Origin: a virus
Taxonomy: Duplodnaviria; Caudoviricetes
Strand: one strand, 5' to 3'
IMG/VR virus record: IMGVR_UViG_3300007352_000015
DNA: 53,893 nucleotides
Of this stretch, positions 1-53,893 are shown in pieces. Numbering within the stretch: the first letter of the stretch is position 1; every line of letters begins with the position of its first letter. The translations under genes and the position numbers were made by a program. The notes beneath the pieces are model-generated. The model did not search any database and had not been told where the DNA came from. It saw only the letters and a program-made list of their open reading frames with translations.

Positions 1-1192
1 TGGTGGTTTTCTTAGCACCAACACAAAATATTTGATCATATTCAGTTTTTAATTGCGATAATCTATCTTTGTATTCTTTAATATTTTTCTCCAATGTTTC
101 TAACTTGGTAGCACGTTCATTAAACTCAGTTTCATGTGTAAGTAATCGTTTATTAACTATTTCAATATTTTTGGTTTTATTTTCAATTACTTTATAGAAA
201 TTTTCCAAGGGTTGATTAACATCTTGAATAGTCAATGTATTTTTTAAATTACGCACTTCACCATTTTCATCAATATCTTCACTAGGTAAACTAGGATCAT
301 CAATATATTCTGGTTCAGCGGATTCTAAAGCTGGCATTTCATCATCTAATTCATCGCCTTCATCGTGATATGAAACATTGGATTTTTCAGTTTCTTGTGG
401 TTCAACCCGCGATAAATCGCTAGATTTGAAGCTTGAACCAAATTTTGGTTCAACCCGCGATAAATCACTCGATTCAATGGTTTTACGTTTTGCATCATAT
501 TCCAATCGCTTTTTTAATTTAAGTTCGAAAATATCTTTTAATTCGGTTAATTGTTTAATTTCATGTTTAGTTGCTTGTAAACGCATTTGCAAATAATTTT
601 GATTATCTTTCAAAGTATCGAGTTCGCGATTAAAAGTATATGTTTTATATTTGATAATTTTCGCACGGACCAGAAAACTTTCTTTAACTTTGGCTTTAAC
701 CACAATACGTTTATCAGCAGTATTGGGATCATCTTTTAATTCCGCTTTAATAGCCTCGATTTCGGTTTTTAATGCGTTCCATTGCTCGGTTAATAATTGT
801 TCGGGTTTACTTGCGGTTAATTGTTTAATTTTTGCGTTATAAAGATTAGCAAATTTTGGATCGTTTTCGCTTATATAATTTTTGGCCGCAGCTGGGCTAA
901 ATTCATCTAACATTCTATATAAAAAGCCAATTAAACTGGTCATTGCAAATCGTTGACAATATTTTTCGGTTAAATTTATTACAGAAAATGCCAAATATCG
1001 GTTACGATCGCCAATAAAAACAGGCTTTTTGTACGGATTGGAATAACTACGTAATGCAGTAATCATGCCTTCATCCAATTGTTGAACAAATTGAGCACGC
1101 TTTTCTGGTGTCATTTTTTGCATTATTTTCCACATTTTGCCAATTTCGGCTTCAAATGCTTGTTTTTTAACGATAGCTTGTTCTTTAGACAT
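1..1192 (-). CDS. Partial ORF (>=397 aa, runs off window start) resembling asfarvirus B602L major-capsid chaperone
   Basis: ATG at 1192, no stop down to base 2 (read by hand). Translation MSKEQAIVKK...SNPYKKPVFIGDRNRYLAFSVINLTEKYCQRFAMTSLIGFLYRMLDEF matches my recollection of the ASFV B602L N-terminus (NPYK...[31 protein letters not shown]). AT-rich, no Shine-Dalgarno. Confidence 0.75.
   Translation of the reverse strand, partial: MSKEQAIVKKQAFEAEIGKMWKIMQKMTPEKRAQFVQQLDEGMITALRSYSNPYKKPVFIGDRNRYLAFSVINLTEKYCQRFAMTSLIGFLYRMLDEFSPAAAKNYISENDPKFANLYNAKIKQLTASKPEQLLTEQWNALKTEIEAIKAELKDDPNTADKRIVVKAKVKESFLVRAKIIKYKTYTFNRELDTLKDNQNYLQMRLQATKHEIKQLTELKDIFELKLKKRLEYDAKRKTIESSDLSRVEPKFGSSFKSSDLSRVEPQETEKSNVSYHDEGDELDDEMPALESAEPEYIDDPSLPSEDIDENGEVRNLKNTLTIQDVNQPLENFYKVIENKTKNIEIVNKRLLTHETEFNERATKLETLEKNIKEYKDRLSQLKTEYDQIFCVGAKKTT
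398..466. repeat. 21-bp direct repeat, period 48, encoding SSDLSRVEP twice in the B602L-like ORF
   Basis: TGGTTCAACCCGCGATAAATC at 398-418 and 446-466. Confidence 0.9.
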
Positions 1193-1250
1193 TTTTTAAT
1201 TATCAATTATATATTGTATATATATTATATTTAAAGGATATAAATATATT

Positions 1251-2075
1251 ATGAGAAAACACATTAGAAAGAGTAATAAATATATCAAGAAAGATATAGA
1301 TAATAATATAAATAATATTATACCTGATAGTAATATAGATATGAATATAAAAGATATAGATATAAAGAATAAAGAAGATAATAATAAAGATAGTAAAGAT
1401 ATAAAAAAGAAAGATAATAAAGATATAAATACAAGTGTAATAAATATACCTGTATTAGATATTAGTATAAATAAATATATGTCTATAGGCACTCCCCTTA
1501 AAAATCCATTCCACGAAAGATTCTGTCAGCTATATTCCCGTAATCTAAACGCTACCACAAGTTATTTGCAATCCATAAAAGACGTAACGCCCGATAATGT
1601 AATAACTTACGATACGGCAAGAACCAATGGAAGCCGCTTGCTCACATATGCCGATATTCGGACACGCTTATCAGAAATTACAGACCACACCGCGCAAAAC
1701 CTTGATATAAGCCGAACAGATATACTTGAAGGAATTCAGAACGAGGTTAATCTTGATCCGGCGGATGTTTTCAATTGGACTGGTGAAGCTCTCGAATTAA
1801 AAAGTTTAAAAAATATACCGCTACAGGTTCGACAAACTATCAAGTCGATTAAAGAAAATAAGGACGGCAAAATCGAAGTTACTTTTTACGATAGGCAACG
1901 GGCGCGGGAGCAATTGATGAAATATCTTGGCATGCTGACGGATAAAGTTGACATAAACGTAACTCACGAATTGGGTAACGCACTTGCCGCCGCACATGCC
2001 AGAGTCGTGAAACGTTCTAACCGTGAAATCGATGCACCTGGAGCGATAGAGGCAGATTTTACAGAGATTGACTAA
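1251..2075 (+). CDS. terS: Terminase small subunit; true start may be ATG 1479 after a low-complexity N/D/K/I stretch
   Basis: HERFCQLY..NLNATTSY..TARTNGSRLLT HTH signature; C-terminal IKSIK...KIEVTFYDRQRAREQLMKYLGM typical of TerS. Confidence 0.85.
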   Translation: MRKHIRKSNKYIKKDIDNNINNIIPDSNIDMNIKDIDIKNKEDNNKDSKDIKKKDNKDINTSVINIPVLDISINKYMSIGTPLKNPFHERFCQLYSRNLNATTSYLQSIKDVTPDNVITYDTARTNGSRLLTYADIRTRLSEITDHTAQNLDISRTDILEGIQNEVNLDPADVFNWTGEALELKSLKNIPLQVRQTIKSIKENKDGKIEVTFYDRQRAREQLMKYLGMLTDKVDINVTHELGNALAAAHARVVKRSNREIDAPGAIEADFTEID

Positions 2076-2138
2076 TTTTGACCGCACCGCAAGCCCGCCA
2101 CTGCATTTTCTCAAGTCAAGCCATATCCAAGTATAGGC

Positions 2139-2171
2139 AAAAAAATAGCCCGGCCTGTGGTAGCGCCGGGC
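2139..2171 (-). terminator. Intrinsic terminator of the leftward gene
   Basis: GCCCGGC/GCCGGGC stem followed on the minus strand by a T run. Confidence 0.7.
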
Positions 2172-2183
2172 AAGAGTTGAGAG

Positions 2184-2639
2184 TTACACAATACTCCATA
2201 TCTCGTATAATCTACCCAGGGAACAGTAATACAGTGTCATGTTGCCGTGGTCATTGACTTGTAGCACTTCGCCAGTGTAGCCAGTGGGGATATCGGATAA
2301 ATCGTCAACTTTCAGCCCGTCGAAGTTGTATTTAAAATCTTCACAGAGCCAATATCCAAAATCCGCACCGTCTCCAGGGTGCGCACCAAAATAAAAATAC
2401 GGCATGCAGTATTCGTTCAGTGCGTCAAACAAAGCTTCCAAGTCATAATCTGCGTCCTCAGTTTCGTAATACTCGTCACTCTCCATGCGAGTATTAATCT
2501 CTTCGATTAGTCCCTTGTGGCCCTTGAGGAGTTTGCTCTGGTGCTCCAATTCCCACAAGAAAGCGGGTATCAAGTCTTCTGGGCGCATAGTACCCGATGA
2601 AACAGAGCCGATGTTATCGTTGTGTAGTCTGCTATACAT
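2184..2639 (-). CDS. Acidic hypothetical phage protein
   Basis: 151-aa ORF with AGGGG RBS, own promoter and terminator. Confidence 0.75.
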   Translation of the reverse strand: MYSRLHNDNIGSVSSGTMRPEDLIPAFLWELEHQSKLLKGHKGLIEEINTRMESDEYYETEDADYDLEALFDALNEYCMPYFYFGAHPGDGADFGYWLCEDFKYNFDGLKVDDLSDIPTGYTGEVLQVNDHGNMTLYYCSLGRLYEIWSIV

Positions 2640-2692
2640 TATAGTCCCCTTGCCAGAGGTTAAGGTTATGGTTCGTTATCGAACCTATATCT

Positions 2693-2721
2693 AATATACA
2701 ATAATAATAATAAATAGTCAA
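2693..2721 (-). promoter_or_regulatory. sigma70-type promoter
   Basis: Minus strand TTGACT-17 nt-TATATT upstream of the 2639 start. Confidence 0.7.
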
Positions 2722-3118
2722 GTGAATTAACGCTTATGTATATACTCGTTAATTGCTGCAAAGGCACTGGCGGCCGGTACTGGCGCGGATCATAGGAAAA
2801 AAGAATTACTTTTCCTGGCAGCGACAAAAAGCCCCCCCAGGGGAGGGGCGACCGGTGGCGGCCCTTCAAAGGAATCCATCTCTCCTGTCATCTATTGCTC
2901 GTGGGTGTTTTTCTTGATTGGGGGCCTCCTGCATCTTTTTCGAACCCCTTGTGTATACTTACAGCGGTGGGTGGTTGTTTGTGAGGAATTGTTGTATATG
3001 ATTGGCATTAAGGCAGATGGGTGGTAATGGTTGGAGGTGGTCATCCGCAACTCTTACGGGTGGTGTCCCCCTGTGCCTCTCTCTCCCTCTTCTACAATGC
3101 AAAGTTTTTCGAACGCTC

Positions 3119-3147
3119 TTGCTTTTTGTCTTTATGGTTGTTATAAT
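3119..3147 (+). promoter_or_regulatory. sigma70-type promoter with extended -10
   Basis: TTGCTT-17 nt-TATAAT with TG at 3139-3140, followed by ACAACAACAA leader and AAGGGGG RBS. Confidence 0.75.
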
Positions 3148-3175
3148 ACAACAACAATTAAACCAAGGGGGTGGT

Positions 3176-3529
3176 ATGCCGGACAAGGAACTCTTGTTTT
3201 CGGTGACGCGGAAGGATTTTGATATAGCGACGTTTTCTGGTTCTGGCGCGGGTGGTCAGCATCGGAACCGGCATCCGAATTGTGTGAGGATAACGCACAG
3301 GGCTTCGGGTGCGACGGCGACGGGAACGGAGCAGCGCAAGATGCATCAGAATCAGATAGTGGCGTTCAGGCGGCTGGTGGAGACGCCGAAATTCAAGGCG
3401 TGGTTGAAGCTGGAGATATGCCGTGCCGCCGGGATGTTTGACGATGTTGATGAGAGGGTCAATCAGGAGATGCGTCCTTCTAATTTGCGGGTTGAGGGTC
3501 AAGTTGGTGGCAAGTGGACGGAGATATAG
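3176..3529 (+). CDS. Stand-alone class I release-factor GGQ domain (peptidyl-tRNA hydrolase, ArfB/PrfH-like)
   Basis: FSGSGAGGQHRNRHPNCVRITHRASG...EQRKMHQNQIVAFRRL; start reassigned to ATG 3176 after RBS. Confidence 0.85.
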   Translation: MPDKELLFSVTRKDFDIATFSGSGAGGQHRNRHPNCVRITHRASGATATGTEQRKMHQNQIVAFRRLVETPKFKAWLKLEICRAAGMFDDVDERVNQEMRPSNLRVEGQVGGKWTEI

Positions 3530-3549
3530 CCTTATTTAAAGGGGGTGGT

Positions 3550-4146
3550 ATGAAGGTACTGGTGGCCTGTGAATTTAGCGGCGTGGTCAGGGACGCTTTC
3601 CTGAAACGTGGGCATGATGCGTGGTCGTGTGACCTGCTGCCGTGTGAAAGCCCGATAGGGGCGCGGCACTACCAGGGCGACGTTCTGTCTATGATCGACT
3701 TTTCCAAGTTCGACTTGATGATCGCGCATCCACCATGTACACATCTAAGTAAGGCGGGCGCGTGGTGTTGGAAATTTAAGGAGCAAGAGCAGCGCGAAGC
3801 CCTGGATTTTGTGCGCAAGTTACTGGAGGCCCCGGTTCTCCGGATATGCCTGGAAAATCCCGTAGGAAAAATCAATACAGCCGTCCGAAAGCCTGACCAG
3901 ATTATCCACCCCTGGATGTTTGGTGACCCTTGGCTTAAGGAAACTTGCTTATGGTTGAAAGACTTGCCAGTGCTACGCGCCACAAACAAAGTCGAACCAC
4001 AGGGAAACTGGGTTAAGCCGGGGAATAAGCGTCCGTGGCGGCGCTTTGATGCTGTACCCGAAGGGGGGCGGGGCAACACTAAAGATCGAAGTCGGAGTTT
4101 TCAAGGCATCGCCGAGGCAATGGCCGACCAATGGGGAAGTTTATAG
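3550..4146 (+). CDS. Phage DNA cytosine-5 methyltransferase-like protein
   Basis: MKVLVACEFSG, DLMIAHPPCTHLS (catalytic PC) and LENP motifs. Confidence 0.7.
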   Translation: MKVLVACEFSGVVRDAFLKRGHDAWSCDLLPCESPIGARHYQGDVLSMIDFSKFDLMIAHPPCTHLSKAGAWCWKFKEQEQREALDFVRKLLEAPVLRICLENPVGKINTAVRKPDQIIHPWMFGDPWLKETCLWLKDLPVLRATNKVEPQGNWVKPGNKRPWRRFDAVPEGGRGNTKDRSRSFQGIAEAMADQWGSL

Positions 4147-4148
4147 CC

Positions 4149-4176
4149 TTGCCTTTTCTTTTCTTTTGGTTATATT
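4149..4176 (+). promoter_or_regulatory. sigma70-type promoter
   Basis: TTGCCT-16 nt-TATATT, then AACAACAAAACAAC leader and GGAGG RBS. Confidence 0.55.
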
Positions 4177-4207
4177 AACAACAAAACAACATTAACCTGG
4201 AGGCATC

Positions 4208-4444
4208 ATGGAGAGTATTGGCGCTGGGCTTTGGCTGGGGGACATGAGGGGGCTGGGAGGACAACAGGAGTGGCAGGTCGTCGATTCAGAAGGCATCTCC
4301 CGTGGGAGGATTTTCCGTGATATTGGGGTTTATGGAAACGGTGGCGATCATTCTTTTGAGCCATCGGTAAGCCGTTCGTTATTCTCTTCTGCCGAGTTGC
4401 GGGTGATAGCGGACACGATTGACCGGCTGGAGGGGGAGATATGA
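4208..4444 (+). CDS. Hypothetical protein
   Basis: GGAGG RBS, 78 aa, first gene after a promoter. Confidence 0.65.
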   Translation: MESIGAGLWLGDMRGLGGQQEWQVVDSEGISRGRIFRDIGVYGNGGDHSFEPSVSRSLFSSAELRVIADTIDRLEGEI

Positions 4445-4528
4445 TTGAAGTTCTGCAAATCATGCTAATGACCTGTAGGGATTGTAATGGCCGAAACTGG
4501 CAAGGTATCGAACTAAGACCATGACGCC

Positions 4529-4795
4529 ATGACGCGTATGACACCAGAATCGGTAAACTATTTTAAAACCCCTTTCATGGCGACTTTCCGAAATCTGACG
4601 TCATTCACGTCATGCGTCATAGATGAGTGTGGCAAGTCATGGTGGATGGAGGTTGCCGATGCGTTCATTGCCGCACATGAAGTTTTTCGTATGAAATGTG
4701 CCTTGATGGACGACGTTGCCACGGAGGCGGGCTGGACTTCCCACAAGGGTTACGACTACTGCCCTTCATGTAAGCCCGATTTCAAGGGGGAATGA
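4529..4795 (+). CDS. Hypothetical Cys-containing (Zn-binding) protein
   Basis: DECG...AGW...YCPSCK; overlaps next start. Confidence 0.55.
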   Translation: MTRMTPESVNYFKTPFMATFRNLTSFTSCVIDECGKSWWMEVADAFIAAHEVFRMKCALMDDVATEAGWTSHKGYDYCPSCKPDFKGE

Positions 4796-5055
4796 TGTGG
4801 ATTCTCGTTCTGGTGGTCGGCATAGTGGTGGTGGTGATTGTGCTGATGGTCATAATGGAGAGGAGTAACCTGAAGATTCCCGATGCTTACGTTGTCGAAT
4901 GCCTGATGGTTAGTTGCAGACACCATGATGGCGAGTTTATGAATTGCTTATTGCGGGAGGTCGAAATTGGTTCGGACGGGCTTTGTTCGCGGTATGAGAA
5001 GTTAAGCGACGAGGAGCTTCTCAATAAGTGCAGGGGAAAAATTTCTAACGCATGA
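4792..5055 (+). CDS. Membrane-anchored Cys-rich protein
   Basis: N-terminal TM helix, then CxxxxCxH...C...GxC pattern; AAGGGGG RBS. Confidence 0.6.
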   Translation: MMWILVLVVGIVVVVIVLMVIMERSNLKIPDAYVVECLMVSCRHHDGEFMNCLLREVEIGSDGLCSRYEKLSDEELLNKCRGKISNA

Positions 5056-5065
5056 AGGGGGAAGT

Positions 5066-5212
5066 ATGCGAGTAGGTGACTATGAAATCCCGGTAGTGGT
5101 TGTAGACGGCTGGCCTGATGATGAGATCGGCATATACGATTCGATCAGTGGCGACAGGCTGGGGGCGATAGTCAACATCGGAAATTCTGAGGAGGAAAAA
5201 TGCGTATCATAA
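5066..5212 (+). CDS. 48-aa protein resembling a capsid-protein C-terminal fragment
   Basis: Below ORF-track cutoff; AAGGGGG RBS; MRVGDYEIPVVVVDGWPDDEIGIYD...AIVNIG. Confidence 0.55.
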   Translation: MRVGDYEIPVVVVDGWPDDEIGIYDSISGDRLGAIVNIGNSEEEKCVS

Positions 5213-5379
5213 TCGAGATTCCGCCGTCGAATGTCCGCTTTCCGGTGGAGACAAGCGAGTTTAAGATTATCAAGAAAAGCAAGTCCAGCTATGGGGAGAC
5301 GGCAAGTTCGGACGAACTAAGCTTGGTTGGTGAGGTAACCGGAGTATATCTGGAGACCGCCGATAACACCCCATCCTGA
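5200..5379 (+). CDS. 59-aa hypothetical protein
   Basis: GAGGAGG RBS; MRIIIEIPPSNVRFPVETSEF... Confidence 0.55.
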   Translation: MRIIIEIPPSNVRFPVETSEFKIIKKSKSSYGETASSDELSLVGEVTGVYLETADNTPS

Positions 5380-5812
5380 CACTCCTTTTTCCGGTTGAAG
5401 GCTTAACCGGTTCGGTTTCGTAGCTGGTTTCAGGGCGGGAAAAGGTGGTCAAGGGGTCTCTTTTGCCCCTATAAAACATGGCCGTCGCTTCACCCGGCTT
5501 TCGTGGTTGTATTTTCTGGGCTTCAGGCATGTCCCGACAAGGGCGCGGGTGAGAAAATCGCCCTACGGGGCTGGAAATCGGTCGGAGACCAATCCGGCGA
5601 TGCCAACGAAATGGTAGTTTGTCCAAAATTCCGGCCTGTTCGTTATTATTGGACGGAAGAAAAACCTGAACATTCCCCTTGCAGTCTCGGCCCTTTGTGA
5701 TTAGATTATAGATGCCAACGCCTTCATCCTTAAGCTTGGCAGATTTTCTCCCCCACACCATCGGCCTTGCGGGACTCTTGTCAAAGTCTTCCCGCAGGGC
5801 CGAATCTTTTTC
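5380..5812 (+). ncRNA. Candidate structured non-coding RNA ending in an intrinsic terminator
   Basis: ~430 nt with no RBS-backed ORF and many hairpins; final stem 5761-5774/5790-5803 plus T run. Confidence 0.4.
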
Positions 5813-5903
5813 CAGTCAACTACCCGTCAAATAAGCAGAACCTTGCCCGGCGCGGCCATGAGCCGATTGGGCCGTTTATGGGCCGATTCCAATCAACTAA
5901 GCC

Positions 5904-5932
5904 TTGACTTTTCCCCTTCCTGTCCATATACT
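5904..5932 (+). promoter_or_regulatory. sigma70-type promoter
   Basis: TTGACT-17 nt-TATACT, then AACAACAAC leader and AAGGGGG RBS. Confidence 0.75.
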
Positions 5933-5962
5933 GTAACAACAACACTTATCCAAGGGGGTAAA

Positions 5963-6244
5963 ATGAGCGACGAAAAGGTTTTTACCTATACGTCTACCGA
6001 TCCAAAGTATCGGGGTCAGACGTTGATAATGCTGGCGATGAAAGACAAGGCTGAGGAAGCGGTGTATCGCGCCGCACCGGGTATGCTGGTAGCACTGAAA
6101 AAAATACAAGGCTTGGTTGGGGATGCGTTCAGGTCTTTGCCGACAGCCACTTTAGAAGAAGGCGCAATTATAGTAGGCGTTGCGTTAGCTGATATACAAA
6201 AAGAGGCTCGCGACGTAATCGACCACGCCAAGGAGATAGCATGA
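5963..6244 (+). CDS. Hypothetical protein
   Basis: Start moved to ATG 5963 after RBS. Confidence 0.65.
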   Translation: MSDEKVFTYTSTDPKYRGQTLIMLAMKDKAEEAVYRAAPGMLVALKKIQGLVGDAFRSLPTATLEEGAIIVGVALADIQKEARDVIDHAKEIA

Positions 6245-6333
6245 AATACCTTCCGCTCATCCTTTATTCCATCGGCAGCCTGTGCTTTCTGGCTGGCAGC
6301 CTCGTCACCATGTACCAGATTTGGAGGGGATGA
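6241..6333 (+). CDS. 30-aa single-helix membrane peptide
   Basis: MKYLPLILYSIGSLCFLAGSLVTMYQIWRG; AAGGAG RBS; ATGA overlaps on both sides. Confidence 0.55.
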   Translation: MKYLPLILYSIGSLCFLAGSLVTMYQIWRG

Positions 6334-6617
6334 TGACCGACCACCTCCTTTCCCGTGAATGTCCGGCCTGTCATGGCTACAAGATGCCGGGGCTGGTTGT
6401 CTGTATGGATTGCTGGCCGAGGATGAATGGTAAAGTCAAGGAAAGGCTATTGAAGCCGGATGTGTACGCCGTCGGTAGGCGGCTATATTTCTACCAGATG
6501 CTGGAGCAAACCGGCAAGATCGACATGGAGATATCCTTCCCCGACAAGAAAAACCTGGAACGGGAGTCGGTCAAGTCCCGTGGCTCCAAGAAGTCGCAGC
6601 AGAACGAACTTCTATAA
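6330..6617 (+). CDS. Zinc-finger hypothetical protein
   Basis: CPAC...CMDCW; GGAGGGG RBS. Confidence 0.6.
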   Translation: MMTDHLLSRECPACHGYKMPGLVVCMDCWPRMNGKVKERLLKPDVYAVGRRLYFYQMLEQTGKIDMEISFPDKKNLERESVKSRGSKKSQQNELL

Positions 6618-6626
6618 GGGGGATTT

Positions 6627-6869
6627 ATGCTGACACGCCTGAACCCGAACACGGCCTATGGTGTCTTCCTCGCTGTTGATGAGCGGGGTGAGTTTGAGTT
6701 TTTTGTGACCAGCGGCGTTACGCTGTCCGATGCTATGGATCAAGCGCCAGATCGTGCCGACTTGTACCGCATTGGTTTTTTTATAACGGATGAAAACGCC
6801 AAGCTCCGTGGCCTACTGCCACTGCATGATGGCTGCGAATTTACTTATGATGCCAAGGGGGATTTATGA
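6627..6869 (+). CDS. Hypothetical protein
   Basis: AAGGGGG RBS, coupled to next gene. Confidence 0.6.
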   Translation: MLTRLNPNTAYGVFLAVDERGEFEFFVTSGVTLSDAMDQAPDRADLYRIGFFITDENAKLRGLLPLHDGCEFTYDAKGDL

Positions 6870-7180
6870 CCGAACAGCTTGCCATGCTTGGAACGCCATC
6901 GGTCGAGTTGGCCGAGAAGGCTGTCAGGACAACGGCCCGCAAGGAAAAGGTTGACCGCATGATGGTCGTTCTGGCCCACGAGGGCTACCATGTGACCATC
7001 AAGTATGAACCTGACGGCGATGAGTCCTGCGTCATCAATGACAACGAGTTCTTCGTCGCCATCCGTGGCAGCCGCAAGCGTTGCGCCGAGATGCTGGAGG
7101 ATGCTTACGCCGAGATACTGCACAAGTGGTATACCATCCAGGACTACCGCGCTGTCCTGAACAGCGGATTGGAGGAGTAA
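6866..7180 (+). CDS. Hypothetical protein
   Basis: AAGGGGG RBS, ATGA overlap. Confidence 0.65.
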   Translation: MTEQLAMLGTPSVELAEKAVRTTARKEKVDRMMVVLAHEGYHVTIKYEPDGDESCVINDNEFFVAIRGSRKRCAEMLEDAYAEILHKWYTIQDYRAVLNSGLEE

Positions 7181-7569
7181 TGCGTACTGTAGCTCAATCT
7201 GTTTCCGACATGCAAGATAAGATCGCCGCTCTCGAAACCGAGAATGCTAAGTTACGTAAGCATGGCGGTTGGGAACACGGCCAGTATAACGAATGGATAC
7301 AGTTGACGGGCGACAACGAGGCGTCAACCCTCGGTGGCCCTTCGATTCGCGTCCACAAGCGCCACGAGTTTTCTGATGATTTGGTGGACTTCCTGCTTAT
7401 TCCACTGGACGACCAAAAGACCTATCGAACAGAGAGTGGACAGATAAAATCGATGCTTAACAAGCACGAACTCTACTTCTTTTATCAGGCGGCTATGCAC
7501 CACCTCACGGCGCGTTATTGTCGCATCTGTAAATCGATAGACAAAGCCAACGCGACCAAGGAGGCATAA
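7180..7569 (+). CDS. Hypothetical protein with N-terminal coiled coil
   Basis: GGAGGAG RBS, TAATG overlap; start at 7180. Confidence 0.6.
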   Translation: MRTVAQSVSDMQDKIAALETENAKLRKHGGWEHGQYNEWIQLTGDNEASTLGGPSIRVHKRHEFSDDLVDFLLIPLDDQKTYRTESGQIKSMLNKHELYFFYQAAMHHLTARYCRICKSIDKANATKEA

Positions 7570-7952
7570 TGGAACCGGTCAAGACTAAACGCAGTTGGGT
7601 AGTGGAGTTCGGGCCAGCGATCATCATCATCGGCTGCGCCCTGATAGCCGTCGCCTGCATGGTCTGCGATCCGCAGCCGCTACCGGCGCAGTACGTGGTG
7701 CCGCATCCCGACAACATGATGTATGAGCCACCGCCTAACTATGATTTAATAGACTCATCCGTCTCTTTTCTGCCACCGCCGGAGTACAAGGTTATTGCCG
7801 ACAGCCTGTTCGTGCTGGAAAATCCTGTCAACCTTTACGTATGGGAAGGCCAGTCGTACAGCAAGCGCTGGTGTTTCGTCGGCATCGTTATCCCCGCCGA
7901 TACTGTTATCGTACGCTACGAAGGAGAGACTACAGAAAGGTACTGGAGGTAA
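7569..7952 (+). CDS. Membrane-anchored hypothetical protein
   Basis: One N-terminal TM helix, Pro-rich linker, DSS/DSL/DTV motifs. Confidence 0.6.
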   Translation: MEPVKTKRSWVVEFGPAIIIIGCALIAVACMVCDPQPLPAQYVVPHPDNMMYEPPPNYDLIDSSVSFLPPPEYKVIADSLFVLENPVNLYVWEGQSYSKRWCFVGIVIPADTVIVRYEGETTERYWR

Positions 7953-7954
7953 AA

Positions 7955-8170
7955 ATGGCTTACGACGTAGATGAACTTCAATGCAGATTTACTTACCACG
8001 CCCCGAAAGAGGGCCAGCCAGAGATGTATGAATCAATACGCAAGAACGCGCTTCATCTGGCGTATATTTTGGTGGAGCATTGCCCCGAAAGCCGGGAATT
8101 GTCGCTGGCATTGACGCATCTTGAGGAGGCCGTTTTCTGGGCAAACGCCGCCATCGCAAGGCGCGGTTGA
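7955..8170 (+). CDS. Acb2/Tad1-type helical hairpin protein (candidate immune-signal sponge)
   Basis: RFTYHAPKEGQ..YESIR...CPESRELSLALTHLEEAVFWANAAIAR, the family consensus as I recall it; GGAGG RBS. Confidence 0.7.
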   Translation: MAYDVDELQCRFTYHAPKEGQPEMYESIRKNALHLAYILVEHCPESRELSLALTHLEEAVFWANAAIARRG

Positions 8171-8177
8171 CACTTCC

Positions 8178-8206
8178 TTGCTTTTTATAATTATTATGGT
8201 TATTAT
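8178..8206 (+). promoter_or_regulatory. sigma70-type promoter, probably giving a leaderless mRNA
   Basis: TTGCTT-17 nt-TATTAT; ATG 8213 lies 7 nt downstream with no RBS. Confidence 0.55.
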
Positions 8207-8212
8207 TGTTGC

Positions 8213-8395
8213 ATGGAGAAAACGATGACCATCTACTGTCGTAAGTGCGGCCAGCCGGAGAGAGCGCTCAACCTGCATACCGGCGAACGCCATAACGTAA
8301 AACATGGCGATAACGTCAAGTCCATCCTGTGTTCCAACTGTATCCAACTGGCCTACCTGGAAAAAGATCGCAAGAAAAAGGAGGCGGCGGCATGA
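8213..8395 (+). CDS. Small zinc-ribbon protein
   Basis: CRKC...CSNC. Confidence 0.6.
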   Translation: MEKTMTIYCRKCGQPERALNLHTGERHNVKHGDNVKSILCSNCIQLAYLEKDRKKKEAAA

Positions 8396-8751
8396 ATCGC
8401 AAGGATATGCTCCAGTTGTGTATAGCCGCCCCACTGGCCGCGATAGGGATTAAGGCCGCCTTGGGACAAGCCCCGCCAACTGTTCCGCGTTACGAGATAT
8501 TTTGCGAACCAGCGTGCTATGGTGACGAGGAAACCGGCGTAGCTGTACGAGATGGAAATGCGATTATTGAAATTCACGTATTGCCTGACCGCTCCTTGCA
8601 TGATTCCGTAAAAAGGATTATGGCTATAGAAGATCGCTATCAGCCTTGTCGTGTACATGTTGAGAGGTACGGCATTGGGATGGCCTATCTCGACATGGCG
8701 CGAGACAACGGAAGGCAATGGTATGAAGTTGATCGCAGGGGGTGGATGTAA
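8392..8751 (+). CDS. Tat-like leader fused to a partial terminase-nuclease-like domain
   Basis: MNRKDMLQLCIAAPLAAIGIKA leader; body aligns by eye with the C-terminal domain of this window's TerL; AGGAGG RBS. Confidence 0.65.
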   Translation: MNRKDMLQLCIAAPLAAIGIKAALGQAPPTVPRYEIFCEPACYGDEETGVAVRDGNAIIEIHVLPDRSLHDSVKRIMAIEDRYQPCRVHVERYGIGMAYLDMARDNGRQWYEVDRRGWM

Positions 8752-9018
8752 ATGCCTTATAAACGAATGAACCGGAAGTCGTTTTTGGGCCTATGTATAG
8801 CCGCTCCGCTGGCCGCCATCGGCATTAAAGCGCTGCCGAAGAAGCCCCATCTAAACTTGGATGAGAAGACGGTGTGGGTGGATTGCAGGTGCGCCAAGGG
8901 CCGGGGTGATGGTACACCGTCCAATCCATACGCTACTATCGGAGAGGCCGTCGAATCCTTTGGGGGGCCAGCCACGGGAACTGTCGTTTTAACTGCCGAG
9001 GGACTTTATGCCTTATAA
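8752..9018 (+). CDS. Tat-like leader fused to a beta-helix N-cap (DUF1565-like) fragment
   Basis: MNRKSFLGLCIAAPLAAIGIKA leader; KTVWVD...GDGTPSNPYATIGEAV. Confidence 0.65.
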   Translation: MPYKRMNRKSFLGLCIAAPLAAIGIKALPKKPHLNLDEKTVWVDCRCAKGRGDGTPSNPYATIGEAVESFGGPATGTVVLTAEGLYAL

Positions 9019-9223
9019 GCGCCTATCTACTTACAGTCATAGGCTTACGCTTGTACTTGGCAGTCCGATACGCGGCCTGACGCATAGGCAGTGGAAGGAT
9101 TGCAGGGCTTGGATCGGTCGTCGCGCCGTTCCTCCGGCGACGAAGAAGGCGTGGCTGAACAACGCCATGCTGATGCACCGGCTGGCAGCGGTTGTATCGC
9201 CAAGAAAACACTACTGGTCGTAG
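9008..9223 (+). CDS. Small basic hypothetical protein
   Basis: GAGGG RBS; starts MPYKR like the preceding gene. Confidence 0.5.
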   Translation: MPYKRLSTYSHRLTLVLGSPIRGLTHRQWKDCRAWIGRRAVPPATKKAWLNNAMLMHRLAAVVSPRKHYWS

Positions 9224-9232
9224 ACCAATCCC

Positions 9233-9470
9233 CTCCCGATCCTTCGTGGTCGGGGGCGCGAGGGCGAGTCTCTAACGTACAGTGCGTTGGACAAAGGCAA
9301 CTCGCCCTCTGCTAACGGCGGAGCGAACATGGACGTGGACTTCGCCTAAAAAAATACAGCCGAACGTCCGTCGCCTCGTATCCGGTATGCCGCTATACAA
9401 ATCGATCTTTACCAGCGGAGAGCACGGGGCGGCTTGGGGCAAGACGCCGGATTACCCAAGCCACGTTCGT
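9233..9470 (+). ncRNA. Candidate structured RNA upstream of a tRNA-like element
   Basis: Stems 9233-9241/9248-9256, 9260-9269/9300-9309 (perfect 10 bp) and 9431-9438/9455-9462. Confidence 0.4.
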
Positions 9471-9496
9471 CCTAAAATAAAAGAACTGAAAACTTT

Positions 9497-9571
9497 GGAG
9501 CGGAGCGCGGTGCCAATGACCGACTGGTAAGGCGGCCCTGTTGGCCGGTTCGATTCCGGCCCGCTCCATCA
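9497..9571 (+). tRNA. Degenerate tRNA or tRNA-like element (Thr-GGT-like loop, ends in TCA)
   Basis: Perfect acceptor stem GGAGCGG/CCGCTCC and T arm GCCGG-TTCGATT-CCGGC at standard spacing; D and anticodon stems non-canonical. Confidence 0.55.
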
Positions 9572-9573
9572 AA

Positions 9574-9725
9574 ATCCGAAGCGGCGCGATAATTGTGGAC
9601 GCGCTTAGTCTGTTCGCCAGAGAGATCGCCCTCGGTTGGTACGTCCCATCCTGTAGTCCACATGCAGGGGGCAACGTGGTGTGCAGTGGCTTGAGCCAAC
9701 TGCCGGAAACCAGCCAGCTTCGGAT
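9574..9725 (+). ncRNA. Candidate ~150-nt structured RNA with kissing loops
   Basis: Closing helix ATCCGAAGC/GCTTCGGAT; loop TGTGGA (9594-9599) complementary to loop TCCACA (9657-9662). Confidence 0.5.
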
Positions 9726-9798
9726 ATTTTAAGAACCGACAGTTCGTACCAGTTTTCCGAGCGATGTAACTATATTTCTGCAAAAGGGGGATATAAAG

Positions 9799-9951
9799 AT
9801 GAACTTTGATTTATATCCAATCAAAGCTGAAGGCGCGTTGATGCCTACGCCCGGCGGGTGTGTTGAGAGTAAATTGTGGCGGAGCGGGGTTTTACTTAAA
9901 ATTAAACGAGCGATTTATGTGCTATTCCCAAGTCTCGATAAGGGATGGTAG
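9799..9951 (+). CDS. 50-aa protein resembling the N-terminus of the gp10-like tail hub
   Basis: AAGGGGG RBS; MNFDLYPIKAEGALMPTPG...GVLLKIKRAIYVLF. Confidence 0.55.
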   Translation: MNFDLYPIKAEGALMPTPGGCVESKLWRSGVLLKIKRAIYVLFPSLDKGW

Positions 9952-9956
9952 TTGGA

Positions 9957-10100
9957 ATGGAATGTCCGATCTGCAATAATATTTGGGAACCGATAGTCGT
10001 CCTGAACGCTGGCGAGATTCTGCCGGAAACGGTGACATGCCCGGCCTGCGGTTGTGAAGTCGAAGTTGATGACGATTGGGAGATGGTGGAGGAAATATGA
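9957..10100 (+). CDS. 47-aa acidic zinc-ribbon protein
   Basis: MECPIC...TCPACGCEVEVDDDW. Confidence 0.6.
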   Translation: MECPICNNIWEPIVVLNAGEILPETVTCPACGCEVEVDDDWEMVEEI

Positions 10101-10264
10101 AACTCAAATCCTACAAGTCGTTCCACGACCAGTTTAAGGAGTGTCGCCGGGATGGGGTCAACACCTATCAGGGTGAGCTTAAGCCGTTGCATTGCACCAA
10201 GTTCAATGCGGACTGCAAGGGTTCGACATGCAAGCATGAAAGGATAATCTACGAAGATGATTAA
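10097..10264 (+). CDS. Small Cys-rich hypothetical protein
   Basis: GGAGG RBS, ATGA overlap. Confidence 0.5.
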   Translation: MKLKSYKSFHDQFKECRRDGVNTYQGELKPLHCTKFNADCKGSTCKHERIIYEDD

Positions 10265-10577
10265 GCTGCCAAAGTCCTATATGACCTGCGGCGTTCCACT
10301 TAAGATAGTTCGCGTTGAAGGCTGTGGCGGCGAGTTTGAGACCGACCTTAATAGCGGGACGATAGGACTTGGCCGGGAAGCGCAGGAGGCCGACTTGGTG
10401 TTGGCCTTCATGCATGAAATAGCGGAAGCTTCGGCATCCGAGATGGGTGTGCGCTACACAAAGACGATAGGGGCAAAGCAGTATCTTTTTTGCTGCGACC
10501 ATGAGCAGTTTTCGTTGTGGATACAGGAAGTGGCCCGTGGTGTTTACGATCTGCTTCAAGCCAACCGGAGCAAGTGA
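10257..10577 (+). CDS. Small zincin-like protein (HExxE)
   Basis: IKLPKS...GTIGLG...FMHEIAEA pattern of phage metallopeptidase-like proteins. Confidence 0.5.
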   Translation: MIKLPKSYMTCGVPLKIVRVEGCGGEFETDLNSGTIGLGREAQEADLVLAFMHEIAEASASEMGVRYTKTIGAKQYLFCCDHEQFSLWIQEVARGVYDLLQANRSK

Positions 10578-11038
10578 TGTATATCCTTCCTAACTATAGC
10601 TTTACTTGGCTCAAGAAGGCTTGGTTCGGCCTTGGACTGGTGGTCTACGTCTGTATCTTTGCCGTAGTGGCGGGGGTGATTTTGGCCGTCGAATTTAAGA
10701 GATACCTGATCTACGTCGGGGCCGTCATCGGCCTGCTGCTGGTGATCGTTCTGACATCATGCACCATCAAGGCTACGATACTGCCTGCGCCGATAATGGC
10801 AGCGGATACCGTGGTTGATACCATCTACGTTTTCCCCCACCGAGCTATCGACTTTATAAACGACATGACAACCAATAGACCGAAGTGGCAACAGTATTTC
10901 AGCGGCTACCGGATAACCGCCGACGATACGCTGTACGTCAAGTTCTCCTACGAGTCAATGGGCGAGGATGCCCTGCCGGAAGAAACACAGTGCTGGATAT
11001 GGGATAAACGCTGGAATGCGTGGCATTTGAAGGAATAA
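10577..11038 (+). CDS. Membrane protein, two TM helices, possible internal lipobox
   Basis: Two hydrophobic helices ending LTSC; DTV/DTI/DTL motifs follow. Confidence 0.6.
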   Translation: MYILPNYSFTWLKKAWFGLGLVVYVCIFAVVAGVILAVEFKRYLIYVGAVIGLLLVIVLTSCTIKATILPAPIMAADTVVDTIYVFPHRAIDFINDMTTNRPKWQQYFSGYRITADDTLYVKFSYESMGEDALPEETQCWIWDKRWNAWHLKE

Positions 11039-11041
11039 CTC

Positions 11042-11130
11042 GTGCTGTGCCGGGGCACGTGAGTGATAAAATAGTGGCCAAAACCCCCTGGGCCTCGAAG
11101 CGGGGAACCATAAGACCCCCGGCACAGCAC
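11042..11130 (+). ncRNA. Intergenic element closed by a perfect 14-bp inverted repeat
   Basis: GTGCTGTGCCGGGG 11042-11055 / CCCCGGCACAGCAC 11117-11130. Confidence 0.55.
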
Positions 11131-11148
11131 CTTAACTAAGGAGGCAAT

Positions 11149-11448
11149 ATGAACTGTCCAAATTGCGGACGCGAGATGTCCGAACAGGAAGTGATCCAGC
11201 ATCTTCAGAAGAAGATCGAGCGGCTGGAGGCCGAACTGTCGGCGGAAAGGATGAAGCCAAAGGAGATACTGCCAGTGCCGTATCCGTATCCGCCAGTGCC
11301 GCAGTGGCCGCCGTATTATACTTGGACAACTCCCAACACCGGTACGCCGCCGCCGAAGCCCGATTATGAAATTACTTGTGGCGACGATATCCATCATGCC
11401 GTTTTTACTTGGAGTTGCAGTGGCTTGCCGCATCCGTCTGCACGCTAA
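11149..11448 (+). CDS. Hypothetical protein (CPNC, coiled coil, Pro-rich)
   Basis: AAGGAGG RBS. Confidence 0.65.
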   Translation: MNCPNCGREMSEQEVIQHLQKKIERLEAELSAERMKPKEILPVPYPYPPVPQWPPYYTWTTPNTGTPPPKPDYEITCGDDIHHAVFTWSCSGLPHPSAR

Positions 11449-11465
11449 CTCAACCTGGAGGCAAC

Positions 11466-12473
11466 TTGGCGATACGCCTTGATACCGCGCAAGAGAGAAT
11501 CGATTACGCTGACAAGCATGGGGAGCAAGCCGCGCTGGAGCATTTCGCCCTCCGGCCTGAGACGCTTTTGCGTTACAGGATGCTCCTTGAAAATCACGAG
11601 CGGGGCCGTGAGATGCAGGAGTATCAAGCCATCTTCGACAAGTGCGCCCCGAAACGGTGGACTGACTATCCAAGGCTGTATGGTGACCATCTGGTTCTGA
11701 ACGATATCCACTTGCCGTTTATTGACATGGCCTTACTGGACAAGGCGTTACAGGTTGCGGATATACTTGGCTTAAAGCAACTCGTAATTTTGGGTGATCT
11801 GATTGACTTCGAGTCTGTGTCCAAGTTTGACTTCGGCGGCGATCAATATACGCTCATGGATGAGCTTTACATCGCCCGCGACTACCTGAAGGAGATGGAG
11901 AAGCGGTTCGACCGTATCACGTTCATCCGTGGGAACCACGATGAAAGGGTGATAAAATTTCTCAAACGCATTAAGAAGATGTTCGAGGCAAATACTAAGG
12001 ATGACGAGTTTGCCGCCTACAGTGCCATTCTCGGCGTAAACGTCTCGGATACGCCGTGGCATCAGTATAAGAAGTTCTTTGAATCCGACAAGGTAGTTGT
12101 AAGCAACTACGCCAAGTGCGAGATCGAGGGCAAGTATATCGGCCTGCATCCATCCAGTTATTCCAAAAACCCGCCGACAGTGGAGAAACAGTTTGCTTAC
12201 AAGTACCATCGGCATATCATTGGAACGCACGCCCACATGTCGGCGCTGGGCTTCGATATGTCCGCCGACTATATAACCATCCAGCTTGGCGGCATGGTAG
12301 ATAAAGACTTGGTATTCTATAAGAATATGCGCGAAACCACGCATCCCGACTGGCTTCCGGCGTTCGGCTGGATCAAGGATAAGAAGCTCGGCTACTACAT
12401 GGATCACCCCGACCTGATGCAGTTATTCGACTACGTAGCAATCGGGCGGGAGCAATCAACCAAGGGGGAATGA
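11466..12473 (+). CDS. Calcineurin-like metallophosphoesterase
   Basis: NDIH, GDLID, GNHD, H and GTHAH motifs; likely TTG start at 11466 after GGAGG. Confidence 0.85.
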   Translation: MAIRLDTAQERIDYADKHGEQAALEHFALRPETLLRYRMLLENHERGREMQEYQAIFDKCAPKRWTDYPRLYGDHLVLNDIHLPFIDMALLDKALQVADILGLKQLVILGDLIDFESVSKFDFGGDQYTLMDELYIARDYLKEMEKRFDRITFIRGNHDERVIKFLKRIKKMFEANTKDDEFAAYSAILGVNVSDTPWHQYKKFFESDKVVVSNYAKCEIEGKYIGLHPSSYSKNPPTVEKQFAYKYHRHIIGTHAHMSALGFDMSADYITIQLGGMVDKDLVFYKNMRETTHPDWLPAFGWIKDKKLGYYMDHPDLMQLFDYVAIGREQSTKGE

Positions 12474-12706
12474 TGGAACTGACAATACGATTTAACCAAG
12501 ACGAGCAGGGTTATTATGTGTCGGCTGGACACAAATGGGGAGAAATGGGCGAATCGCAGGGGCGGTGCGCTACTATCCTGATGGGAATTCAAAACGTGTT
12601 GCAAAGGCAAATTATGGATCATCGATCTCGCATTAAGGCGCTTCAGTCTGAATTGGAGATGCTGGATGAGACCTTGAAAGAACTGTCTTGCGTTAAGGGG
12701 GAATGA
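12470..12706 (+). CDS. Hypothetical coiled-coil protein
   Basis: AAGGGGG RBS; coupled on both sides. Confidence 0.6.
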   Translation: MMELTIRFNQDEQGYYVSAGHKWGEMGESQGRCATILMGIQNVLQRQIMDHRSRIKALQSELEMLDETLKELSCVKGE

Positions 12707-13989
12707 TGGCAGATTATAAAGACAAGCCTTTGATCTGTATTGATTTTGATGGCACAATAGCGCAGTACGACGGATGGAAGGGCATCGGCGTTTTTGGTGA
12801 ACCGTTGCCGGGAGTGGCGGCAGCACTGGCAAGATTACGGGACAGCTTCCGCTATCAGATATGCGTCTTCACTACTCGCGGCGAAGTGGACGCGATCAGG
12901 GATTACCTGAAGCGCAATTGCATTCCATTCGATTACATCAACGATGCTCCGGTGATGGATGGACAGAATCCCGGCAAGCCGCCAGCCAAGTATTTCATCG
13001 ATGACAGGGCTGTGCGCTTTGAGGGTAGCTGGACGCGGGTCATGCGCCAGATTGAGGAGCTTGACGAAATCGAGATGACCAGGAACGGCGCGGCGTACCA
13101 TGTGGGGATAACGGATGAACCTGCCCCTGAACTTCCGACTCACGCCTGCCAGTGCGGTTGTACGACCGATGAAGCCAGTGGCTATGTGCCCCGGTACGCG
13201 ATGAAATCCTACGGCTATTCGTTGACGAAAGACAAAGCTACAGGCGAGTCAACATGGAAGGCGATTGGTGAAGCGCCACCCGTGGTCGTCAGTGAACCGG
13301 AAAGCTGTTGGTGTGGCAGAGAGCTTGAGTCCAAAGGTTCTCCTGACTTCATCGGCGATGATGTAAACACCATGCCGGTCTGCACTATGCACTACTCCTG
13401 TCCCGTCCACGGCCAGTATTACGATAAGCCGAGAGGGATAGCGATCTCAGGCAAGGCCCGAAGTGGAAAGTCCACCTTAACCGATATGCTTATCAAGGCA
13501 TTTCCATCTCCGTCGTCTTGGCACGAGGAGTCTATCGCCACGCCGCTCAAGATCGAGTGGTTCAAGACTAATTGCGTAGAAAGATTCGCAATGGGCGAGG
13601 TGGCCGATATTGTGAGCGAGGTGAATCGCCTTAAGTTGTCCGACCCCAAGGTGCGTCCAGGTCTGATAGTTTTGGGACAGATGCGTCGGGCGCAAGACCC
13701 AGACTACTGGCTTAAACAGTTGCCCTTGGGCGAAGGAGCCATTGTCTCGGATTGTCGGTTTAAGAATGAATTTGAATATCTCCAGCAGCATGGGTTTTAT
13801 ATGATTCGAGTCAATGCGACTGCGGATACGCGGGCAGCGCGAGGACAAATGGATATAGACGATTCATCAGAGACCGAGTTGGACGACCCGGAAATCCAGT
13901 GGGACAAAGTGATTGACAATGACTCTACCTTCTTGGTGTTGGCCGACAATGCCGATGATGTTGTGCGTAAGGTAAGGAGGCTTGGATAA
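12703..13989 (+). CDS. HAD-family phosphatase fused to a dNMP-kinase-like P-loop domain
   Basis: IDFDGTI...FTTR...KP...IDDRA (HAD); ISGKARSGKST...PLK...DPDYW...SDCRFKNE...SETELD (kinase). Confidence 0.8.
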   Translation: MMADYKDKPLICIDFDGTIAQYDGWKGIGVFGEPLPGVAAALARLRDSFRYQICVFTTRGEVDAIRDYLKRNCIPFDYINDAPVMDGQNPGKPPAKYFIDDRAVRFEGSWTRVMRQIEELDEIEMTRNGAAYHVGITDEPAPELPTHACQCGCTTDEASGYVPRYAMKSYGYSLTKDKATGESTWKAIGEAPPVVVSEPESCWCGRELESKGSPDFIGDDVNTMPVCTMHYSCPVHGQYYDKPRGIAISGKARSGKSTLTDMLIKAFPSPSSWHEESIATPLKIEWFKTNCVERFAMGEVADIVSEVNRLKLSDPKVRPGLIVLGQMRRAQDPDYWLKQLPLGEGAIVSDCRFKNEFEYLQQHGFYMIRVNATADTRAARGQMDIDDSSETELDDPEIQWDKVIDNDSTFLVLADNADDVVRKVRRLG

Positions 13990-14366
13990 TGCCGAAGTTA
14001 ATGGATTTAACGGGTCAGCGATTCGGCAAATTGCGGGTCGTTGAGAGGGCCGACAACACTCGTGACGGTAGAACGAGGTGGCTATGCAAATGCGATTGCG
14101 GAAAGATAGTAATCAAGGGCGGTCGCCATTTAAGAAACTCAGACTGTCCCTCTTGCGGTTGCCGCTTCATGAAGATAAGGGCACCGTCAATAACAACCTT
14201 TGCCCTGCGCGGCAAGAAGTACACGCATATAGTATATCCGACCGGATTCATCGTTCCACCGGAGGAATATATGGTGGATGGAAAACCAGATACCCAGAAG
14301 ATGATGGATGCGATACAGAAAAGAACGTGTATGGTCTTTGATCCCGACACCGAAGAAATCTCTTGA
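13989..14366 (+). CDS. Zn-binding domain typical of HNH/AP2 homing-endonuclease N-termini, nuclease part absent
   Basis: DLTGQRFGKLRVV...WLCKCDCG...SCGC. Confidence 0.7.
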   Translation: MPKLMDLTGQRFGKLRVVERADNTRDGRTRWLCKCDCGKIVIKGGRHLRNSDCPSCGCRFMKIRAPSITTFALRGKKYTHIVYPTGFIVPPEEYMVDGKPDTQKMMDAIQKRTCMVFDPDTEEIS

Positions 14367-14452
14367 CAAAACGGGTTGACTTTATTACTCCATTAATATG
14401 GAGGGGTATGTCGTTCAGCATGGAAGCGTCTTAATTATCCCAAGGATGGGAC

Positions 14453-17023
14453 ATGAAGAAACTCGTCGTACTCGTTCTGCTGCTGTTCGCCTGTCCGTTG
14501 CAGGCGCAGGTCACAAGCGCCACTGTAGCAATACTTGATTCCGCAGCCACGCGCCGTTCTGTAAAGTATGCCGATGCTTCATACGCGGTCGCACGAAACG
14601 CTACGGTTGGCGAAGCGACGGCAACCGAGTTCGCGGTTTTTAATGCGGACACGACCGTCACCGATTATACCGTGTCTCGCGGCTTCCTGATGCTTGATTT
14701 GACGGATTTGACGCCAGCCGTCAGGGTTGACTCGGCCCGGTTGTTCATGTACTTATTGGGCGATCCAATAGATTTCCAGGACAGCGACTCCACTCACGTT
14801 GTCGAGGGCACTTACACCGGGGGTTATGAAGCTTCAGATACTATTAGCACCGCATGGTACAGTCAATTCACTGGATGGACGGATTCATCGGCGTATGGCG
14901 TCGTTAATTACACAGAACCATTTGTTCAGGATACAAGTGATAATGGCTGGCAGAGCCGGTTATTCACGCAGGCCGGACTCGATACGCTCCTCAGTAAAAT
15001 CGGGGCAGATACAATCAGGATGGCCCTGCTGAATGGTCAAGACATTGCCAACTACACTCCGACTTCGGCGACGCAGGGGTTAACCAGTTGGCGTTCCACG
15101 CCCGCAAACTCGCTGCCATACCTTACTATCTATTATCGATCCGCCGCTTATGATACTGTCGTTTCCGCATCGAGCGGCGGACTGCTCCTGAACGCCGATA
15201 CCACGTTAGATTACCAAGTTCACGATTCAACCCACGCGTCCAGCGTCTCTACGACAACCATGAATATCGGATACCGAACGGGCGGCAATGGCAAGTATCA
15301 TGTCAACCGGACGGCCCTGACGTTTGCAACCGATCAACTGACATGGGCCGACTCCATTGTTTCTGCATCATTATTTATATATCCTACTATTGTGGTCGAT
15401 TCGCTGGATATCGTTGTCGGAGAAGGGACGTTCAGCGGAGCAATTGCCACCGACTGGTTCAACGACTTCACCGGATGGGTGGATGGCGCACCCTACACGG
15501 CGATGAATGTGTTTGTTGACAGCACCAGAATAGCAAGTACGGATACGTCGAGTTGGGTTGAATTGCCACTTACTACGGCTGGCAAGGCGGCCTTGCTGGC
15601 GGCGATGGCTAATGACAGCCTACGGATGATGATCTTGTCATCTATGGACGTCAACCGGTCGGACTTTCCGACCGACTCCAGCCGGTGGGGTGTCATTTCA
15701 GCTACCACATACAAGCCGTATCTTATGATAGACTACACCACGCTGGCCCCGCCAGCGGTTATAACCAACAAGGATGTGGACACCACGTTCTTTGTCGGTG
15801 GCAACGTCTATGCCACGCTTGGCGCGAGAATAGACTCTGTAGGGGATGGTCTGGACAGCGTAGGTTTCCGCTACTATCTGGTAGGCGATGCTGGCAATCC
15901 GCTCTATACCGTTTCCGATTCGAGCGGTGCCACATGGGTTTCCGATTCCTTTTTCCTCAACACATCCAGCGCCGATACCCTGACAATTGATACATTTTAT
16001 GTCGTAACCGCATTTGCTGTCAACAGAGCGAATCGAATTTACAGTACGGTCAACGATACCATTAGTACGGAATACGCTATCTCCACTCTCTGGGAAACGA
16101 TATCGACACTACCGGAGGACAGTATCATCGCCAATCCAGTGCGGGCGATCTGGCCGGATGCGATTGACCGCCTATGGTTCGGCACCGCTATGGGACTTTA
16201 CCGGCAAGACAGCGATACGACGATAGCGCGGTATGTATATGATGATTCATCCTTCGCGCAGAAAAGTAGAAACAACATACTCGCTGGCATCGGGTTGCCA
16301 GACAGTACGATATTCACCGGTTCCCCGGTCGGCCTTACCCGCCACGATACACTCTCTTTCACTTCCGACTCGTTAATTACCGAAGGCATTATCCCTGATA
16401 GCGTTGTATGGACACTGGTACCCGACAGTGGCGGCGTATCTCAGGCGTGGGTCGCCAACGGCATGGGCTACGTCTATATCTTCGGCGATACCGTGGAAAC
16501 CGTATTCGATTCCGACAGCGGACTGATCGGCGACAGGGTATACGATGTGGCCTTTGACTCCACCAGTTCGGCGTGGCTGGCGACCGACAACGGCGTGAGC
16601 CGCATCATAGGCGGCTACTGGATAGACTATACTACTACCAATAGTTGGATTAACGGCAACGTGAACTATGCGATAGCGATTTGCGGCGTTGATTCCAGCA
16701 TCTGGTTCGGTGGCGATGATGGCCTTGTCCAATTCGATAACGACACTACATGGACGGATTGGAGCGATAGCCTTGTTAACCGCAGGGTGAAGGATATCGT
16801 CTACGATAATGTCAACCTTGTTTTGTGGATCGCCACGGATTCGGGGCTTGTGGCGTATCAGCCAGACACGCCCAATGGCGTCAGTTGGCGCAGGTACTAT
16901 CCGGCGAGCACGAGTGACAGTCTGCCGCAGTACCGGATACTCAGCGTCTATCCAGACACAGCAGGCCGCGTCTGGGTCGGGCATTCTGCGGGTGTAACGA
17001 GATTGACGGAGACCTTTAACTAA
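14453..17023 (+). CDS. Sec-exported 856-aa protein: two repeated beta-sandwich domains, an FnIII-like domain and a C-terminal beta-propeller
   Basis: Signal peptide MKKLVVLVLLLFACPLQA-Q; internal repeat R..L....L......SA.LF.Y...EGT...W...FTGW.D; propeller blades LWFGT..GL, AWLATDNGV, IWFGGDDGL, LWIATDSGL. Confidence 0.75.
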   Translation: MKKLVVLVLLLFACPLQAQVTSATVAILDSAATRRSVKYADASYAVARNATVGEATATEFAVFNADTTVTDYTVSRGFLMLDLTDLTPAVRVDSARLFMYLLGDPIDFQDSDSTHVVEGTYTGGYEASDTISTAWYSQFTGWTDSSAYGVVNYTEPFVQDTSDNGWQSRLFTQAGLDTLLSKIGADTIRMALLNGQDIANYTPTSATQGLTSWRSTPANSLPYLTIYYRSAAYDTVVSASSGGLLLNADTTLDYQVHDSTHASSVSTTTMNIGYRTGGNGKYHVNRTALTFATDQLTWADSIVSASLFIYPTIVVDSLDIVVGEGTFSGAIATDWFNDFTGWVDGAPYTAMNVFVDSTRIASTDTSSWVELPLTTAGKAALLAAMANDSLRMMILSSMDVNRSDFPTDSSRWGVISATTYKPYLMIDYTTLAPPAVITNKDVDTTFFVGGNVYATLGARIDSVGDGLDSVGFRYYLVGDAGNPLYTVSDSSGATWVSDSFFLNTSSADTLTIDTFYVVTAFAVNRANRIYSTVNDTISTEYAISTLWETISTLPEDSIIANPVRAIWPDAIDRLWFGTAMGLYRQDSDTTIARYVYDDSSFAQKSRNNILAGIGLPDSTIFTGSPVGLTRHDTLSFTSDSLITEGIIPDSVVWTLVPDSGGVSQAWVANGMGYVYIFGDTVETVFDSDSGLIGDRVYDVAFDSTSSAWLATDNGVSRIIGGYWIDYTTTNSWINGNVNYAIAICGVDSSIWFGGDDGLVQFDNDTTWTDWSDSLVNRRVKDIVYDNVNLVLWIATDSGLVAYQPDTPNGVSWRRYYPASTSDSLPQYRILSVYPDTAGRVWVGHSAGVTRLTETFN

Positions 17024-18525
17024 TGGCCTTCAAAGCTACAGCCGATGACGTGAAGCTCGGCGAGTATATGATGCAATTTTTTTATGATCCATTGGGTCAT
17101 GTTATGGCATCGTATCCTTGGGGGCAGTCGGGCACTCCACTTGAAAACGAAGAGGGGCCAGATACATGGCAATCCAAGTTTCTCGTAGACCTTGGCAGGC
17201 ATATAGAGGAGGTGGCGGATGGCAAGCGCTCAAATGTCAAAATGGCCGTGGCGTCGGGCTGGGGCATCGGAAAAACTTGTCTTGTGGCGTGGCTGATTAG
17301 ATGGTTCTGCGACACTCGCCCATATCCGCAGTTAGTAGTAACCGCAAACACTGAAAAGCAGTTAAGTACGAAGACTTGGCGTGAACTTGCCAAGTGGAAT
17401 AATATGGCGCTTAACGGCCACTTGTGGGACTGGACTGCAACCTCGTATCGTCTCAAGGGCAACGAGGACACGTGGTACGCTTCTGCAATTCCGTGGTCGG
17501 AACATAACGCGCAGGCGTTCGCCGGTACGCACGAAAAATACGTTATGATGATTTTTGATGAAGGCTCGACAATCCATGATAACATCTGGAACATTGGTAA
17601 CGGCGTAATGACTACGAAGGGGGCCGTTTGGCTTGCCTTCGGGAACCCGACACAAAACACCGGCCAATTTCATGCGATTTTCCATAAAGAGCGGGACATT
17701 TGGGATACTCGCTCAATAGATTCGCGTACCGCGAAAGTCACAAACAAAGAGGAACTTAATCGGCGTGTTGCCCTTTATGGGGAGGATGATGATGTTATCC
17801 GAGTGTCTATCCTCGGCAAATTCCCGAAGCGTTCCAGTATGCAATTTATTTCCAGTGCACTTGTTGAAGGAGCGCTGGAACGTGAGCATAAACTCGATTC
17901 TTATCGTCACGCGGCTAAAGTTATCGCAGTGGATGTGGCACGGTTTGGGGATGACTCTACTGTATTTTGTTGCCGCAAGGGCGTCAAGCTATTGTGGATG
18001 AAGGGGTTCCACGGGATAGACACAATGCAGACCGCGCAGTTGCTCGCCAAGTATGAGGATGAAGAGCGCGATGTTGATGCAATTTTTGTCGATGTTGTCG
18101 GCATCGGCGCTGGTGTGGTTGATCGGGGCAGGCAATTGGGCCGTCGGTGGATGGAGCACAATGGTGCGCACGCCTCGTCTGATGGCAAATGGTCGAACAA
18201 GCGTGCGCAGTGCTGGGGAGAAATGCGCGATTGGCTGGAAGTGGGGGATATGACGACCCTGTCTCAAAAAGACAAAGATGTAATGACCGACGACCTGACC
18301 GGCCCAATGTATGGATTTGATCGGGTTGAAAGACTCATCCTTGAGAAAAAAGAAGATATGAAAAAACGGGATTTAGCCTCGCCGGACTGGGGTGACGCCT
18401 TAGCTATGACCTTCACTCAGAAAGTTATCCCGCAACACATGCTGGAAGATGAGTACGACTACGCCGAGGCCGAGCGGCAGCGTATGCGGGCTGACAGAAC
18501 CAGAAGCATGATAACCGGATATTGA
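17023..18525 (+). CDS. terL: Terminase large subunit
   Basis: Walker A SGWGIGKT, Walker B MIFDEG, FGNP coupling motif, nuclease VDVARFGDD and SPDWGDALA. Confidence 0.95.
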   Translation: MAFKATADDVKLGEYMMQFFYDPLGHVMASYPWGQSGTPLENEEGPDTWQSKFLVDLGRHIEEVADGKRSNVKMAVASGWGIGKTCLVAWLIRWFCDTRPYPQLVVTANTEKQLSTKTWRELAKWNNMALNGHLWDWTATSYRLKGNEDTWYASAIPWSEHNAQAFAGTHEKYVMMIFDEGSTIHDNIWNIGNGVMTTKGAVWLAFGNPTQNTGQFHAIFHKERDIWDTRSIDSRTAKVTNKEELNRRVALYGEDDDVIRVSILGKFPKRSSMQFISSALVEGALEREHKLDSYRHAAKVIAVDVARFGDDSTVFCCRKGVKLLWMKGFHGIDTMQTAQLLAKYEDEERDVDAIFVDVVGIGAGVVDRGRQLGRRWMEHNGAHASSDGKWSNKRAQCWGEMRDWLEVGDMTTLSQKDKDVMTDDLTGPMYGFDRVERLILEKKEDMKKRDLASPDWGDALAMTFTQKVIPQHMLEDEYDYAEAERQRMRADRTRSMITGY

Positions 18526-18557
18526 TGTCTTTTTATATTCTAACAAGGACGTAACGC

Positions 18558-20564
18558 ATGGCGACAACGGAAGTTGCGGATCGCAAGAAGGTGGCCCGGA
18601 ACACCAAGGTCAAGAAACTGCTTGAGTATACCGGGATGCTGAATGTCGCCGACTCGCTCAAGGAAGAAGAGTTGCGCGAGATCGGCGTGCTTGTAGCCGA
18701 AGAGTACGAGATCGACAAGCAGAGCCGGGTTGAGTGGGAAGCCCAGATGGAGCAGGCCGAGAAGCTGGTGCGCCTGCTGATGCAGAAGAAAACGTGGCCG
18801 TGGGACGGCGCTTCTAATGCCATCTATCCCCTGCTGGCTCAGGCGTGTGTCCAGTTCAATAGCCGTAGCCTGCCGCTGATGATGAAGGGGCAGCGGGCCG
18901 TCAAGTGCAGGGTGAACGGGCCAGACCCGCAGGGAGCCAAGGCTAAGATCGCCTCGCTGGTTAGTGAGCACATGAGTTGGCAGCTTACGGATGAGATGGA
19001 GGACTGGATCGGCGAGAAGGATGCCATGCTCCTGTCGCTTCCTGCTTACGGCTGCGCTTTCCAGAAAGTCTACCGCGACATTCCGAACCAACGTAACGTC
19101 TCCGAATACTACAGTCCGCTGGACATAGTGATCCACTTTAAGGCCCGTAGCTTGTCGAGCGCCAAGCGGATTACGCATGTTTTTGAACTATCCAAGCGTG
19201 AGATAGTCGAGCGCCAGCGGGCGGGGCTGTACCTTGAGGATGTCGAACTCGGCCACGGTGACAGCGAAGCCAAGACCGGCGAACTGCGGGAGAAGGAACC
19301 ATCATACGTCATCCTCGAACAGCACCGTTGGCTGGACTTGGACGACGATGATCTCGATGAACCTTATGTGGTTACTATTCATAAGGATAGCAAGAAAGTT
19401 CTGCGTATCAGGCCGCGTTTTAATGAGCAAGGTATCAGTATCACCGCTGATGAGAAGCGTATCGCCAAGATCAAGCCTATCCAGTATTTCGTGCGCTATC
19501 TTTTCATGCCTGCCCCGGATCGCAATATCTACGGATGGGGCTTCGGCCAACTGCTGCTGCATCCCAACCATATTCTGAACAGCATCATCAACCAGACTAT
19601 CGACAGCGGAACGTGGTACAATACGACCGCTGGCGTGGTGTCGCACGACATCGGCATCGGCCAGGGGACTGTCAGTTTCGCTCCGCATGAGTTGAAGGTC
19701 AGCCAGAATAACTTCGATGACATCACCAAGAAAATCTTCATGTTGCCCGCCCGTGAGCCGAGCATGGTCATGTATCAGGTGCTCGGCCTCCTGCTCGAAT
19801 CCTTTGAACGCCTTGGCAACAGCGTTGACGTACTGACCGGTGAGCACAGTACGGCCAATCAGCCAGCCAGCACTACGCTGGCCCTGATCGAGCAGGGCAT
19901 GAAGTTCTATAAGGCCGCGTCCGGCAGACTGTTCAAGGGACTGAAGGATGAGTTCCGGCTACTGTTCGACCTGAACGCCAAGCACATGTCCATGACGCAG
20001 GAGCAGTTCTTCCGCCTGTTCGAGACAGAGGATCGCGCCATCAGCGGCATGGCATACAACACCGAGTCGCTGGATGTGGTGCCGGTCGGAGCCGCCGAAG
20101 AGATTACAGTAGTGGAGAAACTCATCAAGGCCGAGCAGGGTCTTGCCGCCGCCAAGGAGATGGGCCTGCCGTGGCAGTACATGCGCGAGCACTACCGCCG
20201 CTACTATGACGCGCTGAACGTAGAAGATATCGATGCCATCCTGCCGCCGCCCGACTGGCAGCCAGCTCCTGATCCAAAGGCCGCAGCCGAACAGGCCAAG
20301 GTCGATATTCTGGCACAGGACTCCAAGCGCGAAGACCTGAGATTTGGTGTGGAACTAAAGAAGCTGCCGTATGAGCTTACGAAACTCAAGCTGGAACTTC
20401 TTGAGATGAAGGAAGATATTAAGAACAAGGGCATGAAGGAACAGGTCAACGCCGCCGTCAAGATCACTGCCGCCGAAACCAATCGCAAGAAGGTGGAGGC
20501 CGACAAAGCCAAGGCCGAAGCCGCCGCCAAGAAGCCTGCGGCCAGGAAGAAGGAGAGTAAATGA
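18558..20564 (+). CDS. Portal protein (P22-like, long helical C-terminus)
   Basis: Follows TerL; PWDGASN..YPLL..ACVQF, G.AFQKVY, ILEQHRWLDLDDD..DEPYVVT, YGWGFG motifs. Confidence 0.9.
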   Translation: MATTEVADRKKVARNTKVKKLLEYTGMLNVADSLKEEELREIGVLVAEEYEIDKQSRVEWEAQMEQAEKLVRLLMQKKTWPWDGASNAIYPLLAQACVQFNSRSLPLMMKGQRAVKCRVNGPDPQGAKAKIASLVSEHMSWQLTDEMEDWIGEKDAMLLSLPAYGCAFQKVYRDIPNQRNVSEYYSPLDIVIHFKARSLSSAKRITHVFELSKREIVERQRAGLYLEDVELGHGDSEAKTGELREKEPSYVILEQHRWLDLDDDDLDEPYVVTIHKDSKKVLRIRPRFNEQGISITADEKRIAKIKPIQYFVRYLFMPAPDRNIYGWGFGQLLLHPNHILNSIINQTIDSGTWYNTTAGVVSHDIGIGQGTVSFAPHELKVSQNNFDDITKKIFMLPAREPSMVMYQVLGLLLESFERLGNSVDVLTGEHSTANQPASTTLALIEQGMKFYKAASGRLFKGLKDEFRLLFDLNAKHMSMTQEQFFRLFETEDRAISGMAYNTESLDVVPVGAAEEITVVEKLIKAEQGLAAAKEMGLPWQYMREHYRRYYDALNVEDIDAILPPPDWQPAPDPKAAAEQAKVDILAQDSKREDLRFGVELKKLPYELTKLKLELLEMKEDIKNKGMKEQVNAAVKITAAETNRKKVEADKAKAEAAAKKPAARKKESK

Positions 20565-20920
20565 TAGTCAAGCAAAGCGAGTTCTCTGCGGGAGAACGAT
20601 TAGAGAAGGGCGCGGTTGTATATGAGCGAGATGGGAAGTTGTATCACGTTCCCGCTTCTATTGGGGTGGCGCTAAAGACGGTAGAAGCCGGAGAATTACC
20701 CGTTTGGATCAGGCCAGAAAATGTTATTGAGCACGGCCCCTGTCCCGCTGGCGAGAAGATATGGAGTGGCGATATCCTTTGTTGGCGAGATTCTCAAGTA
20801 TGCCCATCGCCAACATTCGCTGGAATAATACACGACGATGTTGATGAAGGCGATTATCCTACGATGATATTATTCACAATGGATGTGTTCGATGAATGTT
20901 TAGCCCGGAGCTTCGCATGA
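20561..20920 (+). CDS. Small protein with two AGE-x-x-x-G-(A/D) repeats (capsid cement/DUF2190-like)
   Basis: AGERLEKGAVVY...IGVA and AGEKIWSGDILCW...FAGII. Confidence 0.45.
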   Translation: MIVKQSEFSAGERLEKGAVVYERDGKLYHVPASIGVALKTVEAGELPVWIRPENVIEHGPCPAGEKIWSGDILCWRDSQVCPSPTFAGIIHDDVDEGDYPTMILFTMDVFDECLARSFA

Positions 20921-21150
20921 TTATAGTCCAAGGTATCCGCAGGGATGAGCTTCAGCAGTGGAAGGGCAGCCAGATGACACAGGCCATCTTCAAGGCCATA
21001 GCCGACAAGCTGGACATGAAGCGCAGGGATTCAGGGCGTGGCGTCGGTCTCGATGTTGAGAACGCCGACAAGACGCAGGCGAACTCGTTCAGGGCATACG
21101 GCTATTGCGAGGCGCTGGATGAGGTGTTGAACCTGACCACGGGCGACTAA
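20917..21150 (+). CDS. Small helical protein of the portal-adjacent type
   Basis: ATGA overlap; ELQQWKGSQMTQAIF...GYCEALDEVL. Confidence 0.6.
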   Translation: MIIVQGIRRDELQQWKGSQMTQAIFKAIADKLDMKRRDSGRGVGLDVENADKTQANSFRAYGYCEALDEVLNLTTGD

Positions 21151-21218
21151 GACGACATCCTTATCCTTTTATCAGAAATCTCTTGACTTTTGGCTAACAA
21201 CTTATTATAGGTAATTAG

Positions 21219-21386
21219 ATGACACGGTCTGAACTTTATAAGTTGATTCAGGACAAGGTTGATGCCGAGGTCGGCAACCGGACTACCGGGGACTTGTCGT
21301 TCAAGATAAGGTTGCAGGAGGGTGGCATCAGGCAAGTTGAAGCGCATCTTGTTCAAGCGCTGAAGGTTGCGATAGTAAGAGGATAA
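21219..21386 (+). CDS. 55-aa hypothetical protein, possibly leaderless
   Basis: MTRSELYKLIQDKV...GDLSFKIRLQEGGIRQVE, just downstream of TTGACT at 21183. Confidence 0.45.
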   Translation: MTRSELYKLIQDKVDAEVGNRTTGDLSFKIRLQEGGIRQVEAHLVQALKVAIVRG

Positions 21387-21462
21387 AACTTTCCAAGAAA
21401 AACATACTACTTTTTCTTACTGGAGACAAGGTGGACTCATCAAGTAGTGGCTATCTAAATGC

Positions 21463-21548
21463 GGAGGGCCGGACACTGGTGCGTCAAACTGTCTCGAAAA
21501 CAGCCGCCGGTTAAACGGTTGTAGGTTCGACTCCTACGCCCTCCGCCA
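21463..21548 (+). tRNA. tRNA-Ser(CGA)
   Basis: Acceptor GGAGGGC/GCCCTCC-G-CCA, anticodon loop CT-CGA-AA, long variable arm, GTTCGACTC T loop. Confidence 0.9.
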
Positions 21549-21551
21549 TAA

Positions 21552-21637
21552 GGAAGGGTGCCCGAATGGTAAGGAGTCGCACTGCTAATGCGATAAGGCT
21601 AACTGCCGTACAGGTTCAAGTCCTGTCCCTTCCGCCA
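21552..21637 (+). tRNA. tRNA-Ser(GCT)
   Basis: Acceptor GGAAGGG/CCCTTCC-G-CCA, TCGCA-CTGCTAA-TGCGA anticodon arm. Confidence 0.92.
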
Positions 21638-21647
21638 TATTGAATCG

Positions 21648-21730
21648 GGAGCGGACGCCTAATTGGTATGGCAGCGGGCTGTAACCCCGTGGTCTCTGAC
21701 ATGCAGGTTCAAATCCTGCCCGCTTCACCA
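21648..21730 (+). tRNA. tRNA-Tyr(GTA)
   Basis: Acceptor GGAGCGG/CCGCTTC-A-CCA, GCGGG-CTGTAAC-CCCGT anticodon arm. Confidence 0.9.
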
Positions 21731-21737
21731 GTGATAG

Positions 21738-21940
21738 ACTCATCTGCCAGCCAGTAAATGGCGTAAGCGCAGAAGGAGATCGGGTTGCGCTCTGCGGCAA
21801 CCCGCAACATACCGTGGCAGCGGATAAGGCCAATCCGTATTGCGCGCAGGGTGCGGGCCGCGACTGCGGTCGCGGTCGGCCCGACCAAACATAACGCAGT
21901 AGCAGTCCGCTGCTAAGATAACCCGCTCGTGCAGGGCGGC
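21738..21940 (+). ncRNA. Candidate structured RNA after the tRNA cluster
   Basis: Stems 21781-21788/21797-21804 and 21815-21824/21906-21915 enclosing further helices. Confidence 0.4.
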
Positions 21941-21947
21941 TTTACCG

Positions 21948-21986
21948 AAGCCCGGATGGAGAGGCAACTCTCTGTTCGGGCTTTTT
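21948..21986 (+). terminator. Intrinsic terminator
   Basis: AAGCCCGGATGGAGAG-GCAA-CTCTCTGTTCGGGCTT followed by T run. Confidence 0.75.
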
Positions 21987-22016
21987 CCATTTACACCTTT
22001 TCAGAAGGATCAGCAG

Positions 22017-22391
22017 ATGCAGACAACTTCCGAACTAACCCGCAAGACGATGAAGATGAGAACGGCGGATGCGCCCCCCGGAGAACCGGCGGGACACCGG
22101 CTGCTTATCAAAATCGTCAATGAGGAGAAGCGCACTCGCGGTAATATCATCATACCCGCAGAGGACAAGCGCGCCTGCGAGACCGGCCAAGTGCTGGTGG
22201 TAGGGCGCAATGCTTTCCTCGGCTACGGCAATGACGATCCGTGGTGCGAAGCAGGCGACATGATTCACTTCGTTCGGCATTCCGGTAAGGACGTCAAGTT
22301 TGTTGACGACCTGAATGAATACCGCGTAATCAACGATGAAGATGTGTACTATGTCCTGAGCGGCAATGGTTCGGGAGGGCAGAATGGCTGA
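22017..22391 (+). CDS. groES: GroES-like co-chaperonin
   Basis: PAGHRLLIK...EKRTRGNIIIP...GQVLVVG...GDMIHF..HSG...YRVINDEDV. Confidence 0.85.
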   Translation: MQTTSELTRKTMKMRTADAPPGEPAGHRLLIKIVNEEKRTRGNIIIPAEDKRACETGQVLVVGRNAFLGYGNDDPWCEAGDMIHFVRHSGKDVKFVDDLNEYRVINDEDVYYVLSGNGSGGQNG

Positions 22392-23310
22392 TACCGAGAC
22401 GAAAGAGACGATAGTAACCGAAGCGGCTGTGGAAGGCAACGAAGATAACTACGGCGGATTCGATTCCGAAGACCCTGTAGTCAAGATTGCCGAGAGCCAC
22501 GGTTGGCTGTCGAAAGATAAATACAAGGGCGATGCCGAGAAGTGGACTACGCCCGACAAGTATATCAACGCGCAGTGGGACATCAACGATGCGACCAAGA
22601 ACAGCAACAAACGTCTTGAGCGCACCGTGGAACAGCTTGAGAAGCAGCTTTCCAAAATCTCCCGTGGCTACGAGGAGATGAACAAGCGGGAGCAGAACAA
22701 GGTACAGTCTGAACTGAAAGAACTGCGCAAGCAGGCCATCGAGGAAGGCGATGCTGCGAAGGTCGATCAGATTGATGAACAGATTGAAACTCTGAAGCAG
22801 GGTGATGCTGGCGGCGGGGAGCCTGCCGTACATCCTGCCGTGGATGAATGGATGGGGCAGAACGAGTGGTATCGTCCGGGCGGTAAGGGTGCTCCGGCTG
22901 AAGTACAGGACATTGTGGAACTGGTCGAGGAACTTAACGGTCTCGATGAGTATTCCAAACTCTCGCCGCAGTTCCGGCTGGCGAAAATCGACCGAGAGGT
23001 CGCTTCTTACGTTGAGATGCGGCGTCCCGATCTGATCGGCAAGTACAAGTTCAACGGCATCAAGCCTGCGACTGTGAACGGCAAGGCGGCTCCGAAGGCC
23101 GATGATGATGATGATACCGGAAAGACCCGCAGGTCAATCTCTGATGTCGAGGGCAATGTAACCCGTGGCGGGCGTGGGGCAAAGGGCATCAGCTACGACA
23201 GCCTGAACGAGACCGAGAAGGCCATGTGTGATTCGCAGACCAGGGCCATTCCGGGCTATACGAAGGAAGAGTGGCTGAAGGACTACGCGATGCAGAAAGC
23301 GAGAGGGTAG
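22384..23310 (+). CDS. Capsid scaffolding protein
   Basis: Acidic coiled coil, GW..K..YKGD..KW and W...NEWY motifs, upstream of MCP; start at 22384. Confidence 0.7.
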   Translation: MADTETKETIVTEAAVEGNEDNYGGFDSEDPVVKIAESHGWLSKDKYKGDAEKWTTPDKYINAQWDINDATKNSNKRLERTVEQLEKQLSKISRGYEEMNKREQNKVQSELKELRKQAIEEGDAAKVDQIDEQIETLKQGDAGGGEPAVHPAVDEWMGQNEWYRPGGKGAPAEVQDIVELVEELNGLDEYSKLSPQFRLAKIDREVASYVEMRRPDLIGKYKFNGIKPATVNGKAAPKADDDDDTGKTRRSISDVEGNVTRGGRGAKGISYDSLNETEKAMCDSQTRAIPGYTKEEWLKDYAMQKARG

Positions 23311-23314
23311 AACC

Positions 23315-24127
23315 ATGACAGACATACAGAAGAAATACCACCTGACGCTTAAGGATGGCCTGTATTACAAGGTAGATGGCTCCGCCTTTCCCAAGAAAGC
23401 CGCTCCGAATCTGGTCAGGGGTAAACTAACTGGCGATGGTTACAAGGTGACTGTCGTGCCGGTTCAGCCGGAAGGCTTTGCCCTGCGGATTCTTGACATG
23501 AATGAAAATGCAAGTACGGCCAGTGCGCCGATAGAAAGAGAAGATACAATGCGACAGGCAATTGTGCAGGAGCAGCCCGAAGCGGGCACGACTCAGAATG
23601 AGTCAATCGAGGAACTACGGAACAAGCTGGCTCGACTGGAAGCTGAACAGAAGCAGGGTAACAATGGCGGTACAGATGCGCCGTCAGGGGCAGCCAAGGG
23701 CAGTGCCCCGCGCAAGCGTCCTGAGAGGACACCCTTCTCGTTCAACAAGCTCAAGTTTCCTCAGCGGCCCGGCTACATGCGGCGCGTATTCAACGATGTT
23801 GATGGTGGAATGCGTATCGCTCAGGCCAAGGCGGCTGGTTGGGAAGTGGTCGAAGACCCTTACGCCGTAGTGGATTCCGATAAGAACGTGAACGCGCCGA
23901 GCCAGATGGGCAAGGGCGTGACCCGCCATGTCGGAACCAACGACTCTCACGGTTCAATCACCGGCGTTCTGATGGAAATCCCGCAGGAATGGTATGACGA
24001 GGATCAAGCCAAGAAGAACGAGGTGGTTGACAAGTCCGAAGCGGGGCTGCGCCGCGTCAACAAGGATGGCGTTGTCGGCGGCCTGACCGTTGGAGACCAA
24101 ACACCCGAAAAGAAGTGGCGGGACTAA
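23315..24127 (+). CDS. Conserved head-module protein of unknown function
   Basis: RPGYMRRVFND...AGWEVV...LMEIPQEWY..DQ motif between scaffold and capsid genes. Confidence 0.6.
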   Translation: MTDIQKKYHLTLKDGLYYKVDGSAFPKKAAPNLVRGKLTGDGYKVTVVPVQPEGFALRILDMNENASTASAPIEREDTMRQAIVQEQPEAGTTQNESIEELRNKLARLEAEQKQGNNGGTDAPSGAAKGSAPRKRPERTPFSFNKLKFPQRPGYMRRVFNDVDGGMRIAQAKAAGWEVVEDPYAVVDSDKNVNAPSQMGKGVTRHVGTNDSHGSITGVLMEIPQEWYDEDQAKKNEVVDKSEAGLRRVNKDGVVGGLTVGDQTPEKKWRD

Positions 24128-24149
24128 CTCCCGCAAGGAGTGATTTACT

Positions 24150-24776
24150 GTGGCAAATCTTGATCGCGTCAATGGGTTCAAACCCGTTGGCACCCTCAGC
24201 GGAGGCAAAGGCTCCATTGGATGGATTCAGAAGTGCCTTGTCGATGAGGATGATTCCACTGCCGTTGCCGTAGGCGATATTGTCGTCTTGGCTTCTGGCA
24301 ACGAAAGTCTTGGCATTCCGACCGTAGCTGCGTCGGCTGCCCAAGATGTGCCTTACGGCGTAGTCGTGGGCATCGAAAACTGGGACGGTAGCGATTCTTC
24401 CGTCACCCAGACTCTCGACAAACCGCGCTATCGTCCGGCGTCTGTTCGTGGCTACGCACTTGTAGCCATCGCCCCCGATCTGGTTATGGAAGCCCAGATC
24501 AGTACCGGCGGCGACCTTGAAGATGGTGACATTGGTGCCAACGCCGATCTGGTCGCTGGTGGCGTTGATACTGCGGCCCAGACCTCCGGTATGGAACTGA
24601 ACTATGCCACGATGGCGGCCACCAATACGCTGGTCTTCAAGATCATCGAACTGCTGCCGCGTGAGGATAACGCTCTCGGCGCTCATGCTAAGGTTCTGTG
24701 CACGTTCAACCTGCACGATCTGGCTGGCGGCGCTGACACCACTGGTTCCACTGGTTCTACTGGCGTTCATGCTTAA
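24150..24776 (+). CDS. Capsid decoration / minor capsid protein
   Basis: MANLDRVNGFKPVG...VAVGDIV...GVVVG; immediately before MCP; AAGGAG RBS. Confidence 0.7.
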   Translation: MANLDRVNGFKPVGTLSGGKGSIGWIQKCLVDEDDSTAVAVGDIVVLASGNESLGIPTVAASAAQDVPYGVVVGIENWDGSDSSVTQTLDKPRYRPASVRGYALVAIAPDLVMEAQISTGGDLEDGDIGANADLVAGGVDTAAQTSGMELNYATMAATNTLVFKIIELLPREDNALGAHAKVLCTFNLHDLAGGADTTGSTGSTGVHA

Positions 24777-24835
24777 TCTCGGCTGTTTTGTTTTTAACGA
24801 GCAGATTTACTAACTGCATATCACGGAGATAAACA

Positions 24836-25759
24836 ATGTCTGTACCGATTACCCGTGGTGATCTTGCGAAGATGCTCTGGCCGGGATTGAACAAGATTTT
24901 CGGCCAGGAGTACGCGGAACACCCTGTTATTTACGAACGTCTGTTTAAGAAGTTCACTTCAACCAAGGCATACGAGGAAGAAGTCGGTCTGACCGGCCTC
25001 GGACTCGTGCCGATCAAGACCGAAGGCTCTCCCGTGCTGATGGATAGCATGGCTCAGGGCTACATCAAGCGCTATACGCACGTTACCTACGCTTCCGGCT
25101 TCAAGGTTACTATGGAAGCGGCTGAGGACAACCAGTACCAGCTTACGCAGCAGATGATGAGAAGTCCGCGTGCGCTGGCCTACTCGATCCGTCAGACCAA
25201 GGAAACGATTGCGGCCAACATCTTCAACCGTGGGTTTACCTCGACGTATCCGGGTGCCGACAGCCTGGAACTGTTCTCGCTGCTCCATACCAATGGCGGC
25301 GGCAACGGTGGAACCTACCAGAACGAACTGACGACTGCGGCTGACCTGAGCGAAGCGGCTCTGGAACAGGCTTCCATTGACATGGGTGCCTGGACGAACG
25401 ACCGTGGCCTGAAGATCAGCGCCCAGATTACCGCACTGGTAGTCCCTGTCGCGCTGAAGTTCGAGGCGTACCGGATCACCAAGAGCGTCCTGCGTCCGGG
25501 CACGGCGAACAATGACCCCAACGCGCTGCATGCAATGGGCACCGTGCCGGAGATCATCGTATCGCCGTATCTGACCGACAGTGATGCGTGGTTCCTTCTG
25601 ACGGACGTGCCCGATGGCCTGAAGTATTTTGAGCGCAAGGGCGACACGTTTGAAATCGACAACGAGTTCCTGACGATGGACGCCATCTACACCGGTCACT
25701 TCCGTTGCAGCTTTGGCTGGACTGACCCGAAAGGTGCTTTCGGATCAAGTGGGGCATAG
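24836..25759 (+). CDS. Major capsid protein (HK97 fold, Mu gpT-like family)
   Basis: LWPGLN..FG.EY, YEEEVGLTG.G...KTEG, LVVPVALKF.A, SPYLTDSDAWFL, FGWTDP.G.FGS.GA. Confidence 0.9.
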   Translation: MSVPITRGDLAKMLWPGLNKIFGQEYAEHPVIYERLFKKFTSTKAYEEEVGLTGLGLVPIKTEGSPVLMDSMAQGYIKRYTHVTYASGFKVTMEAAEDNQYQLTQQMMRSPRALAYSIRQTKETIAANIFNRGFTSTYPGADSLELFSLLHTNGGGNGGTYQNELTTAADLSEAALEQASIDMGAWTNDRGLKISAQITALVVPVALKFEAYRITKSVLRPGTANNDPNALHAMGTVPEIIVSPYLTDSDAWFLLTDVPDGLKYFERKGDTFEIDNEFLTMDAIYTGHFRCSFGWTDPKGAFGSSGA

Positions 25760-25776
25760 GCTATACCTGCTTGACA

Positions 25777-25810
25777 CAGATTGGACTGGCTTTCGGGTCA
25801 GTCCAGTCTG
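25777..25810 (+). terminator. Strong hairpin after MCP (terminator or stabiliser)
   Basis: CAGATTGGACTGGC-TTTCGG-GTCAGTCCAGTCTG. Confidence 0.6.
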
Positions 25811-25871
25811 AATTAAAAAATATCCGAACTGCGGGTATTTCACTTATCGACGCCACTGGCGTCCGCAGGAG

Positions 25872-26792
25872 ATGCAAATGGTATACTCAAATTTCCCTAA
25901 AGGGTTCAGGGATGGCGTGACCATTCTTGACCTTCCTCACCAGCCGCTGGTCAACCCGGCCAATAAGGTGCTCTGGGTTGATTCCGGGGCTGACCGTAAC
26001 GGCGACGGTTCGTATCATGTACCGTATGCCACTGTGGCTGCCGCGATCTCTGCGGCCAGTGCCGGCGATACGATTATGATTGCCGCCGGACACACTGAGA
26101 ACCTTTCCAGCGCAACCATCTTTGCCGTAGCGACCGCCAGCCTGACGTTTATCGGCATGGGCGAGGGGCAGCGTATTCCGAAGTTTACAACTACGGCTAC
26201 CGCTGGCGCTCTGATGGTCACGGCAGCCAACTGCGTGTTCCAGAACCTGCGGTTCGTAGCTGGTATCGACAACACCGTGCAGGCTATCGATCTGTCGGCT
26301 GATGCCGATGGGACTATTATCCGTCGGTGTATCTTCGAGGACACGGCCAGCAACAAAGAGTTCCTGAAACACATTGACATCGCCACCACCATCGCCAACG
26401 TCATTATCGAGGACTGCGAGTTCATCTGTACCGCAGGCGGCGGCATGACGAGTTCGATCTTCTTTACAGGGTCGAGTTCCGATGTTGTGATCCGCAATAA
26501 CTTCTTCTGGGTGGATGCCTCGGCCTCAGTCATCGATCACCTGACGGGCATTGCAACGAACATCCTGATCCATGACAACCGGATGGTCAACCTTGACGCT
26601 ACCACCGTTCTGGGCCTCGGCATTAAATCCGACAGCACCAGCACTGGACAGGTATTCGATAACTATATCTTCTGTAGTGAAGCGGCTTCCGCGATCTTCG
26701 CGGTGACGAACGATTTCTTCGTCTGCGAGAACTACAGCACCAATAACATCAACGCCAGTGGCGTATTGCAGCCTGCTGCCGATACCATCTAA
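25872..26792 (+). CDS. Right-handed beta-helix virion protein, paralog 1
   Basis: WVDS..RNGDGSY..PYATV..AI..GDTIMIAAGHTE cap, then N-ladder beta-helix repeats. Confidence 0.75.
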   Translation: MQMVYSNFPKGFRDGVTILDLPHQPLVNPANKVLWVDSGADRNGDGSYHVPYATVAAAISAASAGDTIMIAAGHTENLSSATIFAVATASLTFIGMGEGQRIPKFTTTATAGALMVTAANCVFQNLRFVAGIDNTVQAIDLSADADGTIIRRCIFEDTASNKEFLKHIDIATTIANVIIEDCEFICTAGGGMTSSIFFTGSSSDVVIRNNFFWVDASASVIDHLTGIATNILIHDNRMVNLDATTVLGLGIKSDSTSTGQVFDNYIFCSEAASAIFAVTNDFFVCENYSTNNINASGVLQPAADTI

Positions 26793-26818
26793 CTGACGAC
26801 GCCGAAGGGAGACGACAA

Positions 26819-27736
26819 ATGAGTAAGCTTTTAGCAGCTTCCAGCGCGGGTGCCGTCATTCAGGGTATCCCGACTTCACAGATTCCGAACTCGAATAAAA
26901 AGACCATCTGGGTGGATGCTAATTTCACTCAGGGTCGGCGCGATGGCTCACGGCTCGGCCCGTATGCCACTATTGACGCGGCTATTGCCAAGGCTGCGAC
27001 CGGGGATACTATCCTGATCGCTGCGGGCCATACCGAGAATATGTCTACCGCCGCCATCTTCGCCGTTGACGTTGCGGGATTGACTATCCGTGGCTTGGGC
27101 GAAGGTGAACGCAGGCCGACATTCACCTCGACTGCCGCCGCTGGCGCGTGCATGATTACTGTCGCCAATACGGTGCTGGAGAACCTCAAGTTCGTGGCGA
27201 ACTTCGCTACCGGCACCACGCAGGCCATTGATCTCGCCGCCGCCGCCGATGGCACGATCATCCGTAATTGCGCCTTCCGTGATACCAGTGCGGCCAATGA
27301 GTTCCTGATCCATATCGACATCGCCACTACGATTGCGAACGTGGTGATCGAAGGCTGCGATTTCACGACCGCCGCCGGTTCGATGACAAGTTCGATTTTC
27401 TTCACCGGCACCAGCAGCAACGTTGTGATTCGCAACAACCGTTGGCAGGTGGATGCTTCGGCTTCGGTTATTGACCATCTGACCGACAACCCGTCGCTGA
27501 TCCGTATCCATAACAACCGGATCGTGAACATTGATGTTACCGCTGGCCTCGTTATCGGTCTCAAGTCCGATGATGCCGGTACTGGCATTATCTATGACAA
27601 TTATATCCAGTCGCCGTCCACTGGCGCTGCGGTTCTGGCGGCTACGAACGATTTTCATGTAGCGCAGAACTTCTGTAGCAACGACATTAATACCAGTGGC
27701 GTTCTCAACCCGGCTGCTGATACTTACGCGAGTTAA
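26819..27736 (+). CDS. Right-handed beta-helix virion protein, paralog 2
   Basis: Collinear with paralog 1, e.g. HIDIATTIANV, MTSSIFFTG, VDASASVIDHLT. Confidence 0.75.
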   Translation: MSKLLAASSAGAVIQGIPTSQIPNSNKKTIWVDANFTQGRRDGSRLGPYATIDAAIAKAATGDTILIAAGHTENMSTAAIFAVDVAGLTIRGLGEGERRPTFTSTAAAGACMITVANTVLENLKFVANFATGTTQAIDLAAAADGTIIRNCAFRDTSAANEFLIHIDIATTIANVVIEGCDFTTAAGSMTSSIFFTGTSSNVVIRNNRWQVDASASVIDHLTDNPSLIRIHNNRIVNIDVTAGLVIGLKSDDAGTGIIYDNYIQSPSTGAAVLAATNDFHVAQNFCSNDINTSGVLNPAADTYAS

Positions 27737-27804
27737 ACTGTCCGCTTGGGAGATCGGGGCTTCGGCCCCGGTCATCCTGACATCATAATGTTAAGGAGGA
27801 ATTA

Positions 27805-29055
27805 ATGAGGCCAGTTAATGTAACAATCGGCCTGTCTCCGGCGGATGCGGATGGGATATGCGCGTCGCAGACTACTGCTGCGGCAGCCGAACTCGATCTC
27901 AGTGGCGGGGCATTAAGCGCCGCCACGGGTATCGCTCGATTGGCTACAGCCGCTCAGATCGTTATTACCTGCGCCGCCGATGAGACTGGCAACACTTTCA
28001 TCGTTACCGGCGTTAATGGTAGCGGCCTGCCCGTCGAGGAACGCATTACCGGCGTAAGTGCCTCTGCGGCTACGAGCGTCCAGAGTTACCGCGAGGTGTC
28101 CCGCATCTATATTACGGGAGCCACTTCCGGCAACGTCAGCGTTGGCGTCTCCGGCTCTACGCAGTCGATTTCGGTCAACCAGACAGCCACCGCCGCAAGG
28201 GCGTTGACGATCACCGGCATAATGAGTTACGAAGCCAAGATGACCGGCTACGCCGACAACGGCGCACCCCTGCCTGTTCTGATTTATTCCGCTGGTGATG
28301 ATACGGGTGATACGTTTACGATCTACGGCCAGGATGGCAACGGCGTGGATATCTCCGAAGCCGTTACCGGGGCCAACGCCGATACAGCCACCAGCACCAA
28401 GACATTCAGGAAGGTCTACGCCATCTACGACAGTGGAGCATCTACCGGAGCGGTATACGCCGGGTGGGCTTCCGATGTGGATGGTATCGCCAAGAGCCAG
28501 ACGATGGCCGGGGCGGGCTACCTTGTAATGAACGGTGCCAAGTGTACCACTCAGCCGCGCCACGTATCCATCTATTCCAGTGCCGATGAATCAGCCTTCA
28601 CGTTCACCGTAGTCGGCACCGACCGTACCGGCGCTCGCTTGACTGAGGACATCACCGGCCCGACCGCTGCGGCTACCGCTAAAGGCAATAAGAACTTCGC
28701 TACCGTTCAGGCTGTGTATATCAACGGCAACGCGGCTGGCAATATCACCGTCGGCTCGGCTGACGAGTGTGAAAGCAAGCCGATCATCGTTGACTACTTC
28801 ACCAGCGGCATGTCGGTTGCCATTCTCCATTCCACCAGCGACAGCCAGACGCATCGCTTCCTGGTTACGCTGGATAACCTGCTGTCGGGCGAACGCAATG
28901 AGGACACCGCCCGCTGGCTGGAGGAGACCGGCACTGCAACAGCGAATGAAACATTTTCGTCTACATCCGTGGTCAAGGCGGTTCGCCTTGAGATCACCGG
29001 CCACGTTCGCGGGGCCGTTGACATGCTGATGAACTTCCCTGGGTATAACGATTAA
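27805..29055 (+). CDS. Virion structural protein with three tandem beta-rich repeats
   Basis: Three copies of I.S..D....FT..G.D..G....E.ITG......S.K.F..V..IY..GA..G.V.VG. Confidence 0.7.
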   Translation: MRPVNVTIGLSPADADGICASQTTAAAAELDLSGGALSAATGIARLATAAQIVITCAADETGNTFIVTGVNGSGLPVEERITGVSASAATSVQSYREVSRIYITGATSGNVSVGVSGSTQSISVNQTATAARALTITGIMSYEAKMTGYADNGAPLPVLIYSAGDDTGDTFTIYGQDGNGVDISEAVTGANADTATSTKTFRKVYAIYDSGASTGAVYAGWASDVDGIAKSQTMAGAGYLVMNGAKCTTQPRHVSIYSSADESAFTFTVVGTDRTGARLTEDITGPTAAATAKGNKNFATVQAVYINGNAAGNITVGSADECESKPIIVDYFTSGMSVAILHSTSDSQTHRFLVTLDNLLSGERNEDTARWLEETGTATANETFSSTSVVKAVRLEITGHVRGAVDMLMNFPGYND

Positions 29056-29336
29056 TGGGACGCACAGGTAAATACCGTCCGGGCGAGTACCTTGTTAATT
29101 GTGCGATCTGCGGGCGCAATCGGTATTCCAGTGATGTCACTAAAAACTGGAAGGGGCAAATGGTCTGTACCGACAGTTGTTTCGAGACCAGGCATCCCCA
29201 TGACAGGGTGAAGGTTCGGCCCGACACCGCCAGACCTGCAAATCCACGACCGGACGGCAACCAGACCGAAGCCTTCACCCCGATGGGGACTATTACTGCG
29301 GATGACCTTCACGAGTACGATGGTGTAGCGCTGTAG
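29055..29336 (+). CDS. Small Zn-finger head-completion-region protein
   Basis: CAICG...WKGQMVC..CFETRHP...P..RPD. Confidence 0.65.
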   Translation: MGRTGKYRPGEYLVNCAICGRNRYSSDVTKNWKGQMVCTDSCFETRHPHDRVKVRPDTARPANPRPDGNQTEAFTPMGTITADDLHEYDGVAL

Positions 29337-29344
29337 GAGATGAT

Positions 29345-29512
29345 ATGCCGCGCCCGAAGAAAGGCGAAAGCAAGCAGGCTTACGTAAGCCGGGCTATCCC
29401 GATAATCGCCGATGAACACCCGGAGTTGTCCCGGAAAGCTCGTGTCGGGCGGGCGTTCGGAATGTATGACTCGCACAAAAAGAAGTGCAGACGCAGAGCC
29501 TTGACCGAATAG
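29345..29512 (+). CDS. 55-aa basic protein
   Basis: AGGAG RBS; MPRPKKGESKQAYVSRAIP...EHP. Confidence 0.55.
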   Translation: MPRPKKGESKQAYVSRAIPIIADEHPELSRKARVGRAFGMYDSHKKKCRRRALTE

Positions 29513-29522
29513 GCGGTGAACG

Positions 29523-30485
29523 ATGGCTACAAGCGGTGTTGTAACTTTAAGCACCAGTCAGGACGCCCTGATCCGCCGGGCTTTCCGGCTGCTTGGATTA
29601 ATACAGGTGGGTGGCACGCGCTATCCCGAAGAGATGGACAATGCGGCTGAAGCCCTGAACTCCATGCTCAAAGAGTGGGATTCTCAGGGCGTTGGTTTGT
29701 GGCTGATAAAGCCGGTCACTTTATATCCTCAAATGGATAGTGCATCTTACAACCTTGGGCCAAGCGGCGACCACGCAACGCTGTCCGGGGTCAGCACCGA
29801 GACCTCCGCTGCCGCTTCAAGCGGCGCAAGCACTATATCTGTAGATAGTGCAACAGGAATAGCGGACACATACTACATCGGTGTTGAACTGGACAGCGGT
29901 TCTTTTCAGTGGACTACCGTGAATGGTACGCCGCCCGCCTTGGTTGTAACGCTGGATGACGTACTGACCGATGATGTCGATGATGGCGCTACGGTAGTTT
30001 GCTATCAGACTAAGATCGCAAGGCCGCTCAGGATCAAGAACCCGCGTTACAAGAACAGTAGCGGCTACGAGCGTCCGCTTGATCTGTTGAGCCGGAGCGA
30101 ATATCAGGGGCTGACCGACAAAACCACCGCACAGAGCGATGGGCCGACAGCCGTGTACTACGACCCTCAGCTTACCAATGGCAAACTGTACGTTTGGCCG
30201 GTAAACTCCAACGTTGACGGCGAGATACTGTTCGATGCCGAGATGCCGATGGAGATTCTGAGCGCCAGAACTGACGAACCTCTGGTCGCCAATGAGTGGC
30301 AGAACACTATCGCGCTTAATCTGGCCGCGCTTATTGGTCTTGAATATCCGCTGGAAGTAAGCAAGCAGCATCTCGCCTATGTGGATGCGCGTGCGCGGGA
30401 AGCGTTTATGAAACTCAAGCGTTGGGACGAAGAGGTCACGAGCCTCTTCCTTGGCCCTGATTTGTCAATGGGCGGTTATTTCTAA
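29523..30485 (+). CDS. Head-tail adaptor (P22 gp4-like) paralog 1 with inserted beta domain
   Basis: LIRRAFRLLG...EALNSMLKEW; RP.RI...Y..L.DK...PT.VYYD...G.LYVWP; NLAA. Confidence 0.75.
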   Translation: MATSGVVTLSTSQDALIRRAFRLLGLIQVGGTRYPEEMDNAAEALNSMLKEWDSQGVGLWLIKPVTLYPQMDSASYNLGPSGDHATLSGVSTETSAAASSGASTISVDSATGIADTYYIGVELDSGSFQWTTVNGTPPALVVTLDDVLTDDVDDGATVVCYQTKIARPLRIKNPRYKNSSGYERPLDLLSRSEYQGLTDKTTAQSDGPTAVYYDPQLTNGKLYVWPVNSNVDGEILFDAEMPMEILSARTDEPLVANEWQNTIALNLAALIGLEYPLEVSKQHLAYVDARAREAFMKLKRWDEEVTSLFLGPDLSMGGYF

Positions 30486-30510
30486 TTTCACGCAGATGGA
30501 GAACTGAAAC

Positions 30511-31548
30511 ATGATACCACGCAACTTGATTAATTCTGCCCTGCGTGCGATTAATGCTATCGGGGCGAATGAAGTTCCTACCAACGACATGTTCGAGGAT
30601 GCCCGCGAGCTATTGAACATGCTGCTGGACTCGTGGAGCGCGGAAGAACTACTGCCCCATGATTACGTGCAAACATCTTTCGACCTGTTGGCTGCGATAG
30701 AGAACTACACTATCGTCGATGGTGCCGAGGCTGATGCCGATGGCATCTGCGTATCTCAGGCTGTTAGTGGAGCGAGCACCCTAACCATTAATGGAGTGGG
30801 AACTGGTTCGGTGACGGTAGCCAGCGGCGTAGCTACAATGGACTACCCGCGCCACGTAAGCGTCCTGAGTGCCGGAGCTAACACGGCGGTCACTATGACC
30901 GTCGTTGGAACCAATACCTATGGCGACGCCATCAGCGAAGTCATTACTATGGGCGGCAATGGCGTTACCACTTATGGCGTTAAACAGTTCAAGACGGTCA
31001 CATCGGTTACATCTTCGGGCGCGGCATCCGGCAACGTATCCGTCGGTAGCGACGCCATTATTGACATCCGCCGTCCGATCAAGATTGTATCGGCCTTCTG
31101 TCGCACCTCGGCTGGCGTCGATACGCCTGTGCTGATCGCTTCCCGCGAGCGCTTCAACGAGATCAGGGACAAGGATGAGGCTGGCACGCCGACCAAGTTG
31201 TACTATGACCGGCTGTATCCGAGCGGTGAAATCTACATCCATCCGACCCCGGCGGCTGCCGGTACACATGACCTCCACCTTGACCTGTGGTTGCCGTTCG
31301 TTACCATCTCGGCATCTTCGGTCGATACCGACATTAACCTGCCGAGCGAGTATCTGTTGGCCTTCAGATGGAACCTCGCGGCTGAACTGGCTCCTGAGTA
31401 TGGCAAGAACGTGACCGAGTTCGTGTTCGCCCGTGCGGCGGAAACCAAGAACGTCATTCGGATGCTGAACAGTATGCCGCCGAAGCCGCTCAGTATGGCG
31501 TCGCCGATCCCACTGGTTAATAATCAGCCAGCGTTTAACAAGAACTAA
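30511..31548 (+). CDS. Head-tail adaptor paralog 2 with inserted repeat domain
   Basis: LINSALRAINAIG...LNMLLDSWS; DKDEAGTPTKLYYDR; LPSEYLLAFRWNLAAELAPEYG. Confidence 0.75.
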   Translation: MIPRNLINSALRAINAIGANEVPTNDMFEDARELLNMLLDSWSAEELLPHDYVQTSFDLLAAIENYTIVDGAEADADGICVSQAVSGASTLTINGVGTGSVTVASGVATMDYPRHVSVLSAGANTAVTMTVVGTNTYGDAISEVITMGGNGVTTYGVKQFKTVTSVTSSGAASGNVSVGSDAIIDIRRPIKIVSAFCRTSAGVDTPVLIASRERFNEIRDKDEAGTPTKLYYDRLYPSGEIYIHPTPAAAGTHDLHLDLWLPFVTISASSVDTDINLPSEYLLAFRWNLAAELAPEYGKNVTEFVFARAAETKNVIRMLNSMPPKPLSMASPIPLVNNQPAFNKN

Positions 31549-31554
31549 GGATAC

Positions 31555-33429
31555 ATGACCGGACGGCAACTGATAACTTCAGCTTTGCGAGCGGTCAACG
31601 CCATCGGCAGCGATGAGGCTCCTGAGTATGGCATGTTCGAGAACGCACGCGAAACGCTGAATCTTCTACTTGGTTCGTGGAGTGCGGAGGAGTTAATGCC
31701 GCACCACTACAGCCCGGTGACGATTCCGCTGTTCGCCAATACGCCGAACTATACCATAAACAACGGGACGGCGTTCGACTCCGATGCCATCTGTCTGGCG
31801 CAAACGCCAGCGGCTGGCGGTAGTCAAGCGCTGACCATCAACGGAACGCTGGCCTCCAGCGGCGTGGCGACTACGGATGTTCCCCGCCATGTTATCATCG
31901 CTTCTACCGCCGATGATTCCGCCAGAACTTTTACCATAGTCGGCACCAATGATTATGGGGATAAGCTGACGGAAGTCGTGTCCGGCCCGAATACCGCTAC
32001 GACCAGAGGACTGCAACGCTTCAAGACAGTAACGAGCGTAACGGTCGATGATGACACGGCGGGAGCTATCTCGGTAGGGACGGATTATATCATCAATGTC
32101 CGCCGCCCCGTCAAGATCGTCAGCGCCATATTGCGGGACTCCGATGGCTACGATGCGGTAATCAAGGTTATCGACAAGAACCGTTACGACGAAATTGGGG
32201 ATAAGGATGAGGCCGGAGCACCCACGAAACTGTACTACGACCGGGTGAATCCTACGGGCGAGGTATACATACATCCTGTACCGGCCACCGGCGTAGCTCT
32301 GGGGATAAACACCGGGACTGAATGTATATCCAATGGCGGGTTTGGGTCATCCACCGGATGGACACTGGATGGCGGAACGTACTGGTCGATAAGCGGTGGT
32401 CAATTAATAAGAACCGCCCCGGTCAGCGAAATGCTTAATAATACTTCGTTTGACACTACCGGTTCATGGACAATTTCGGGCAACGGCAGTCAACCGGACT
32501 GGGTTATTTCCGGCGGCAAGGTGGCATTTGCACAGAACGGCGACACGCTTGAAAATCTATATCAGGCCACGGCGGATATGGTGAGTGCGCTACAGCCGCT
32601 TACGCAATATACGGTCACGGTAGTCATCGAAGCAGGCCCGGTGTTCACTAATTCCGGGCTGTATATTTCACTTGGCGCAGGTAGTGTGAACCAAGGGGCA
32701 GCGGGAACGTCATCTTACATTAACACTGCCGGAACACATGCCGAGACAGTAACGACACCGGCTGTCATCCATGCCAATGGCGTATGGCCGCTTGTTCAAC
32801 TGCCCGGTCTAAGCGGAACGCAGTTCAGTATACTAAGCCTCTCCGTAACCCCGGTGGACGCCGATGATACGGTGACTCAGCTTGATGCTGATTTGGCGGC
32901 ATCTTTCGTTCCGGGGGATAAGTACACCGTGACGTTCGACACTGAGGACGTTACGGATGGCACCGTATCCCCGGCGATAGGGGGCACATCCGGCCCCGCT
33001 GTGTCGTGGAATGACTCGCACTCGTTTGAAGTCACTTGCGGCGTCGGCGCGGACTTCGAGTTGGTAGCATCCAGTGATTTTACGGGCAAGGTGGACAATG
33101 TAAGCGTCTCCGATCTTCCATATAGCACGCTGACGCCAGTGGATTATCAACTTATCATGGACTTATGGCTACCGTTCGTCGAGATTGATGCCGCCAATGT
33201 CGATGATGACATCGGTCTGCCGGGAGAATACCTGCTGGCGCTGCGTTGGAATCTGGCGGCGGAGTTGGTGCCGGAATATGGTAAAGAGGTTTTGCCTTAC
33301 GTCATCATCCGGGCCAGGCAGACAAAAGACACGATCAAAATGCTTAATGGGATTATTCCGAAAAAGTTCAACGCGGGCCGTCCGGTGCCATCGATCAATG
33401 GCCAGCCAGCCATAACGCGGATAGGATAA
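31555..33429 (+). CDS. Head-tail adaptor paralog 3 with repeat-domain and nested CBM-like insertions
   Basis: Same scaffold as paralog 2 (DKDEAGAPTKLYYDR; LPGEYLLALRWNLAAELVPEYG) plus ~280 extra residues. Confidence 0.75.
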   Translation: MTGRQLITSALRAVNAIGSDEAPEYGMFENARETLNLLLGSWSAEELMPHHYSPVTIPLFANTPNYTINNGTAFDSDAICLAQTPAAGGSQALTINGTLASSGVATTDVPRHVIIASTADDSARTFTIVGTNDYGDKLTEVVSGPNTATTRGLQRFKTVTSVTVDDDTAGAISVGTDYIINVRRPVKIVSAILRDSDGYDAVIKVIDKNRYDEIGDKDEAGAPTKLYYDRVNPTGEVYIHPVPATGVALGINTGTECISNGGFGSSTGWTLDGGTYWSISGGQLIRTAPVSEMLNNTSFDTTGSWTISGNGSQPDWVISGGKVAFAQNGDTLENLYQATADMVSALQPLTQYTVTVVIEAGPVFTNSGLYISLGAGSVNQGAAGTSSYINTAGTHAETVTTPAVIHANGVWPLVQLPGLSGTQFSILSLSVTPVDADDTVTQLDADLAASFVPGDKYTVTFDTEDVTDGTVSPAIGGTSGPAVSWNDSHSFEVTCGVGADFELVASSDFTGKVDNVSVSDLPYSTLTPVDYQLIMDLWLPFVEIDAANVDDDIGLPGEYLLALRWNLAAELVPEYGKEVLPYVIIRARQTKDTIKMLNGIIPKKFNAGRPVPSINGQPAITRIG

Positions 33430-33433
33430 GACA

Positions 33434-35269
33434 ATGCCAAGGATTCCATTTCCGATTGTAGGCGGTTCATACAACGGCGTATCCTCTGACGCTAATCCAC
33501 AGAGGTCTATCAACTGGTATCCAGAGGATGACAAGAGTGGTGGCCGAAAGATGTTGCGGCCTACTCCGGGCCTGACTTTACTGACAACACTGCAAGAGGA
33601 ATCTCTCGGCAGCGAAATGATTACCAGTGGAAACTTCAGTAGCCCTTCGCCGTGGACGCTTGCCGCCAAGTGGAGTATTAGTGGTGGCAAACTTGTGCAT
33701 ATCGCTGGCGCGGCGGACACTGCTTCGCAGGTGGCTGGCAGCATGGTGGCGGCCCCGGTGGCTGGTTCGACATACAGGGTGACGTTCACCGTCGAAAGTA
33801 TCAGCGCCGGATTATTCACAGTAACCCTTGGCGGAGCCACTTACGCTTCCCCGATTATAGCCAGCGGAAGTTACAGTTTCGAGATAACGGCTACGGACAC
33901 CACAGGCCTTATCCTGACGGCTACCGCGAGTCTGGCCGTCTCGTTGGACAGCATGAGCGTCAAGACGTTGACCTATCCGCAGTACGCCATTCGTGGTATG
34001 CTGCCGGTGGGTGACTATCTGTATGTTGTCTATGGCCCGTACCTGCGCCGCCTTGACAGCGCCTTCAGTTCGACTACGCTGAACAGCGACTGGCTGATGA
34101 ACTCCACCGGACTGGTTACTATGGCGCACATCCGTTCCGGTGACGGGTTCCAGATAATGATCTGTGATGGAACGGACAAGTCCGCCTATATATATGATAC
34201 CGATACGGAATTATTTACCGTGCTTAACGAACTGGACTATGACTTTCAGGGCGGCGGGTCGGTTGCGGCCCTTGATGGATACTTTCTATCCCATCAGGTC
34301 GATGGTGATCGCATCTACAACTCGGAAGTTTCTGAAGGCTTGTCTTGGGATGCCGCCGATGACAGCCGGGCATGGGTCAAGACTTCGGATATACAACGTA
34401 TATACGCCCACGATCAACTGCTGTGGATATTCAAGCAGGATGGTGCGGAGGTGTTTTACAATTCCGGCGAGGCGGGGGATACGCAGCCGACCTTCCAGCG
34501 CATGAGTGGTGGGGCGATCAACATAGGCACCATCGCTTCGTGGAGCGTCGCTTCTATCAAGGACAAATTGTTCTGGCTCGGCAGCGATAAGACGGTGCAA
34601 ATGGCTACCGGTCAGAGCCTGCGTACCGTAAGTACGCCGCAACTCAGCTATCAGATAGAGGCGATGGCGACGGTCAGCGATGCGGTTGGATACGGCTATA
34701 CGGAAGAGGGGCACGACTTCTATGTGCTGTCATTCCCATCGACCGATGTAACTTATGTCTATGATTCGAGCATGGATGAATGGCACGAGCGGGAGAGCTA
34801 CGACTCAGACAGGCAGACGGATGGGCGGCACCGCAGCAATTGCTATGCCTACTTTCAGGACAGGCATGTCGTCGGCGATTTTGCCAACACAAAACTATAC
34901 GAACTTGATACTACGGTACGCACCGAGGATGGCAACAGGATCATCCGGCAAAGAATTACGCAGAATATAAATCAGGATAACCTGATGTTGTTCTTGAACC
35001 GCTTCGAGGTTCACTTCGAGGGCGGGATAGGATTAGCCAATGGGCAGGGATCGAGTCCATTGGCGATGCTGCGCGTCAGCAAAGATGGCGGGCACGTGTG
35101 GTCTGGTGTCCGTACTGCGCCAATGGGCGGCAAGGGCAATTATGATACGCGCTCGTACTGGGCGCAACTTGGCAGCGGCAGGGACTTCGCTGTATGGTTG
35201 TCCGTGTCCGACCCTGTCAAGGCTATCGTTATCGGCGCTTACCTCGACTATGAGCAAGGATACGCCTGA
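33434..35269 (+). CDS. Tail hub / packaged-DNA stabilisation protein (P22 gp10-like) with CBM-like insertion
   Basis: INWYPE...LRPTPGL, LDGYF, YTEEGHDFYVLSFP...TYVYD...WHER, MLRVSKDGGHVWS...WAQLG. Confidence 0.85.
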   Translation: MPRIPFPIVGGSYNGVSSDANPQRSINWYPEDDKSGGRKMLRPTPGLTLLTTLQEESLGSEMITSGNFSSPSPWTLAAKWSISGGKLVHIAGAADTASQVAGSMVAAPVAGSTYRVTFTVESISAGLFTVTLGGATYASPIIASGSYSFEITATDTTGLILTATASLAVSLDSMSVKTLTYPQYAIRGMLPVGDYLYVVYGPYLRRLDSAFSSTTLNSDWLMNSTGLVTMAHIRSGDGFQIMICDGTDKSAYIYDTDTELFTVLNELDYDFQGGGSVAALDGYFLSHQVDGDRIYNSEVSEGLSWDAADDSRAWVKTSDIQRIYAHDQLLWIFKQDGAEVFYNSGEAGDTQPTFQRMSGGAINIGTIASWSVASIKDKLFWLGSDKTVQMATGQSLRTVSTPQLSYQIEAMATVSDAVGYGYTEEGHDFYVLSFPSTDVTYVYDSSMDEWHERESYDSDRQTDGRHRSNCYAYFQDRHVVGDFANTKLYELDTTVRTEDGNRIIRQRITQNINQDNLMLFLNRFEVHFEGGIGLANGQGSSPLAMLRVSKDGGHVWSGVRTAPMGGKGNYDTRSYWAQLGSGRDFAVWLSVSDPVKAIVIGAYLDYEQGYA

Positions 35270-35583
35270 TGGCTAATATAAACATGCGTGCCCCACTGGA
35301 AACACAGATGTTCATCGACGGGAAGATGACCAACCCGTGGAGAGAATATTTCGGGACGCTGAATAATAAACTGAATGATGCGATCACGACTATAACGCCC
35401 GTCGCCGCAGGTTCGGATGCGGTCAGTGTTGACACGCCCGTTGCCGTGAGCGGGGCGGATACGGTTAGTTTGAGCGGCTTGAATACACAGTTGGAGACGC
35501 TGGCTACCCAGATTAACGCGGTTGTCACCGCACTGAACGGACTTAAAAGTAATTTGGTGACAACGGGCGTACTGACGGGGTAA
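35269..35583 (+). CDS. Small tail protein
   Basis: GKMTNPWREYF motif, directly after gp10-like gene. Confidence 0.6.
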   Translation: MANINMRAPLETQMFIDGKMTNPWREYFGTLNNKLNDAITTITPVAAGSDAVSVDTPVAVSGADTVSLSGLNTQLETLATQINAVVTALNGLKSNLVTTGVLTG

Positions 35584-35628
35584 CGGGAACATATAAGACA
35601 AAGATACAATCTTTTATAAGGAGCACCT

Positions 35629-36339
35629 ATGTTCGGAATAGACGATCTGATCGCGGCTGGAGTTGGCACTGTCACCAGCGCCATCGGTGGCATTGGCGCT
35701 TACAAGGCGCAGAAGAAAGGTATTAATCAGGCGCTGGAAACGCAGCGCGAGTCCAAGGCTGCGCTCGAACCGTGGCAGCAGGCCGGAGAGGACGCGCTCA
35801 AGGAGTGGTCATCCAAGGTCATGGCTGGCCCCGGTGAATTCAAGGAGAGCGAAGGCTACAAGTGGACGCTGGGCGAAGGCGAGAAGGCCATCAAGCGCGG
35901 CGCTTCCACCAGCGCAGGCTTCGGCACGGGTGCGATGGGCAAGTCGCTCATCCGCTACGGTCAGGGACTGGCATCCAATGAGTACGACAAGTTTCAGGAT
36001 CGCTACCTGAAAAGCCTCGTTCCCTACCAGCAACTCACGGGCGTAGGCCAGTGGGCGGTAGGTAATAAGATCAGCATCAATGACCAGATAGCCGATCTTG
36101 AGGTGGACAAGGGCATGGCCAAAGCCAACGCATGGGTTACGGGAGCGAACGCCGTCAGGGGTGGTATCAGCGATGCGGTCAGCCTGAGCCAGCTTGGCGG
36201 CAATCAAGTCCCGATGGGTACGTCTACTCCGCCGATCAGTCCGAGCATAGGGAGTTTCTCTGGCGGCTACAATGCGAACAATCTCAGCATGAGCAGCACC
36301 AATCCATACAGACAACCGCTGGTTCCGGGGAGGCTTTAA
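35629..36339 (+). CDS. DNA ejection/pilot protein (P22 gp7-like)
   Basis: Gly/Ala-rich N-terminus, PWQQAG, GYKW.LGEG.KAI, KSLIRYGQGLASNEY. Confidence 0.7.
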   Translation: MFGIDDLIAAGVGTVTSAIGGIGAYKAQKKGINQALETQRESKAALEPWQQAGEDALKEWSSKVMAGPGEFKESEGYKWTLGEGEKAIKRGASTSAGFGTGAMGKSLIRYGQGLASNEYDKFQDRYLKSLVPYQQLTGVGQWAVGNKISINDQIADLEVDKGMAKANAWVTGANAVRGGISDAVSLSQLGGNQVPMGTSTPPISPSIGSFSGGYNANNLSMSSTNPYRQPLVPGRL

Positions 36340-36341
36340 TC

Positions 36342-37166
36342 ATGGCGCGTATACCGTTGCAGCAAGTTGAAACCGGGCCGCTGATTGCCCCCGCTCTCCA
36401 CATGGCGAACCAGATCAGGGAAGGCCGCGCCCGTGCGGCTATCACCGAAGAAACGGCAAGGAACGCCCCTGAGTCTCAGCGGCTGGCTATCGGCCAGCAG
36501 AAGGCTACGCTTGAAGGTACGCAGCAGATAAACCAGATGCGCCCGAAACAGGAAGAGCGTGCCGCCGGTCAGGATGATCGTTCCAAGGAAATCCACGGTC
36601 TTAATATGGCGAAGGGATTGCTCGAAGCCAGCAAGGCTGCGATGGCGGACGTTACCGACCCCAAGGAGTACATGCGTCGGCGCGATATAATGATTAAGCA
36701 GAACCCCACTTTCGAGGGACTGCTTGATGAACTGACTCCCGAAGAACAGACACCCGAAGGCTTTATAAAAGCGCGGGAGAAACGCGCCAACGACCTGATG
36801 AAACTGGATAAAGACCTCCAGTATAAGTTCGATGCCCTTGAAACCACCAAGCGCGGTCAGGACATCCAGCTTAAGGTCGCCGAGATATACGCCAACGCCC
36901 GTGAGGCCAACAAGACAGACCCGGAGCAACTGAAGGCCGCAGATAAACGCCTTATCTACCAGCGGCTGTACGATGAATGGGCGGATGAGTATAAGGAGCA
37001 AGTTGAAGTCGAAAACCCGGAGACTGGTCTACTGGAAAAGGTATGGCGTACCAGACCCGACGCTCCCAAGTTCGATATGAAGTGGAAGAAGCAACGCTTT
37101 GCCGAAGACCTGCAACTACTTGGCAACGATGAAACCAGTGGCGCTAAACCTAAACTGGAATACTAA
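36342..37166 (+). CDS. Probable ejection (internal virion) protein
   Basis: Helical Q/E/K-rich ORF between pilot protein and giant protein; start at 36342. Confidence 0.55.
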   Translation: MARIPLQQVETGPLIAPALHMANQIREGRARAAITEETARNAPESQRLAIGQQKATLEGTQQINQMRPKQEERAAGQDDRSKEIHGLNMAKGLLEASKAAMADVTDPKEYMRRRDIMIKQNPTFEGLLDELTPEEQTPEGFIKAREKRANDLMKLDKDLQYKFDALETTKRGQDIQLKVAEIYANAREANKTDPEQLKAADKRLIYQRLYDEWADEYKEQVEVENPETGLLEKVWRTRPDAPKFDMKWKKQRFAEDLQLLGNDETSGAKPKLEY

Positions 37167-40100
37167 TGCCGAATAGCATTGAAAAACTGTACGAGGCTGG
37201 CAGCGAAAAGTTCGACCTCGGCGACTTCGATACCTTCTATAACAAGATGGGTAATCCGCAGAGCCGCCAGAAGTTCTACGCCGCCATGACCAAGCACTAT
37301 GACCTTGGCGAATACGATGCGTTTGAGTCCAAGGTCAATCAAGGCTTCCTGCCGTCTGATAATCAGGAGCCGGATCAGCTTGAGGCAAGGCCGGGGTACG
37401 CCGAAGAACAGCCGCCAGCGCCAGCCGACATGGTAAGCCGCTTTGTTCAGGATAGTACCGCCAACGATCCGTTCCTGGCTGGCCTGAGCGCTGACATCGA
37501 CGCCCAGCTTTCGGATACGCTTAACCTGCTGAATCAACCATCGGATATGGGTGGAAGTTACAATACGCCCATACCGGAAGATCAGCAGCAAGCCTATCTT
37601 GAGCAGAGCGCGGTAGAAAGCAACCAGCGCGGTCGTGATGCTCAAATGGATGTCGGTGATTATGATATCCAAGGCAACTTCCTTGCCGGTCAGGGTAAGG
37701 ATGAGCGCGGGCATGGTAGCGATCAGTTCAAGAAACCGAATCATCCGACATTTTCCGTTGAGTCCCAGTATTCCGGGCAGGGCGGCGAACAGGGCGGAAC
37801 GTGGGGCGAAGAAAACGGACAGCCGACATTTACTCCGGGGCCGAGTAATCTTAAATACCACAGCAGGAAAGAACTTGAAGATTACTTCAAAGAAGCCGAG
37901 CCGAATGTCAAGTTAAAGTGGCCGGAACAGATAGACATGGGCGCTATCCAGCCGCAGGCCGAACCGGCAAGCACCACTGACGTTGAAGGCGGACAGCCGC
38001 AGCCAGCGCCGCAGCCGATGGAGGCTGGAATCGCCGATGATGATGGGGTTCTTGGCGCGGCAGTGACGGGGACGTTGCACGGCATTTTTGGTTCACTTGG
38101 CGCTGGTACGTTCGACACGATAGCTGCTGGTGCCCGCTCGTTGCGCAAACAACTTGAAATGCCAGAAACCGACCTGACCAGACGGTCAGGCATATCCGCT
38201 CTACCAGAAAGCGCCACCGAAATTGGGGCATCAAAAATAGCGGATAAACTTACCAAGATGGCTGAGAAATATCAGCAGCCAGAAGACTTGCAGGGGAAGA
38301 ACCTCTATGACAACCCTGAGATCATCCTTGATCCAAGGTTCACTGCTTATGGATTAGGAGATATGTTGCCATCGTTCTTGGCCGCGATGATACCATCGAC
38401 GGCTGCCCTTAAATTTGGGCGGCCTGTCGCGGGCGCAGTCGGTGGGGCGACGGCGGGCTTGATGGAAGGCGCTGGCATTTATCGTGAGACTCTGGATCGC
38501 GGCGGATCGCACGACGAAGCACTAAGGAATATGTTGTATATGACCGTTGGTGCTGGCTTGCTGAATAAAATAGGTTTCGACCGCATGTTCGCCAAGGGCG
38601 TCAAGGGTAAGCGACTCATTAAGAATACGGCGACGATGTTCGTCGAAGCGATCACCGAGTATCTGGAAGAGCCGCTTGGCGCGACGATCTTGGGCGTGCC
38701 CAAGGAAGAATTTATCCAACGTATGAAGGATGGTTTGGCCGTACTCGTGCCCGCCGCATTTATGGGTGGAGTCGGCAGCGTAACGAGCGACAAGATAGAA
38801 GACAGGCAGAATCGCAAGAACTTAGAAAGATATATGAAGCCGTTCATCGAGAACCCACAACAGTTCATCGATGACAGGCTGGCTTTTATTAACAGCTTAG
38901 AGCAGAAAGCCGCTCCTACCGACGAGGCCAAGCAGCCGTCCACCGGCATGACCGCCGAAGAAGAAACTGCGCTGAAGGCTGAAGAGGCAACAACTGAAGC
39001 CGCCGAAACAGAGCCAGCCGAAGTCAAGTCCGTACTGGACGAACTGTACGGGCCAGAAGAACGGCCTACGGCTGCACCAGTAGTTCCAACCGAAGACATC
39101 TCCGCCCAAACGCAGACCGAACTCGATGAGGCTGCCGCTGGCATGGACATTTCTGCGTCCGTAGCTGCACAGGAAGCTCGTGGCGAAGAGATCACTGCCG
39201 AGCCTACCCCTGATATACCCGCAGGGGAGATCGCCGCTGAAACGAGCCGTGAGTCGGCGGTTTCTGGGGAACGTACCATAGAACGTCGCTTGTCCGATAG
39301 GGAAGTTGAAGTTGAGCGCCGTCTGTCCGAACAAGCGCCGATCATGGGCGTGGATGATGAGCGTGTGCCGTTTATCAACGCCGATGTCGAACGCCTTGGC
39401 TCGGCTGAAGCCGTAGCCGAACGCTATGATACCGATAGCGCGGAAGATAGGTATGCCCGGCAGCACGCGGAGAAGATATTCGGACAAGCAGGTCAGGAAT
39501 TAACTCTTGCCAAATCCGGCAGGCCATACAAGACTCAGCAGGCTGCCAGCCGCGTAGCCCGTAAGCTTGGGGCCGACTACGAAGCGGTTCCAACCGAAGG
39601 CGGTTTCGGCATCCGTAAGGCCGAGACTACGGCCAAGCTTGTATCTGAAGCTGTACAGGTCGAACCGACGATTGATACCGAAGCGGTATCAACTGGTTCC
39701 GAAATGGAATCAGTTGCACAGGCTAAACGCATGGTTGCTGGAATGGACTACGATGGCATCCAGAAGCTTATTGATGACCGCGAGACGGAACTGGAAGAGC
39801 AAGGCGTTACGGATTATCAAGAACAATCCAATGACCCGCTGCTGACCGCGCTATACGAGGAGCGCTTTGCAGTAGAGCGCGAAAATATGCGGAACCTCGA
39901 TTCTAACGTCAGGCGTGAACTTAAGGCAAGCGTACCGGCCATACCGGAAATGTTCCCGCGTAGGCTGAAGGCGGGCGTAGAACCTTCTGCGGAGACGCTT
40001 GATTTTATCTTAAGAGACGAATTTGGAATTAATCCCAAAAGCCAGACCGCTACATACTTTACATCGCAGGCAGTTAAACGGCTATTTGGGGGCGATTATA

Positions 40101-43100
40101 CTTCTAAGCAAAGTTTGAAAAAAGCACACGAAGGCATTACCAAGACCCTTATAAATGGTTGGGCAAGAGAGCACAATCTCGACTCGGATGGAATCTTTTC
40201 TCCGGTATCTGGATTGGGACAGGGGGAACAGCGGGCGATCTTGGAATATTTTAGCAAGGTGGCGGACAATATCATTACCACCGTCCGCAACCAGTTGTTA
40301 TCCACGACAGATGCCATTGCACCCAATTTGGGTACAAGTGTTCCCAAAATAGGAACAACCCCGTCGAAATCGATGGGATTAGAATCGGCTGAACGTCAGG
40401 CAGAGCCTCGTCCAAGTGATACCGATGTCATACTGGCTTCTTCCGGCAGGCCGTTCGTAACCGAACAAGCCGCTAAACGGTTCGCCGCCACAAGGGGCGA
40501 GGGATACGAAGCGGTTCCTTATGGCGACAAATGGGCCGTCAAGAAACCTGCGCCGAAGCCGAAGCGGGAACTGACCGAGGAAGAACGGGCTAAGGTCGAA
40601 AAGGAACTTGACAAGTTGGAGCGGGAAGCCGGTGTCCTTGATGTAACCCCGCGCAAGAGTATCGGTATGCATATCGACAAGCCGGGGGCCATCGATGAGT
40701 TGGCGGCTGAAGAAGAAGGGCCGCCGGAAGGCATACAGTTCTCCATCGCTTCTTCCCGTCCCGCTGGCGAACCGGGCATGGGCGTCATTGAAGTAATGAA
40801 AATACTTGACCCGATCAAGGGTAAGTTCAATATACCGATCAGGGTACTCGGCTCGGCTGAGGACATAGAAGATGCCGAAACAAGGGAAGCCGCCCTTGCC
40901 GAATTAAAGAAGGGCAGCGTCATCTCCGGCTACTATGATGACAAGGCTAACAACAGGCGTGGCGAGATTGTCCTGCTGGCCGATGGCATCCGTAACGAGA
41001 AGGAACTACTGGAAGCCGTTCTACCGCATGAGATAGCCCACTACGGCATACAGGGCGTGCTCGGCAAGGAGGGCTACAAGGCTTTCCTGGCCGACTTGCG
41101 TAGCGATCCGGTTATCGGGCCGCAGATTAACGCACTGATTAAACAACATGGTTGGAAGCCTGACTACGCCGCTGGCGAATGGTGGGCCAACAACGCCGAA
41201 GGTAAAAATCCAGATGAGATATCGCCGACCATCTGGCAGCGTATCGTCATACTGTTCAGGAAAGCCATGCGTGCCATGCGCGGGGCCAAGCGGTGGAGAT
41301 TTACCAACATCGAAATAGACAACATGCTGCGGAAGGGGTATGAGTATGCGACGGCCAAAGATGCTGCCGAGATACGAGCCGGAACCGGCGAAGCTGCATT
41401 CAAAACGCAGTCGCTCAACGACCTTGTGACGCAACTGGCCCAGATTGAGAAATCGATTTCCGAATTGCCACCGGTCAGGAACGCCATGCCGACTACCGGC
41501 ATACGCCAGCGGCTGGAAACCAAGGCTCAGGAACTTGAAGAACGCATAGCCAATTGGGATGGGCCACAATTCAGGAGCAGGAAGGCCGAGGGCGAAGGCA
41601 TGGAGCGCAAGATCACTGATGCGGCCCGTGCTGATGCGGAACAGTCACTCGATGACATGCGCAAGGATGTTATGGAGTACGCCAAGAGATACATCCCCGG
41701 CAGCGGTATGAGCCGTGACGAAGCCCGGAAACATCTTAACGCCATACACAATGCCAAGGATACCAATGCACTCGCCGGGGCTTTCGTCCGGTTAGAGGCT
41801 GCGGTCATGGGCGAAGAAGATGGCCTTGGCGTGGACTCGCAGGGGAACGTCATCCGCACCACTTTCGAGTTGCCGGAAGAAACACGGTTGCAGCATCTGC
41901 GCCGCTGGTTACAGGACTCGATGGCTCGGTTACAGACAGTCCAGAAAGAAATAGTCAAGCAGACCGGTAAAGAGATCACGCCTGAAATGGATGCCAACAT
42001 GAGGCAGGTACTGGAAGTTGGCCGGGCGGCTCACCGTGTCGAGAAGTTCATGGAGAAGATGGTGCGGGGCAAGGAAAGTTTCCTTGGCCGCATGAATGAG
42101 GCTGGTATTAATCAGCGGGACTTCTCTCTGTACCTGACGGCCCTGCATACGGAAGAGCGCCGGAACGCTACCATTGGCCGCAAAATAGAGAAGGCACGTA
42201 GCGAAAAGCAGGCGACGTATTGGCGCACCCGGCTGAATGATGAGAACGATGATTTCGGCAGCGGTATGAGCATGAAAACAGCCAAGCGCGTTATCAAAGA
42301 CATGCAGGCGTGGCATCCCGATATCCAGAAATTCGCCGAAGAGTTTTACGATAATACAACGCGGGCCGCCCTGCGGATGAGACTGGAAAGCGGACTGATC
42401 TCACAAGAGTTTTATGACAAGCTGAACGAAACGTACAAGAATTACGTTCCGCTAAAGGGCCGGAGCGATATCGAAAGCAAGCGTCCAGGCGTAAGTAAGA
42501 CCACTGGAATGCTTGCGACCGGCATACGCAAGGCTCGTGGCCGCCAGTCTGATGCTGATGACCCCTTCGCCCAGACGCTGGTTGATTTTACTGATGCCAT
42601 CACCCGTTCCGAGCAGAACCGGGTACGTCAGGCGTTCCTGAAACTTGTCGAGGCCAATCCTGAACCGGGCGTGTGGAGCACGCAGCCTGCTCCCGAACCA
42701 GTGGAGTCCATTGGTGAGGAAGGCAACATCCAGTATGAAGAGCCGCTGCGTAAGTACGATGACAACGTACTGGAAGTTCGCGTAGACGGAGAGTCTCACC
42801 TGATCTCCATCCATGACATCCCCTTGTCGCAAAGTATGAAGGGCTTGGGCATGGAGCGCAGTTTCCAGTTCTTCAGCGCGATCAATAGTTATCTGCGGGC
42901 CGTAAACATTATGCTCTCGCCGGAGTTCCTGATAACGAACTTTGAGCGCGATCTCCAAACGGCACTCGTTCATGTGTCTGGTGAGCAGAGTGCAAAGATG
43001 GCGGGGCAGACGCTCAAGCACCTGCCGAGCGCGATGAAGGGCATCTGGAAAGACCTGCGCGGTAAGAACAATGAATGGTCTCAGTATTATGAAGAGATGA

Positions 43101-44638
43101 AAGAAGTGGGTGGCAAGGTAAGTTGGATGCGTCTTGAGAGCACGCCGGAGATGATGAGGAAGATCGAAAAGGAACTGAAGAACCTCAACGAGAACGATGT
43201 TGCCAAGTCGCTGGAGGCGTTCAAGGCTGTCGGCAGGCTGGTGGAAAATGCCAACGAAGTCGTTGAGATGGGAACGAGGCTCGCCTTCTATCGGACGATG
43301 CGCGAGAATGGGTTCTCCGCCGATAAGGCTGCGCAAGCCGCCAAGGAACTGACCGTAAACTTTAACACTCGTGGGCAGGTCGGCCCGCTCATCAACAGCT
43401 TGTGGCTATTCGCCAACGCCGGAGTCCAGGGTAGCTATAGAATCGTTTTCAAAGCTCTTAAGCACAAGAGGGTGCAACAGATAGTCGGTGGCATAGTCGT
43501 ACTCGGCTTTCTCCAGAGCCTGTTCAATCGCTGGATGGATGATGATGAGTGGGATCAGTTCAGCGATTACAATAAAGACAACTATTGGATGTGGATGATG
43601 CCGAACGGCAAGACCGTTGCGGTCAAGGTGCCATACGGCTACAACGTCTTTAAGGTGGCCGGGAACCTCGCCGAAGAGGCTGCGTTCGGCAACCTGACGC
43701 TCGGCCAAGCCGGTAAGCGTATGTTCTCAGCCGTCAACGATGCGTTCAACCCCTTGGGCGGCGGATCGTTCTCGCAATTCCTGTCGCCGACGGCCTTCGA
43801 CCCGCTGGTGCAGATAACTGAGAACAAGAACTTCTACGGTGGCCCGATCACGAAGGAGCAGCCGGAGTACGCGCCAGATCAACCAGCCCACACGTTGCAT
43901 TTCAAGGGCGTAAGTATCTGGGCCAAAGCGCTGACGAAGTGGCTGAATAAAATAACTGGCGGCACAGATGTCGTGAGTGGCAAGGTGGATGTCAACCCGG
44001 AGATGATAGATCACTTCTCGGATTGGGTTGGCGGCGGACTCGGCAGGTTCATAACCAATACGATTAACCTTGGCGCTACTGCAATCAGCGAGCGCGACCT
44101 GCCGCAGATCGAAAAGATTCCGGTGGCTCGCCAGATGCTTAGAGAGAGCAGCGAGTGGGTGGATACCGGCTACATATATGAAACGCTCAATCGTTCGGGC
44201 GCAAACATATTGTCGGCGAAAGAAATGGAGCATTTCAACGAAGCCGTTGAACGCGCATCGGCGGCGGGGAAGATAACACCGACGCAAAAGGATCGCTATC
44301 TCAAGGATATGCGGAGTAATCAGGCTGCCGCTGAAGCATCGCTACAAGGTTCCCCGGCGAGGGCAAGTCTGCTTGCCCGCTACGAGGCGTTCCACTCTAC
44401 GCCGCTGGAAGACCGCGATAAGAGCGAGATAAAGGAAATTCATAAACTCATTAATGAGCATAACCGGCGGGCGGTTAAGTCGGGCGAGCAGAAAATCTCT
44501 GAGCAGGCACTGGATTATCGCAGGGATAGGGCATACGAGAAATTATATGGACGCAAAAGACCAAAACAGCGCGGCGAATCTCAAGGACGTCCTCGGCCTC
44601 CAGAGCCGCCAAGACCCAATAGAAAACCTATTAGATAG
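37166..44638 (+). CDS. 2490-aa large polyvalent ejection protein (zincin-like motif, LPD38-like C-terminus)
   Basis: HEIAHYG zincin motif; YVPL, F..TNF.RD.QTA, TVNFN.RG, LWLFANA.VQG, P.GYN.F, ENKNFYG.PI motifs. Confidence 0.75.
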   Translation: MPNSIEKLYEAGSEKFDLGDFDTFYNKMGNPQSRQKFYAAMTKHYDLGEYDAFESKVNQGFLPSDNQEPDQLEARPGYAEEQPPAPADMVSRFVQDSTANDPFLAGLSADIDAQLSDTLNLLNQPSDMGGSYNTPIPEDQQQAYLEQSAVESNQRGRDAQMDVGDYDIQGNFLAGQGKDERGHGSDQFKKPNHPTFSVESQYSGQGGEQGGTWGEENGQPTFTPGPSNLKYHSRKELEDYFKEAEPNVKLKWPEQIDMGAIQPQAEPASTTDVEGGQPQPAPQPMEAGIADDDGVLGAAVTGTLHGIFGSLGAGTFDTIAAGARSLRKQLEMPETDLTRRSGISALPESATEIGASKIADKLTKMAEKYQQPEDLQGKNLYDNPEIILDPRFTAYGLGDMLPSFLAAMIPSTAALKFGRPVAGAVGGATAGLMEGAGIYRETLDRGGSHDEALRNMLYMTVGAGLLNKIGFDRMFAKGVKGKRLIKNTATMFVEAITEYLEEPLGATILGVPKEEFIQRMKDGLAVLVPAAFMGGVGSVTSDKIEDRQNRKNLERYMKPFIENPQQFIDDRLAFINSLEQKAAPTDEAKQPSTGMTAEEETALKAEEATTEAAETEPAEVKSVLDELYGPEERPTAAPVVPTEDISAQTQTELDEAAAGMDISASVAAQEARGEEITAEPTPDIPAGEIAAETSRESAVSGERTIERRLSDREVEVERRLSEQAPIMGVDDERVPFINADVERLGSAEAVAERYDTDSAEDRYARQHAEKIFGQAGQELTLAKSGRPYKTQQAASRVARKLGADYEAVPTEGGFGIRKAETTAKLVSEAVQVEPTIDTEAVSTGSEMESVAQAKRMVAGMDYDGIQKLIDDRETELEEQGVTDYQEQSNDPLLTALYEERFAVERENMRNLDSNVRRELKASVPAIPEMFPRRLKAGVEPSAETLDFILRDEFGINPKSQTATYFTSQAVKRLFGGDYTSKQSLKKAHEGITKTLINGWAREHNLDSDGIFSPVSGLGQGEQRAILEYFSKVADNIITTVRNQLLSTTDAIAPNLGTSVPKIGTTPSKSMGLESAERQAEPRPSDTDVILASSGRPFVTEQAAKRFAATRGEGYEAVPYGDKWAVKKPAPKPKRELTEEERAKVEKELDKLEREAGVLDVTPRKSIGMHIDKPGAIDELAAEEEGPPEGIQFSIASSRPAGEPGMGVIEVMKILDPIKGKFNIPIRVLGSAEDIEDAETREAALAELKKGSVISGYYDDKANNRRGEIVLLADGIRNEKELLEAVLPHEIAHYGIQGVLGKEGYKAFLADLRSDPVIGPQINALIKQHGWKPDYAAGEWWANNAEGKNPDEISPTIWQRIVILFRKAMRAMRGAKRWRFTNIEIDNMLRKGYEYATAKDAAEIRAGTGEAAFKTQSLNDLVTQLAQIEKSISELPPVRNAMPTTGIRQRLETKAQELEERIANWDGPQFRSRKAEGEGMERKITDAARADAEQSLDDMRKDVMEYAKRYIPGSGMSRDEARKHLNAIHNAKDTNALAGAFVRLEAAVMGEEDGLGVDSQGNVIRTTFELPEETRLQHLRRWLQDSMARLQTVQKEIVKQTGKEITPEMDANMRQVLEVGRAAHRVEKFMEKMVRGKESFLGRMNEAGINQRDFSLYLTALHTEERRNATIGRKIEKARSEKQATYWRTRLNDENDDFGSGMSMKTAKRVIKDMQAWHPDIQKFAEEFYDNTTRAALRMRLESGLISQEFYDKLNETYKNYVPLKGRSDIESKRPGVSKTTGMLATGIRKARGRQSDADDPFAQTLVDFTDAITRSEQNRVRQAFLKLVEANPEPGVWSTQPAPEPVESIGEEGNIQYEEPLRKYDDNVLEVRVDGESHLISIHDIPLSQSMKGLGMERSFQFFSAINSYLRAVNIMLSPEFLITNFERDLQTALVHVSGEQSAKMAGQTLKHLPSAMKGIWKDLRGKNNEWSQYYEEMKEVGGKVSWMRLESTPEMMRKIEKELKNLNENDVAKSLEAFKAVGRLVENANEVVEMGTRLAFYRTMRENGFSADKAAQAAKELTVNFNTRGQVGPLINSLWLFANAGVQGSYRIVFKALKHKRVQQIVGGIVVLGFLQSLFNRWMDDDEWDQFSDYNKDNYWMWMMPNGKTVAVKVPYGYNVFKVAGNLAEEAAFGNLTLGQAGKRMFSAVNDAFNPLGGGSFSQFLSPTAFDPLVQITENKNFYGGPITKEQPEYAPDQPAHTLHFKGVSIWAKALTKWLNKITGGTDVVSGKVDVNPEMIDHFSDWVGGGLGRFITNTINLGATAISERDLPQIEKIPVARQMLRESSEWVDTGYIYETLNRSGANILSAKEMEHFNEAVERASAAGKITPTQKDRYLKDMRSNQAAAEASLQGSPARASLLARYEAFHSTPLEDRDKSEIKEIHKLINEHNRRAVKSGEQKISEQALDYRRDRAYEKLYGRKRPKQRGESQGRPRPPEPPRPNRKPIR

Positions 44639-44646
44639 GAGCAGTT

Positions 44647-45858
44647 ATGGCTGATCGAGCGTTACAAATCTTAGCGCCGCGTTACAAAAGCTGGAAGGAC
44701 GACGGCACCGTCAACTCCGGCGGATTTATCTACTTCTACGAGGCTGGCACCACCACGCTGAAGGATACCTATCAGGATGCTGAGGCCACCGTCGCCAATG
44801 CCAATCCCGTAGAACTCAATAGCCGTGGCGAGGCGGCTATCTATGGTCGCGGAACTTATAAGATCATAGAGAAGGACAGCGATGAGGTGCAAATCGGCGA
44901 TGCGATGGATGGCGTACTCTTTCTGGATGTGACCGATGACATCCTGGCCTTGCTGAACGATGCCACTACGGCTCAGATGCGAAGCACGCTCGGCCTTGGA
45001 ACGGCGGCCACGAAGAACGCTGGAACGTCTGCGGGTGAAGTTCTCCTGCTCGCCGTCTCCGGCACCCTGCCAGCGCTGGATGCCTCGAATCTGACCAACG
45101 TAGCCCAAGGGCAGGGGCCGCTGCCGTATGGATACAAGAAGGGTCTGACGCTATCCGTTGGAACCAATACAACCACGTTCGGCATTTCTGCTGGGGCGTG
45201 CCGGAGTAGTGGCAACGTCGCCAATATGGCATTGACTTCGGCCTACACCAAGACTATGGCATCCTGGGCGGTGGGTACTGCCGCCGGGAGTCTCGATGCC
45301 GGTTCGGTGGCTACATCCACATGGTATCACGTCTATGCCATTTACAACGCCACAACGGGAGTGACCGACATACTGACATCCCTCAGCGCAACCGACCCAG
45401 ACCCGCCGGAAGGGTATGCGACATTCCGGCGCATTGGCGCTCTCCTGACTGATGGCACGCCGTATATCACCACCTTTGTTCAGTACGGCGATGAGTTCCT
45501 GTGGAAAGACCCGCCGCTGGATGTTGATCTGGATGGAACCCTTGGGGCCACCGCATCGCTCCATGCGTTATCGACGCCCCTTGGCGTTCAGGTTCGGGCC
45601 ATACTAAACATGGCCGGTACTCATGCCTCGACCGTGACCGCTATTTATGCCAGCAGCCCGGATGTTACTGATGAAGCGCCGGATTATAACGCGAACTCGC
45701 TCGTAGGGCAGATCAACACAGCATCAACGACTGCGGCGACCGCCACGGCGGGGCATGTTGTCATTCGTACCGATACCAGTAGCCAGATCAGGTTGCGGGC
45801 ATCGAACGCGAGTACGTACTGTAGCGTCACGACACTTGGCTGGATCGAAAACTTTTAA
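44647..45858 (+). CDS. Tail fibre/spike with P22-like attachment domain
   Basis: GFIYFYEAGTTT.KDTYQD....ANANPVELNSRGEA.IY; LGLGTAAT; TWYHVY...PEGY..FRRIG. Confidence 0.75.
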   Translation: MADRALQILAPRYKSWKDDGTVNSGGFIYFYEAGTTTLKDTYQDAEATVANANPVELNSRGEAAIYGRGTYKIIEKDSDEVQIGDAMDGVLFLDVTDDILALLNDATTAQMRSTLGLGTAATKNAGTSAGEVLLLAVSGTLPALDASNLTNVAQGQGPLPYGYKKGLTLSVGTNTTTFGISAGACRSSGNVANMALTSAYTKTMASWAVGTAAGSLDAGSVATSTWYHVYAIYNATTGVTDILTSLSATDPDPPEGYATFRRIGALLTDGTPYITTFVQYGDEFLWKDPPLDVDLDGTLGATASLHALSTPLGVQVRAILNMAGTHASTVTAIYASSPDVTDEAPDYNANSLVGQINTASTTAATATAGHVVIRTDTSSQIRLRASNASTYCSVTTLGWIENF

Positions 45859-45867
45859 GGAGGCCAC

Positions 45868-46287
45868 ATGAGTTTCTTCAAAAGCGGGTTCTTTGACACG
45901 GGAGCCAGTGGCCTCGGTCAGAGGGAAAAAACAAACGAGATTACCACCACTGATGCCACGGCAACGGATATCCTGTCAATACCGCTTGCCGAAGGCCAGA
46001 CAATGAGTCTCGAAGTTCAGATCACCGGCAGGCGGACGGACAGCGGCAACGCTGGCCTGTCGGTTTCGTACCGGCTGGCCGGGGCTTTCAAGCGTAACGC
46101 CAGCGGCAATGTTACACAGGTCAGCCTGACACAGAGCGATCCCGTGTTCTTTGATGATGGGGCCGCATGGGATGCCACGCTGAATGCCGATACCACCAAT
46201 CAAACGGTGGACGTTCGCGTTACCGGTGAGATTGATGTTACGATAAAGTGGACAGCAAGAGCCAATTACACTATTCAGAGTTCATAG
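45868..46287 (+). CDS. Small beta-sandwich tail protein
   Basis: AAGGAGG RBS; TTTDAT.T.I...V.VTG......W pattern common at fibre ends. Confidence 0.6.
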   Translation: MSFFKSGFFDTGASGLGQREKTNEITTTDATATDILSIPLAEGQTMSLEVQITGRRTDSGNAGLSVSYRLAGAFKRNASGNVTQVSLTQSDPVFFDDGAAWDATLNADTTNQTVDVRVTGEIDVTIKWTARANYTIQSS

Positions 46288-46295
46288 GAGGAACG

Positions 46296-47462
46296 ATGAG
46301 CAGAAAACTGATTTATAGGGGTGCGATACAGGCACTGGCTGCGGTCGTTCTCCTGTGCGCCCCCTTGTTCGCCCAGATAACGGCGGTAACGACTCCCGGC
46401 TTTAAGAACGGGACGCTGACCGTAGGCCGGGATGCCGACAGTCTATACAAGTTGCCATCCGTGGCTACGGCAGAAACGGGTTACGTCATGCTATCCAACG
46501 GATTGAACGGTGAGATGACGTGGGGAACCTCCTCGGCCTCCGGCGATACCGTAATCCTCGGCAGTGACACAATCTTTGTAGCGCAGATCGCCAAGGATAC
46601 GGCTAACGCCCGCTGGAAACTGCTTGGCGATACCGTCCAGACCGACAGCACGGTTCGCATGGATGGGGATATGACGTATATCCGCAATGTCCGGCTCGGC
46701 GAGTCCGGTGGCGTCGGCGGCAACGTCACGTCGTCCACGGCAATATCCATTGATGTCTTAATCCCGACAGAGAACAGTTTTGCTACCACAAAGTTCTATG
46801 TGGATAGTCTGCTGGCGAAGGCGATTCTTGATTCTGCCGCAACGGTTCGTGGCGAAATAAGAGATACCGCTACCGCAGTCTGGAATGATAGCGTCGGGGC
46901 AGTCGAGACCCGTGCCCGCGAAGATGCCGGGGATACGGCGGCAGTGTATCTGGACTTAGCTAAGGCCGACATGCGGGATAGCTCTACCGTGGTCTGGAAC
47001 GATTCCATCCCGGCCTATACCAGCCGCGATTCGACACGCAACAAGGTTCTCCGTCCTAATACCCTGCCGGATTCATCGGTAAGCGGTGAAGTATTCTACG
47101 CTATCGCCGGAGCCGCCTTGACATTCGGTGATCTCGTTTACTGGCGCAACGATACTCTGTTCCTTGCCAACGGTGACACCACGGGCGCAACTTACCTGCT
47201 CCCTGCCGCAGCCATGAGTGCAGACAAGACGACCAGTTCGGGCGCTGTAGGTATGTTCCTGCGCACCGGCTATGCCCGCGCCGAGGGCTGGATACACCTG
47301 CCTATTGGCGGCGTGGTCTACGTAGATACCGTGGCTACCGGCCAGATGAGTCGCTACGCCCCGACCGTGGCAGGTATGGGTTCACAGCCCGTGGGGGTGA
47401 CGGTGGATTCGACTTCCGGCGTGGTCGATTTCCGGCCCACTTACGTCATAACGGTGAAGTAG
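46296..47462 (+). CDS. Sec-signal-bearing fibre-like protein with C-terminal cement-type domain
   Basis: Signal MSRKLIYRGAIQALAAVVLLCAPLFA-Q; C-terminal AGAALTFGDLVY...G.VYV...G......P...G...QPVG...F.P. Confidence 0.65.
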   Translation: MSRKLIYRGAIQALAAVVLLCAPLFAQITAVTTPGFKNGTLTVGRDADSLYKLPSVATAETGYVMLSNGLNGEMTWGTSSASGDTVILGSDTIFVAQIAKDTANARWKLLGDTVQTDSTVRMDGDMTYIRNVRLGESGGVGGNVTSSTAISIDVLIPTENSFATTKFYVDSLLAKAILDSAATVRGEIRDTATAVWNDSVGAVETRAREDAGDTAAVYLDLAKADMRDSSTVVWNDSIPAYTSRDSTRNKVLRPNTLPDSSVSGEVFYAIAGAALTFGDLVYWRNDTLFLANGDTTGATYLLPAAAMSADKTTSSGAVGMFLRTGYARAEGWIHLPIGGVVYVDTVATGQMSRYAPTVAGMGSQPVGVTVDSTSGVVDFRPTYVITVK

Positions 47463-47472
47463 GGGAGGGCGA

Positions 47473-48978
47473 ATGGAACGGCGTGACTTTATAAAATTAG
47501 CGATGTCGGGATTCGCCGGAATGGCCGTAGCTGACGGTCTTGCCGGAGAGCGCTTGTCGGGGCAGCAGGGCGTTTTGAGGGCAACGAACTTGATAACAGA
47601 CCCGGCAAAACAAGTAATCACTGACCCGGTTGTGCGCCGTGTCCTGGAGCGGATGCAGGTCGATCCAGATAACGATGCTGTCTTCAAATACGATTATGCA
47701 CCGGGCCATGAGACGACAAAAATGTATCAGGTGCAAGCCGGGCGATATAAGGGTGCTCATGTTGTAGTCGCCTCGCACCTGCCAATGGTTACACCTGATA
47801 ATGAGGTGGTAATTCCCGGTTTTGAATTATCCGGCGGGATATACAGGCCAAAAACGAACTGGTTTACCGCAGAAGTCAGCGGTGAAAGCGTCCAGGTCTG
47901 GCAACTTGGATTGTCTGAATATGTTGCTTGGGCACCGGCCTTATATCTGAACGGAGTGAGAAAAGACCCCATTGGTTCGTGGGTGCATCATGTTACTGAT
48001 CCGCAAAATCCAAACTATCAGGGTAACGTGCTTGATCTTAATTATGGGATATGTACCCGCCGGTTGAGATTAATCGAAGGGCGTTTCATGGAGCGGTGGA
48101 TATTTACCGAGAATCCCGGCGGGGACGTGCGGATTGTCCATAATAAATCTGGCAACCTGTCCTTACGGTTAGGCGGTGGGCGGGTCCTCGTTGAAAACGG
48201 TGATGAAGAATTTATCTCGGCGGAAGTTTTTAATGATACTTCTTACCCGCTTGTTGTCTGTGCTACAGCTACATTGTACACCGGAGCTTCTGATGGGACA
48301 ATTAGTTATTTCCTGGCCACCGGATCGTCGTGGGCCGAACTTAAAGCCCTTTCCGCTGGAAGCAGTACGGCCTTAGCGGGTACGGGCGCATCCGCCGGAT
48401 GGCTTAGATGTGATGCTAATACCGATAAATTTGATATTCTTGAGCACCAGTTCTACCCGTTCGACAATTCATCGGTGTCGGCTCTTAATACGGTTCTTTC
48501 TGGAACAGTCAGCTTTTATGGGTATAGCTCGGTGGTGGACGATTGGGCCGCTTCTGCATTGTGTCTTGTAAAAGGCACTCCGGCTGATCCGACGGCTTTA
48601 GTTGTGGGCGATTTTGACCAGTTGACCTTGACTGAACTGGCTATCCGCAAGGCCATGAGCGCATGGAGCGTAGCGGGGTATAATGATTATACACTCAACG
48701 CCGCCGGTATAGCTCATGTTCAGGCAAACCTGGGCGGATATTGCACGTTCGTCACCCCTAACGGGTACTGGGTTGATAATAGTGCCCCTGCATGGACAGC
48801 GGGCTACGATTGCATGTGCTCGAATTATTTTTCGGAACAAGGGGCTGGTTATAAACCAAAAGAGGTCTTTGTTTACGAGCTTTCTGAACCCGCTGGCCCG
48901 GCTAAGGTGGCAGGCGTGGCGAGTCCAGCTAAGGTGGCAGGCGTGGCGAGTCCAACGAGTGTGGCTGGCGTGAATTAA
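47473..48978 (+). CDS. Tat-signal protein in the tail module with C-terminal PAKVAGVAS repeats
   Basis: MERRDFIKLAMSGFAGMAVA fits the S/T-R-R-x-F-L-K consensus; GGGGAGGG RBS. Confidence 0.7.
   Translation: MERRDFIKLAMSGFAGMAVADGLAGERLSGQQGVLRATNLITDPAKQVITDPVVRRVLERMQVDPDNDAVFKYDYAPGHETTKMYQVQAGRYKGAHVVVASHLPMVTPDNEVVIPGFELSGGIYRPKTNWFTAEVSGESVQVWQLGLSEYVAWAPALYLNGVRKDPIGSWVHHVTDPQNPNYQGNVLDLNYGICTRRLRLIEGRFMERWIFTENPGGDVRIVHNKSGNLSLRLGGGRVLVENGDEEFISAEVFNDTSYPLVVCATATLYTGASDGTISYFLATGSSWAELKALSAGSSTALAGTGASAGWLRCDANTDKFDILEHQFYPFDNSSVSALNTVLSGTVSFYGYSSVVDDWAASALCLVKGTPADPTALVVGDFDQLTLTELAIRKAMSAWSVAGYNDYTLNAAGIAHVQANLGGYCTFVTPNGYWVDNSAPAWTAGYDCMCSNYFSEQGAGYKPKEVFVYELSEPAGPAKVAGVASPAKVAGVASPTSVAGVN
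48898..48972 (+). repeat. 27-bp coding tandem repeat, about three copies
   Basis: GCTAAGGTGGCAGGCGTGGCGAGTCCA twice plus a degenerate third copy. Confidence 0.85.
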
Positions 48979-49036
48979 TAATGGCCACATGGCTCAACCG
49001 ACTTAAAACACAACAATAATTTTAGGGAGGAACAAT

Positions 49037-49348
49037 GTGATGATAAACGGAGTAAGAAACGCGGTGCTTGTCTGCGCCTTACTGGCCGCGCCATTGGTGG
49101 CTGGCAATAAGGCGGAAGGCAAGCCGGATACTACAAAGCTGGACACCTTGCTGGTCAAGGTAGAACAACTCAAAATGGAACAGATGGAGACTAAGGCCCG
49201 GCTGCTGTCTATCCGCAGATTCCTGATAGCGGAAGCCTATGCCGCCGAGCCGGACAGTGTCAGGCGGGACTCGTTGACGACTATAGTAGAGAGCGACACC
49301 CTTATTGCCCGAAGGATTGCCGCAGATGGACGAAGAAACCAGAAGTGA
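49037..49348 (+). CDS. Exported coiled-coil protein of the lysis region (possible spanin-like)
   Basis: Signal peptide ...VCALLAAPLVA; DTT, DTL, DSV, DSL, DTL motifs. Confidence 0.5.
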   Translation: MMINGVRNAVLVCALLAAPLVAGNKAEGKPDTTKLDTLLVKVEQLKMEQMETKARLLSIRRFLIAEAYAAEPDSVRRDSLTTIVESDTLIARRIAADGRRNQK

Positions 49349-49628
49349 ATTGGATAAACAGCTTGACTTTATCAAGTCGAGAGCCAGTAAGGATGAGGTA
49401 AATCATCTGCGTTCCGCTTTCTATTGGGTGATCGGCACCGCCGCCCTGGCTGCGCTGACTGCCGTAGGCGCTGGATTTTCCAGCTATAGTTCGTATGGCA
49501 GCGCCGACCGCAGGATCGCGGTAGTCGAAATCCAGTTGACCGGCATCAACGCCCGGCAGGTGGAGAACAACGAGATACTGAAAGAGATAGAACGCCTGCT
49601 AAGGGACAAGCACAATGCGATTGACTGA
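49326..49628 (+). CDS. Single-TM coiled-coil protein (holin/antiholin-like)
   Basis: One TM helix flanked by coiled coils, directly upstream of the endolysin. Confidence 0.5.
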   Translation: MDEETRSELDKQLDFIKSRASKDEVNHLRSAFYWVIGTAALAALTAVGAGFSSYSSYGSADRRIAVVEIQLTGINARQVENNEILKEIERLLRDKHNAID

Positions 49629-50097
49629 GCACTTTACGCTTCGGGAGTTCCGCTGCCACTGTGGTTGCGGAGCCGAGAAGGACTGGGTCGAGGAAATAAA
49701 AAAGACGGCCGAGATACTTGAACTGCTGCGCCAGCGCATCAATACCAAGCAGGAGTATGTCAAGTACCGCAAGTTGCTGGATGACCAGTCGTATCGTGAG
49801 TTGTCGATAGCCATAAGCTGCGGAGTACGGTGCCCGAAGCATAACGCGGCAGTTGGTGGAGCGGGGAAGAGTCAGCACTTATCAGAGATAGATAAGGCTG
49901 TACGCGAAGTGGCTTATGGTGGTGCTGCCGACACATCCGTTCCAGGCTTACCGGCTCCACTATGGTACGCCGAAACCGAGGGATTCTTCAAAGGCAGAAT
50001 CCTTTACATAAAGAAGAAGTTCGTTCACGTTGACCGCCGGGTAGGAAACGCCTACTCCGCTATCAACGATCCACAAAACGCTGAGAAGGAGGCGTAA
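49615..50097 (+). CDS. Endolysin, peptidase M15A family
   Basis: LTEHFTLREFRCHCGCG, SCGVRCPKHNAAVGGA.KSQHL, AAD, FVHVD.R. Confidence 0.9.
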   Translation: MRLTEHFTLREFRCHCGCGAEKDWVEEIKKTAEILELLRQRINTKQEYVKYRKLLDDQSYRELSIAISCGVRCPKHNAAVGGAGKSQHLSEIDKAVREVAYGGAADTSVPGLPAPLWYAETEGFFKGRILYIKKKFVHVDRRVGNAYSAINDPQNAEKEA

Positions 50098-50098
50098 T

Positions 50099-50338
50099 AT
50101 GGAACAGGTATATGCAGCTTGGGATTATATCATCACCAACTGGCAGGTGATCGCACTGGTGATAGTGCCGTTCCTTTCGACCCTGGTGCTGAAACTGGGA
50201 CGCATCGGATGGCTTCTCAATCAAGTCCTTGCCCGTGTCAAGGACGGTAGCCTGTCGGTTCAGGAAAAAGCTGACACGTTTGATGATGTCATATCTGTTT
50301 TCCGTGGCTGGCTGCCCAACCGCAGTAAAAAGGAGTAA
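50099..50338 (+). CDS. Holin-like membrane protein
   Basis: AAGGAGG RBS; one TM helix, basic C-terminus. Confidence 0.5.
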   Translation: MEQVYAAWDYIITNWQVIALVIVPFLSTLVLKLGRIGWLLNQVLARVKDGSLSVQEKADTFDDVISVFRGWLPNRSKKE

Positions 50339-50341
50339 CCC

Positions 50342-50515
50342 GTGGCAAAAAGGAAATGGTGGCAGTACCTGCTTTTCTTCGTCCGTGCCGCCGCAGATGA
50401 GGTCGAAAGCGGCAATATCGGAGCAGGAAAGAAAACCGCCAAGGGCGGCGAGATTGTCGGCAAAGCCCTTGACGGCGTTATCGAAGCGACTGATGACCAG
50501 AACAGCCCTGCTTAG
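50342..50515 (+). CDS. 57-aa amphipathic protein, last gene of the late operon
   Basis: AAGGAG RBS, GTG start, MAKRKWWQYLLFFVRAAADEV. Confidence 0.5.
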   Translation: MAKRKWWQYLLFFVRAAADEVESGNIGAGKKTAKGGEIVGKALDGVIEATDDQNSPA

Positions 50516-50528
50516 GTGGGGCTGTTTT
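50501..50528 (+). terminator. Terminator between convergent arms
   Basis: AACAGCCC...GGGCTGTT-TT. Confidence 0.7.
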
Positions 50529-50748
50529 ACTCTCCCTGCGTCCGTTCCTTGAGTATCGCCAGAACCCGCTCGGCAGATTTTCGCAACTGTTTCTTGCGAT
50601 CCATAATGGGAAAATCAGAATCCGTCTCAATGTTTAACCGCTTGCACGTTATATCCACTGCGTCACTGTAAACCCATAGCGTCACCTTGACGGGAGCCAC
50701 AAATGACAATATGGATATTTCGTCCAACATCTCAGCAAACTTAGACAT
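50527..50748 (-). CDS. Hypothetical protein
   Basis: GGAGGG RBS on the minus strand. Confidence 0.6.
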   Translation of the reverse strand: MSKFAEMLDEISILSFVAPVKVTLWVYSDAVDITCKRLNIETDSDFPIMDRKKQLRKSAERVLAILKERTQGE

Positions 50749-50757
50749 ACTTCCCTC

Positions 50758-50994
50758 CTACGAGTTGGCTTTAACGAACGCCGCCATCTCCTTAAGCATG
50801 TCCGGCGTTATCTTTTCAATGCCGTTCAACTGGCGGTAGACCTTGCTCAGATCGAGCTTGCGTTCCTCGGCAAACTTGCGCCGCGAACCCCACTTGCGGC
50901 CATAAAGTTTCTCCAGAAAATCAACGAAGTTCAACCGCTTGAGTTCCATGTTCAAATCTGGCTCGACATGAATTGATTTCTTTTCCCTCGGCAT
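50758..50994 (-). CDS. XRE/Cro-like helix-turn-helix protein
   Basis: SRRKFAEERKLDLSKVYRQLNG...ITPDML. Confidence 0.6.
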   Translation of the reverse strand: MPREKKSIHVEPDLNMELKRLNFVDFLEKLYGRKWGSRRKFAEERKLDLSKVYRQLNGIEKITPDMLKEMAAFVKANS

Positions 50995-50995
50995 A

Positions 50996-52027
50996 TTACT
51001 CACCATCCTTGTTGAGTATTTGCAGTATGGACTTGGCTTCGTCCTGCGTCAAGTCCGTATCGTATAACTTCCTGATGCCCAACTTCTCCTTGGCCTCGAT
51101 CACTTCCCGTTCGGAAAAGATAGCCATCGCAGCCTTGAGCCGTCCCTTGTAGTCAGCAACCGGCAACGCCTCCTCCTTCGGCTTGCGTCCACGCTTGGCC
51201 GGGGCAGGCCCTTCGACTTCGCCAGTCGATTCGTTGATGGTCTCAGCAGGCGGCTCCTCGGCAACAGGCGTAGCCACTTTTGCCGCCAGCTTATCGGCCA
51301 GCTTGCTGGTCTTTTCTCCATCTTCCATCGGCTCGATCTCAAAGTCCACCATGCCGACAGCCTTATTGTCAGCCTCGATAGCCTTGTCCAGCAGGTCACT
51401 GCTACTCGGCAGGTACTTGAACAGGCGGCGCACCACAGTCTTGCGGGCCATCTCCATGTAGTCCGTGACCCACGGCCCATTGTTAGCGGCCTTGCTACGC
51501 TTGCGGATAGCGTCCACCTGTTCAATGCTCATAAATTCAAACTGGCTGGTGCCATCGTTAAAGTGGGCCACGGCATAAACGCCAATCGGCTTGCCAGTGG
51601 GCTTGCGTATCTCTGGAACGTGAACGAGCTTTGGCGTTGTACCAAATTCCATCTCGAAGCGGTCGGCATCGTGAACGATATGTGCCTCTATCTGAGACAC
51701 ATCGCCAGTGCGCTTGGCGAGGTCGATCATTCCGCGAAACCCTGGCATCATCTGAGCGGACGTGCCGTATTTTACGAGGTAGGCGTGCCCCCTTGCGGGC
51801 GTAAAATCTAAGCCGAGTTCTGCGGCATTGACCACAGCCGTGAACAGTGACAGCGGAGTACACTCTTGCAGGTTGCGGTCACGGGCCACTGCCAGCATGG
51901 CACTCTTAAGAAAGCGCTCCACGTTGACATGGCTCGGCAGCATGGATGCGATCTCAGGCCGCTTGACTTCGATGTACTCCTTCAACGTCTTGGGCTGTAC
52001 GACAGCAACATCAGTTCCGTTCGACAT
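50996..52027 (-). CDS. recT: RecT-family single-strand annealing recombinase
   Basis: L.ECTP.SL..AV..AAELGL, G.AYLV.Y, GFRGMIDLA.R.G, GPWVTDY.EMARKTVVRRLFKYLP; start at 52027. Confidence 0.92.
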   Translation of the reverse strand: MSNGTDVAVVQPKTLKEYIEVKRPEIASMLPSHVNVERFLKSAMLAVARDRNLQECTPLSLFTAVVNAAELGLDFTPARGHAYLVKYGTSAQMMPGFRGMIDLAKRTGDVSQIEAHIVHDADRFEMEFGTTPKLVHVPEIRKPTGKPIGVYAVAHFNDGTSQFEFMSIEQVDAIRKRSKAANNGPWVTDYMEMARKTVVRRLFKYLPSSSDLLDKAIEADNKAVGMVDFEIEPMEDGEKTSKLADKLAAKVATPVAEEPPAETINESTGEVEGPAPAKRGRKPKEEALPVADYKGRLKAAMAIFSEREVIEAKEKLGIRKLYDTDLTQDEAKSILQILNKDGE

Positions 52028-52217
52028 TCTTACTCTCCTTCTCATAAAGAAACATACCTTCGTTGAACAGATTGCACAGCACGCCACCCTGAAAGCATAG
52101 TATAAATGCGGCTGGCCGTGGCTTGCCCCACCAATTCGGAACAATAACCGAACGCTTGGATTGAGCAGCGACCTTAAGGTCATTGAGACTCTTGATCTGC
52201 CTACCGAGAGCCATCAC
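52011..52217 (-). CDS. Hypothetical protein
   Basis: AAGGAG RBS, overlaps both neighbours. Confidence 0.55.
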   Translation of the reverse strand: MMALGRQIKSLNDLKVAAQSKRSVIVPNWWGKPRPAAFILCFQGGVLCNLFNEGMFLYEKESKNVERN

Positions 52218-53179
52218 GCCTCTCCTTGCTTAATCCTTGGGGTTCTGGATACGGACTCCTTCAGGAACGAATTGTATATCTCAGGGGCTTCGGCCTTGAG
52301 TCTGCTCTGATCGAGTATCGACTTCACGGTCGGGAAGTAGGTGAGCACCCGGCCATCGAGTAGTTTCACGCCTTCCGCATCACCGAGCGGGGTCAGGACA
52401 CGGGACAGCGCTTCCTTTTCCAGCTTCTCGGCCTCCAGCCGGGCCGTGCGCTTGGCATCCCAGTCATTGATAAGGTCATCCGGTACGGTAGCCCAAGATT
52501 GCGGCTGGCGAATAACGCGCTTGATAATATCAAGACCGCCGAGGCCGAAGGAATCTTCGGGCGGCTGGACTTTCGGGATGACATAGGTATTCCAGAAGGC
52601 AGTCGCCTGCGCGATGATCGCCTGTATGATCTGTTCGTTGCGCTCGACCTTGTATAGCTCCCTCTTGAGTCCCATGCGACCGAGCAACGCTACGACATGG
52701 ACGCGCTTGAGGTTGTGGCAAGCAATTTGGGCTTGGCACTGAAGGATCACGCGGCTCGGAATTTGATCTGTTCCCGGCTCTCCCCATTCGTTATCCTTGC
52801 CGCCAAATTCCATGTCGTTTATGCTGGTCGTTTTCGCTTCTATGGCTTCACCCAGGCTTAGTTCGTACTCATCATCGCTGACAATGAGCGCATCCAGCGT
52901 TGCGGCAAGGATGGGACACTGAGGATGGATGGCGAACAGTCGTTCGGGTTCCACCGTAGCCTGTACCCCAAGTTCCCGTATAGCATACTTAATCAGCGGC
53001 TCTTCAAAGTCGTCGCCCATTTCACCCGCCGCCGTGTTTAACTCCTTGTGTTCCAGCGGGAAGGTTTTCATCAACCACAGGTCTGTACCAGTGAGCTTAA
53101 TATGCTCTCCGAAAAGAGCCGGAACCTCAGATGCTCCAATATAATGCGCCCGCCCGGCAAGCTGTTCCTTTGTAAGCAT
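52214..53179 (-). CDS. YqaJ/lambda-exonuclease family recombination nuclease
   Basis: IGASEVPALFG, G..FE, LAATLDA, IEAKT, Q.Q.Q, FW..YV....PP. Confidence 0.9.
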   Translation of the reverse strand: MLTKEQLAGRAHYIGASEVPALFGEHIKLTGTDLWLMKTFPLEHKELNTAAGEMGDDFEEPLIKYAIRELGVQATVEPERLFAIHPQCPILAATLDALIVSDDEYELSLGEAIEAKTTSINDMEFGGKDNEWGEPGTDQIPSRVILQCQAQIACHNLKRVHVVALLGRMGLKRELYKVERNEQIIQAIIAQATAFWNTYVIPKVQPPEDSFGLGGLDIIKRVIRQPQSWATVPDDLINDWDAKRTARLEAEKLEKEALSRVLTPLGDAEGVKLLDGRVLTYFPTVKSILDQSRLKAEAPEIYNSFLKESVSRTPRIKQGEA

Positions 53180-53490
53180 TAAAACTCCTCTCCGCTATCT
53201 TCCGTGTCATAGACTTCTTCCAGCAAGTCTTCCATCTTGCAGCCGACATCGCCCGGCTCCATGCCATCCTCAATACTGGCGATCAGCTTGCGTAACTCGC
53301 AGATAAGTTCATGTCTGTTCATCTCCATACTCCTATCCATCCGGGGTGGCCGAAAGTTACTTGACGCTGGTAGGTCTCAGTATGCCCGCATTTCAGGCAG
53401 CGCCGGACATCACCTACCTGCGGATCATGGTGGGCACGGTCATACTCCCATTCATGGTCACAGCTTGCCTTCGTTCCAGCCGACCACCAG

Positions 53491-53893
53491 TCATTGTGGG
53501 GTTGCATCTTCTGCCTCGATAATCTTGCCATTTTTTAGGGTGTAATAGACATCCTCTTTGATTGTTTTCCCGTCTACGGGAACCGCTCTCATCCCCTTGA
53601 TTTGCCACTCGCCATCAGCATTGCGTTCGCGCTCGGTAAGCACAATCCAGTCGGTAAGCCGCCCCCGCGCCCTACCGTCAACGCCCGTGACTAACGCCAC
53701 CGAATGTTTACCCTCGGCACTCGCCGCGCCACTGTCCCCGGTAGCACTCGCCGCGCCCCTGTACCCGGTAGCACTCGCCGCGCCACTGTCCCCGGTAGCA
53801 CTCGCCGCGCCCCTGTCCCCGGTAGCACTCGCCGCGCCCCTGTCCCCGGTAGCACTCGCCGCGCCACTGTCCCCGGTAGCACTCGCCGCGCCC
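53491..53893 (-). CDS. Partial protein with AASATG(D/Y)(S/R)G repeats (DUF7666-type phage protein)
   Basis: Frame stays open past the track's start to the window end; C-terminus VDGKTIKEDVYYTLKNG. Confidence 0.8.
   Translation of the reverse strand, partial: GAASATGDSGAASATGDRGAASATGDRGAASATGDSGAASATGYRGAASATGDSGAASAEGKHSVALVTGVDGRARGRLTDWIVLTERERNADGEWQIKGMRAVPVDGKTIKEDVYYTLKNGKIIEAEDATPQ
53717..53893. repeat. 27-bp coding tandem repeat, six full copies plus a partial, truncated by the window end
   Basis: GCACTCGCCGCGCC(A/C)CTGT(C/A)CCCGGTA units. Confidence 0.95.

Follow-up and report, generated by a model that had tools for sequence, protein, structure and literature searches.

Envelope-directed phage proteins often decide superinfection and host range, and Sp and Imm of phage T4 are small envelope-targeted proteins of this kind that bring about superinfection exclusion. 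Tailed-phage genomes are also marked by mosaic junctions and by gene fragments that arise from illegitimate recombination at gene boundaries. ORF B, the small phage gene described here, can be compared with both. Like Sp and Imm, it is a small early or accessory gene with an N-terminal signal or anchor, although the analogy is functional only and implies no relation in sequence or fold. Like the fragments at mosaic junctions, its DNA is bracketed by a short direct repeat at a gene start within a variable accessory region missing from the closest relative; unlike them, the piece holds a complete, selected signal peptide. A further comparison is provided by WceF of Pantoea stewartii, which, according to PMC7949094, carries a Tat signal on a tailspike-like β-helix glycan enzyme. 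ORF B resembles such proteins in having a twin-arginine-type signal followed directly by a right-handed parallel β-helix cap. Its Atlas feature matches were WcaM and TAT_signal, with scores <0.9 that make them leads only. In contrast to WceF and WcaM, ORF B has RK in place of RR and matches no Tat or β-helix model; it is phage-encoded and most closely related to the phage's own β-helix proteins, which have no signal. Moreover, it spans 88 aa and stops after the first rung, compared to the 736 aa of WceF. The neighboring gene, ORF A, is similar to the nuclease domain of the terminase large subunit (TerL) of phage G20c (5m1f/5tge) in its RNase-H-like core, but it differs from TerL in having no ATPase domain, only the first ~85 residues of the nuclease domain, an export-type leader and varying acidic positions. 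A full-text search, which leaves absence unproven, brought up no publication describing phage proteins with Tat signals like these.

The window, by which we mean the whole 53.9-kb stretch of DNA analyzed, is the entire contig C7 of the metagenome-assembled genome G000 (1.8 Mb) and represents a tailed-phage genome. The phage carries the recombination genes RecT and YqaJ and three tRNAs. ORF A and ORF B sit in its early accessory region among a run of small plus-strand genes (Table 1), and positions 7500-10500 had no match by blastn among phage GenBank sequences. Two genes upstream of the leader-bearing pair is a gene for an Acb2/Tad1-hairpin protein (PF24729, E 2.1e-21; phrog_1454, E 8.8e-28), a candidate sponge for cyclic-nucleotide defense signals. 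The closest phage that we found, G363, is 75.6 kb long and 90% complete by CheckV estimate. On the evidence set out below, we interpret ORF B as a chimeric remnant of a signal-bearing third β-helix paralogue, a reading in which we place about even confidence.

Table 1. Features of the phage genome discussed in the text, with positions counted in the window.
Feature	Position	Strand	Description
Small terminase	1251-2072		
Acb2/Tad1-hairpin small protein	7841-8167		likely start at internal MAYDV... Met
ORF A	8392-8751	+	119 aa; leader 8392-8457 and RNase-H-like core
ORF B	8752-9018	+	88 aa; MPYKR, leader and N-terminal β-helix fragment
14-nt direct repeat, left copy	8752-8765	+	supplies ORF B ATG and MPYK(R)
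Leader copy in ORF B (MNRK...GIKA)	8767-8832	+	Tat-family type, RK for RR
ORF B cargo	8833-9007	+	homologue of residues ~17-70 of full-length β-helix paralogues
14-nt direct repeat, right copy	9008-9021	+	native ORF 9008 start; holds ORF B stop TAA 9016-9018
ORF 9008	9008-9223	+	71 aa, basic; separate conserved small gene
Probable terminase large subunit	17023-18525	+	just upstream of portal gene (phrog_1216)
Major capsid protein	24836-25756		
Second full-length β-helix paralogue	25872-26792	+	306 aa; 58% identical to 26819-27736
β-helix protein matched by ORF B cargo	26819-27736	+	305 aa, full length

The initial annotation had proposed that ORF B repeats the leader of ORF A, and the two leaders indeed correspond: 19/22 positions are identical between residues 6-27 of ORF B and residues 1-22 of ORF A (BLASTP E 1e-10). 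Among the 22 codons compared, 8 are identical and 11 differ by synonymous changes only (13 base changes); the other 3, at positions 5, 6 and 8, carry non-synonymous changes. The 13-residue block CIAAPLAAIGIKA is identical in the two proteins, with 7 synonymous and no non-synonymous codon differences. Because the differences are mostly synonymous, it is the peptide and not the DNA that was conserved. This divergence proves past selection only and not present function; the claim that it reflects selection on the peptide thus stands for the history of the leader and does not carry over to the 88-aa product of today. A six-frame scan of G000 for leader words found nothing leader-like besides the two copies in the window. 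In IMG/VR, a DNA pattern for IAAPLAAI occurs at at least 80 loci; among the matches listed, it forms an N-terminal leader in L080 alone, and a stricter pattern (R[RK] plus two leucines) had a single match (1/1), again L080. The only match of the stricter pattern in the species genomes (1/1) was an internal membrane helix and was discarded.

Judged by its sequence features, the leader belongs to the Tat-type signal family. Both leaders in the window have a weakly hydrophobic h-region of the Tat type, a basic residue in the c-region and small residues at -1/-3, and a Pro-rich linker comes after their G-I-K-A motif. The hydropathy of the core, scored over 13 residues, is 2.07-2.38 for the window leaders (2.38 in ORF B) and 1.9-2.1 for relatives with RR. 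In 6/7 leaders compared, a small residue at -1 and an aliphatic residue at -3 precede the Pro-rich linker in the manner of a signal-peptidase site, and the leader is probably a cleavable signal. A lipoprotein reading of the leader cysteine was ruled out, as the -1 residue is Leu and relatives have no Cys. The consecutive arginines of S-R-R-x-F-L-K are absent from the window leaders, which read N-R-K-D-M-L-Q and N-R-K-S-F-L-G. RR or RRR is present in P0008, P0009-P0012 and the second leader gene of phage L006 (described below), and relatives of ORF A start with MNRREFLK..., MRRRGLLK... or MNRRGLLK.... Two of the RR relatives, P0009 (18.2 bits) and P0011 (17.1 bits), pass the cut-off of TIGR01409 (16.7 bits), whereas ORF A and ORF B had no match to the Tat models TIGR01409/PF10518 at E up to 10 (ncbifam) and up to 5 (pfam). 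The earlier wording, Tat-like with RK, was therefore a fair one. Lysine in place of the Tat arginines is "poorly tolerated" according to a review (PMC7317946), and so the RK leaders may be slow Tat signals, Sec signals or anchors; it is likely that such a leader is poorly routed by Tat, or routed by Sec instead. G000, linked to the phage as its host by binning only, is 95.5% complete (71 contigs) and yielded no TatC (PF00902). The gene was found in 64/121 genomes of the order, including 1/2 other genomes of the genus.

The homology of ORF B to β-helix proteins begins directly after the leader (ALPKKPHLNLDEK versus DLPHQPLVNPANK), and the leader takes the place of the first ~15-20 residues of the full-length paralogues. 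As the initial annotation had noted, the cargo corresponds to the N-terminal part of the 305-aa protein encoded at 26819-27736, with 27/69 residues identical over ORF B (BLASTP E 1e-12); by tblastn within the window, ORF B detected this gene at E 1.25e-10 and the second paralogue, 25872-26792, at E 2.4e-5. It had no match to the β-helix models PF07602/PF13229. An AF2 model of the 26819-27736 product (pLDDT 70.2, pTM 0.76) is a right-handed parallel β-helix of ~25 strands, and Foldseek matched it to pectin methylesterase (2ntb, E 2.7e-5), alginate lyases and the HK620 tailspike. Against Pfam, DUF1565 and NosD both stayed under the cut-off, and with the β-helix/DUF1565 models the score was 16.1 bits versus a cut-off of 20.3. 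Measured on this model, the ORF B cargo comprises the pre-cap linker, the cap strand, the cap helix and the first rung only: it ends at about residue 70-74, past strand 64-67, and lacks the stacked helical rungs. The fold of the 26819-27736 product also matches LH3, the hexon-interlacing capsid protein of snake adenovirus (5g5n, E 2.2e-3), and this match together with the adjoining capsid gene makes a capsid-decoration role possible beside an enzymatic one. The initial annotation had called this protein a capsid protein; the analysis establishes only its β-helix fold and its position after the major capsid gene. G363 likewise carries both β-helix paralogues after its capsid gene.

To place the cargo within this family, we aligned ORF B with four full-length proteins, two from the window and two from G363, over 43-44 aligned residues. 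Identity was 48% and 47% to the two proteins of the 26819-27736 clade and 35% to each of the two in the other clade. Between the two clades identity is 47-53%, and between orthologues it is 72%. ORF B is thus about as far from 26819-27736 (48%, 44 residues) as from its G363 orthologue (47%), and this distance, close to that between the clades, indicates a third old paralogue and not a piece of the resident gene. The proposal that the cargo is a fragment of the phage's own capsid protein, and hence a self-epitope, is not supported on this point. Of the 15 positions invariant across the four full-length proteins, ORF B nevertheless keeps 11, consistent with a truncation that came late compared with the divergence. 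Downstream of ORF B, tblastn with both paralogues at E up to 10 found no continuation of the β-helix in any frame. No full-length leader-plus-β-helix gene was found anywhere we searched, and the parent gene is for this reason hypothetical.

The ends of the piece coincide with a repeat. The 14-nt sequence ATGCCTTATAARCG occurs at 8752 and at 9008, and these are its only 2 copies in the window at ≤2 mismatches. The 242 nt between the copies are exactly the leader and the β-helix fragment, and β-helix homology stops 2-4 codons short of the right copy. The argument for a junction rests on this placement; the repeat alone is not statistically compelling. Its occurrence is within chance (14/100 shuffles gave ≥2 matches), and the surrounding 4-kb stretch is rich in imperfect 13-17-nt repeats, which form 30 families. 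A homologue of ORF 9008 lies at 20736-20966 in G363 (tblastn E 1.7e-7, 36% over 61 aa) as a leaderless, free-standing gene. MPYKRLS at the start of ORF 9008 aligns with MMLRKLS in this homologue, which indicates that the right copy of the repeat belongs natively to ORF 9008. The shared MPYKR start had been taken as a trace of cassette duplication. The 14-nt repeat behind it is real, but ORF 9008 is no duplicated cassette: it has no leader, has its own homologue in G363 and shows no similarity to ORF B past the 14 nt (without them the comparison scored 22 versus 17.7 +/- 2.3 for shuffles, 20/300 of which reached 22). A Shine-Dalgarno-like GAGGG at 8998, 5 nt before the ORF 9008 ATG, lies inside ORF B and is made by its A-E-G codons (GCC GAG GGA), where the family has invariant A-A-G. 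We also considered a fusion of the two frames by programmed +1 frameshifting at their overlap. ORF 9008 lies in the +1 frame and overlaps ORF B by 11 nt, as such a fusion would demand, but we saw neither a slippery motif nor a stimulatory structure, ORF 9008 comes with an ATG and a GAGGG ribosome site of its own, and its G363 homologue stands free, which together leave this reading barely credible.

ORF B has several properties of a translated gene. Its frame is open, its start directly adjoins the stop codon of ORF A (TAA 8749-8751), and a ribosome-site-like AGGGGG lies 11 nt upstream. Its codon-usage score is 0.199 per codon, the 5th percentile of windows from real genes; the references were 0.37 +/- 0.10 for real genes and -0.55 +/- 0.16 for off-frame windows, with an off-frame 95th percentile of -0.30. 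These properties fit a gene that is still selected, and to that extent they argue against a remnant; however, an open frame, a ribosome site, coupling to ORF A and such codon usage can likewise be expected if a piece of a real gene was captured recently. That the region is a relic and is not translated at all is improbable. The singleton status of ORF B and a codon score near the bottom of the range for real genes would suit an untranslated relic, but ORF B would have inherited the AGGGGG site and adjoins the stop of ORF A, a gene with a strong AGGAGG ribosome site, and we saw no sign of a terminator between the two genes.

Searches for relatives returned little. At 48-154 aa, a protein search of 5.8 billion clusters found ORF B itself alone. 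At 155-2000 aa, a cluster search found none, which is weak evidence because that search was word-based. Peptide patterns found no relative in IMG/VR, and 401 genomes of the phylum gave weak matches only (E 1e-3 or worse). L179 proved to be an ordinary host Tat leader and was rejected, and L181 (genome G500) was left out of the relatives. ORF B, ORF A and ORF 9008 had no match in Pfam, PHROGs or NCBIfam. Short ORF A-like or ORF B-like genes numbered 0 in 80 terminase-related loci (930 kb). Both ORF A and ORF B are absent from G363 as assembled, although both full-length β-helix paralogues are present; for ORF B this absence is not proven because G363 is 90% complete. The ESM Atlas model of ORF B has a pLDDT of 0.43. 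No RNA run was among the sequencing runs listed for the stretch; two runs cover small shares of it (0.08 and 0.04), and their gaps in coverage carry no information. A 217-nt contig from another sample (depth 2.6) spans 8795-9011 with 3 base changes, all non-synonymous. In ORF B they change a family-invariant alanine (A66D) and a proline (P73L), and there are no synonymous changes.

The ORF A cargo is homologous to the N-terminal half of the nuclease domain of the terminase large subunit. A profile of the ORF A family matched the TerL nuclease 5tge in the PDB (E 2.8e-5) and the phage's own terminase at 17023-18525 (E 9.3e-13), and hhalign aligned ORF A with residues 296-381 of the latter (probability 95.7%, E 8.5e-9; 22% identity). 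In an AF2 model (pLDDT 77.4), residues 33-119 fold as b1-b2-b3-a1-b4-a2-b5, with the leader (1-29) below 50. The top Foldseek match was 5m1f (rmsd 2.6 A over 86 columns, TMq 0.60), and the Avs3-terminase complex 8dgc was among the fold matches. ORF A holds ~85 of the ~190 residues of the nuclease domain, and two acidic positions vary across the family (E/Y/D/D and E/K/D/N in a 4-sequence alignment). Because these positions are not conserved, ORF A would be a binding module rather than an enzyme. The family numbers 7 proteins by profile search of the 5.8 billion clusters; phmmer with ORF A against 1.84 billion representatives gave 7 matches at E up to 0.001, 4 of them credible, and P0004, P0006 and P0007 were judged to be repeat-protein noise. 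Compared with P0008/P0012, the ORF A leader is identical at 13-14/22 positions and the cargo at 23-24/84. In the 80 related loci, the profile matched 79 long ORFs, the expected terminases. Besides G000, none of the 363 genomes of the order yielded a family member; a weak match in G066 was rejected, as it lies in a 451-aa frame, and P0005 was not found in the species genomes. At 973-1281 of contig C57, G000 has a second terminase-like ORF (508 aa; ORF A profile E 1.3e-12), which points to another phage or prophage fragment in that genome. We regard the ORF A family as more notable than ORF B itself: an export leader on a catalytically degenerate half of a TerL nuclease, linked to a second leader gene and present on two unrelated-looking backbones, has no described function.

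Leader-bearing gene pairs are found in other phages. In the IMG/VR phage L006/L080, an ORF A-like gene lies between a DNA polymerase gene and a clamp-loader-like gene, and in L006 the gene immediately after it, the second leader gene, joins a similar RR leader to an unrelated cargo of 130 residues. L189 and L190, a variant 76-77% identical to L006, have both leader genes with three small genes between them. L190 1788-2222 is identical to L189 1941-2375 over 435 nt but for one TGG-to-TAG change, a nonsense mutation that truncates the ORF A-like gene of L190 to 84 aa. These pairs and the nonsense allele indicate that a linked leader-gene pair recurs and that its genes are dispensable. The recurrence of a second leader gene near the ORF A-like gene in this other lineage further indicates that ORF B occupies the position of a real gene. 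The leader is modular, as had been suggested, with at least three types of cargo: the terminase-nuclease-like domain, the cargo of the L006 second gene and the β-helix fragment. Downstream of the second leader gene (L006 4427-4712, L189 3475-3799) is a lipoprotein-like ORF (MRKS..LFVSGC), beside which lies a small ORF with one hydrophobic helix; from their sequences, these could be spanin, holin or exclusion genes.

These gene pairs bear on whether ORF B is a functional small envelope protein, with a leader that exports or anchors it and a ~61-residue part whose site of action would be the periplasm or the membrane; superinfection exclusion, with ORF A as partner or in parallel to it, is one example. 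We judge this unlikely. The linkage of leader-gene pairs in the L006 and L189 phages is consistent with such a role, as are purifying selection on the leader, the abutting stop of ORF A and start of ORF B with the translational coupling it implies, coding-like codon usage and a place in the early accessory region beside the Acb2/Tad1-hairpin gene; the putative lipoprotein-like and small membrane-protein-like ORFs in the L006 neighborhood would agree with it too. However, ORF B is a singleton of low fold confidence, its cargo ends within the first helix rung at a recombination junction, the second gene of L006 has an unrelated cargo, and the sole variant differs by two non-synonymous residue changes and no synonymous ones. 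Taken together with the mimic reading discussed below, a functional small envelope protein is a tentative possibility, still on the unlikely side.

In the remnant reading, the parent gene would once have encoded a third paralogue of the phage β-helix proteins with a Tat-family leader, probably an exported one, and its first ~240 nt would now adjoin the 5' end of ORF 9008, a small conserved gene. A rearrangement may have moved the 242-nt piece to this site or severed it from the rest of its gene, either by insertion with duplication of the 14 nt or by recombination at the gene boundary, in a phage that carries RecT and YqaJ genes. Through this event, ORF B would have inherited the ribosome site and ATG that formerly served ORF 9008. 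Since the remnant carries a complete, selected signal peptide, it is probably still made and targeted by its leader to the membrane or periplasm, but the ~61-residue mature part could not form a β-helix and would have no selected function of its own. Truncation at the first rung, a junction bracketed by repeats, singleton status and low fold confidence all support a remnant, as do the descent from a deep paralogue rather than from a copy of the phage's own gene, the non-synonymous variant contig (depth 2.6), the absence of ORF B from G363 as assembled and the precedent that WceF sets for such an architecture. The nonsense change in the ORF A-like gene of L190 adds that such accessory genes decay. 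Against a remnant stand the leader peptide, kept over 13 residues despite 7 synonymous changes, and the recurrence of a second leader gene at such a position in the other lineage. As a remnant, ORF B shows phage accessory regions making chimeric, signal-bearing mini-genes at gene boundaries.

The homology of both cargoes to proteins of the same phage, TerL and the β-helix protein, raises another reading of the leader, as a modular device that displays fragments of the phage's own late proteins (TerL nuclease, β-helix) as self-mimics or decoys, which would hinder rival phages or the host's sensors for these late proteins. TerL is a known trigger of Avs sensors, the Avs3-terminase complex 8dgc appears among the fold matches, and an anti-defense-type gene lies two genes upstream. 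In addition, the C-terminal extension of P0005 is weakly similar to a 416-aa virion protein of the window (tblastn E 0.11), but this resemblance is not significant (hhalign probability 6.9%). The cargoes are ancient relatives and not copies, with 22% identity to TerL and 48% to the β-helix core, and neither the L006 contig itself (best E 0.17) nor the window (E 0.54 against the 416-aa protein) contains a match to the cargo of the L006 second gene. An exported protein would also be unable to meet cytoplasmic sensors, and neither the closest phage, G363, nor any of the 80 terminase-related loci has such short genes. We therefore consider self-mimicry highly improbable. A broader proposal sees the leader as the hallmark of a rare class of accessory proteins in phages, with a Tat-family signal joined to pieces of morphogenesis proteins, whose products would act in the envelope or as tethered decoys beside an Acb2/Tad1-like gene. 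The leader would then be a swap point, better conserved than its cargo, and the targets would be rival phages or host defenses; this proposal strikes us as rather improbable. The remnant reading of ORF B remains the one that we prefer.

Several further observations concern the phage genomes. The 416-417-aa protein that follows the β-helix pair (window 27805-29055, L172 10967-12220) is 59% identical between the window phage and G363, whose sequence L172 represents, and seems to contain an internally repeated motif, F-T-V-x-G-x-D-x-x-G; the 416-aa protein at 27805-29055 had no family match. Between its capsid gene and first β-helix gene, G363 has a 282-aa ORF (L172 8146-8994) with Cys-rich and DHNH-type motifs, which by these motifs looks like a homing HNH endonuclease; the window lacks an equivalent of it. 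A non-coding gap separates ORF 9008 from the next genes, which start again near 9945, and includes the segment 9356-9738. Within this segment, a tRNA-like element at 9496-9571 has a perfect acceptor stem and T-arm; it scored 24.6 bits against the Rfam tmRNA model (cut-off 47) and was detected by ARAGORN with relaxed thresholds only, not with defaults. The whole of 9356-9738 (383 nt, including the tRNA-like element) is swapped for 35 other letters in a contig from another sample (run X2), indicating an indel or mobile insertion. Finally, a 27-nt tandem repeat (6.5 copies, 95% matching) at 53717-53892 reaches the contig end and may be the reason that the assembly stops there.
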